NCBI GenBank assembly: GCA_964016885.1
Contig: OZ024744.1
Span: 73,904,001 to 73,968,000 of the forward strand
Source of the DNA: Eledone cirrhosa
Taxonomy: Eukaryota
DNA length: 64,000 nt
Direction: 5' to 3'
Shown: one piece after another, positions 1 to 64,000 of the stretch
Layout: each line of letters begins with the position of its first letter
Position numbering within the stretch: position 1 is the stretch's first letter
Made by a program: the position numbers and the translations under genes
Notes under the pieces: generated by a model
The model's input: only the letters and a program-made list of their open reading frames with translations
Told to the model about the DNA's origin: nothing
The model's database searches: none

Positions 1-94
1 ACTGCCCTTAAACACGCTGTGACTTCTCCCTCCCACGTGTAGCTGGACAGTCAATTTTAAATTTCTCTTAGTGTTGTCTGAAATGTATAGCCTT

Positions 95-173
95 ACACAC
101 ACTGATGAACCGAGACTAGACCATTTTTTTAACAAATTTTTGGTGAAACATATCTTTGGATTTGTACGTGTGT
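95..173 (+). ncRNA. Type I hammerhead ribozyme motif with full-length stem III
   Basis: acacaca-CTGATGA(102-108)-accgaga...ttttggt-GAAA(145-148)-catatc tttg gatttg-TA-cgtgtgt. Stem II is 7 bp with G-U pairs, stem III 6/7 bp, stem I 6 bp with a mismatch next to the core. Confidence 0.6.
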
Positions 174-335
174 TATATAGTTATAGAGGTATTTATTTAC
201 GCTTTAATTTATATTTTTTATTATCGTGTCTATAGTCTGCCTTTCATAGGTTATAGATTCCATACACTGGTGGTATTTTCCCTGTATTATTGATAACGCA
301 CTATATATCTCTCTCTGGCGTGTTACCTTCTCAAC

Positions 336-372
<37 letters not shown>

Positions 373-875
373 GGTTGACAGAACTGGCAATGGTATCACT
401 GCTAGGACCGGTTGCATCTCATCGTACTCAACAGGTAATGGTAAACAAACTCCCAGAGTTTACACATAGTTATTCGCTTCAATACAACACACGTAAACTT
501 CAGTAATTCCCGAACTCGAGTTTCGGCCACACTTAAGGCAGCAGTAGGGTGCACTGCCCCCTCTGTCCGCATATATTATACAACACTGCATAATTGGCGC
601 ATGTGGCTTCATCAGCGGGTTTCGCCTCATCAATTACCAATCGATCGACAGAATTCTCCTCCAGTCCGTGTCGGCTATGACTGTTTGTGACGGCTAACAC
701 AGTAAAACGATTAACAACTGGAATCTCTACGCATCACAATGATTGGCTACCGATTTATAAATTTACGGGATGGCAGGAGACGAAAATTCAAATAGTTCCA
801 CTCCCACCATAAGCACTCAGCCAACGTATCTCAAACACAAATTAATAAGTTAGTGAAAATGAAAAATTGGTTATT

Positions 876-1046
876 ATCGGTAGGGGGTCGGACGCCATGC
901 TTTCCAGCATAGTTACGTCCCTTTACGATCTGAGTTCAAATCCCGCCGAGGTTGACTTTGCCCTTCATTCTTACGGGGTCGATAAAATAAAGTAGCAGTA
1001 ATGCACTGGGTAATTGCTGGCCTTGTGCCTAAAGTAGAAACAATTA
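876..1046 (+). mobile_element. tRNA-derived SINE, family S1
   Basis: B-box-like GAGTTCAAATCCC, then a conserved body 'ttcatccttacggggtcgataaaataaagtaccagt' (resembles the Meta-SINE domain, from memory). About 10 copies in the window. Confidence 0.8.
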
Positions 1047-1650
1047 AATTAAGAGTAAGATGATGTATGTAAATAAAATAAACACATCAAATAGTTACAT
1101 GGGATAATTTGTGAAGAGTGTAAACATTCATAAATACGGAGGTAACACATTACAAATTAACAAGAACGGTAAATATAGATACCTTTCAATAAAGAGTAAT
1201 CTCTTTTGTATATATTCTATTGAATATTGAAGAAATATATTTCACCATTAATCAGCGAATCATACATGTTAAATCTTGGATCATCGACAAAGGAGAAGAT
1301 TTAACCATCTATGATTACAGACTAGAAGCAAATCAGGGGATAACGGTGTCAGAGCACGTGTAATTTAAAAACACACCTCGCTTCGCCGTCAAGCCAGTGG
1401 TGTGAAAAGAGATATCGACAGCTAGAAATAACAGCCGAGTCGTTTCAACACAGGAGTTCTACTAATATACATAGGAGCTGTAACTATTTGATGTGTTTAT
1501 TTTATATAGATACGTCATCTTACTTTTAATTTAATTCTCGGATTTAAATACTCGGATTTACTACTTGGAATCTTAGAGCTTATTCCACAGGTGGTATGGT
1601 GCATGATTCTGATATTCTCAGACATGGCATCCTTAATTCTAATTTTGATT
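1044..1650. repeat. PLE pLTR-like fold-back, family E (inverted arms), with inserted SINE remnant
   Basis: 1044-1110 is inverted relative to 1480-1537. Both arms are homologous to 61590-62077. Ends in (TA)n. Confidence 0.55.
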
Positions 1651-1967
1651 ATATATATATACGTTATATATATATAGAGATTCCGAGTTAAATGAGGGAT
1701 AATGACAATAAATTAGGTACTTAATACATTAGTACAGCGGAAACATTAAATCCCACCGAAGTTAACTTTGCTTTTCATCATTACGGGGTCTATAAAATGA
1801 CGTACCAGTAATGTACTGGTTAATTGGTGGCTTTGTGCCAAAAGTAGAAACATTTATTAATATAGAAAAGGCTTCTACTGGACTATAACTATTTCATGCT
1901 ATAACTGGGCTTTCGTTTATACGAATGAAACACCTCTAGTCCAGTAGAAGCCATTTACGTAATAAAT

Positions 1968-2137
1968 AATTGCTTCTACTTTTGGCACAAGGCCGGCAAT
2001 TATCCCAGTGCATTACTGGTACTTTATTTTATCGATCCCGTAAGGATGAAAGGCAAAGTTAACCTCGACGGGATTTGAACTCAGACCGTAAAGGGACGTA
2101 ACTATGCTGGAAAGCATGGTGTCCGATCCTCTACCGA
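1968..2137 (-). mobile_element. SINE S1 copy
   Basis: Reverse complement of 876-1046. A partial + copy lies at 1748-1856. Confidence 0.8.
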
Positions 2138-2239
2138 AAATATGCTATATATACACACACACACACAGACACACACACACGCACACACACGCACACACAC
2201 ACACTTATATATATATATATATATATACATATGTTTGTG

Positions 2240-2594
2240 TGTGTTAAACGTCAACGAAAGACACAACAGACGATGAAATACAAAGAAAATATATATTAAT
2301 TCCACGATTAATATAGAAGGAAATGCCCTCACATTCGGACGTCAGTCCTTAATCAGAAAACAAAATGAGAAATTAAAAAAGAAATAGAAAAATAGGGGAG
2401 TGTGGCCAATGGAGAAACGAGAAAAATTTCTTCTAGAAAAAACAGGTCTGTTTATTTCGTGATACTTGGAAAACTGTTGATAGGAGCGTTTATGGTGTAG
2501 GAAATTCAGTTAACTGTTTTCTGAAAGCGTCTTATATCGTACTGAACGGAAAGAAGAACCCTTTTGCATCCAGAGTGGATATGCATGTGTGTAA

Positions 2595-2646
<52 letters not shown>

Positions 2647-2955
2647 ACTTGTGTGTGTGTGTGCGTGTGCGTGTGCGCGTGCATGAGTGTGTTTATGTTG
2701 TTTTGTTGTTTGTCTTTAATTATGTGGGTAAATAGAGAGAGAGAGAGGAGGAGGGGGAGAATGTGTCTGTGTGTGCATGCATGTTTCTTGTGTATGAGGT
2801 AGGTATTAGTGTGGCTAGGTGCATGGGAGCATCCGGGAGCGCATGTGCAAAGGTAAATATGGATTAAAGAAATGTCAGGAAGAGTTGATTCCTTTTGGCT
2901 AATTAGACCTAAGGCAGAAAATTAAGTTCTGCTCTCTCAAGGTGCGCGCGGACGA
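2240..2955 (-). mobile_element. Penelope-like element 3' remnant with degenerate HHR (family F terminus)
   Basis: Minus strand 2950-2885 translates RTLREQNLIFCLRSN*PKGIN, a typical PLE endonuclease C-terminus. The terminus is homologous to 26695-26830 and 45865-46000. Confidence 0.6.
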
Positions 2956-3371
2956 TATCTATTATCTATTTTTCATATTGTAATTTATTTATATCCCTTT
3001 ACTCTGCTCGCACACAAATAAACAGTTTAATTCGGAATATAAATTAATGTTTTCGTCTTTACAACTGTGTGGTGTCTTTTAGAAGATATGCCTGTCTTTT
3101 AAGTTTAGCAGATGTCTGTCGCGTCGGGCAACTATGCATTTATTTGACCTTAAAATATGACCTTAAACTTTTCATTGTTTATTTCAAAGAAATAGTAAAT
3201 ATAGAATATATAAAATATAAAGGTCTAAGAAGGTTATGCAATCATTTGAATCACTGAAACTGATGATTTGTAGTGTATTACTGGTAGCTATGCTATCACG
3301 GATAAGCACGGATGTACAACATATATATATGTATATATATATGTGTATATAAATATATATATTGCTTTATT

Positions 3372-3575
3372 AGAATAAGAGATTAAAGTTTAAGCAAAGA
3401 ATCGGTGCTTTCACCCTTAACGGGATCTTCTTAAGGGTGAAAGCAGCGATTCTTTGCTTAAACTTTAATCTGTTATTTTAATAAATATTTGCTCTAGGGT
3501 TCTTATATATTTGATATATATTTATCCTATTGAGCCCTCTTTGGATTTTAGTGTTCAAATTTATTATTATTACTA
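3372..3575. repeat. Fold-back pLTR-like element, family B, in (TA)n
   Basis: Palindrome 3381-3470 pivoting on ccttaacgggatcttcttaaggg. The tail is near-identical to 61248-61372. Confidence 0.7.
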
Positions 3576-3615
3576 TACATATATATATATATATATGTGT
3601 GTGTGTATATATATA

Positions 3616-3792
3616 CAGGTAAAATTCTGTTATAAAGAACACCATTATAACGAATTTTTCAGTACAACGATATTTCTTTTCAATTCCTTGCCACGCGCTC
3701 GATGTGGTAGGTCTATCTCGTTATAAAGAATTTTTCATCATAACGAATTATTTTTTATACTCCGTGAATTTTGTTATAACGGAATTTTACTG
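3616..3792. mobile_element. Tc1/mariner (pogo/Tigger-like) MITE
   Basis: TIRs CAG(G)TAAAATTCTGTTATAA / TTATAACGGAATTTTACTG, flanked by TA repeats. Isolated TIR ends also at 4183-4245. Confidence 0.65.
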
Positions 3793-3817
3793 TTATATAT
3801 ATATATATTTATTGCCA

Positions 3818-3880
<63 letters not shown>

Positions 3881-3881
<1 letters not shown>

Positions 3882-4061
3882 CGAACGAAGTGTGGTAAGG
3901 AACCAGGTGAACCATAATGCACCAGAGTACTCAATACTTAGGGTAGTAGAGTGGGTAATAGGAAATGTTCAAGACCGCGGCAGCAGAGCTCAAGCCGTTT
4001 CGACGGCTATTTCTGGACGTCGAAACGGCTTGAGCTCTGCCGTCGGGGTCTTGAACATTTT

Positions 4062-4066
<5 letters not shown>
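3881..4066. repeat. Fold-back pLTR-like element, family A, in (TA)n
   Basis: Arms 3958-4066 around gacggctatttctggacgtc. Contains an HHR 3' half, GAAA-cggc...gccg-TC. Copies at 23594-23635, 24455-24620, 25861-25981, 33087-33280. Confidence 0.75.
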
Positions 4067-4112
<46 letters not shown>

Positions 4113-4196
4113 CAATATATATATATATATATGGTAGCAATAAAATTGAAATCTCCACTCTGGAATGGAGAACCTTCCTATAATAACGGAATTTCA

Positions 4197-4230
<34 letters not shown>

Positions 4231-4240
4231 TGAAATTCCG

Positions 4241-4294
<54 letters not shown>

Positions 4295-4941
4295 ATATGA
4301 TATTTTCTGAAGAGAAGAGTTAATATATGAAGAATAAAAAGAAATATCCTTATATAGAAGAGAAAAAAAAAAAGATTTTTTTTCTCACCATTTTAGTTAC
4401 TTTTAACAACATTGCGCTATCTAATACAGCAGTGCCCTTGGATTCTCTGCGCTGTTCATCTTCCAAGCAAATAAATCTTGTTATCGTTCTCCAGCAGACC
4501 TTTTTTTTTTCTTCCGTTAATACTAATTGCAGCTGTGTAAAATAGATATTTATTTTTTCTGTTGAAACACGAGAAAAACATTGGAACGAATGGAAGATGT
4601 CTACTGAGTCAGTCAGTCAATCAGTATTTTTTTGAAACAATTATTATAATAACACGCATCAAAGTGTATAGATGGTGTTTACTATTAAAGAAAAGAAATG
4701 GTATCCAGTATCGATTAACAGCTGAATTCAATTTAGTGCTCTTATGTCCAATCGCTTCACTTTTTCCTGAAAATAGTTTGAACATAAATAAGTACATCTT
4801 TTTCTTCTCCTTCCTTCATCCTGTGAAAGAAAAGGAAGAAAAATGTTTGGTAGCAATAACATTGAAATCTCCACTCTGGAATGGAGAACCTTCCTATAAT
4901 AAATCTTGTTGGTGTAGAAGGTAAATAAATAAGTGCTTGTG

Positions 4942-5111
4942 CTTCTTCTTCTTCTTCTTCTTCTTCTTCTTCTTCTTCTTCTTCTTCTTCTTCTTCTTCT
5001 TCTTCTTCTTCTTCTTCTTCTTCTTCTTCTTCTTCTTCTTCTTCTTCTTCTTCTTCTTCTTCTTCTTCTTCTTCTTCTTCTTCTTCTTCTTCTTCTTCTT
5101 CTTCTTCTTCT
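4942..5111. repeat. (CTT)n microsatellite, about 57 units; probable (AAG)n tail of the adjacent LINE
   Basis: Uninterrupted trinucleotide tract abutting the LINE 3' end. Confidence 0.95.
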
Positions 5112-6480
5112 ACCTATTATACATGGAAGTGTTGTGGAAGCAGAGTCCCCAAACACACCTTCCAGTAAGTCAGTTTAGAAGCAACCGCCGCTAGATGTTT
5201 CATTTGAACCCCTAAGCGACACCAACTAAGTTCATGGGTGTGATTCAACTATCTTTTTCCTGGCCTACCTCTGAGCCTCCTGCCAGATGGGTATTCCCAT
5301 AAAATCTGTCCACCGATTCTTTAACAACCGAAGCAGAAGTTGTCTGGCTGATCAGCATCCACTCTGTTTCAACGTCTTTAGCTTGCTCAGATATTTCCTT
5401 TAATACGATGCAATAGTATCTGCGTATCTATACTTGACCTTATCTGTAAGCGCTTCCCATTTCATCCTGTAGGTCAAGCTGAACCTGCTAGTTTTGTAGG
5501 CTTCCTTGGATTTAAGCTCACTCAAGTTGCAGACCATTAGATGGCGATAAGTTAATAGCTCAGTCGTTCTCTTATCATAAACATCCAGCACAGAATCGAT
5601 GAAATCAGAGACAATAATAAAATCAATTATTGATATTTGTCCTAGATTTCCATTATACCATGCATACTTGTGGATATCTTTTTGCTGGAAGAAGGTGTTC
5701 ATAACACAGAGCCCATTACTAGAACAGAAGTCTAATTAGGCCTCCCAATTTTTATTTAGAAAGGGGTCTCCGTTTCTTCCAATCACTCCTTTCCATGTCA
5801 GATAGTCAATGTCAATATGCGTATTGAAGTCTTCTATTAGGATATATCACTAAATGTTAACTACATCTAAGCTATTTTGACTTCATGAAGAAAGGATTTG
5901 TAACAAACGCTCTATTTGTCATAAATTTACACCACATACAGATGCCTTTCTTTCAGTCATATTATAAATAGGAAAATCCTCCCACCCAAAGGGATCCAAT
6001 CTATAACACATTCTGTCAGCCAGGGGCTTGTGAGTATCCCCTCTCCTGCATGCACAAACCTTTCTGGTGTCACATCTGAATAGTCGAGTTTCCATTTTTC
6101 ATCCAAATCTACGGTACCAGAGCCATGGAACTTTGTTGAAGAAGCCCCTACTATATCTGGCCTCCTCCATTAGGTTACGGGTAGGGTTTCAATGTTCCAG
6201 TTGCCAATTACTAATATTTTCTCTCTCTGGGCCGTAGATAAATAGTTGACGTCTGATATCCTAACTAATTCGTAGTAATATATTTGTTTTCCTGAACTAA
6301 GGATCTTTGTCGCAGCCTTAGAATTATGGTTGACAGGAACCTGCCCACGCATCAAATATCTGTTTCCCCTGAGAACTTTAGGTCAACAGGCTCCCAATGA
6401 GCTAGCTTCGATGGCCACACTCGGTTTTCTATATTACCGTTTTCTGACATTCGCACTCATGATGAGGTTGGTGTTATAAG
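5112..6480 (-). mobile_element. Degenerate RTE-type LINE, internally deleted (APE endonuclease plus 3' end)
   Basis: IGNWNIETL and MNTFFQQKDIHKYAW..IDFIIVS are endonuclease motifs. An RG-RP-type C-terminal signature lies near 5250-5290. No RT is seen between them. 5' boundary approximate. Confidence 0.7.
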
Positions 6481-6765
6481 ATGCCTCCACCAGCACCACC
6501 ATTTGTTTATCGAGACACCAAGAATATGTACTTCATCATCGCTGCATAGTGAAGACGGAGGGGAGGGTAAAAGAAAAAGAAAAGAAAAAACACTCCTATA
6601 CCAGAAATTACAATACCCCCCCCCCCTCTAAACACAAACGTATTTGCGGCAAATCAAACTCTACCACCACCAAAACCACCACCAACACCACCACCACTAA
6701 CAACAACAACAAAAATAACCACAACTTCCTACAACAAAAAGAAAATTCAGACACGATGGACACAA

Positions 6766-6833
<68 letters not shown>

Positions 6834-7289
6834 GCACACACATACATACACACACATACACACACACATATATATATATACGCACAAACGCACACATACA
6901 CCAAACATCTTACTTGTGAAATCAAATGAAAAACTCATGCCCTTCATAGACCAAAACAAAAATATAGAAACGGGGGGGGGGGGGGGGACGAGATTCAGTA
7001 TCAGCAACGAGAAGGTGCCACAAAACAGAAATAATTAGAACACCACTAGAAAAATTCAACATTTTGAGGGAGAGCTTCTCTCATGACATCGGAACCCCAA
7101 AGGAGATCCAACCAGACATGAAGTTCAAACAACCTAAATTTCAACAGCAGCAAGAGGGGTCAATCTCCAAAGAAATATATTGCAATGTTTTTTTGGAAGA
7201 GCCCATAATTAGCCAGAAGGACGAATCAGCCAGAAGGACGAATCCGCTGCCCTGCCTTTACATGAATAAGGTAAGTGGTACTTTCCACT

Positions 7290-8970
7290 TTTTCCTTTTG
7301 AACGTTAAACATGGGCTTACTCAGAAGAGGCAGCATAAAGGCACATGATTGGGGTCGTCATAGAAGTAAGGCCACCTGCTCAATGACATCATGTCATTGT
7401 ATATAGATGTGGTGGCCATAAGTGAGACCAGAATTTCTGAGACACGAGCCTTCGCACTCATTTTCGGCAGCTGCAAGGTGTCCGCATCTTCAAGCCGTCT
7501 GGGCTCTAGGGTTTCAGATGCTGTGTTGTTTTGGAAAGGCTGGGATCTCACGGTACGGACCATTTTTCTGGATCCAGCGGGTAATCTTGTGATGCTGGAT
7601 GTAACCAGAAGTGGAGGGTATACACTCAGGCTATTGGCTCTCTACTTCCCTACAGGGACATGACGGCCTGAATTATTCAGGTCACAGTAGAACTTTCTAG
7701 GAACATCCAGCCCTTTAGTGCTACTGGACGACTGGAATGGTAACTTAGGGACAGTGCGGGAGTCTCGGATAGAGAAGGATAGTGCAAAATCTGTCGATTG
7801 GATGTCCCGATTGTTCCAATTTGGACATGGTCAAATCGCATCGGGTCATCCAGACCACATCTAGACAGGGTGTTCTGTATGAGAATAGATAAGGCTAGCA
7901 TAGGGTGCACACATAGGCGTGCTTGCCATCAGTGTTCTAATTGGGGAGGCGCAAATATACGCCATTCCGGACAGATCCATCCACGACATCCATATTATGA
8001 GATATATCATATAAAGTTTGGCTAAAGAACATGATATGGGTGGGGCCTTAATCAAGTTAGATCTATTAAAAGCTTTTGATAGGGTCGACCATCGGTACCA
8101 GGCGCCCCTTCTCAATCCTCAGGTTTTAGGTCTATCATTAAAGTATAGATCGCTACAATGCACAGAGACATCTACTCTGTGGATAAAGTGAATAGATACC
8201 ATTCGGAACTGTTGCACACCATGCGTTTGTTATCCCCAATGTTGTCCTTTCTCATCTCTATTGTATGATTTGTTTCTCGATCCATTACTGCACAAACTGG
8301 AGACGTTGAGGGAACATCCTGGGAGAATTATGTGGGAGATCTGTGTCAGAGTATGCCGACCTCCTCACCATAGTGGTGTCGATCAGTACACGTATTGAGA
8401 TGATCAGCATCGCTCTCGGTAATACGAAGCGATTATAGAAGCAACAATTAACCAGGAAAGGTGAGTGAGCCTGCGGCTCAACACGTGGAGAAGTGTCGTA
8501 GCGCGCTGGACAAATGGACAGGTTAAATAGATCGGGATCTGATTTTGTCCAGAACTCCAAATTGACAAAATATGGAACGAGGTAACAACGAGGGAGGCCA
8601 CTCGCATCCAAAATCAAACCGAGAGGAAGCTATCTCTGAAAAGTCGGGCCGAAGTGGCCAACTCGTCCACAGCGTTCATACTACCTGACCGTTGTAACTT
8701 ATCCTGGTTCACGTCACGTCTGAGTGAACTGGTGCGGTTGCACTTCCTCTTTTTTTATGGAAGGGACAGGTTCACTGATCAGGCGATCCATTCGCTATCA
8801 ACGCACACTGCGTGGAGGATTGGACATGGCGCGGCTGATAATGCGCAAACATGCGCTGAAGTAACGTCATTTCCAGCTTTACCACGATAGTGAACAGATG
8901 AGGTCACTGTTTGCTAGATGCAGTTTTCAACTCTTTGACAGAGCTGATGTCCTGGGTCAAGCATAGAGCA
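7290..8970 (+). mobile_element. Degenerate Tx1/L1-clade LINE ORF2 remnant
   Basis: Endonuclease motifs IDVVAISETR and DPAGNLVMLDV..LRLLALYFP. RT motifs GGALIKLDLLKAFDRVDH (8040-8095) and YAD (about 8352). Many stops and frameshifts. Confidence 0.75.
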
Positions 8971-9345
8971 TGTGAAAAAAGAAAAAAAGATATTTTTATA
9001 TATATCAATAGAGAAATTGCTTTCGCTGCCATTACATGCAGCCATTACAAACCCCATCTTCTGAAACACACACACACGCGCGATCAAACGACAAAGTTGC
9101 ACACTCAGGTACCACTAGCCCAACAAATACAAATACACTTACAAACACAAACGTAACAACGAAGGCGTTCCATAGACAAAAAAACACGCACAAGGCACTC
9201 GCACACATACAAACAAATATGATGCAACAAACACACACAGCCACCAACAAACATTCAAACATACACACGCACACCCGCTCATACACAAGGGTGACAATAA
9301 AAGCGTTCACATAGGGGAATAAATAACAACAGATACATTTACAAG

Positions 9346-9435
<90 letters not shown>

Positions 9436-9449
9436 ACACACACACACAC
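9346..9449. repeat. (CA)n microsatellite
   Basis: Long, nearly pure CA tract. Representative of many others (e.g. 6768, 16905, 18640, 22743, 25720, 34120, 34358). Confidence 0.95.
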
Positions 9450-11857
9450 AACGATCGCACGAAAATAGACACAAAACTTAGAGAGGTCCAACCAAGCGGC
9501 GAAGGGACATCGATACCATCGGTCGATCTGCTAGGCATAATAGACAGACTCCATCTAGGCACACTATTACGTCTTAAAGGTTTAAACGAAATATTTCTTA
9601 AAATTTCATACCGATTAAATATACTATCGAAGGGTGGTTTTTCTGCTAGCATGTGTAGTGTACATATTGATATTATACACAAATATATATGTTTGTATAT
9701 ATGATACGTCAAATAAAATCGTAATTGACAATATGCACAGACATTGAAGAGAGACTGTGTTACACTGTCTTCTGTAATCAGTAAAGTAATCCATGATACA
9801 TTTAATAAAGACGATATTACATATAAACTGCATTACGGTAATGAAAACGAAAAGGAAAAAATTAGCGACGGAAATATAAACGTTATGATATAACGATGCA
9901 AATATATGAACATTTATATAAGCAATATAATATAGCGTCCGTTATATCATAACCGGAAGAATTGACATTTAAAATTTTTAAAAGAAGTGAATCTTAAAAT
10001 AAGCAATCATTATATACAAGAATATTTATGTTTAATCAACATCTACGAAATTTAGTAGATAAATTATGTAATATTCATTTATTATTTATTCAAAGTAATC
10101 CAACTTATTTTACAAACGGGATAAAAATATATATTTAGGACACAGTCCCGCATTCCTCCCTTTATTATATTCTGATATTGTTCATTCTTTTTATACAATG
10201 ATTTGAAATACACTAACGTCTGGTCATATTTTCAATTCCGGGTCTCCCTCAAAAATGTATACACATTTCAACATAAAAAAATGCATTAAAATATTGTTTT
10301 TATATATACATTATTTAAATTATGACAGAAAAAAATTGGGGATTTACATACAATTGAATTATGTCTGTAGATCATTTTATTTTTGGGAAGGGCTGTGCAT
10401 TCTAATTAATATTGCCTGGTACAAGTAATCAAAGTGTATAGACATTTTTTGAGACATTCTGTATATTATAAGTACGTAATGATATTTTGTATCCAATAGA
10501 CAGAATTAAACAATAGCTTATTTTTAATACAAACATGATTACTTGCTCTGAATTGGAAGTATGGAAGAATATCTATGATATAGCCGAGAGAACAAATATA
10601 CGGATTTAAGCAGCTATTTATCTTATATACAATATTGAAATATTTTTTATTGACGGATTTGTTCTATTTTGTGGTTACTTTGCTCAGTGGTTAATAATTA
10701 GCTTGAGTCAGTAGCAGTTACAGACCAAACTTGTCAATAACGGCTCCATTACGTCATTTGTGTGGCTCACACACGTAGTGTTCAAGGCACTTGGCCACTC
10801 CAATGTGAGTGCATTCATCATCAAGAAGGATACTGGTTGATGAGGAGTTCACCGATTTGAGCCATGCACCGCTGTTTAACTGCAAAGCAGAACAGAGGCA
10901 GATGAGACGATGTTTATCTAAAGAAGACTCGATCTACCTGAAGGTTGATCTGCACTTCATGTCGCCCCAGTTGCGTTGGACATCTGCAGCAGATCATAGA
11001 TAAATCCGATAAAGCTGATTCTATGAGGTATTATATGCCACGAGTCATTCCTACTGAGAAACCTCTGGAGTTCACCTTCCCACGTCAACCATTGCCCCTG
11101 CTGGCTGTTGTATCGCCCTCCGGATTATTATGGCATCCTCTTCTGCTTTGACCTGTAAAGTCAGATCTCTTTTCATTTTTCTCTTGGCCTCCATTCCATG
11201 TTTGTAGCGCCCAGTCCCTGCCTATTGGCCTGAGTATGTATGTCCCATTATCTATAAGACTATACGGCTTTGGTTTCCTTCAACCACCACTCATGGACTT
11301 AAGGTTGGGTCGGATCAACGTGACAATCTTGATTTCTGGGTCCTGAGGCACGCTCAAGAGACTTGCTTTTCCAACTTTGTACTCCTTGACAATGTAACTT
11401 CAGTTTGGTTTGGTGACAATAGCGCAAAACCTCAGTGAGACCTGGTGGTGTATCTAGTCACCTCTTTATGTATTTGTTGGCTTTTGCCTCCATGGCCTCC
11501 ACGGTACTAGTGCTGATATCTTAGATCAGTAGAAGCTATGGACGCTTTGGGATCAATATGAACAACAAGCACCAAACCTTGTAATAGTCAGAGTTCACAT
11601 TGGCCCATTATTTACGGACTTTTCCCGCCATTTGTTCCCTTTTTCTCCTCTTTCTGGGAGTTGTCATCCTACATTTCAAGATTTGTGACAAGCTCAATGA
11701 AAATTATATGCGAAAAATATAATGTTCCAGAGCATACTCATACGATAATATTACGGAAAAAACAGTAAATATATTTTGATATTTTTCGCATCTAATTTGA
11801 TTGAGCTTTTCTGGAACAACGAAATTTATATGTTTTTATTTTGATATATTTATGCTT

Positions 11858-11984
11858 CGATAATTTCTCCCGAATGAAACAGTTCTAGTCCTGTAAAAGC
11901 CTTTTCTATATTAAATATTTATACTCTGCTTTGTATTGAGTACCTTACTTACTGTGGTTACCCCCGATTGAACCTGGGATAAAC
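11858..11984 (+). repeat. Family C pLTR-like element (degenerate HHR plus tail)
   Basis: tttctcccgaatGAAAcagttctagtcctgTA followed by the gagtaccttacttac tail shared with 19585-19746, 26374-26563 and 28835-29021. Confidence 0.65.
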
Positions 11985-11989
11985 TTATA

Positions 11990-13950
11990 TATATGAAAAT
12001 AGGGAGAAAAAGACGATTATTAGGAAGAAAAATATTATTTTTTCCCTTTAATTTTTTCTCTTTTTTCTGGGTTAGAAAATGTTTAAAACAAAATATTTTA
12101 CTTTGTGTGAAGTGTTAAGGTATAAGTTAATTTATTTATTAATTAACAATGGCATTTATTTATTTATTTATTTATTTATTTATATATTTAATAATTGTCT
12201 ATTACCGGTTCCAGCATTCTAAGTTGTTTTCCAAGATGAATTTGAGTCCCTCCAACACAAATTCTTTAGGGATGCGCTGTGGAAGTTCACTAGAGAAATG
12301 TTCAAGTCAGAATTGTATTGCCTCTAAACCTAGGTTTTGTGGGATATTGGAATATAGATTGATGACATCAAAGGTTATTTGGAAACCACTCTCTACCGCA
12401 AAGTTCTAGACAAATACGGTAGCCACTTCTGCCTAAACAGAAATAAACCGGAAGAGATATCTGGACGACTGTTTCATCCTCTGGCATGAAAGTATAGATA
12501 GATTGATTGAGTTTAAAACCCTTCTAAATGGACTCAACACAAACTTACAATTTACAATGAATGGATTACAGCCATGAACTCCCTTTCCTCGACATCCTCA
12601 TCAAGAAAACAAACACCAAAATAGAAACAGACATATACTACAAACCCACAGACTCCAAACAATATCTTCCATTTAACTCGTGCCACCCTCGCCATACCGA
12701 ATGGCAAATCCTTATAACCTAGCCAGAAGGATCTGCACAATAGTTTCAGATAAATACACATGCTACACACGACTAGGAAACTTAAAGAACACACTTATCA
12801 GCAGAAACTACCCACCATCCCTAATCAACAATGGATTCCAACGTGCCCTAAAACTCAACATCCAGGAACTCAGACACCCAAAGCCAGGAATGCACCACAA
12901 CAGAAAACTCTACCATACAACTTCACACACAAACCCCTCAACAATGAGGCATTCAACACCATCCTCCAGAACTTCCTTTACTAAAAAGAGACCCAAGAAT
13001 GAACATAATCCTCCAAACACACAACAACATAAAGATCAAAAGACAACCTAAATCCATAAAAAAACATCTTCACACAAGCCAAAATCCAACCAAGATTGCT
13101 TTTAGTGAACATATCGCCAATTGTGCACCAAACCAACATCCAAACTTTAAAATGTTTTCCCCATTTACAAATTCATAGACAACGCTACTTTCATCCATCG
13201 TACTAATAAGGAAACGTACTTCATTAACAAATTCCAACCTCTACTTAATGGACTAAACTTCGGACTAAACTAAAACTGTAACGAACAATGAACCAAATCC
13301 AAATTCCTATGTTCTCTAAAGAGTTACCCCCCTCACATCCTTTTTCTTATATAAATGTAATACCCCCTCTCATTTCTCTCTCCCCTACCTGACGACCCTG
13401 AATTACCTCCCCCTGCATATTAACTCTCTAAAAAGGGAAATCATATCAAACCCCAGACTACCATCTGCCTCCATCACGGATCAACTAAGCACTCTTGCCA
13501 TAATAACACATTTTGAGCTGCTTATCTTCAAGAACTATGCCTGTAAATAATATTATTTTTTCTTTCCCATTACCTTATCATGTCCCACATTACCCCAACC
13601 CTTTTTTTTTCTTTTTTCTTTTCACTTCAAAAACCTTGTTTGTAAATTACATTATTCTTTCTTCCCCATTTCCTTAACATGTTCAGCATCACCAACATTT
13701 TACACCAATGCAAATTCACCCATTTGATAATGCATACAATGCTGAAACCGGTAATAGACAATTATTAAATATATAAATAAATAAATAAATGCCATTGTTA
13801 ATTAATAAATAAATTAACTAATACCTTAACACTTCACACAAAGTAAAATATTTTGTTTTAAACATTTTCTAACCCAGAAAAAAGAGAAAAAATAAAAGGG
13901 AAAACAAATTTTTTTTCCTAATAATCGTCTTTTTCTCCCTATTTTCATAT
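11990..13950 (+). mobile_element. Penelope-like element (Neptune/Poseidon-type RT), truncated, with inverted pLTRs
   Basis: KRYLDDCFILW, LPFLDILI, IETDIYYKPTDSKQYLPFNSCHP and LARRICTIVS on the + strand. Inverted RT piece FDVINLYSNIP at 12219-12410 (-). About 220-bp inverted repeats at 11990-12218 and 13738-13950. Confidence 0.85.
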
Positions 13951-13972
13951 ATATATATATATTATGTCTCTC

Positions 13973-14043
13973 TATTTTATCTGATGAGAACGCAGATATC
14001 ATCCCATGATGATATTTGTTATTGAAATGCGCATAATAAAATA
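13973..14043 (+). ncRNA. Minimal type I hammerhead ribozyme motif
   Basis: tattttat-CTGATGA-stem II (gcagatatcatc/gatgatatttgt)-GAAA-tgcgca-TA-ataaaata. 8-bp stem I; palindromic stem III ATGCGCAT. Confidence 0.8.
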
Positions 14044-14850
14044 CTTGGAACTCTTTTAACCATCTTTTGATCTTATATATTATATATATATATATATATA
14101 TTCCAACTCGTGTGCTCCTTCTCCACCTTTTATTATTATTATTATTATTATATATATATATAGTGATTTCGAAATCAAAATTATAACATACAGTCCTTGG
14201 GCCATACAAATCCAATCATTCCGGCCCTCTATTCCCTGACTTGATGGGATCAGGAATATTATCCCGACTTAGAGTGAACTACTTAGATAGAGCAGGGAGA
14301 CGACAATACACAAACAAAAGGACAGGAGTAATGAATAGAATTAGTAAATATTAATAGTTACCAAGTCTACTTGGTTTCCAACGCACCAAACTGTTTATTG
14401 CAGTTGCATTAGCAAATAGATTTTGAAGAGTTAATTATGTGAGTAATATTGCATTGGCTAAAACTGTCTTCGGAAGGCTTGTCCTGTGTTCTCAGATCAA
14501 CTTTACCAGTTGAATTGCATCTCGCGCGCTACACGACTACATTAGAAGCAGTAAATGTGTATACGTTAGTATTCACTAACCTTATCGAATAGGCCATTGT
14601 AATGGTATCGGTGTGCGATGAATTGATGGCGGAAATGAACAAGAAATATTCATTCACGATATCGGAAGTATTCAACCAATTTAGGTTAATATTCCATAAT
14701 TGTAGTTTTTCCGAAACCAAACGATATCACGTTGTCTTGGCGCAATACAAATTGAAATGATTCTGTGCGCCTATTCGCTCATGATGCATTACTGAAGACG
14801 AAGAATCAAATCAAATTGGGAGGAAATGCTGAGACTGATGGCTGAAAGGA

Positions 14851-15305
14851 ATAATGGTGGAACCTAAAAATAAAAACTGCCTCCAAATTAAAGCACAACT
14901 GGTCTTATATTATTGTTTAGGATTACATACTCTGTTGTAGAAGTCAGTTATCAACTGGATGTCAATGTGATAAGAAAAATGTGAGGAAGGAGGATACGTA
15001 CAGACTATTGATGAGGAATTTTCAGATCCAATATCCAAGATATACGTTCAGCTTCATACCCGTCATTATTGGAGTTACAGGTTATGTACCAACCCCAATG
15101 AACCAAAGTATAACTGAAGTTGGATTTGTTGAGAAAGAACGTCGCTCTTTAATTCACAAGCTACAAATGTCTGCGATATCTGGAACCTTCAAAATCTGTA
15201 AAACATTCTTATGATTCAAAGGATGAACGTTTAAACAAGAAACGCCGACAATTTCCTTTTCTTTACAAACTTGTGATCGATTAAAAATGAGCTCAAAATT
15301 AGACA
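14851..15305 (+). mobile_element. R4/Dong-type (RLE) LINE 3' fragment, subfamily b
   Basis: WWNLKIKT.., VVEVS and FIPVIIGVTG..GTFKICKTFL form an RLE C-terminus. Related fragment at 55412-55590 (-). Confidence 0.75.
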
Positions 15306-15954
15306 TATATTCACGCATACATACATGCATTCATACATAGATACATATACATACATACATACATTACATACATGATGGCTGCCCCCTCGTTATCGAGTAT
15401 GGCCATTGCACGAGGAGAAAAAAAATAATAATAATAAATAAATAAAAATAAAAAAAAATAAAAATAATATATATATATATATATATACATATACATACAT
15501 ATATACACACACACACACACATACACACATACACACACATATACACACACACACATTAATAACAATAATAATAATAATAATAACAACAATAATAATAACG
15601 ACAACAACATAATAATATACATATACATATATATATATACACACACGCACACACATAAGCATATCTACACACACTCACACACACACGATAGCAACTAACA
15701 GCGCTGCGATCGAATGTGGCTTTTTAGCCCAGCCAATGATCTAAAATGTCTTGCACAGAGTCGGCAACCAAAACATTTACTGGGAATAGTCGACTGTGGT
15801 TGGAGTTCGTGTACTTTTGCATGTCGCTTGAGCCCTCCTGCTGATTTACATTATCTACCACATGTTTGGCAAGCATGATGAGTAGCATCTCCAACAGCAG
15901 CCTTAAGTCAACCACTGGTCTTACTTTATGACATACATACATACATGAATACAT

Positions 15955-16210
15955 GACGATGGCTGGCCCCTCGTTATCGTGTATGGCCGTTGCACAATAC
16001 AACATTATAAATAATTATTAATTAATTCTACCGTGTAATACCTATGCATGAAGATTATTTTTAAAGTGATGACAGACTGTACACTGAAACAATCCCACTC
16101 TCTGAGCGACAGTAGCTATAACCCGAATAGAAGAAAAATCAACATCATCGGTAACTACTGAGTTATCCAAGTTCCGTGAGGTGCATTCTCCTAGAAGAAT
16201 GCCCTGACAA
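15955..16210 (-). mobile_element. Non-autonomous RTE-derived element, 3' part
   Basis: Homologous to 63400-63671. Ends gataacgaggggccagccatc followed by ATGT repeats. A shorter end is at 15372-15415. Confidence 0.7.
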
Positions 16211-16247
16211 ATATATACATACATACATACTTACACACATACATATA

Positions 16248-16835
16248 CATAATATGAAAGAGTACTGGTGGAATGTTCCAGTAAAACCCCAATAAAATGC
16301 AGACATAACAGACCAGATATTATGATATGGGACAGGGAAAAGAAGGCATGCACAGTAGTGGAAGTTAGCTGTCCAGCAGATGTCAATATAATATCAAAGA
16401 TTAGCGAAAAGGAGAATATTTATGCAGAACTGATGAGAAATCTGCAGATGCTCCACCTTGATTATACCTTCAGATTTATGCCTGTGATTATTGGGGCACT
16501 GGGATATGTTAGTAACTGCCTCAATACAAATCTAGAGAAGCTGTGCTTTACAGGAACAGAAAGAACAAGTACAATCCATTAATGGAACAGTAAAAATATG
16601 TAAAACATTCCAAAAATTTTGCATCTAGTAACTGCATATGCACATGTAAAGATACAAAGCATATACATGCACACATATAAATCAAAACATACTCATCCAC
16701 ACATACAATAACATCCATATCTACACATACATGCATGCAGACATGCAGGCATATCTACTTAGTTGATGTTGTCTATGTTAGAAACCGACTCTCTCTCTAT
16801 TGGCAAACATTTGTGAAATTATAAAACCAGAAGAA
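16248..16835 (+). mobile_element. R4/Dong LINE 3' fragment, subfamily a
   Basis: HNRPDIMIWD..VVEVSCPAD is an RLE (PD..D/ExK-like) domain. The 3' UTR ends ccagaagaa followed by (CATA)n. Confidence 0.85.
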
Positions 16836-16905
16836 CATACATACATACATGCATACACACACACACGCACACACACACACGCTCACACACACGCACACAT
16901 ACACA

Positions 16906-16999
<94 letters not shown>

Positions 17000-17468
17000 C
17001 ACATTCACACATACATACATATAACGATGGCTGAATGGATGAGATTTAAATGAAGAGAATCTTTGATAATTAGGCAGATACTAAGTTAGATTGCCATGTG
17101 TTTAGTTGTTTAGTTACATTGTTAAGTAAGCAAATTTGAAGATAAATTGACACGTAGGAAGTGAAATTAATACAGGAATAAATGCATTAAAAAAAGACTG
17201 ATCTAAAACTGGATTTGTGTAAAAATATATAGAAATAGAGAACATAAGAGATAAATATATATATATAAGTGTACGGACTGAGTGTCCTACTGGTAAGCCA
17301 GCAGTTTATAGATTTATGGAGACATGAATGCAAATATATACGCACGTCTGTACATTCCTGTATATGTATATATAAATGTATATGTACATATAAATATAAA
17401 TGAAAATTATCTATATATTATATGCATACAAACATACATACATACATACATACATACATACATGTATC

Positions 17469-17499
<31 letters not shown>

Positions 17500-17670
17500 A
17501 AATGTGTATGCGTGTGTATGTTTGTGAGTGTGTCTATGTGTCGGTGTGTGTTTGTGTCTGTGTGTGTATATCTATCTCTATATATATATATCTATTTATC
17601 TCTCTCTCTCTATATATATATATTTATTCATTATTCCTATATATATATTTATGTATAAATATATATATAG

Positions 17671-17755
<85 letters not shown>

Positions 17756-18194
17756 TACACACATACACATATATAAATATATACATAATGATCATCATTA
17801 TTTGTCTCTGCGTGTTTGTATCCGTGTTGATTATGTATATGTATTGCATGCGTATGTATGCGAAGAGTGTGTTTATGTAGAAGTACATCCGCCTGAGTTT
17901 AGCGTTGTTTGCCCCCATATAGACAGCCAGCAGTCAATTGAAATGGACAGACATATGTTATTACTTTGTATTTGACTTGTTTTTGTCATTATGTTGTGTG
18001 TTTGGGGATTTTCTCTTTGGTATTGTTTATCATGACATGAATTTTTACAGATGTGTTGACCCAAGTGGAAAGTATTTTCCAAGACAAATATACACAAATA
18101 TACACACCCACATGGACACATTCACATACTTACACACACTCATACATTCATACGTATACACACACCTACATACACACATACACGCACACACAGA

Positions 18195-18231
<37 letters not shown>

Positions 18232-18234
18232 ACA

Positions 18235-18295
<61 letters not shown>

Positions 18296-18599
18296 ATATG
18301 GCCCCGTTCTATGCTTCGGTGAATTGAGAAATGTTGAAGATCCTACTTTAATTCTGCACCAGTGTCCTAAATACATTTTAGTGTTGTGTTTTTTGATCTT
18401 TTTATTCTGCATTATGTATCTGGGTCTCACACTCGTACTGTAAGATAGATAGATTAAGACAAAGTCAAGATAAGAAGTGAGGATCGAAGAGAGAAATAAA
18501 GAGGGAGAGAGAAATATTGAGTGAGGTAGATAGAGAGAGAGAGTAAAAGAGACAGACAGAGAAAGAAGCGGGGATGGAACGGAGAAAAGCAAAGAGATC

Positions 18600-18637
<38 letters not shown>

Positions 18638-18640
18638 TGT

Positions 18641-18756
<116 letters not shown>

Positions 18757-18859
18757 CTGACCGAAAGCGAATGACAAAACGAACAGTTTTCTGACTGTAG
18801 TGTGGATGCATATATACGCACGCAAATACATACATACATACAGATATACATACCCACAG

Positions 18860-18950
<91 letters not shown>

Positions 18951-18996
18951 TGTATATATATACATTTATATATATATACTTGCATATATATATAGG

Positions 18997-19044
<48 letters not shown>

Positions 19045-19584
19045 CATACATACATATATATATATATTTATTTATAGACATTTATAGATACAAAGACAAA
19101 CACACATAATTTATATACATAAATAAACGTTTGTGTATGTTAGTGGGTGTAAGTTTTCAGTGTGTCAGTATATATATATATGTGTATGTTTGCATATTTG
19201 TGCTTGTGTATGTATACTTGTTTATGTATAAATAAACAATTATTTTATAAACGTGTACTTTTAAAAAAAAAACCAGTGTCCTTAGCCTTAGGATTAGACA
19301 TGTTGGAAATCGGGACGGGATTATCTGGAAGTGAGTGTGAACAAGGAGAGATTTCAAGAAGGATGGTGGTTCGTAATACAGTGACATTAACGGAGGTAGC
19401 CACATGTTTAAAACACATTTACATAGACACATACAGTGACACACTTACAGACCATTCCACAACCCAACGTACACACACACACATACAGAAACATACACAC
19501 ATGCACGCATGCACACACACACACACACACACACATGCACACATACACTCGCGTACACAACTATATATACATATATTAAATTAA

Positions 19585-19746
19585 ATATAGAAATGACTTC
19601 TACATGACTAGAACAGTTTCGTCCAAATGATTTCTTTTGAATGAAACAGTTCTAGTCCTGTAGAAGCTGTTTCTATATTATAGATGATATTTACACTCTA
19701 CTAATTTATTGAGTACCTTACTTACTCTGGTTACCCCCGATTGAAC
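19585..19746. repeat. Family C fold-back element
   Basis: Imperfect palindrome 19585-19679 with an HHR 3' half and the family C tail. Confidence 0.65.
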
Positions 19747-19832
19747 ACACACACACACACTCACTCACACACACTCACACACACATATACATAGGAATTG
19801 TAACGTCGAGTTACTGTATCTTCACCAGAGTA

Positions 19833-19970
19833 AAGGCCAGCAATTACCCAGTGCATTACTGGTACTTTATTTTATCGACCCCCCCCCCCTCATCCTTACG
19901 GGGTCGATAAAATAAAGTACCAGTAATGCACTGGGTAATTGCTGGCCTTGTGCCTAAAGTAGAAACAATT
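19833..19970. mobile_element. SINE S1 3' halves in inverted arrangement
   Basis: 19833-19882 (-) faces 19890-19970 (+). Confidence 0.7.
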
Positions 19971-19987
19971 ATTATTATTATTGTTGT

Positions 19988-21925
19988 TCTTTGAGTCTCA
20001 GTCATTGATGTTATTTAACTGGAGAGTTTGTTGAAATGAATATCAAGCCGCTACCTGCAGCCTCAGACATTCAGGACGTATCGGAGGGATCTTGGTGTTC
20101 CAGGCAAGCATGCCTTTTGAAGTGTTCCAAAAAGAGGGGCGGGACCAATTCTCTTTAACCATCCTTGAAACTCTTTGACAATCGGGACCATTTTGACCTC
20201 ATGACAGTTCGAAATCCTTTTTACCTCCCAGTGTAAGTCCTGGTATCGGTTAATTTTCTCCTTCTCCTTCTCTTGCTCTCTCGTGTCGAATGGGCAGGCT
20301 ACATCTACAACCAGGCACGATCTTTTTCCCTTGTCCAAAACCACCAGGTCAGGTCTATTGTGTTCCAGTTTCTTGTCCGTCTGTATCCTAAAATCCCACA
20401 GCACCTTCACCTGATCTTTTTCCATCACCGCCTCTGGTTTATGCTCATACCACTTCTCAGAATGTGGTAAATTGTTTACTTTGCATAGGTGCCAGTGGAT
20501 CACCCTGCCCATCACATCATGTCTCCAGCCTTTATAGTGAGTCTGGGCTAGGTGTTTACACTCGGATACAATGTGAGCCACAGTCTCCTCTCTCTCTTCA
20601 CAGATCCTACACAGTGGGCTAGTCTTCTCCTTGTAAATATAGTGTTTCAGCCCCTTCGTTTTGAGGGCCTGCTCTTGTGCAGCCATTAGCATTCCTTTGT
20701 AGTCTTTTTAAGGTCTCCTCTTTTCAACCAGTTCCATGTCTGTGGATCTCTAAATTCAGTTTTCTCAAAGAAGGTACTATGAAGGGATTTTTCATGAAGG
20801 TTGCTCTTTCTCCCTGTTGTTATTTCCTCCCTGGACATCCCCTGGTCTATTGTCATCTCCTTCCGTACAATTCTGAGCATTGGCTCCCCACTCTCAGTCA
20901 CGTATTTGTGTAGGTTGTTTTTCTCCGTCTGAACACAGTCCTCTATGCTGATAAGACCTCTTCCACCTTCAGATCTCCTTAAGTAGAGTCTATCGACATC
21001 ACTCCTCTTGTGGAACATGTTGTAGATAGTCAATAGCTTCCTAGACTTCCTATCCATTTCTTTTTGTTCAGCAACATTCCATCTCAGAATTCCCGCACTG
21101 TACCTAATAATAGAGACAGCTCGGGAATTTACTGCACTTATGGCATTCCTGCTGTTCAGATGTGACTTTAATACGTTCCTTACTCTCCGAATGTATTCAG
21201 ATCTTATCAATTCCTTCATTCTTTTGTTCTTGATGACATCAGCCTCCAGAACGCCCTAAATATTTGTATCCTTCTCCAGTATCAATTTCCTTTATCATCT
21301 CACCTGTTGGTACCTGGATTCCGTTGCTTCTGCTCAATTCGCCCCTCTTCATCACAAGGACTCCACACTTACTAATACCAAATTGCATACATATATCATT
21401 GCTGAAAATACGGACAGTGTCAACAAGCACATACAACTCCCTCTCACTCTTCCCGAAGAGCTTAAGATTGTCCATGAAGAGGAGGTGATTGATGGTAAGC
21501 TCTCCCTTTCCCAACTTGTATCCTGCTCTCACTTTTCGCAGTATAATGGTCAGGGGGATCAGGGCAAGGACAAACAACAGAGGGGACAAACTATCTCCCT
21601 GGAAGATACCTTTCTTGATCCTCACGCTTCCCAAGGATTCTCCACCCGATGTTAACTCTGTTTTCCAGGACTTCATACTTTTAGCTGTCTGATGGTATCT
21701 GCCACCTTGAAGATCTCTAGGCTTTTGGTTATCCAAGAATGAGGTACCATGTCGAATGCCTTTGTGTAGTCTATCCATCCCATGGCAAGATCAGTGTGTC
21801 TCCTCCTGCAATTCCTCATTACCATCTTATCAATAAGTAACTGGTCCTTTGTACCACGGGACTTCTATCGGCATCCTTTCTATTCGTCCGGTAACAAGAT
21901 GTTTATGTGGAGGTGATGGTAGATT
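19988..21925 (-). mobile_element. R4/Dong LINE (second family), 5'-truncated, ending in (TAA)n
   Basis: GIFQGDSLSPLLF and HLLFMDNLKLF (RT); CRICEEREETVAHIVSEC (CCHC); HNRPDLVV..VVDVACPFD (RLE). Frameshifted. Confidence 0.9.
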
Positions 21926-22845
<920 letters not shown>

Positions 22846-23244
22846 ATATATATATAAGGAAAAGAAATTGAAAATGCAACTCGAGTCTTCTAAGAATATT
22901 CATTTACCTTACCGGTTCCCCACCTCTGTGGAAAAAGTGGCTCAAAATTGCTATTTGCCATTTTATTTGTTGGTGAGTCATCTTATTAGGCATAGTAATT
23001 TTTTGCGCCCACCAACAATTAAATTGGAAAATTACTATACCTAATCATGTGACTGTCATCAACAAACCAAATTACATTTAAAACAAAAAGCAATCTAAGC
23101 CACATTTATTGTATAAAACTGAAAGAATTTTCAAACTCCAGCTAGTTGCGAGACACAGCACAGTAGAAACATAAACCCATCTTAATATTATTTTTTAAAA
23201 TCATAACAACTGTAAATATATATATATATATAAATATATATATG

Positions 23245-23306
<62 letters not shown>

Positions 23307-23308
<2 letters not shown>

Positions 23309-23590
23309 TAGAAGTGGTATTTAATTTGTTGGAAGTCCGACAAATATAAATGTTTATAACTGATTTACAGCACTCAAGAGATTACTGGAGTAAATATTCA
23401 ATGATATTAACTAAATGGAAACTATATTTATAAAACCATATTTATTTTATTATATATATTTCTAGGGTACCAAGACAGTGAATTCTAGGCTATCCAATGA
23501 ATTTCCAACTGATAAGGTATGATTTTCATGGGTATGTCTCTATTTATAAAACAAACTTTGTATTTTATCTGCCGAAAGCGTACCAATATA
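23307..23590. repeat. Family D pLTR-like element with disrupted HHR halves
   Basis: Homologous to 46461-46908; flanked by (TA)n. Confidence 0.7.
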
Positions 23591-23630
23591 TATAAACGGC
23601 TTGAGCTCAGCCGTCGGGGTCCTACTCGTT

Positions 23631-23708
<78 letters not shown>

Positions 23709-24170
23709 ATGAAATACTTGACATCCCTGCGCTGTGCATCTCCATTACTTATAACACTTTTAATGCTTGCACTATCTTTAATGCTTATAATATTTCTCCA
23801 CACACAGACTATATCAATCATATAAAGAATTTGCCACCAGATCTACCAACCTAACACTCTTATTTACCTACCTAAGTGCCTCTACCACACATATCTCTCT
23901 GCCACACTATATAAACAAGACGCACATGCGTGCCACACATATAACATTTGCACTATATAACCGCTTATCTTCATGTTGTATTTTAACCTATATCTTTGAT
24001 TTGTGATTGTACCTATTAATATAAATGTAATCTCGAAGTGTGTACTGCCACTCTAAATTCTGTAATGAATGTTGACCCACAATGTTTGAATATGTATCAA
24101 TGTTTGAATATGTATTGGTATGTCTCTCGGCTGAAAAGGAGGTCATATAACTGTCCATGCATTAATAAAT

Positions 24171-24217
24171 TGCTCCGAAGAATCCAAACCTCGGTTTGGA
24201 GGAAACAGCTGTAAGCA
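24171..24217 (+). ncRNA. Minimal hammerhead motif with U4-to-C change
   Basis: tgct-CCGAAGA-a-tccaaacc tc ggtttgga-g-GAAA-cagctg-TA-agca. Palindromic stem III ACAGCTGT. Confidence 0.65.
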
Positions 24218-24418
24218 CAATAATGTTTTGAACAGTTCTTTGATTCTTATATTTCATATAACTGCTCTGTAAATCATCTGATGTTTTTACATTGAGCTAC
24301 TTAACTTACTGGTAACAAGGTAGTAATACAATACTGCCTACCACTATTTAGGGTGTGTGTAAAATACTTACAACTGCTTAAGGTTTTGTATTTACATAAC
24401 CATAAATAGTATAACTAA

Positions 24419-24454
<36 letters not shown>

Positions 24455-24457
<3 letters not shown>

Positions 24458-24620
24458 AACGAGTAGGACCCCGACGGCTGAGCTCAAGCCGTTTCGACGA
24501 AACGGCTTGAGCTCAGCCGTCGGGATCCTACTCGTTCCTATTACCCACTCTACTACCCTAAGTATTGAGTACTTTGGTGTGTTATGGCCCACCTGGTTCC
24601 TTACCACATTGCCTTCGTTA
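24455..24620. repeat. Family A fold-back element
   Basis: Near-perfect palindrome 24453-24541 centred on tttcgacgaaa; flanked by (TA)n. Confidence 0.8.
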
Positions 24621-24626
24621 TATATA

Positions 24627-24714
<88 letters not shown>

Positions 24715-25712
24715 TATATAAATATATATAAATATATATAAATATATATAAATATATATAAATATATATATAACAAATTATAAAATAAGAAGTAATAGAC
24801 ACATATATATACCTATTTTTTCATCAAAGTCCCGACTGTACAGTTTCGCTGGTCAGTTTGCAACAATTCCACATTATAGATGTGCAATATTGTTGTAAGG
24901 CATACCAGCTTTTCAAGGAACTCCTCGGGGAAAGAACGCTTTCCAGAGACGTACGTAGCAAGTGAGAAAATCTCAAAAGGCGGAGGGAGAAATTACCACG
25001 TGATACACCGGTCAAGAAAGGGAACTTAATGCCTTGTAGCAAGTGAAAAATATCTCAGAAGGCGGAGGGAGAAATTAATATATGATACAGAGGTTACAGG
25101 CGGGTAGTAAGGTGGACTGAAAGCGGTTATAGTGTTTGCTTGAGAAGCAGTTACTATACTTTCGGGTTAATTCAACCGTAAGGGAGTTTGAGACAATATC
25201 ATAATGAGAGACACACATATACACATGTATACATACATACATACGTATATATATATTCTTTTTTCACAAGCTTATGAGTGTGTGGTGTCGACCTTAACCA
25301 ATTTTGCTCTATGACTACGAGAGACAAAATAATCGAAATATTTAAATTGACTCGATATCAGAGCTAAACAACAAATTATAAAATAAGAAGTAATAGACAA
25401 TATAGTATAGACTAAAGGTTTAAGCAAATAATTTCTACTGTCACCCTAAGCGAGTTCATCTGAAATATATATTCATTAATTCATTAATTAGTTTATATTA
25501 ATATTATTAATTTTATTGATGACCATAATCACTTTTTTCGATTACTGCCCTCTCGTTACTAAATCTGAATTAGTAAACTACAATTCTAATAGTATTTTAG
25601 TTATCATTGAGCAGGTTAATGAGGGGTACGGTTTTGCTCTGCTCGGTAGTTAAGCATCACACTTGCATACTTGCACACACGCACACACACACGCACACAC
25701 ACACGCACACAC

Positions 25713-25766
<54 letters not shown>

Positions 25767-26059
25767 ACACACACACAGACACACACACACACACACACAC
25801 ACACATTAATAAACCAATATTCGACAGATTACACGATACTTGGGATAGTAGTGTGTGACTATATTAGAAAGAGCAGGCTCGACGGCTGAACTTTTGCCGT
25901 TTAAACAGCTATTTCCAGAGTCTAGAAGTAGCTGTTGAAACGGCAAGAGCTCAGTCATTGGGCCTCGACACTTTCTAATATATATTTATAAGCCAGAGAG
26001 GAAGAGAGAGAGATTGAATGTTTATGAACATGCGTGCCATCAAAAGGAAGAAAATATAA

Positions 26060-26168
26060 ATGTTTCTACTTTTGGCACAAGGCCAGCAATTATTCCAGTG
26101 CATTACTGGTACTTTATTTTATCGACTCCGTAAAGATGACAGGCAAAGCTAACCTCGGCGGGATTTGA
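26060..26168 (-). mobile_element. SINE S1 partial copy
   Basis: Matches the 3' body of 876-1046. Confidence 0.75.
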
Positions 26169-26373
26169 AGAAAATATAATACTAGTATGATGTAATAAAA
26201 TAATTCATAGGCAGCTGAACCTTCTCAAATCGTTATTTCGAAATTAACACATGTGTAACGAAATTGGGAATCGAGAAACTCGGAGAAACTCTCTGTGAGA
26301 TTTCAATTACCACTAAATTACATATGTATGAATATATGTATATCTATATATATGTATGAATATATATATATAT

Positions 26374-26563
26374 GTTTATCCCGGGTTCAATCGGTGGTGA
26401 TCACAGTAAGCAAGGTACTCAATACATAGCAGAGAGTATGGATATTTAATATAGAAATGCCTTCTACAAGACTAGAACTGTTTCAGAACGGTTCGGGAGA
26501 AATCATTAGGAAGCCCGGTGATTTCTCCCGAATGAAACAGTTCTTGTCCTGTAGAAGCAATTT
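26374..26563. repeat. Family C fold-back element
   Basis: Tail plus palindrome 26456-26563 with degenerate HHR cores on both strands. Confidence 0.7.
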
Positions 26564-26620
26564 TTAGTTTAAATATATATATACATGGCAATATCACTAC
26601 AACAATATGACCCTCCCCAA

Positions 26621-26689
<69 letters not shown>

Positions 26690-26770
26690 AAAGGTAAACA
26701 GAAATAACAACACAATCGGTACAGTATATGGAAGGGATATATTAGGTTAACGCTCGACATAGCAGGAAAA

Positions 26771-26810
26771 GGGTCTTAACGTTTCGGACGCTAGTCCTTT
26801 ATCAGAAGAA
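26771..26810 (-). ncRNA. Degenerate minimal hammerhead (family F)
   Basis: Minus strand: ttctt-CTGATAA-a-ggac tagc gtcc-GAAA-cgt-TA-aga. G8-to-A change. Confidence 0.5.
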
Positions 26811-27446
26811 AGAATGAGAAATAAGATAGATTGAGGGGACGGGCTGGTTGGAATTGGAAAAAATGTCTTTAGATAAATATATATATATTAAAATTTAGGT
26901 TTAACATAGCTGTATGCATATACGGTATGTTTAATAAATAGATAATTTGAAAGACAAGCTATGAATATCGAAAAGCCGATGGCCAGCGCCGTTTAGCGGA
27001 TTCCAGCAGAAGCAGCGAGGGATAGTTGCTTATACGTATTTAGAACTTAATATTTCTCATCGAGATAGTGCCTCCCTGTTCCCTTCTGCTGGAACTTGAA
27101 AGCAGGCGAGAAGATATAGCATTTTCACCTGTGTAGGTGTGCTGTGTAGGTGTGCTGTGTATGTGTGCATTTGCATATGAAGCTATATAAATTGACGCCA
27201 CTTAAAAGTAAAATTAAAATTTAGCTTCAATATAGCAGTATACATGAGTGTTTGTAAATTTCGTTTATCTAAAGATTCCGGTATCTTTAATAAATAAACA
27301 GTTTGAAAGGTTAATCAACCCACCTACACAGGCGAAAATACTATATATATATATTTATTTAGGCTTTCGAAATGGAGGTGTCCGGACATCGTTGGTAAAT
27401 AATTATGTTATTTATCTTGGTAAATAATCATGTTATATATTTAATA

Positions 27447-27528
27447 GATTCTGAAGAAATTAATCCAGCCGGAAGAAAAAAAATAAAAATGGAATTTTTT
27501 ACTGTACTGGTAGAAACGTTCGTAAATC
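27447..27528 (+). ncRNA. Candidate minimal hammerhead
   Basis: gatt-CTGAAGA-...ccag/ctgg...-GAAA-cgttcg-TA-aatc. The base of stem II is irregular. Confidence 0.5.
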
Positions 27529-27596
27529 AATCAAATAATTTAATACAAAACTGGATATTTCTATATATGCATATATACATATATATATATATATAT

Positions 27597-27661
<65 letters not shown>

Positions 27662-27819
27662 AGGGATAACAAAATATCGTTATAGGTAATCCAATTAGAG
27701 GCTGTGAATACTTCTTATTATGGATAGTTTTGACGTAAGGTGTTATTTGACTCAACAAAATCTTTACGTAGATGACGAGTTTAGGATTATCACTATGTAA
27801 GTTAATCTTTGAGTAATAA

Positions 27820-27957
27820 CATTGAAAAAGTGGAGAATAACATGGTCAACAGTGTTCATCAAATGTTTAGACAACTTTATCAGAGAATAAATTGTTAGAC
27901 TGTAAATAAATCCCCTTTTTTGTACTGTTGACCAACATGGTCTCCACTTTTTCAATT
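27820..27957. repeat. Fold-back element between (TA)n tracts
   Basis: attgaaaaagtggaga..catggtcaacagt / actgttgacc..tctccactttttcaat inverted arms. Confidence 0.6.
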
Positions 27958-27990
27958 TTACACATATATATAAATATATATATATATATT

Positions 27991-28054
<64 letters not shown>

Positions 28055-28075
28055 TATACATATATATATATATAC

Positions 28076-28113
<38 letters not shown>

Positions 28114-28240
28114 AGAGAGAGAGAGAGAGAGGGGGGGAGATAGATAGATAGATAAATAAAGAGATATATTTCTCTTGACCATTATCTTTTGTTTGTCATA
28201 AAATTCTCTAAAAGGCTACAAAATAAATTCCCAAATACGT

Positions 28241-28570
28241 GCGCGAAATTTAATGAACTTGTTCACGTGACAGCCATAATTTCATTTATAACCAATCAAA
28301 TTACATTTATAAAAAAAAGCCTTCCTGAGCCCCTTTTTTTAAGTAAAAAGAAATTCAAACAAACTGGCGCGAAAGCTGATGTGCTTATTCACGTGACTGC
28401 ATCAACCAACCAAACTTCACTCCTATATGAAAAACAACCTGAGCCTCCCCCCCCCCCACTTTTGTTTGAAGAACTTTATAAGGCGAACTGGCGCGAAATT
28501 TATTATACTTATTCACCAACCAATCAAATTACTTCTCTAAAAACCTGGCGTTTCGAGCCACTTTTTTCCA
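28241..28570. repeat. Degenerate tandem repeat, about 125-bp unit x 2.7
   Basis: GCGCGAAA at 28241, 28367 and 28491, each followed by related TTCAC(GTG), CCAAT/CCAAC and GAGCC blocks. Confidence 0.65.
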
Positions 28571-28918
28571 TATAAAACAAGTAGCATTCAAAGACCAACC
28601 AGATGTGAGAAAAACCACAGACCCTCCATCTCAACTCTACTTTTGAAAAGCAGAAGAACTGCGAAACCGGTAAAGGAACCAAATAAATATATATATTTTT
28701 AAAAAAAATAAGACTTCAGTTGCATTTTCGATTTCATCTTTATTTCTTTATACATTCACTTGAGTAGGACACCTCGGTTATTTTTCATTTTGTAAAAAAT
28801 CCTCACTTTCTAATGTATATATATATATATATACGTTATTCCGGGTTGAATCGGAGGTAACCACAGTAAGTAAGGTACTCAATACATTGCAGAGTATAAA
28901 AGTTTTAATATAGATGAG

Positions 28919-28965
28919 ATTCTACAGGACTAGAACTGTTTCATTCTTTAGAAATCATCAGGAAT
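28919..28965 (-). ncRNA. Hammerhead ribozyme motif (left arm of perfect palindrome)
   Basis: Exact reverse complement of 28964-29010. Confidence 0.75.
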
Positions 28966-29010
28966 TCCTGATGATTTCTAAAGAATGAAACAGTTCTAGT
29001 CCTGTAGAAT
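28964..29010 (+). ncRNA. Hammerhead ribozyme motif (family C)
   Basis: attc-CTGATGA-t ttc taaa gaa t-GAAA-cag ttctagtc ctg-TA-gaat. Confidence 0.75.
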
Positions 29011-29014
29011 CTCA

Positions 29015-29055
<41 letters not shown>

Positions 29056-29113
29056 CGTTTCTTATTGGCAACATGACCCTCCCAAAGTATAACAATATAT
29101 ATATATAATTATA

Positions 29114-31330
29114 TAGGGGCGTAGCTAGGGTAAACGGCGCCCAGGGCAAACATCAAAATTGCCCCCCCCCCCCCCTCAAAAAGTCAAGATCCACAAAGAC
29201 GAAATTACGGTAGAATTTATAACAAAAAAACAGAAAACGGTTACAACTTGATTTTTTCGGACTTTTAATGAGGCAAACTGGTTGCTAATTTCCTCGAAAT
29301 CAGTTCGTTCAAAGTCTTAGATTTCTACACTCAAAAGGGCGAGGTCAGTCACCCGTTGTTGGCCCATTGAGGTTCTCAAATACGAATGTATTAGCTTCAG
29401 CTTGCTGAACGACCTCTCGTAACTGGCAATTGAAATAGAAATCGTCAACATTATTTGAATGCCGATTCGCAAATTGGGAAAAACAGATTCATCGCCGTAT
29501 TGTATGATGAATTGGAGAAGTGCCTCCGGCTTTAAAATTGGGTCAGCTGTCCTAGTAGCCAGCAAAGATCGGCAGTCTAAGATTTCCTCATACAATTGCT
29601 CTCCATCGATGTCGGAGTTGTATAGTTCCGCAAGACTGTTGCACCTTTGTTTAAAGACAAGGTTATAAGGAGCAGCCAAACAGATAGTTGACATCAAGAA
29701 GAAAGCCAAAACTTGAGTCGGTTTCCTTAAGTCGAATAAACTGTTCTTCCATTTCTGTTTGCATTGCTCTCTCTGTCCCTTTTCTGGCAGCCACCTCGAC
29801 GTCCTCAGTAATTTCGGTATTGGTTTGTCGTCTTCCTCGCCTCCTCGGAAAATCGACATTCCATTTCTGGCAGAGGTCGAAGCCCATTTCAAGAGACTCA
29901 TGGATTAAGGATGTTCCTTTTTCTTTAAAATAATGTTGAAGGGCTCCTATATCAGCTGCAGCATTGTGAAAATTCATTCTTGGATCTTGAAGTCTCTTTT
30001 GAACCCGGTCAATTCGTGAGAGAATCGTGTTCCAGAATCCAATGAAGTTCAGGAATTCATAACTCAGTATCTGATTATGGAGGTTACTGGCATCACTTCT
30101 AATCTCGCATGTCTCTGTTTCATCATCACTAATTTTTTCGAGAACTTGAACAATCAGCGTCAAATAATTCGCCACCGGTCTGACTGCAGTACATCTAGCA
30201 CTCCACCGCGTGTCGGAAGGATATTTAACAACCACTGGAACAACTTCTTTAAGGGCTTCCCATCGTCGTGTTGAACGAGAAAAAAAAGTTGTATAACGAG
30301 TCAATGCATCTGAAAAAGTTCATCATAACAGAATCGGTTTTGGCTGCATGAAGACCAGCCAGATTAAGTGAATGGTTATCGCAATTAACGAAGTGAAACA
30401 AATTCTTCTTCTCTCTCATTCTCTGCTGAAACCCACTGCGGTGCCCAGCCATTATGGCAGCATTGTCGTAGCACTGCGATCGACAGTTCTGAAGTGGTAG
30501 GTCATCTTTTTCTAGCTCTTTCACGATTGTTTCAACAAGGCTTGCGGCATCTTTTTTGATTACTTGAATGAATCCAAGAAAAGATTCCCGCACAACGACC
30601 GTCTTCATATTGAAATCAACATCGACATATCGCACAACTTTTGACAGTTGTTCTCGGTGCGCCTGGTCAGGAGTCGAATCAATCAGCAGGCCATAGTATC
30701 TTGCTTTTTGGATATGATTTAGTAAATTCTGACGAACTGTATTATAGAAGAAAACATTGAACCCTCTAAACTGGAGTCAAATTGAATTCCTAATAGAAGC
30801 TATCCGATCCTATCTGGCCATTTGGATTATGATGCCTTTTCTATACGTCTTATGTACCAGTTGTAAAAGACAAACTACTCTGTTTTGTAAACCAGCTTCA
30901 TAATTATAATTATCTTGTATTGGTCATTGCAATGCATTGCTAAAAATAGCGCCTACGTGTCCACCAGTTGCACGTCCAAAACTACGTCCCTTCAGTCAGT
31001 GTGTGTGTGTGTGGGGTGGGGTGGGGGGTCAAGTGAGGTATCCGCTGTTTTGCAATGTATAGCTAAAATTAGCGCCCGCATAATTGCAACCCATCCTGCT
31101 GTCGGTGTGGGGCGTGTTTTTGTGAAGTCAAATCATACATCTGCTCTGTCTAGTGCACTAGACATGGCGTGGAAGTCGGCTATCAAGAAATCACATGCTT
31201 CATTTTTGGGTTATATTTTTAAAAATGATAAAAGCGACATGGATGTAAATCGATCTAGGTCGAAATTGCGCCCCCCTAAATATGGCGTCCGTGGCATGTG
31301 CTCTGCTTGGACACCCTAGCTACGCCACTG
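29114..31330 (-). mobile_element. hAT DNA transposon, internally deleted
   Basis: TIRs TAGGGGCGTAGCTAGGGT / ACCCTAGCTACGCCACTG enclose a transposase remnant; flanks are TA-rich. Confidence 0.9.
29255..30742 (-). pseudogene. hAT transposase (ZMYM1/DUF4371-like), frameshifted, N-terminus missing
   Basis: IDSTPD..EQLS..RYV, QCYDNAA.MAG, CDNHSLNL, DTRWSAR and the dimerisation motif FPNL..ASYERSFSKLK, spread over three frames. Confidence 0.88.
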
Positions 31331-31346
31331 TATATATATATATATA

Positions 31347-31603
31347 CAATATATATTAATAAATGGAAACTATACTTATAAAACCATATTTATTTTATTA
31401 TACATATTTCAAAGGCCAAATTATTGCCTTGGTGGCCCTTGAAATATATATAATAAAATAAATATGGTTTTATAAATATAGTTTCCATTTATTAATATAT
31501 TATTAATATATTGTGTATTTACTCCACTAAACTGTTGAGTGCTTTATATCAGGTATAAACATTTTTTAAGCTTGTTGAATCCCAACAAATTAAATATAAC
31601 CTC

Positions 31604-31606
<3 letters not shown>
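31347..31606. repeat. Family D fold-back element
   Basis: Palindrome of about 31352-31500 pivoting on the stem-II region aaaggcc..ggtggccctt. CTGATGA is absent. Confidence 0.75.
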
Positions 31607-31675
<69 letters not shown>

Positions 31676-31940
31676 TACACATATATAGGATGTCACTAAA
31701 CTGCACGAACCACCACAGAAATATAATCATTAAGTACATTCTAGCCTTCTTAGTTCTATACCATAGTAATGTCTGTAAGTACCTTATCAACCCATAAATA
31801 TACCCCTTCTCAGCTGCTGTCAACACAACTTCCTCACAAATGACTCTCAACAAATGAACCTAAATCCAAAAACATTTCAAAATACTACTACAGCAGAACA
31901 TTACCTTCCTACTGTTATAATTGTAGTCAGCATGTTTTCT

Positions 31941-31990
<50 letters not shown>

Positions 31991-31992
31991 GA

Positions 31993-32035
31993 TTGCCCTG
32001 ATGAGTCCTTAATAGGACGAAACATTGTCGGCTAA
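31993..32035 (+). ncRNA. Canonical minimal type I hammerhead ribozyme
   Basis: gcc-CTGATGA-gtcct taat aggac-GAAA-cattg-TC-ggc. Intact core, G10.1-C11.1 pair, GUC cleavage triplet. Confidence 0.85.
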
Positions 32036-32179
32036 TAAAGACTTTTGATGTATTGAAGGCTTCTTTGTTTTACTCTCTTAAATGTTCGGCTCTGTTTAAC
32101 TACATTGAGCTATACCTTTTACTGTCATTTCTATAATACGAAGAGGGTGTTTAACTCCAACACACTCCAGTATTTTAAC

Positions 32180-32245
<66 letters not shown>

Positions 32246-33051
32246 TGCCTCCTTAACTTCTGTATTAACTTGCCTATTATATTGCTACTGTGTTAATGTT
32301 GTCTTATACATGTATGTTATTGATCATGAGAAAGCTAGACAATCCTTTCATCTAATATAGACCACACAAATATTGAACCTATCACCACGAATATTACTAT
32401 CCTCACTACAGTGATAAATTTTTCATCTGTCAGATAATAAATGATTCTTACGGCCACCAGACCTGCATTGTTTAAAGCCACCGGCTTATCTTTACACTAT
32501 ATATAATACACCCCATGACAGCTTTTACATGTCAATTTTATACATCTGCCTCGTGTCAGCTAGTTTTACACGCTAAAATCGTAGATATACTATATTTCTC
32601 ACCTAGATTGATGTGATTATTTCAAATAATTTATTGCTAGCATTGTAGTGTTTGTTGTTATTGTTCTGATTGAATGCCATTACTACTATATATAGTAGCC
32701 ATGCCTGTATATTCCTTTCATTCTCACAAGCTCCGATGAATTGACTGGTTATAACTATGTATTGGTGATCGAATGACGTGAAAACAAGCGGGTAGCGATC
32801 TCTAGACCTACCAGTTCAGAGAAACAATTGTCAGCAATCAGATTAAAAACGTTTTTAGTATAGCAAACCGTGTCACTCTTCTTTCCTGATTTATCATTAC
32901 TCCAAGTGTTTACAACATAGAAATTACCGCGTACTCGCAGCATCACCATGAAAACGCCTTGTTGAGTCAAACTTAGCCAAGCGTTGATATCATCCACTAC
33001 TCGGAGTACCATAACTTAAGTGGACTACCTATAACAATAATCTGTTACCCC

Positions 33052-33086
<35 letters not shown>

Positions 33087-33087
<1 letters not shown>

Positions 33088-33274
33088 CAAAGGAATTGTG
33101 GTAAGGAACCAGATGGACCATAACGTACCAGAGTACTCAATACTTAGGGTAGTAGAGTGGGAAATAGGAAAAAGTATGGCCCCGATGGCAGAGCTCAAGC
33201 CGTTTTGACGGCTATTTATGGACTGAAATAGCCGTCGAAACGGCTTGAGCTCTGCCGTCGGGGTCATACTTTTT

Positions 33275-33280
<6 letters not shown>
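33087..33280. repeat. Family A fold-back element
   Basis: Palindrome 33164-33280 centred on the 11-bp hairpin gacggctattt/aaatagccgtc. Confidence 0.8.
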
Positions 33281-33326
<46 letters not shown>

Positions 33327-33355
33327 TATAGATATATAGATAGATAAATAAATAA

Positions 33356-33404
<49 letters not shown>

Positions 33405-33406
<2 letters not shown>

Positions 33407-33681
33407 AAAGTCTGTCTTAAGCCAGAAGGCTCATTTGGCCGGTGCTTATCCCGGTTTCATGGCGTGAAGCGACTGAGAGTAGAGACTCCCCACTGGACAG
33501 GACGCCAGTCCATCGCAGGGTTGAACCTCCAGCTTTTGCTGGTACTCATTTTCAGCTGAGTAAACTGGAGCAACGTGAAATAAAGTGTCTTGCTCAAGGA
33601 ACCAACACATCACCCGTTCCGAGAATTGAACTCACAACCTTTCGATTGCAAGCCTAATGCTCTAACCACTAAGTCATGCGC

Positions 33682-33682
<1 letters not shown>
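33405..33682 (-). mobile_element. tRNA-derived SINE, family S2
   Basis: Minus strand begins ggcgcatgacttagtggttagag (A box) ... gagttcaattctc (B box), then a cttgagcaagacacttt central domain and an (agactt)-like tail. Confidence 0.85.
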
Positions 33683-33717
<35 letters not shown>

Positions 33718-34104
33718 CATATGTGTGTGTGTGTATGTGTGTGTGTATATATGTTTATATGTTTTTATATGACACTAAGAGGATTAGTATCCCCATATGA
33801 GATGAGTGTGGCGAAACACTGGTTACGTCAGGCTAATCGTATGGCACTTTCATTTTTTTTCGCCATTACGATTAGCCGGAAGAAACCAGTGTGTTTCCGC
33901 ATGAATCACATATGGAAAATATCTGTGGGTGTTCCTCTTATTCTATTGTACAAATGTATATATACTTCAACTTTATATTGAGTAGTCTCATTATTCTAGT
34001 CGATACATTCAAAGTAAAAACACATATACACACGCATACTCATACTCATACACGTACACTGACACAGACAGATAAACACAGACACACACATACACACACA
34101 CACA

Positions 34105-34225
<121 letters not shown>

Positions 34226-34323
34226 TAACATAACAGATTAAAGTTGAAGGAAAGAATCGCTGCTTTTACCCTTAACAGGATCTTATCGAGATCTCTTCGG
34301 ATTATAGTCTTCACCTTTATTAT

Positions 34324-34441
<118 letters not shown>

Positions 34442-34459
34442 GTGTGTGTGTGTGCATAA

Positions 34460-34850
34460 ACAAATACCAGACCTTATACTAACAGTAGCAAGAGATGTTA
34501 TCTCTGCTTGGGTGAAAAATTCAGGATCTTACAAGTTTTGTCCTCTGCGAATAATTACCTGAACTCTAAGAACAAATTTCTTAAAGGTTGTCTACAACTG
34601 AAAGGCCCCATTCTTCCCCCAATGGAAACGTTCCATAAATTCATCAGATCTTCAAGATCTTTGACATTGATTTCCATATTTTCTACATAACTATTTTTGA
34701 TTTCCACACCTACACATTTCAACTCCAACACTTAAATAGAAATCTGTATATTACATACCACCACATAACACCATACATTGTCTATACTGAACATGACACC
34801 ACCATAATTAAATGCAAAATATACTTACAAAATCGAACACGTAGAGACGG
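34460..34850 (+). mobile_element. PLE GIY-YIG C-terminal fragment plus 3' UTR
   Basis: RPYTNSSKRCYLCLGEKFRIL..LNSKNKFLKGCLQ aligns by eye to the C-terminus of the 58-60 kb PLE. Confidence 0.7.
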
Positions 34851-34856
34851 CCACAT

Positions 34857-35030
34857 ACGGTAGAGGGTCGGACGCCATGCTTTGACGCATAGAGTTATAG
34901 CCCTTGCCATTCTGAGTTCAAATCCCGCCGAGGCTAACTTTGCCGTTCACCCTTACGGGGTCGATAAAATAAAGCAACAGTAATGCACTGGATAATTGCT
35001 GGCTTTGTGCCAAAAGTAGAAACAATTATT
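34857..35030 (+). mobile_element. SINE S1 copy
   Basis: Near full-length match to 876-1046. A partial copy lies at 37325-37431. Confidence 0.8.
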
Positions 35031-35348
35031 ACTTATCTCCCTTTGTTATAATAGTTAAATAAATATTTAATAAAAGAACGGTATTAAACACTATACTTTT
35101 AACGATATTTTCAACCTCGTCCCAGTGACTAATGACAGGGTCACGAATTTGGCCGGTCCTCGATGCATTCTGCATCACCCAACACAACCAGAGGTGATGG
35201 CCATAACTGGGTCTTGAAATTTAATTAATTCAGTTAACATATAGTCAATATCGAATGCAGCGTTTACAATATATCTGATCATTTACACACACACACACAC
35301 ACACATACACAAACACACACACATACACAAACACACACAAACACACAA

Positions 35349-35390
<42 letters not shown>

Positions 35391-35600
35391 CAAGCCTGAA
35401 ATGCATAGACCGTTGTCTCTCTTTTCCCCCTTGCTTCTGCTGGACACCACCAGAGGGTGTTAGCCCCGGTGTTTGCATAGCTATGGCTTCCTAAAACTGT
35501 GTTTCTTTAGATATTTCCTAAAACTATGTTTCTTTAGAAATGTCTATACATATTTGTATAAAGCTATGCTTGAAGCGAAATACTATATATATATATACGC

Positions 35601-35633
<33 letters not shown>

Positions 35634-35699
35634 TGTGTAAATATAAACACATCCACACGCATATATATACACTTATATATATTTAACTTCCTCTCTCTC

Positions 35700-35732
<33 letters not shown>

Positions 35733-35815
35733 CATATATGTATATATATATATATATGTGTGTGTGTGAGTGTGTATATTGAGTGAGAGAGAGAGCAAGA
35801 TACATAAAGAGATTC

Positions 35816-35863
<48 letters not shown>

Positions 35864-36583
35864 CTCTTATGTCGTATATTATAGTATTTGTGAAATTTCG
35901 ATAGCATAGTAATATGTTTGGTTTGTCGTCAAAATTTCGTATGCAGAATTTTGACAATAATGTTACTCTCCATAGTCGAAAATTAAAAGAAAATTCAACT
36001 GGTTAAGAAGAAAATACGAATGAAAAGAAAGGTACCATCATTTCAGAAACTTATATAAATGACTTTTTTCCTTCTTTTATTGAAGTTTAACCCGCGAATA
36101 AATATAAAAAGAAATGAATAGATAAATAAAGAAACGAAAAAATGTAACACAAACGTAAAGAAAACACATTTTTCTCGATCTGAGTGTTAGCAAATGATTA
36201 TAACAATGTTTGTTTTTTGTTTTTATCAGTATAAAGTGTGATATATTTGTAAACTAATAGTTGAGAATTAGAAATCCTAGAAATCAGTATACTATCTCTA
36301 TTATTACAACTTACTTCGATGAGCCTTTTAATTTTATTGCAAAAAGAAGCCTTTAGCTATTAATTGGATAGAATTAAACCACAATAATCATGAGCTACGT
36401 CAACAAACTAATTGATAAAAATATCGAAATTTTATATAGAAGAATTAGATATACTTTAAACAAATCATTCGAGTGCAAATACCTTTGCAATCAAACACAT
36501 TCACACACTCATATACATACACACACATATATATATATACACACACACGCACACACACATATATACACACACACGTGCGCGCG

Positions 36584-36614
<31 letters not shown>

Positions 36615-36699
36615 GTATATGCCTACATACATATATATATGTATATACATATATATATATATATATAAATATATAAATATATATATATATATATATGTG

Positions 36700-37324
36700 T
36701 GTGTACTTTGTGTTCACGTACGTCTCCGAACATATGCGTATTTACATGTAGGTATGTGTGCGCGCGCGCGTTATATGCGTATTTATGTGTGTATATTTAT
36801 ATACGTTTATATAATTATATGTATGCACGCACACACACACACACATATATATATTTTTTAATATATATTTTTATGTGTATTTGATGTATACGTTCGTATG
36901 TGTGCGGGTACAGGCGTTGCGTAGGTTCAGTATGTGCGTGCGTGATTTTGTGTACGTGCTTGTATTTGCATACCCATGGCAGGTGTTTTCGCGTATACAT
37001 GTGTATGTACGTATATGGATAAGAGGGATGTATATATTTAATTTTTGTTTATTTCAATTACCTCTGTAATTTATTTATATTATTCTTAACTCTGAAGCCG
37101 AGAATCATTCGGTTTCCTAATTAGAAATTTACTCTACGACTTCAGTTATACCATAAACGTGGTTTTGTCTTTGCGTGTAATTGTTCTCAACGTGCCACAT
37201 AATGACGTATTATCTTCGTTTTTTTTCCGTTCATTGCCAGAGAACGTCTCCACGAACTACCTACTAGAATATTAGTCTAAGACTTCATTTATACCATAAA
37301 CGTGGTTTTGTCTTTGCGTGTAAT
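36700..37324 (+). mobile_element. Orphan copy of the PLE 3' UTR
   Basis: Colinear with 60570-61070 (cgtctccgaaca..., ccataaacgtggtt repeats). Confidence 0.7.
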
Positions 37325-37924
37325 ACCGCCGAGGTTAGCTTTGCCTTTCATCCTTACGGGGTCGATAAAATAAAGGACCAGTAATGCACTGGTATAATTG
37401 CTGGCCTTGTGCCAACAGTAGAAACAATTATTTAAGCATAGAAAAATATACCCCCCCCCCATGAAAAAACAATGAAATCAAATAGTAAAGTAAAATAATA
37501 ATAATAACATTGACGAATTCATTATTATTATTTTAAAAAAAACAATCCAGGCTTTAAAAAATATATTGGAATTAAGCTTAAAACATTATTTAGAATCGAC
37601 ATATCTTAGCAATTAATAAATTATGCCAGGAATACCCAATTACAAAATATAAAATCTGATAAGAAAAATATATATCTAATTTCTACAGACCAGGATCACA
37701 AACAACGCTTAAACTAGATACAGTTTGTGTTGAAAAGAAATAAATATCAATAAACGAGGATAAATGGTGACACTAAATGTTAAACTATTGAGTACTTACT
37801 GTTAAAAATTGTCTTTTAAAGAGTAAAAAAAAATCTAATCCTTACCCACAAAGAAAAGATATATTTCTTTTGATGTAACAATACAGCTAATTTTGTTAAA
37901 TAGCCGGTACTTATTTTTGGTGTT

Positions 37925-38345
37925 ATCGTTGTTGTTGTTGATGTTGTTGTTGTTGGTGGTGCTGTTTATACCATCTCTGCCAACCTCTAAAATCCCAAAC
38001 GGAGAGTACCATGAAGAAAAGTTTCCGCAGGTGTGAGCCTCCCGAGTTGGAATGCCTCTTCCAGCGCATCTCCCTCACCATCCTCCGGAGAAAACTCTTC
38101 TCCATTCTGTCCGCCGGGGCTGTGGGGAGGCCACCACTATGATTATTCAACCGTTTCATTACCACAAAAGCGTTACCGCGAAGAATGGCCAGAGACACCT
38201 ACTGCAACAGCAACCCTCACCTCAAGAGGCTCCCTCCTCACGCGGACCGTCGTCTTTTTGACTTTAAGGAGGGAATTAGCAATGCGGTGACGAAGGACGC
38301 CAGAGGTTTTGACAGAGACTGATGCAATGAGGAAATTGCTTATTT
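37925..38345 (-). mobile_element. CRE-clade (RLE) non-LTR retrotransposon 3' end
   Basis: VSVKTSGVL..SLAILRGNA is a CRE-type C-terminal motif. Ends in (CAA)n. Confidence 0.65.
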
Positions 38346-38454
38346 TATTGTTTCAAAACCCTTAGCTGGTCATCGCCTCATATACATCATTGAATGTTTT
38401 AAATACCGCATCTGTCATACAATTTCTTACTCTTTCTACAACTACCCTCTTCCG

Positions 38455-38995
38455 GTAGGAATCAGAATTCTTTAATTTACTCCAAGAAATTGAGTATTTA
38501 ATATTCTTCTCTTTCAAAGACCATATTAATTGTGATAGTGATGTAGACATTTTTTTATCTGGATTAGAAAACAAATGTTTATGATTGGAAAAGCGAAACT
38601 TAAAGTTCGAAGAAGTGACACTAATAAGTATTATTATTATTTGTCTTAATGGTACATTTATACACTAGATTCTTGTCAAGGCAATTAATTTGTAAAGGAC
38701 ATTCAGATTTCCTTCTACAGAATTCTGATTCCTACCGAAACGCTTCCATTTCACCAAATTGCAATCTTTGCAAAAGAAAAATATTAAATACTCAATTTCT
38801 TGGAGTAAATTAAAGAATTCTGATTCCTACCAGAACGCTTCCATTTCCCCATATTGCAATCTTTGCATTTCAGAGATTCTATTAATAATTACAAATTATG
38901 GTAATTTAATTAATAATAAGAAAGAATTATTTGGAAGCTGTCTACATAAGACTGGAAGAACCTTTCAAGCATTATACAAATTTCGAAAAAAATAG
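38455..38995. mobile_element. PLE GIY-YIG fragment with 5' inversion
   Basis: Minus 38455-38720: CPLQINCLDKNLVYKC..FKFRFSNHK..STSLSQLIWSLK. Plus 38760-38995: CNLCISE..NNKKELFGSCLH. Confidence 0.8.
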
Positions 38996-40144
38996 TGACT
39001 ATTAATAATTCTTGAAATATTATTATATATATATAACGTTTTGCTTTACCTTAAAAATTGTATATCGTTTTTATATAGTAAATTAATCTCATGATGAGTA
39101 TCGGTATCCTAACTTTGGATTTGGAAAGGTCATTGTTTAACTAGAAATTTCTGAATTTATGGTTTGAAATATCTTTTGGCTTTCAAAATACTTAAATATC
39201 TTAAATGTTCACATATGATGAACGAGTTATCTTCCTTTCTTTACATTCTTCGTAAATAATTTTGTTCTGTCCGTATTGCTTGCTAATGTATGATTTATAC
39301 AGTTTAATAATATATGAAAAATCCTTAAAGGGAAACTATATATAATAAGATGTAATTACGGAAGTAAAATCGAAATAATAATACTTTTAAGAGTAAATAT
39401 AAGTACTAATTAATCCTGTAATGAAATAACAACCAATGAATTGAAATGATTTTATAATGAAAATAGAATAATTCAGATAATAATTCTTAACATAATATAA
39501 AATAAATTTACTGAGGGTGATATATGCATGGGTTTTAATAAATATCCTTATACATATTTAATAGGTATTTAAACATGCTTGAAGATAAAAATGTTTTTGA
39601 ATATTGTAACAAAATATTTAGTAAATATATTACTTAATTAAACTATGGTTCTGATTCCTATAGAATCTATTTTTATATTGTTTAATTTTGATATAATATA
39701 TTAGTATAATTAGCTTAAACATAACCAAATACAAAAGATATTAATACATTTCATGGTATTTAATTGGTCGCTTCTATTTGACTTAATATTTGAAAGCAAC
39801 GGTCATTTATCATTTCTCTTTCTTTCTTTTTTGCCGTTATTTCTTTCTTCTTCTCTCTTCTATCTATCTCTCTCTCTCTCTTCATTTTTATTCCCTAATA
39901 CGTCTATTTACGCATTTAAATATTTATGTATGTATGTATATATTTATTTTCTTCTTGCATTTCTTCACACTCACCCCTCCTTATACCTATATCTCGCTAC
40001 ACATCCTGTTCTTCATTAAATATAAGTTTATCATGTTATTATTTCTGGTACATAAACGTTGAGATTTGTTGTAATAAATCACTGCCAATACTGGAATTGA
40101 AGCATCAAGACCGTTGAGGTATGTCATACATCAATTCATGTATT

Positions 40145-40202
40145 TTATCTGACGAGGACGTACTGAAAAAACAGCACAGTACCTTCGAAATATATATAAT
40201 AA
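40145..40202 (+). ncRNA. Minimal hammerhead motif (family D-related)
   Basis: ttat-CTGACGA-gga c gtactg..cagtac c ttc-GAAA-tatata-TA-ataa. Confidence 0.7.
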
Positions 40203-40250
40203 CACATATTTTGATTATGTGAATGTCTTCATTTATTAATATTCTGAATA

Positions 40251-40336
<86 letters not shown>

Positions 40337-40353
40337 TATATATACATTCATAG

Positions 40354-40404
<51 letters not shown>

Positions 40405-40676
40405 TATCCCCTCAATCATATTATAACGCATCAGCATATGATTTCAGGGAAGATTTTAGCAAGGTCAGCCCCTACGTAACGGCTGTTTCGTTTTCGCTTG
40501 GCATATTTAAATAAAAGAGTATGATACGGTTGCTCAGAGGAGCAAACTTTTGTTGTGGGCATTACGAACACAGGCAAAGGTATAAGCACAACATGTTTGT
40601 TGGACGTGGTAGCTATACTGACCGATACACTTTCTCGATATACTTTCAATGAGTGCTGTTAAACACACATTCCCTC

Positions 40677-41170
40677 CAGGGGCGGTGGTGAAAGCATTTC
40701 TGATTGGGGCGGGAGGTTGGTCAGTTTAGCTGTAGCGATTAGTTTAGCTATGTATGGAATATATCATGGAAATGCAGTTTAATAGAGAAAGAAAAAAAAA
40801 AAGAAAATTTAGATTTAGAAGAAAGAATGGAATGTAAAATTGGAAAATATTAAAAAAAAGAAAAAAATGAACCGGAAAAGGGAAGAAATGGCAAGGATTC
40901 TAGTGTCACAAAAGAATGGAGAGGGGGTGGATGGATGGGTTCTGGGTCTAGGATGCGTCAGTAAAGGGGCTGCACTCCCGCGGTCAAGACCGCAAAAGCA
41001 TAACCAAGATATACAAAAAAAACTTCGATATGCGATAAACATAACATGTACATAAATTATAGCGCATATACAAATAGATCTGTGTTTTGGTAGTTTGGGG
41101 AGAAAATATATTTATCGGAAGGGCGGGCATGGCTCCCTGCCCCCTCTCTCTTCCAGTTCCATCGCCCCTG
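40677..41170. mobile_element. Non-autonomous hAT-like element (MITE)
   Basis: TIRs CAGGGGCGGTGG / CCATCGCCCCTG (11 of 12 match); CCCTC repeated directly on both flanks. Confidence 0.7.
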
Positions 41171-41639
41171 CCCTCACACACAACCGCACCATCGAAAAAA
41201 GAAAATCCCACGAATATATTTTGTTTTTACTTGCTTTATGTTCTTCTTCTTCAACTTCATATATGTTTCAACGGTGTAATTAATATTTCAGATTAATTGC
41301 ATCGCTGATATTTGGAAAAAGAAAAGAAAAGAAAAGAAAAGAAAAGAAAAGAAAAGAAAAAAACAAACACACATAAAAAACAATAACAAAAAAAATAAAT
41401 GACATAATGCTAGAAGGAAATATTCTAAAAACAAATGACATTCATATGAAATATAATTAATAATGATTAGATGATTCACAAGGGAGAAGTAATATGAATT
41501 TACAGTGATTTAATAGAACTGTGATGTCAGGCATTCGAATTAAAATTCTGTCAGGTCGACTTAACCTGTTCATAATTATAGGGTGTGGAAATTTACTTTA
41601 ATATGAGCTGTTTGTATACAGATATAAAGGGGTGTTTCT

Positions 41640-41855
41640 CTTGTTATTAGTTGTAGTTGATGTTTTATTCTAAGTCAGTCCTGATTTTGTTGACCTACGA
41701 CCAAAAGCGTTCCAGTCATCATGACCAACTCAACGTTTGGTTGAATTGGTCTTTTGGTGACTTGGCTTTTATCACAGAATGCGTGATTGTAGTTTGAGGT
41801 AGACTTGACTGCTATATCTAGCAGATTGAATGACTTCATAGTGGCTCCTTTGTTG
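41640..41855 (+). mobile_element. Old dispersed repeat (SINE-like)
   Basis: The gactgctatatctagcag block is also present inverted at about 1410-1445. Confidence 0.4.
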
Positions 41856-42779
41856 GTTTCATAATAGTAGAAGCTACTTCATTGGCTGGTAGAAAAAAAT
41901 AGGTGAATATATTGAAACTGCGTTGATGCTGCTTACAGATAAGAAGACTTTCACGTCTGAGGAAAAACAAAAAAGAAAAAGAAAGATATCTGCATTCATG
42001 GTTACATTCACGGCTTAATTTCAATTCGAGTATCTGCGTGCATTAGTGATTACTGGTCCATTGCACTTCAACAAATTTGAGTTCTCCCTTAGCAAGGCAA
42101 GCTAAAACCCTAAAATTAACTCATTCTGAATGACTACGTCTTTTTTTTTCTCCATTGCAATTTATACCCTCCCAATAAAATATGTTTAGACGATTTCATT
42201 AGCAGATATAGATTTTTATTTAAAACGTTTAGATGATATAAATTACTATCGCTAAAAGAAATTGTATTTTAAAAAAATAATATATATTGACCTTTTTTCC
42301 ATTTAATGGAATGCTCTTAACCAAAAACCAATTTCATTAAAATCTTATAAAAGAATATTCTCCTGATTAAATAGATATCTATATTTTGTAGTGGAGTTAT
42401 AATTCTCTGAAACATGCTGATAACAATACCCCACGCCAACAACCAGCAATACCAGAGCCAAAACTATAATCGGGGGAGCATTTGTGATGGTCTAAAAATG
42501 CTTGCATCCAACACCGTGCTCAACGCAGAAAACTAGAGATTAGCTGCAGACCATGATAACCTAGCGGGATACCCAGAATTCAGCAGCAGGCCTAAAAAAA
42601 ACCCATGGAAACAAAATACAAGCATTACAAGGCTGAATAGGAGTGAGAAGCAGTGAAATTGTGGTGAAGGAGTATTTCTACTTTGAGCAGACTGTAAATA
42701 TTTACTGAGACATGAGTAAGAGCAGGGTGGAAGGCGTTTATCTTGATTAAAGATGTGATCAAAGCACAATTGGACAATC

Positions 42780-43331
42780 TCTTGCAGGTGCTATATCAGA
42801 GTATTCCTTCTCCTAGAATTCTGCCTTAACAAAGGCTAAGGGGTCATCTCTCCCGGTGATTTTGGATGGCCATTGACTCTTAAGAGCTCCTTTGCCCTTT
42901 CAGAGGTTTTGTTTTTAGTCCTGCAGGATGTCCAAAGTCACCCTCCTCACCAAGAAACTTTGGTGGGGTTGCCAGTTTAGTCGCCAACGACTGATACCTG
43001 ATGGTATCCAATGATGTTGACTTGTTCTTCTTTTTGGTAAATATCATCTTGGTTAAGAGAGTGGGACTGGCTTTGTGCAGTGCCTTTTCACACTATAAAA
43101 GCTTCACGGCACAGGCATTGCTTTATATCTGGAGATCTCTCTGCACTTGTCATCACATGGTACCATGGGCCCAGCACTATGTGTCAATAATTGTCACAGG
43201 TGTAGTGTTTGTACCAGAGTTTTCAAGTCGTTGGCTGGACTAAAAAGTCACACTCGTTCAGCGCATCGGTAGGGGTTCTCCTACATGGATATAAAGTAGT
43301 GGCCGTACTCGAAAACGAGTTGGCAACCACC
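42780..43331. mobile_element. RTE-derived element: inverted 5' UTR piece plus C2H2-bearing 3' end
   Basis: 42780-42990 is the reverse complement of 63760-63950. 42997-43031 matches 63967-64000 on the + strand. CSVCTRVFKSLAGLKSHTRSAH at 43201-43266, then a ctcg-aaaa-cgag hairpin and (ATGT)n. Confidence 0.7.
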
Positions 43332-43390
43332 ATGTATGTATTTATGTACGTATTTATGTATGTATGCATGTCTGCATGTATGAATGTATG

Positions 43391-45292
43391 TTCTTCTGGT
43401 TTTATAATTTCACAAATTTTTCCCAATAAAGAGAGAATCAGTTTCTAACATAGACACAAGTCTCTCTCATTCGAATTTACACATCAACTAGGTAGATTAT
43501 GTATGCATGTCTGTGTAGGTATGGATGTTATTGTGTGTGGATGTGTATGTTTTGAGTTGTATGTGTGCATGTGTATATGCTTTGTATCTGTACATGTGTA
43601 TATGCAGTTATTAGATGCAAAATGTTTGGAATGTTTTACATATTTTTACTGTTCCATTAATGGATTGTACTTGTAATTTCCTAACAAGTTGTGTTCTTTC
43701 TGTTCCTGTGAAGCCTAGCTTCTCAAGATTTATAATAAGGCAGTTACTAAAATACCTCAGTGCCCTAATAATCACAGGCATAAATCTGAAGGTGTAATCA
43801 GGGTGGAGTATCTGCAGATTTCTCATCAGTTCTGCATAGATATTCTCCTTTTCGCTAATCTTTGATATTATATTAGCATCTGCTGGGCAGCTTATTATCA
43901 CCATTGTTCATGCTTTCTTCTCCCTGTCCCATATCATAATATCTGGTCTGTTATGCCTGCATTTTATTGGCTTTTTACTGGAATATTCCACCAGTACTCT
44001 TTCACATTGCTGTAGCTTTTAATGTGTTTATTACCGAGGCTATCTTTTTTACCGGTTGCATTGTTTTGGCCACTACATCATGCCTCATAGGTAGATAGTA
44101 CCACGATGACATCATTGGACAGCTGCTGATGACATGGGTGACATCTTTGATGTTAGTTCTGCAGAGTCTGCACTTGTTATCACATCTTGGTGTTTTGCCT
44201 GCATCCCTATCACTTTTGGATTGCAAAAGCGTATCCTTCAAAGCCAATATAGCGGTTGTTGGTCCAAGATAGAATACTTACCTTATCTATATTGCTCTCA
44301 CTCTGGAGCTTCCTGGCAACATATCAATGCATGATTTTATGCCGATAAGCATGCAGTTTTTCATCCATGGATTCACTGCTATATTGCTGAGCGACTTCCC
44401 TGGGTGTGAGTTTTTGATTATCACACAGGGAATATCTCTTGAGGAGTTCCTTCCCAACTCTCATGCAGATAGACTTGCTCGAAAGACGCTTCGAGGTTCG
44501 TAGATGTCGGAGGGATATGATGCGACATTCAAATGCTGTCTGGACTGATGTTAGGCCTCTGCCTCCCTGCTTAGGTTTCAAGTAAAGGCGGTCTATGTCA
44601 CAGTTGATATGGAAGTTTCCGGTATTGTTCAGTATTTTTCGAGTTCCAACATCAACTCCTCGGATTTCGTCTATCGTCCAATTGAATATTCCAAACGTTG
44701 GTGTTAGGACAGGCACAGCAAATACATTGTGAATCACTGTTTTCTTTTGCCCAGGAGTTCCGATGAACATATCATTCTTAATCGGGTGTAGTATTCCCTG
44801 GTTACGCGTTCCTTATTACAGATACCATTATAGGATATGTTCTCATCTATCCCCAGGTATCTGTAGCAGTCCTCATCAGATATTGGTGAAACAGTTAGGT
44901 CATTGGTGACAATGTTGCTAGATTGGGTTGTTGTTTTTCCCCGCTTTACAGTCATATATGAACATTTATCTTGGCCAAACTCCATTCCCATATCCTTTGA
45001 GAACGTTGTAACCAGGTCAAGATTTTTCTTCATCCTATCCATATTCTTGGCATAGAATTTCAGATCGTCCACAAAGAAATTATGGGTTAGGTTCGTATTT
45101 CTGTCCTCCAGTAAGCCAATGATGTATCCCTCACATTTCTTGAGCAGAAAGGACAAGGGGTTTAATGACAAGATGAATAATATCACAGAGAGACTCTCCC
45201 TGAAATATACCCCTGGATATTTTATTTTATCAGTGAAAATAGAGTCCTATTTCTCTGTCTTTAACTTTAGAATAGTAGTCCAAGAAGAAGAT
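43391..45292 (-). mobile_element. R4/Dong LINE subfamily a, 5'-truncated
   Basis: HNFFVDDLKFY (RT), CRLC..THVISSC and RLE motifs. Closely similar to 52183-55410. A further 3' fragment is at 45337-45631. Confidence 0.9.
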
Positions 45293-46594
45293 CGCTTCTC
45301 TATGTATGTATCTATGTATGTATGTATGTATGTATGTTCTTCTGGTTTATAATTTCACAAATTGTTTCCAATAGAGAGAAAGTGCGGTTTCTAACATAGA
45401 CACAATACTCTCTCATTGGAATTTACACAACATCAGCTAGGTAGATTATGTATGCATGTCTGCATGCATGTGTGTGCAGGTATCGATGTTAGTATATGTG
45501 TGGATGTGGATGTTTTGAGTTGTATGTGTGCATGTGTATACGCTTTGTATCTGTACATGTGTATATGCAGTTATTAGGTGCAGAATTTTTGCAATGTTTT
45601 ACATATTTTTCACTGTTCCATTAATGGATTGTGCATGTATGTATGTGTGTGTGAGTGTTCGTGTGTGTGTGTGTATGTATGAGTGTGTGTGTATGTATGT
45701 ATGTGTGTGTATCTATGTATGTATGTAATGCATGTATGTATGCATATATGTATACCTTTATGTATTATAATGACTTAACACTCACGCGCTTTTTCTTCCC
45801 TCCAAATCTTTTTTTTTTGTTTCTTTCTCTTCTCTCACTTCTCTATCGTTCTATTTCTCATTTTATGTTCCTATGAAAGACTAACGCCCGAAACGTTCAG
45901 ACTCTCTCCCTACAATATCAAGCGTTATACTAATATATACATTGCATTGTTCTGTATCGTTGGATGTATCATTTTTTCGTTGACCTTTTACATACACACA
46001 ATGATATATATATGCAATAGTGTGTGTATCAGTAGAAATAATCCTATGCACGAGTGTGTAATCTTGAATGTGTGAGTGTGTGAGTTTGTGTATGTGTATA
46101 AGTATATGTGTACGCAGTCATTTGTGTGTGTGTATGTATAAGTATATGTGGTCGTTTGTGTGTGTATGTGTATATGTGTAAGTAGTCATTTGTGCTGAAG
46201 GCAAGCATTATTAAAAATTATTTATTGCACAGGAAGTAAGCCATTCACTTCTAACAGCAAAAACGAATGGATAGATTAGACAGAGATAAGGAGAGTGAGA
46301 GAGATGGTGAGGTGGGGGTGGGGGTGGAGGCAAATTTACAGAGAGAGAGGGGGGGGGGCAAATATATATATTATATGGAGAGAGGGAGGGACAAATATAT
46401 ATATATAGAGAGAGGGACAAATATATATATAGAGAGTGAGGGACAAATATATATATATATGCAGAAGTTATATTTAATTTGTTGGGATTCCAACAAGCTT
46501 AAAAGTTTATAGCTGATATAAAGCACTCAACAAATTACTGGAGTAAATATTCAATATATTAATAAATGGAAACTATATTTATAAAACCATAATT

Positions 46595-46657
46595 ATTTTA
46601 TTATATATATTTCAAGGGGTACCAAGGCAGCGTTTGTGCGCTTTCATCAGATAAAAT
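46595..46657 (-). ncRNA. Minimal hammerhead motif
   Basis: Minus strand: attttat-CTGATGA-aag...ctt-GAAA-tatata-TA-ataaaat. Confidence 0.75.
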
Positions 46658-46797
46658 ATAAGATTTGTTTTATAAATATTGACATACCCGTGGAAAAACA
46701 ACCTTGACGGTTGAAAGTTCGCTGGATAGTCAGTGAACTGTCAACCGTCAAGGTTGCTTTTCCACGGTTATGTCAATATTTATAAAACAAATCTTGT

Positions 46798-46860
46798 ATT
46801 TTATCTGATGAAAGCGCACCAAGACTGCCTTGGTAGCCCTTGAAATATATATAATAAAAT
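46798..46860 (+). ncRNA. Minimal hammerhead motif
   Basis: attttat-CTGATGA-aag..accaag/cttggt..ctt-GAAA-tatata-TA-ataaaat. 7-bp stem I. Confidence 0.8.
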
Positions 46861-46924
46861 AATTATGGTTTTATAAATATAATTTCCATTTATTAATATA
46901 TTGTGTATATATATATATATATAT

Positions 46925-48930
46925 AATCGAAAAAATTGATGAAAGAGAAACAAGCCGTTAAATCACTTTTATAAAAAGCTCTTACATATGTTTCGCCCAA
47001 TGGGGCTCATCTGAGGCAATTACAGAGGCAAATAATTTAATAATGTACTCTGTACGAGTATAATCATAATTTAACATCAGAATGCATTACTCAGTGTAGC
47101 AAAATGGTGACGTCTTTGTGCACTAAGGGAGGTAATTAACGGTGCAAAGTATAGTTAACTATCAGATTAATGACCACTAGTAAAAAAATATTTATTTATT
47201 GCTACAAGGGGTTAGCTTAATTATGGTTTGTCAAATCGATTTAATGAGGCAATGACAAGGTATGAGTATGAGTTTCAATTATGAGTAACGTCATTAAAGA
47301 CTATACACTAGTTTTAGTTAGTATAACGCTAAAAGTTCAGTGTATGCTTAAAAGCCTAGAGAGGTAAAGACACTTAAGATGGAATCGGTATAATTATATG
47401 ATCATATGTCTGCAGTGTTTAATGGGTATAAGTAGCAGTTCTGTAAAATTACCCAAAGATTAGTCTAGCAGTGTGGAACAATACAGCGGAGTAAGCTCAT
47501 CTGAATACATGTAGTGCAGCTCCCTGGAGGGAGAACATAGGGTGGATGATGGTGTTGTTCAAAGATGTTTAATATTAAGTACACCGTATTAGGTCGAGCT
47601 GTATAAGGCAGAGTTGGCAGCTTTTTTTTAAATTGTAGGGTGTTGCCTGATTCACAATTTCCCAATAAGTGGTGAAGCTAATGTTAGAGTCATCTAATAG
47701 GGTGATATAGTTAGCGAGGGACGTAGAGTGTCTAAGCTTCCTATTCCTAAAAGAGTGGGGGTGTGCTCGAAATCTGATCTTGAACGACCCAGAGGTAGAT
47801 CCTATGTAATACTTAACACTATTTTGGCTAGTAAGAGTACATCTATAGATGACACTTTTAGTTAGGCAGTAGCCTCGGAGTGGACAGTTTGTAGGGTCAC
47901 GACAATTGCAATGTTTACTACTGTCACCTCTAAGGTGGTAGGTGTTGGTATCAAACGTAATATTGTTATTATTATTATCGACACCCCTGCTGCTATTATT
48001 GTAGTTGGCATTACAATAGCTATGAACACGCGGGATGGTGCCATGCCTACGTCTCATGCTACGGCATCTTCTACAGCCGTTGTTAAAACTGTTAAGGTCA
48101 CTAACCCTGTCATCAGTCACACTACTGGTGCGGCAATTATTTTCTAATGCGGTGCTACTTTGTAAACCGCTGCTAATACTAGGATGCCGGTCCTGGTTAC
48201 CACCGACGTTATCATGTGGGGCGAAAGAATTGCTAAGGTTACCTGAGTTGTCATGTTCTCTAAAATTGCCATCACTAGGATGCTGTATACTAGTGAGTTT
48301 GTTGTAGTTACTTATTACTACGAGGTCAGCTAGATTAGGTGTAGTGGAATAGGAGATTTTTATATTATTCTTATTGAGGATTTTTCTGTATCTATGGTTA
48401 GGTGGGAAGTTTTTCTCTAAGGCTTCGAAGAAGATTCTAGGTAATTTGGAGGACGCACTCCGAGAGTAGGGGCGATGGAACCACAGGACATTACGGTGGT
48501 GGTTACGCGTAGTTCTAGTGTTACTACGGGTGTTGTTACCGAGGTGGGTGTTCCTATCATGTCCATTGGGTTGCTGTATAATACGTCCTTTGTTGGCATT
48601 ATGTCTGAGTGCACAGATTGTCCCCCGTGTGGCAGTTCCGAGTTGTCCTAGGCGGTTTAGAAGGTGTAGGTAATAAACCATTAGATTTATTAAGCCTGTA
48701 AGCAGGGAATAATTCAAATAGGCAGTAGTTGCTACTATTAGCCAGACTATGACAGTGTGGGTGTGGTAATACACCCGTCCTGCTGCCTTTGTAGTTGTTA
48801 TGTGGGCAGTAGCTATTAGTACTATTCTCACTTCCACAATTATTTTTTACGTTGGTTTGGGCGCCGTGCTGTTGGTTATAGGTATGGCTCGCTATAACAT
48901 TAGTCTTCTAAACCGAACGTGAAGAGAGTA
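46925..48930 (-). mobile_element. Penelope-like element (Hydra-type), 5'-truncated: linker, GIY-YIG, 3' UTR and pLTR
   Basis: [69 protein letters not shown] and CQLCL. Variant HHR at 46978-47017. Confidence 0.85.
46978..47017 (-). ncRNA. Hammerhead-like motif with CAGATGA core
   Basis: gcct-CAGATGA-gccc catt gggc-GAAA-catatg-TA-agagc. Confidence 0.6.
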
Positions 48931-49084
48931 GTAGTAGCAGTATTATTATTATTATTATTATTATTACCCCGTAAGGATGAAAGGCAAAGTTAACCTCGGC
49001 GGGATTTGAACTCAGAATGATAAGGGCCGTAACTCTATGCGTCAAAGCAGATTGTCCGACACTCTACCGATACTGCCAAAATGT

Positions 49085-49460
49085 GAGAAAGAGAGAGAGG
49101 GAACAACTGATAGGCTTTGTGAGACTGGCAGACATTGGAAAAGATTTAGTACATGAGAGAACTGATTATGTGAAACTTAATGAGGCAAAGTAAAGAAGAG
49201 AGAAGGAGGGAAAATGGTAAAAGAAGGAGAGAGTGTGAGAGAGAGAGAGAACGAGAGAGAGAGCGAGAGCGAGAGGGTGAGTGAGGGAGAGAGTGAGTTA
49301 GAGAGATAGAGAGAGAAGTGATGGGAGAGAGAGAGAGTACTAGAGAAGTGATGGGAGAGAGATAGAGAGAGAAGTGATGGGAGAGAGAGTACTAGAGAAG
49401 TGATGGAAGAGAGAGAGAGAACTAGAGAAATGATGGGAGGGAGAGAGAAAAGTGATGGAA
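49085..49460. repeat. GA-rich region with (gagaagtgatgg) minisatellite
   Basis: About 6 copies of agaagtgatgg in 49312-49460. Confidence 0.75.
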
Positions 49461-49801
49461 GTGAAGTAGAGAAGAAGGGAGGGTGACACTCAATGTGTGT
49501 CTATGTTTGAGGTGGGAGAAAAAGATAAAGAAATATAAGACAGTAAAGGGGGAGAATGAGTGAGAGAATAAGGGTGACATGAGATAAAAAAATTCACGTA
49601 TCGGTGACTTAATTAAAATATGTGAAGCTGACTGAGGGATTATATCATGACAACAATTCTTCATGTAACTGGTCATACATATGCCACAATGCAAAGGATT
49701 ACCCTACAAACATATATACAAACAAACACACACACGCACACATACATAAATGCACACGTATATGCCCCCCCCCCATATATATTTTATCGATTTTTATCGA
49801 T

Positions 49802-49995
49802 AATTGTTTATACTTTTGACACAAGGCCAGCAATTATTATCCCAGTGCATTGCAGGTACTTTGATTTATCGACCCCGTAATGATAAAAGGCAAAGTTAAC
49901 CTCAGCGGGATTTGAACTCAGACCGTAAAGGGCCATAACTCAATGCTACAAAGGAGGGCGTCCGACACTCTACCAATACTGCCAATCCACCGCCT
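49802..49995 (-). mobile_element. SINE S1 copy
   Basis: Near full length. Further partial copies at 48965-49078 (-), 51868-51945 (+) and 51951-52045 (-). Confidence 0.8.
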
Positions 49996-50034
49996 TTTTT
50001 TTTATCGAAAATGCAATCCTGCATTTCTTAGATA

Positions 50035-51097
50035 TATAATTTTCTTTTTATTTGTCACCAAGGCATCAAAAAGTGGGACAAGTACAATGGGGGGAGTTTA
50101 CATAACAAGGCGTGCTCAATAAGGAGGAGGCAATAACAAAATATAAAAATAAAATAAAATATAACAAGATAAAATTTATAACAAAATCCTCAATAGAGAG
50201 GAGGCGCCTTGGGGGTCGCACACACCCCCGAAAAAATTGTGCAACCCTTCTCCTCGGGAGCACAGAGAGGGCGTGCTCCCTTGGTCTTTTATCTTCCTCA
50301 CCTATAGTCTGATGTAGAGTGAAGGCCCATTCACACGGGCCATTCTCGCCACTTTCACCCATATTTCATACAAACGGCTGGGGTGCAGCACCTCTCTCTC
50401 CATCCTGATCCTTCTTCCGAAATGATATCGGAAGAAACGGACCAGTTGTTGGCAAGAGAGAAAGGTGTCTGACCTCAGTCCTTTCAGACGCGTCCACCAT
50501 ACAACCTCTTTCGCCATAGCTATTACGCACAGAAACACCGCCTCTCCTTCGATTTTGAAGAGGGGAGGCGGCTTGATCGTTACAATAGACTCGGTGGTCA
50601 ACCGGATCGGTCCCACCCTTGACAGCAGTTGTTCGACATAGCCCCACATATCGGCAATGCCCGAGCAGTGTACCAATGCGTGTGCAACGGTTACCTCGTC
50701 GCACACGCATCTGGGACAGATCTTTTTCGAGGGGTCCCTACCCGGGCGCTCGTGTCTGTAGAGCCTTTCTCGAACGGCCAGAGCCCTTCTGTAGCACTGC
50801 CAGGCCAGGGACCTCTGGAAGTTATCCATGGGTCCCGGGCTGAATGTCCTACCGAACAGGTTGGCCATTTCGTCTTCCTCCATGCCTCGGGCTTCTCCGA
50901 GGGCGTCGTCGCACCTGCTAACCACCAGCCCTCTATAGAATGACGAGGTGGATTCTCCACTGACAGCCGGGTCCGCCTGCCAGAGAGCCGTGAGCGCCGG
51001 GCACACTCGGTGTGCCAGGCGCCCAGTTTTCTCGGTCTTTGCTTGACCCAGGATTGCAGCTCGGTGAGTGAGACGAGTCTTGGAAAGGCTCGCCTCA
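50035..51097 (-). mobile_element. Tx1-clade LINE 3' end with 13-bp TSD
   Basis: Zinc-knuckle CPRCVCDEVTVAHALVHC, AATAAA near the 3' end, and TSD CATTTCTTAGATA at 50022-50034 and 51098-51110. Confidence 0.85.
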
Positions 51098-51305
51098 CAT
51101 TTCTTAGATAGATAGATAGATAGATAGATGGGTGGATCAATGGATAAAAATATCTATATCTATGTATCTGTATGCATGTGCATATGTATGCATGTATGTA
51201 TATGTCTATGTGTGTCTGTGGATATATATATATATATGTGTGTGTCTTCCAAAACGACCATTTTTAATATATGTGTGTACGTGTGTATGTGTATATGTAT
51301 GCGTT

Positions 51306-51455
<150 letters not shown>

Positions 51456-51502
51456 TCTATATATATATAGAGAGAGAAAGACGCATACATATACAATTTT
51501 GT

Positions 51503-51561
51503 ATTTTATCTGATGAAGGCGTACCAAAGTGTTGGTACCCTTGAAATATATATAATAGAAT
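51503..51561 (+). ncRNA. Minimal hammerhead motif (family D)
   Basis: attttat-CTGATGA-agg c gtaccaa agtg ttggtac cctt-GAAA-tatata-TA-atagaat. Confidence 0.8.
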
Positions 51562-51570
51562 AAATATATA

Positions 51571-51633
<63 letters not shown>

Positions 51634-52182
51634 AACGCATACATTTACGCATACACATGTACACACATATATTAAAAATGGTCGTTTTGGAAGACACACA
51701 CATATATATATATATATATATCCACAGACACACATAGACATATACATACATGCATACAAATGCACATGCATATAGATACATAGATATATATATTTTTATC
51801 CATCGATCCACTCATCTATCTATCTATCTAAGAAATGCAGGATTGCATTTTCGATAAAAAAAAAAAAGGCGGTGGATTGGCAGTATTGGTAGAGTGTCGG
51901 ACGCCATCCTTTGTAGCATTGAGTTATGGCCCTTTACGGTCTGAGCATATTTAACCTCGGCGTGATTTGAACTCAGACCGTAAAGGGCCATAACTCAATG
52001 CTACATAATATGGTGTCTGACCCTCTACCAATACTGTCAATACACCCCCCTCCCCTTTTATCGATAATGTAATCCTGCATTTCTTGTAGAAGGAGAAAAG
52101 ACAGAAATGGTCACAGTTGTAATGCTTTTGTTGATAGGTCTGCTTCTATCTCTGTATGTATGTATGTATGTATGTATGTATG

Positions 52183-55100
52183 TTCTTCTGGTTTTATAAT
52201 TTCACAAAGTTTTACCAATAGACACAAGATTCACTCGTTGGAATTTACACAACATCAACTAGGTAGATATGTATGTATGCATGCATGTGTAGATATGGAT
52301 GTTATTGCATGTGTGGATGTGGATGTTTTGAGTTGTATGTGAGCATGTGTATATGCTTTGTATCTGTACATGTATATATGCAGTTATTAGATGCAACATT
52401 TTTAGAATGTTTTACATGTTTTTACTGTTCCATTAATGGATTGTACTTGTAGTTTCCTAACTAGTTGTGTTCATTCTGTTCCTGTGAAGCCTAGCTTCTC
52501 AAGATTTGTATTGAAGCAGTTACTAACATATCCCTGTGCCCCAGTAATCATAGGCATAAATTTGAAGGTGTAATCAGGGTGGAGTATCTGCAGATTTCTC
52601 ATCAGTTCTGCATAAATATTCTCCTTTTCACTAATCTTTGATATTATGTTGGTATCTGCTGGGCAGCTAATTTCCACTACTGTGCATGTTTTCTTCTCCC
52701 TGTCCCATATCAAAATATCTGGTCTGTTATGCTTGCATTTTATTGGGGTTTTTACTGGAACATTCCACCAGTACTCTTTCATATTATGTACATGGATGTC
52801 TTCCACATTGTTGTAGCTTTTAATGTGTTTATTATGAGGGCTATCTTTTTTACGAACTGCATTGCACAGTGTTTTGGCCACTACATCATGCCTCGTAGGT
52901 AGATAGTACCGTGATGGCATCTTTGGACAGCTACTGATGATATGGGTGATATCCTCGATGTTAGTTCTGCAGTGTCTGCACTTGTTATCACATTTATGTG
53001 TTTTGCCTGCATCCCTATCTATTTTGTGAATCGGATATTTCGTTGTAATCTCCTGTTCTTGGATAGCAAAAGTGTATGCTTCAAAGTGGGAGCCAATATA
53101 GTGGTTGTTGGTCCAAGATAGACTACTTTCCTTATCTATATTACTCTCACTCTGAGCTTCCTGGCAACATATCCATGTATGATTTTTTTGCTGATAGGCA
53201 TACAGATTTTCATCCATGGATTCAGTGCGATACTGCTGAGCGACATCCCTGGGTGTGAGACTTTGATTATCACACAGGGAATATCTCTCAAGGAGTTCCT
53301 TCCCAACTCTCATGATCGTATGTTACATGCAGATAGACTTACTTGAGGGACGGGCTCCTACGCTTCGAGGTTCGTAGATGTTGTCGGAGAGATATGATGC
53401 GACATTCAAATTTTGTCTGGACTGATGTTAGGCCTCTGCCTCCCTGCTTACGTTTCAAGTAAAGGCGGTCTATGTCACTGTTGATGTGGAAGTTTCCGGT
53501 GTTGTTCAGTATTTTTCGAGATCCAACATCAACTGCTCGGATTTCGTCTAATCGTCCAATTGAGTATTCCAAACGTTGGTGTTAGGACAGGCACAGCAAA
53601 CACATTGTGAGCCATTGTTTTGTTTTGCGCAGAGGGTACCGATGACCAGATCTTTCTTAATCGCGTGTAGTATTCCCTGATTACGCGTTCTTTATTACAG
53701 ATACAATTATAGGATATGTTCTCATCTATCGCCAGGTATCTGTAGCAGTCTAATCAGATATCGGTGAAACAGTTAGACCATTGCTGACAATGTTGCTAGA
53801 TTGTGTTGTTGTTATTCCCCACTTTACAGTCATATATGAGCATTTATCTTGGCCAAACTCCATTCCTATATCCTTTGAGAACGTTGTAACCAGGTCAAGA
53901 TTTTTCTTCATCCCATCCATGTTCTTGGTATAGAGTTTTAGATCGTCCACAAAGAAGTTATGGGTTAGGTTCGTATTTCTGTCCTCCTGTGAGCCAATGA
54001 TGTATCCCTCACATTTCTTGAGCAGAAAGGACAAGGAGTTTAAGGACAAGATGAACAATATCACAGAGCGACTGTCCCCCTGAAATATACCCCTGCAATA
54101 TTTTATTTTATCAGCGAAAACAGAGTCCTCCCTCTCTGTCTTTAACCTTAGGATAGTAGCTCAAGAAGAAGACAGCCTCTCTATGGCTCTGACAATAATG
54201 TCTGGGACTTTAGCAAGGTGGAGGGCCTCTATCATCCAAGAGTGGGGAACTGAATCGAAAGCTTTCTTGTAGTCCAGCCAGACTGTAGTCATATGCCTCC
54301 TAAGTTGTCGCACCTCCGACATCGCAGTTTTGTTGATTAGGAGTTGTTCAGCACATCCCCAAACCCTTTTCTTTCCAGCTGCTTGTTCATCTGTGATGAT
54401 GTTATTATTTTCACAGTGATCTTGGAGGAATAGGTTCAGGCAGGCTGTATACATCTTATACATCATGTTCTGACATGCAATCGGTCGGTAGTTTTTTGCC
54501 AAGTGGGTGTCTTTGTTCTTGGGGACCAGTAACGTTTGTGCTAATGTCAACCATTCTGGTATAAGTATATCTCCCTTAAGAACTTGTTGGTAGAGGTCAG
54601 TAAGATACCTCCGATAGAATATCAGTTTTTTGTACCAGTAGCCGACAATCCTGTCTCCTCCTGGTGTTTTCTTATCTTGGAGTTTTCCTATCACAGTCTG
54701 AAGGGTACCCTCACTTATTTCGTATGTTTTTGTTGTAGTGTAGGAGCAATAGTTCTTTCGGATGTCTCTTAGCCACACTGCATCTTGGTTGAAATTCTTC
54801 TTTTCACCCCATATTTTTCTCCAGAAGGAATCTATGTCTTTCTGGGATGAGGCCTCAGTGATACTTATTATTTTGCCCTTCATATCTCTATAGACTGATG
54901 TTTGGTTTCGTCTGAATCTTTTATTAAGCTCTTTTCTCTCATCTATCTTCTTCAGGTATCGGCGTTTTTCGCTGACAGCTCTCAATTCTTGTTTTTTCAC
55001 TCTTTGTTGGTGAGGAGTGAGTTTTTTTTATGTTTGTTTGCATGTAAGGAACATTGTCACATATCCTATGTTTTTTCTTAGGTCAGCAATCTTTTCTATT

Positions 55101-55410
55101 TTAGTTATATATGATGGTATTTATGGTGTTTTGTTCTTGTTAATATCTCTGCTATCACCAAGATAATGCTTCACTCTCGTTGCTATTGCATATATACAGG
55201 CGTTGATTTGCCGAAATGTTGTGGTTTTTATTCGTCGTAAATATTCATCCCCTATTTCATCAATAACACGTAGTCTTTCATTATTTGGTTTTTTATTAAA
55301 CTTTGTCGTTTTAACACGTTCAGCAAGAGAGATATTTATACATGAGTTAATTTCTCTCTGGAAGATTTCGTTGAGGGAAATTTCAATTGTTATACATATG
55401 TTATCTCTTT
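52183..55410 (-). mobile_element. R4/Dong LINE subfamily a, longest copy, frameshifted
   Basis: KTPGGD, NYRPIAC, WLDYKKAFDSVPH, IFQGDS, FFVDDLKLY, CRHC..THIISSC and HNRPD..VVEISCP. Ends at (CATA)n. Confidence 0.92.
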
Positions 55411-55699
55411 CTCTTAATTTTAAGTATATTTTTTTGACCGGCCACCTTGCTGGTGGCAAGGTTGTAAGAGAAAAGAAATTGTCATCCCTTGAATCGCAAG
55501 AAAGTTTTGCAAAATTTGAAGGTGCCAGCTATCGCAGCCAGTTGTAGACTATGAATTAGGGAGGTGCGCTCTTTGTCCGCAAATCCAATGAATGTATGTA
55601 TGTATGTATGTATGTATGTATGTATGTATGTATGTATGTATGTATGTATGTATGTATGTTTATATGTATGTATGTATGCCTGTACGTATGTACGTATGT

Positions 55700-57517
55700 A
55701 GCACTCTTGAACCCAGTACAATCTGTCCCATGGTCGGGTCGTCGAAGTCTAAACCGGCAACCCCATCAACTTTACTTGGTGAGGAGGATGATTTTGGACA
55801 CCCTCCAGGACAAAAAAGAAAACCTGAAAAAGGGCGGAAGAACTCATAAGAGCAATGGTATGCTCCTGCTGCAGATGTGTGAGGAGCTGGATCTGTGAGT
55901 TACCAACACCATGTTCCAACAATAGAACAAATTTAAGACTACATGGATGCATCCTGCATCTAATGAATGGCATCTTTTGGACTACGTCCTTCTCAGGATG
56001 CGTGACAGATGGGATGTGCAGTGTGTTCGTGATCTTCGTGGAGCTGGGTGCTTGATGGACCACCGCCTGGTACGCGCAAACGTGAAACTAATCACTAAAC
56101 GTAAAATCCGGGTTCCTGGTGTTACCCTGCCCAGAAGATTGAATGCTGCTCGTCTTAGGGATAAAAATGTGAAGAGGACATTGCGAGAATAGATGCAGGT
56201 TGCAGATCTTGGTGAGGATTGTCCGACACTTAAAAAGTCGGTTTATGATGTAGGCAGGCGTGTTCTGGGATTGGTGCAGAGAAAACAGCAAGACTGGTTT
56301 AATGAGAATGATGAACATATAAAAGACTTGTTGGCTGATAAGAGGTGGGTTCTGTCACGCTACGTGACGGTAAAACCACAGGAGAGGAATATGTTGCATA
56401 AGGAACTCAAGGATGTGAAATCACGTGTTAGGCGGAGTTTTTCTCAGATGAAGGATCAGTGGTGGAGTGAGAAGGCTGGTGAGATACAAACTGCGTCAGA
56501 TCCCAATAACACAAAGCTGTTGTACAGTCTCTTGCGTGAAGTTTATGGAGCGTCTTCATCTCTGGTGCCACCGCTTCGCAGCAAGGATGGCAAAGAACTT
56601 CTTCATGACTCACAAGGAATTCTAGGAAGGTGGCGAGAGCACTTTCATGATCTTTTGAATCAGCCGTCTGTCGTCAATGAAGATTTCCTCAATCTCATTC
56701 CAGAAAGTCCTCTGAAAGTAGCTCTCGCAGAACCTCCGACGGATTTGGAGGCTGCAGTGGCTATCTCGAAGCTGAACAGTAGAAGGTCTCCAGGTATGGA
56801 TGGCATACATGCAGAGCTCCTACAATATGGTGGTGAGAGACTTCTGCAACATCTTCACTCTTTGTTTGGCAGGATATGGGCTAATGAATCCGTACCTGAA
56901 GACTAGAGAGATGCAGTAATGGTGGTCTTGTACAAGGGAAAGGGTAACAAGAATGATTGTGGGAACTACAGAGGTATATCATTGCTTTCTGTCGTAGGGA
57001 AAGTTTAATGTAGGGTGCTTCTGGACCGTCTCCTGACACACATTGCAGATTGTGTTCTTCCTGAAAGTCAATCTGGTTTTCGTGCTGGATGCGGCACTAC
57101 TGATATGATCTTCTCAGCTAGACAGCTCCAGGAGAAGTGGATGGAACAAGGTTTGGATCTGCATCAGGTTTTGTCAATCTGACAAAAGCTTTCGATACTG
57201 TTAACAGACATGCATTATGGGTTGCCCTGATAAGTTCCTTGCTTTAGTTAGGTCTTTCCATGACGACATGAAGGCTTGGGTTAATGTCGGATGTAATATG
57301 TCGGAGCCTATCTCAGTAAAAAAATGGAGTGAAACAGGGGGATATTCCAGCACCGACCCTGTTTGCCTTATACATTGCAATAGTTTTCTGTATTGCATTC
57401 AGGAATTGCGAGCATTGTGTTTACATCCGATATCAAACCTCAGGCAACATATTTAACATCAGGCGCTTTCCTGCAAAAACAAAAGTATTTACATCAATCA
57501 TAAGAGACCTCTCTTAT
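55700..57517 (+). mobile_element. RTE (BovB-like) LINE, 5' UTR joined to partial EN and RT
   Basis: TTWMHPASNEWHLLDYVL..DHRLV, SPGMDGIHAE, CGNYRGISLLS, ESQSGFR..DMIF, KAFDTV and VKQGDIPAPTLF. 5' UTR shared with 63137-63330. Confidence 0.9.
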
Positions 57518-57607
57518 GATTCACCGAACATTTATTATAATGCTCGGTGTGTTTGTAAACAAACGTATTAAGCCGTAGTGTCTAGCAACAATCTGGCAGG
57601 AAAGTAT

Positions 57608-57650
57608 ACGTTGCTGACGATAGTTAATAAGCTTGAAACTAGTACAGCGT
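57608..57650 (+). ncRNA. Minimal hammerhead motif, tandem copy 1
   Basis: acgttg-CTGACGA-t agtt aata agct t-GAAA-ctag-TA-cagcgt. Confidence 0.8.
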
Positions 57651-58029
57651 TCCTTTGTCAGTGTTGAACAAACGAGCAACGATGGTTGCTAGACACTACA
57701 GCTTAATACGGGATGTTTGTTTACAAACACACCGAGCATTATAATAAATGTTCGGTGAATCCATACGTACATATATATATATGTGTGCATGTATGTATAT
57801 ATATATACATACTACTGTACATCTGTATACATATATGTATGTACGTGTACATACTTATATTTAAGTAACAGCCGTACTAAGAGTGGGAAATGAAATTTCG
57901 TTTCATTTTTTCCGTTTATCGTTTTCGGTGCACCCGGCCGATTAACCCACTCGATATGCAAATATGGCTACTCAGCCGTTAATATGCATATGGTAAGTAT
58001 ATACGTTCAACAATCTGGCAGGAAGGTAT

Positions 58030-58072
58030 ACGTTGCTGACGATAGCTAATAAGCTTGAAACTAGTACAGCGT
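58030..58072 (+). ncRNA. Minimal hammerhead motif, tandem copy 2
   Basis: acgttg-CTGACGA-t agct aata agct t-GAAA-ctag-TA-cagcgt. Palindromic stem III ACTAGT. Confidence 0.8.
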
Positions 58073-58270
58073 TCCTTTGTCAGTGTTGAACAAACGAGCA
58101 ACGATGGTTGCTAGACACTACGGCTTAATACGGGATGTTTGTTTACAAACACACCGAGCATTATATTAAATGTTCGATGAATCCATATGTACATATATAT
58201 ATGTTGGCATGTATGTATATATATACTATATATACTACTGTACGTCTGTATACATATATGTATGTACGTG

Positions 58271-60297
<2,027 letters not shown>

Positions 60298-61372
60298 TTC
60301 GATCTATACGTGGATATTTTACGTCTCGATGTGGGAGCTAAGTATATGTTTGTTTATACCTTTACTTATTTGCATAGGTAAGTATATATTATCCGTATGT
60401 TGTGTGAAGGTACGTATACCTTCGCGTACGTATATTTGATCGTTATGGCGTATAATTTCTTTATATTTCTGGTACATATGGTTCGGCTATGTGTATACGG
60501 GAGTTTTGCGTCTGTGTGAGTATGCATGTTCGTACGTATGTAGGGCATGTGTATATGTGTACTTCATGTTTTGGTGGACATACGTCTCCGAACATTCGTG
60601 TATTTACATGTAGGTATGTGTGTGCGCTTGTTATATACGTATTTGTTTATTTATATACGTTTATATAATTATTTATTTATTTGTAGACACGCTTACACAC
60701 ATACACATATTTATATGTGCGTGGTTTTGTTTACCTATGGTAAGTTTTGCGTATGCTTGTGTATGTACGTATTTGTTTGCGTGTTTGTATTTATTTATTT
60801 CTATTACTTCTGTATTGTATTTAATTACTTGGTTCTTAACTCTGTAGCGGAGATTCATTCGGTCTCCTAGTTAGAATTTAGTCTACCACTTCTGCTATAC
60901 CATTTACGTGGTTTTATCTTTGCGTGCTATTGTTCTCCACGCTCCACATATGACGTATTATCTTCGTTTTTTCGTTCATTGCCAGAGAACGTCTCTATGC
61001 ACCACCTAAGAGAACATTAGTCTACGACCTCTTTTATACCATAAACGTGGTTCTGTCTTTGCGCGTAATTGCTTTTCACCGCTCCTATTACCTATTAATG
61101 ACGTATTATATTCTTTTTTTCCCGTTCTTAGCCAGCGACCGTTTCCACGAACCAAAGTATCGTCTTCCTGTCTTCCTCCGGTTGCAATGTCTTTTTAAAT
61201 ATCCAGTTCTGCGTTTACAGATTGACTTTGTTAGTTTCAGAAGATCCATTCTTTGCTTAAACTTTAATCTGTTATTTTAATAAATATTTGCTCTAGGGTT
61301 CTTATATATTTGATATATATTTATCCTTATCGAGCCCTCTTTGGATTTTAGTCTTCAAATTTATTATTATTA
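60298..61372 (+). mobile_element. PLE 3' UTR and terminal pLTR (family B)
   Basis: Follows the ORF, carries about 140-bp subrepeats, and ends with the family B tail at (TA)n. Confidence 0.65.
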
Positions 61373-61373
61373 C

Positions 61374-61511
<138 letters not shown>

Positions 61512-61520
61512 TATATTTAT

Positions 61521-61571
<51 letters not shown>

Positions 61572-61589
61572 TATATCCAAAATTAAGAT

Positions 61590-62077
61590 AAATCAATATA
61601 AATTTAATCTAAATCAAATTAAGGGTGTCATGCCAGAAAGACATGCGCCATATCACCCGTAATATAAGCTCCAAGATTCTAATGAATAGGTCCGAGCATT
61701 TTATAACAACTAGAATTTGATTAACATATAAATAAACATGAAACAATCACAGGGGATAATTTGTAAAAGTGTGTAAGCACACAGAGCTATGTAGGTAACT
61801 AAATAAAGATTAACTAGAACTTCAAAAATAGATACCTTATAAAATGATTAATCTTTCTTGTATATATTCCATTAAAGAAATATATGGTGAAATATATTTC
61901 TTTAATGGAATATATACATGGTAGATTAATCATTTTATCAGGTAACTATTTTTGAAGTTCTAGTTAAACTTTATTTAGTTACCTACCTAGCTTTGTGTGC
62001 TTACACACTTTTACAAATTATCCCCTGTGATTGTTTCATATGTTTATTTATATGTTAATCAATTTCTAGTTGTTATA
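61590..62077. repeat. Family E fold-back element, about 375-bp palindrome
   Basis: Arms 61702-61884 and 61892-62077 pivot at ggtGAAA; a tail lies at 61590-61700. Confidence 0.8.
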
Positions 62078-62234
62078 TATATAAATATATATGTAAGTAT
62101 ATTATTGTTGTTGTCGTTATTATTATTATTTTGTTATTATTATGGGGGGTATTTTTGTTGTTTTTTTCTCGTGCAATGGCTGTACTCAATAACGAGGGGG
62201 CAGCCATCATGTATGTATGCATGTGTATATGTAT

Positions 62235-62582
62235 GTATGTATGTTTAAACATCATCTGGTTTGCCAGCACTGTGGTCGAGTCTGCTTGAGTAAAACAGTT
62301 TTGATTAGACATGAACAAAGATATATCAGTCGACCTTATGAAGATTATGATCTGAAAAGGTCTAAGGAATGTAGCAAGGAATGTGCAAGCATGGGAGGTG
62401 TAAAAAGACATGAGAACACACAGCCAGAACAAAGCAATGGAAAGTCCCGGAGGAGCCTACAGTTGCCATGTGTGTACCAGGTGTGCAAATCTTTGGCTGG
62501 TTTAAAGAGCCACATTCGAGCCTCACATTTTTGAGCGTTTTATCAGGTGATGGCAATGCTCAAACATGAGTTTGCATCCATC
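62235..62582 (+). mobile_element. RTE-type 3' end encoding three C2H2 fingers
   Basis: CQHCGRVCLSKTVLIRHE, CSKECASMGGVKRHE and CVYQVCKSLAGLKSHIRASH, then tggcaatgctc..gag..catcc and (ATGT)n. Confidence 0.65.
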
Positions 62583-62726
62583 ATGTATGTATGTGTGTGT
62601 GTGTGTGCCCGTGTGTGTGTGTGTTTGTGTACGTTTCTTCTGTGTGTGTCTGTGTATGTATGTGTGTGTATGTATGAATGTATGTATGTATGTGGGTGTA
62701 TGCATGTATGTATGTATGTATGTATG

Positions 62727-63114
62727 AAGTCATTAATAGTTGGACATGCAATTTCTCTCAGTGTGTACACCTCTCAAAGGCCGGTTATGTTAATCACCTG
62801 AAGTCACATGAAAGTATAACCACCTGCAACACCACTCAACAAAGACCTGGCGAAACAATGTGCATGATATGCAACAAAGTGTGGAGAACTAGTTCCGAAC
62901 TAAAAAGACACATGGTGATACATATAGATTGTGCCCCACAGGGTGACACCACCGGTCCTGTGTAAATCACAACTCTCTTCCGTCACCCCTGTCGTAAACC
63001 ATGCCGATCTACAGCTGGCCTACGAAGTCAACTACGAAGTCATGGATATGGATGCGAGGACAATGAATAATCAATAAGAGACGGCAATCGTCGGTGAAGA
63101 CACTGCAATCCTCA
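62727..63114 (+). mobile_element. Second RTE-type 3' end with three C2H2 fingers
   Basis: CNFSQCVHLSKAGYVNHLKSH, CMICNKVWRTSSELKRHMVIH and HPCRKPCRSTAGLRSQLRSH; flanked by (TATG)n. Confidence 0.6.
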
Positions 63115-63136
63115 TGTATGTATGTATGTATGTATG

Positions 63137-63671
63137 TCGGGTCACTCACGAGTGCTACCGGTAACATGTAACCCAGTACAACCTATCGCATGGTCGGGTC
63201 GTCGTCGACTAAACCAGCAACCCCACCAAGTTTACTTGGTGAGGAGGGTGCTTTTGGACACCCTGCAGAACAAAAAACAAAACCTGACAAAGGACGGAAG
63301 AACTCATAAGAGTCAACGGGCATCCAAAAGTGTGTAAATATGTATATACACATGTACCGCGCGGTTAAACCACTGGGAGTGAAGGACCCCTAGCCTTTGT
63401 CAGGGCATATTTCTAAGAGAAGGCAACTCAGGAAACTGGGATAACTCCGATATAAAACCTACGGCTCAGTAGTTACCGATGATGTTGATCTTTTCTTCTT
63501 TTCGGGTTATAGCTACTGTTGCTCAGAGAGTGCGATTAGTTCAGTGCACAGTCTTTCCGCACTTTAAAAAATATCTTCACGCACATGCATTGCACGATAG
63601 AATTAATTAATAATTATTAATAATGGCATATCGTGCAATGGCCATACTCGATAACGAGGGGGCAGCCATCA
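63137..63671 (+). mobile_element. Non-autonomous bipartite RTE-derived element (5' UTR plus 3' end)
   Basis: The 5' part matches the RTE 5' UTR at 55700-55858; the 3' end is ctcgataacgag..cagccatc. No ORF. (TATG)n on both sides. Confidence 0.75.
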
Positions 63672-63693
63672 TGTATGTATGTATGTATGTATG

Positions 63694-64000
63694 TCAGGTG
63701 ACCAGTTGGTGCTATTGGTAACATGTATCCCAGTACAACCTGTCTCAGGTTCGTGTCATTGGCGACTAAACTGGCAACCCCACCAAGGTTTCTTGGTGAG
63801 GAGGGTGACTTTCGATATCCTGCAGGACTAAAAACAAAACCTGTCAAAGGGCAAAGGAGCTCTTAAGAGTCAATGGCCATCCAAAATCACCGGGAGAGAT
63901 GACCCCTTAGCCTTTGTCAAGGCAGAATTATAAGAGAAGGAAAACTCTGATATAACACCTACAACCCTGATGGTATCCAATGATGTTGACTTGTTCTTCT
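63694..64000 (+). mobile_element. RTE 5' UTR-type element running off the window
   Basis: Homologous to 63137-63500 and 42780-43031. Confidence 0.75.

Follow-up and report, generated by a model that had tools for sequence, protein, structure and literature searches.

According to a 2020 review, the repeats of animal retrozymes show no motif that would reveal the retrotransposon mobilizing them (PMC7761336). Involvement of Penelope-like elements (PLEs) was proposed in 2020 and argued in a 2026 preprint from homology to PLE pseudo-LTRs (pLTRs) and from co-occurrence, in a text that itself describes its evidence on the life cycle as limited (10.64898/2026.07.22.740005). For PLEs, the "tail" is described in vitro as the product of two internal start sites of reverse transcription downstream of the hammerhead cut (PMC11167929), and inverted arms and (TA)n targets are reported as traits of the group (PMC8557442).

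The window considered here, a 64,000-nucleotide (nt) stretch of the Eledone cirrhosa genome, contains what is by its sequence a 1.7-unit copy of a high-copy, noncoding hammerhead repeat, i.e., a non-LTR retrozyme. We put the probability at about 70% that this element moves as a self-cleaved, religated RNA circle copied by a PLE reverse transcriptase (RT)-endonuclease supplied in trans. The initial annotation had likewise proposed a nonautonomous ribozyme retroelement mobilized by a PLE RT, a proposal now supported by the number of copies, by arms in both tandem and inverted arrangement, by the two fixed positions at which 3′ ends fall, and by insertion at (TA)n. The features of the locus are listed below, with unit positions numbered from the first base past the predicted cut (+1).

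55700 to 57512, plus strand: decayed RTE-type LINE, separate from the unit, breaking off just before its YADD motif
57518 to 57593, minus strand: inverted arm (unit +37 to +117), eroded and without the fixed end present in intact inverted arms
57586 to 58301, plus strand: direct arm of about 1.7 units, stopping at fixed end E1 and followed by a (TA)n tract
57608 to 57650, plus strand: type I hammerhead 1, core 57614 to 57644, predicted cut after 57644, U·G wobble in helix II
57645 to 58066, plus strand: noncoding monomer of 422 nt, predicted RNA circle, 37% GC, predicted to be 70% paired
57852 to 57860, plus strand: internal copy of E1 (unit +216), placed by fold prediction in a hairpin loop, putative RT start 1
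57861 to 57919, plus strand: tail of 59 nt between E1 and fixed end E2 (unit +275), putative RT start 2 at 57919
58005 to 58091, plus strand: type I hammerhead 2, extended bulged helix I, core 58036 to 58066, predicted cut after 58066
58302 to 58561, no strand: (TA)n tract, the usual sequence past element ends
58564 to 61376, plus strand: 5′-truncated PLE of the Hydra clade, family H1, separate from the unit, own ends at about 61287 and about 61376

Two near-identical minimal hammerheads had been annotated in this region. The two motifs are present, their cores (CTGACGA...GAAACTAGTA) ending at 57644 and 58066, i.e., at predicted cuts spaced by 422 nt, but the term "minimal" does not apply: helix III is made up of CUAG and a single A-U pair, the 4 bp of helix II lie above a U·U mismatch, and helix I is long and bulged, which rules out the minimal PLE-type hammerhead. 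The architecture resembles the canonical axolotl types, unlike the minimal PLE type, which is defined by a lack of helix III nucleotides or of elements for loop-loop contacts. Helix III is weak and palindromic, as in HHR_Amex1, and the base of helix II is a U·U, as in HHR_Amex2; the axolotl canonical type I hammerheads are described as cleaving well only as dimers (PMC7229834). The palindrome ACTAGT occurs in both window copies (57638 to 57643 and 58060 to 58065), and its suggested suitability for dimer pairing is borne out by prediction: because closing helix III as a hairpin would cost 5.4 kcal/mol, whereas the ACUAGU duplex between copies is predicted at −6.8 kcal/mol, cleavage is predicted to be dimeric.

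Among 18 aligned copies (17 of them distinct), the core is invariant in all 18 except at N7, and 94.1% of cells in the alignment pair. Double changes occur in only 2 of 28 pairs, in related sequences, and helix I carries compensatory changes, such that the alignment lends modest support to conserved pairing. Several clear compensatory swaps distinguish the subfamilies in a downstream hairpin; RNAalifold on the variable hairpin region returned almost nothing (−0.34 kcal/mol), probably through misalignment at indels. An Rfam search at E values of up to 1 detected no hammerhead, only microsatellite-driven and weak matches. Folds of 61 nt were no better than shuffled sequences (z scores of 0.61 and −0.83), and those of 121 nt gave z scores of −2.0 and −3.65.

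Other hammerhead-like motifs in the window lie at 40149 to 40198, 46602 to 46650 (minus strand), 46805 to 46853, and 51510 to 51554; in these, helix III would form from ATATAT. The pair near 46600 to 46850 lies downstream of another piece of a Hydra-like open reading frame (ORF) and forms an inverted end with two arms (the piece spans 48489 to 47578, minus strand). A divergent pair of another small hammerhead-like motif (28931 to 28998) forms a short palindromic insertion beside (TA)n and recurs at locus L048, and a long imperfect inverted repeat beside (TA)n at about 61710 to 62080 is probably another two-armed PLE end.

The arrangement of direct repeats preceded by an inverted partial copy is as first annotated: the repeats match at all but 5 of 180 positions, and the inverted copy (57518 to 57593) adjoins the direct arm at a junction with a sequence microhomology of 7/8 nt. 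The window monomer has no stop-free run above 53 codons, in keeping with the claim that the unit lacks an ORF, and its circular fold (z = −7.9) is predicted to form helices I and II. Circular folds surpassed their shuffles in all seven monomers folded (30 shuffles each; z = −4.9 to −10.8), the low z scores being due in part to a TA-rich hairpin.

To the left, the LINE, which we take to belong to the RTE clade, had been described as truncated by the unit. It does break off there, yet the boundary is not a normal element end; it is a short fold-back join at 57496 to 57521, at which the inverted arm stops at unit +117, without E2. This junction is likely a deletion scar from repair. The continuation of the LINE was not found within the window or the next 6 kb.

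A search of the 3.0-Gb genome for arrays of the unit, as the initial annotation had advised, recovered a dispersed family with up to seven tandem units. Exact matches to the hammerhead pattern number 28,572, compared with 11 when the pattern is reversed as a control, so the window hammerheads are far beyond chance, and the first 100 matches listed all contain the hammerhead of the window family. Complete monomers (n = 67) span 387 to 538 nt, and ATG frames of 47 to 137 codons are present among them. Over 69 arms from the first 100 positional matches, 54, 8, 3, 1, 2, and 1 carry 1, 2, 3, 4, 5, and 7 hammerheads, respectively, a distribution (54/8/3/1/2/0/1) with a heavier tail than a geometric one.

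Several members of the family are unusual in their setting. At L008/L009 (C27), the unit has turned into a satellite of about 763 bp (about 340 bp of other DNA joined to the monomer), and at L069 to L072 and L200 (C4), units of about 430 bp form a long satellite array that contains higher-order blocks. An insertion of the young subfamily (L158, 5101 to 5995) lies 5 to 6 kb past the right end of the window. At L088 to L093 (C1, 5540423 to 5543960), an insertion of six units plus an inverted arm sits between outward-facing H1 pieces that have the same start position.

Arms end at one of two fixed positions, unit +216 (E1, window 57860) or +275 (E2, window 57919), 59 nt apart. With ten loci set aside because their arrays are satellite-like or segmentally repeated, we counted 89 E1 ends, 97 E2 ends, and 134 read-throughs, where E1 is called as the lack of a tail and a clean landmark is absent in 14 of the 89. 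At least three TA repeats follow 171 of the 186 ends. Divergent two-armed insertions pair one E1 with one E2 in 55 of 61 cases (P of about 3e-11), or 23 of 27 by a stricter count; two of the six unpaired exceptions look like miscalls. Both ends are also kept in subfamilies that have diverged by about 25%. Divergent neighbors outnumber convergent ones by 11 to 1 among the 100 positional matches, and an inverted, 5′-truncated arm lies beside a direct arm, as in Penelope-like insertions. In the genomic sequence, then, the two fixed ends, paired in two-armed insertions, are the Penelope tail signature.

Whether the template is a circle or a linear RNA bears on an alternative that we regard as unlikely, namely, that the unit is a nonautonomous PLE copied from linear, uncleaved tandem transcripts, with DNA duplication restocking the long arrays and the hammerhead being incidental or acting elsewhere. 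We retrieved 100 positional matches to the first 19 bases past the cut. Of the 74 within the fetched regions, 72 arms continue upstream past the cut into hammerhead sequence and 2 stop at approximately that position; among the remaining 26 matches, 24 adjoin full hammerhead matches and one adjoins a mutated hammerhead. Cleaved linear monomers are thus not the usual template, although uncut RNA predicts the same read-through equally well. The PLE PAc, for which the hammerhead is reported to be dispensable for insertion in vitro, uses mainly uncleaved RNA as the substrate (PMC11167929), so linear multimers could give similar copies; in addition, only one of nine Xenopus retrozyme dimers was reported to be cleaved in vitro, leaving eight uncleaved (10.64898/2026.07.22.740005).

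The composition of multimers speaks to the same point. Across 83 sites in 52 insertions, the 55 pairs within insertions diverge by 1.2% and the 3,348 pairs between insertions by 12.7%, and the nearest neighbor of 49 sites is a sibling in 27, tied in 15, and in another insertion in 7. One insertion (L191) has seven direct and two inverted units, with two differences across nine 160-nt segments; that several identical units can occupy both arms of one insertion argues against linear transcripts, as do the conservation of the catalytic core while its flanks diverge by about 25% and the reported accumulation of the coral, mussel, and axolotl retrozymes tested as circles. The older subfamily to which the window copy belongs lacks this homogeneity (4.5% within versus 3.9% between insertions), and some arrays have alternating ABAB patterns (as at L192) or higher-order blocks, which fit duplication at the DNA level, as do the long satellites, and agree with the linear alternative. 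Together, read-through and the homogeneity of young multimers favor, without proving, a circular template.

A circle could also replicate from RNA to RNA in the manner of a viroid, with the genomic copies as by-products of a PLE RT. Young insertions each have their own structure-preserving hairpin alleles, as such replication would produce, but thousands of genomic source copies combined with selection for folding explain these alleles as well, and no minus-strand ribozyme was noticed in passing; we consider this the most improbable of the readings weighed here.

The neighbor on the right invites a different interpretation, in which the unit is the pseudo-LTR of a coding PLE, either that of the adjacent ORF or one not seen. 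The initial annotation had described this ORF as near-intact and as a hint of the mobilizing PLE. The first description does not hold: the ORF lacks about 130 N-terminal residues relative to other copies and has a stop at 60103. The Hydra clade is described by RWK-like, DKT, and CxCX5C motifs, a C-terminal GIY-YIG domain, and (TA)n targets (PMC8557442), and H1 (RWR, DKT, and CNCRNRVDC, the last of the form CxCX5C) is assigned to that clade by motif comparison rather than by a tree. A Pfam search of the Hydra ORF returned no match. One regular-expression pattern located no canonical hammerhead in H1; such hammerheads are reported to be universal in Hydra PLEs. The 3′ untranslated region of H1 (window 58564 to 61376 and L032 to L050) contains a 139-nt internal repeat, and its tail is 89 nt long.

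An ORF adjacent on the same strand is what the pseudo-LTR interpretation would predict, a coding ancestor is plausible, and Xenopus retrozymes are reported to be homologous to pLTRs (10.64898/2026.07.22.740005). Against it, the true 5′ end of H1 comes after the tail of H1 itself, and within 1.5 kb the unit occurs at none of the 19 other H1 loci and the H1 ORF at none of 29 other unit loci. As H1 has its own termini and the unit is missing from all 19 other copies, adjacency loses its value as a hint of the mobilizing element. At some loci, unit and H1 are found together, usually separated by (TA)n tracts and in no constant orientation, as expected of two elements that both insert at (TA)n. Furthermore, copies of the unit adjoin one another head to tail with no ORF, where an autonomous PLE has an RT-GIY-YIG ORF between pseudo-LTRs; having no such ORF of its own, the unit is ruled out as an autonomous PLE. 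Given these observations, we judge the pseudo-LTR interpretation very improbable.

The search that the initial annotation had called for, for ORF-bearing PLEs with the unit's terminus, found none among the best-scoring candidates checked (the 19 other H1 loci plus five wider regions, 30 GIY-YIG loci, 4 long-ORF loci, and 29 other loci of a second Hydra family, H3). The GIY-YIG loci are presumably mostly Neptune-like. At these, the long-ORF loci, and the other H3 loci, terminal homology is absent, barring separate insertions nearby. H3 (L205 and L210 to L239) is very young (10 of 40 matches are 100% identical, with 2,161 first-look candidates) and carries a hammerhead of its own as well as a tail of about 90 nt. 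The unit is fused directly to H3 at L205 and to a 92% identical relative at L209; each chimera is bounded on one side by a retrozyme terminus and on the other by a Hydra terminus, the two being of complementary E1/E2 type. Insertion combined with deletion suffices to explain these chimeras, so we do not accept them as proving template switching, and we treat the H3 fusions as a lead only toward the partner. At L117, a plain retrozyme insertion lies in a Hydra ORF, with a short duplication. A Hydra-clade protein appears to be the likeliest donor of the RT.

Returning to the circle copied in trans, we envision the following cycle. Tandem copies would be transcribed; two hammerheads would pair via ACUAGU and cut out a monomer; and a host ligase would circularize the monomer, a reaction that RtcB carries out on other retrozymes in vitro. 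A PLE protein that targets (TA)n would then cut both DNA strands, with cDNA primed at E1 from one end and at E2 from the other; the RT would travel around the template for less than one to about seven turns, and the joining of the two cDNAs would yield the divergent arms. More tentatively, at slightly less than even odds, a Penelope-type (probably Hydra-clade) RT may perform twin-primed, rolling-circle reverse transcription on a ribozyme-made circle without sequence homology to the RT's own element. Against the circle copied in trans speak the length of the unit's tail (59 nt, versus about 90 nt in the two local Hydra families), the heavier-than-geometric distribution of arm lengths, and the absence of a homologous terminus among the candidate partners checked.

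By every feature testable in sequence, the unit is an animal non-LTR retrozyme. As described for these elements (PMC7229834; 10.64898/2026.07.22.740005), it is noncoding and tandem, with one type I hammerhead per unit, a GC content below 50%, a self-paired fold, thousands of copies, and forms from monomers to multimers. The unit length in the family, 387 to 538 nt, lies at or above the top of the 2020 range (150 to 450 bp; PMC7229834) and within the 2026 range (10.64898/2026.07.22.740005). With PLEs, the unit shares a pair of neighboring fixed ends that lie 3′ of the hammerhead cut (PMC11167929; PMC8557442) and, as set out in PMC8557442, an inverted 5′-truncated arm, partial tandems, and the (TA)n targets of Hydra and Naiad PLEs. 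It differs from them, as described, in having no ORF, a tail of 59 rather than 30 to 40 nt, a canonical rather than a minimal hammerhead, and up to seven complete units per arm. The nonautonomous PLEs of Chlamys, e.g., MRC1, are likewise noncoding, head-to-tail multicopy insertions, but they are reported generally to share 3′ sequence with autonomous families, whereas the unit has no homologous partner among the candidates; in addition, the Chlamys elements are described as mostly lacking hammerheads, whereas the unit has one (PMC8557442).

The signature is borne by a family that comprises more than 28,000 hammerheads and includes young members, and this genome also harbors a young Hydra family. 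Both the identity of the enzyme that moves retrozymes and the question of whether the RT rolls around a circle are now directly testable. Should the rolling-circle reading be true, the class of enzyme that moves animal retrozymes would be identified, the inverted arms of PLEs would reflect paired priming at two tail sites, and a substrate of 420 to 470 nt would be available for reconstitution. In term look-ups, the main texts of the two retrozyme papers (PMC7229834; 10.64898/2026.07.22.740005) mention neither tail nor inverted arms, although their supplements could show end structures, and a search of main texts, including few subscription journals, found no published report of a tail or paired-arm signature in retrozymes. 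Overall, this is a retrozyme family whose insertions themselves carry the two-site signature of PLEs and give unusually clear evidence of mechanism.
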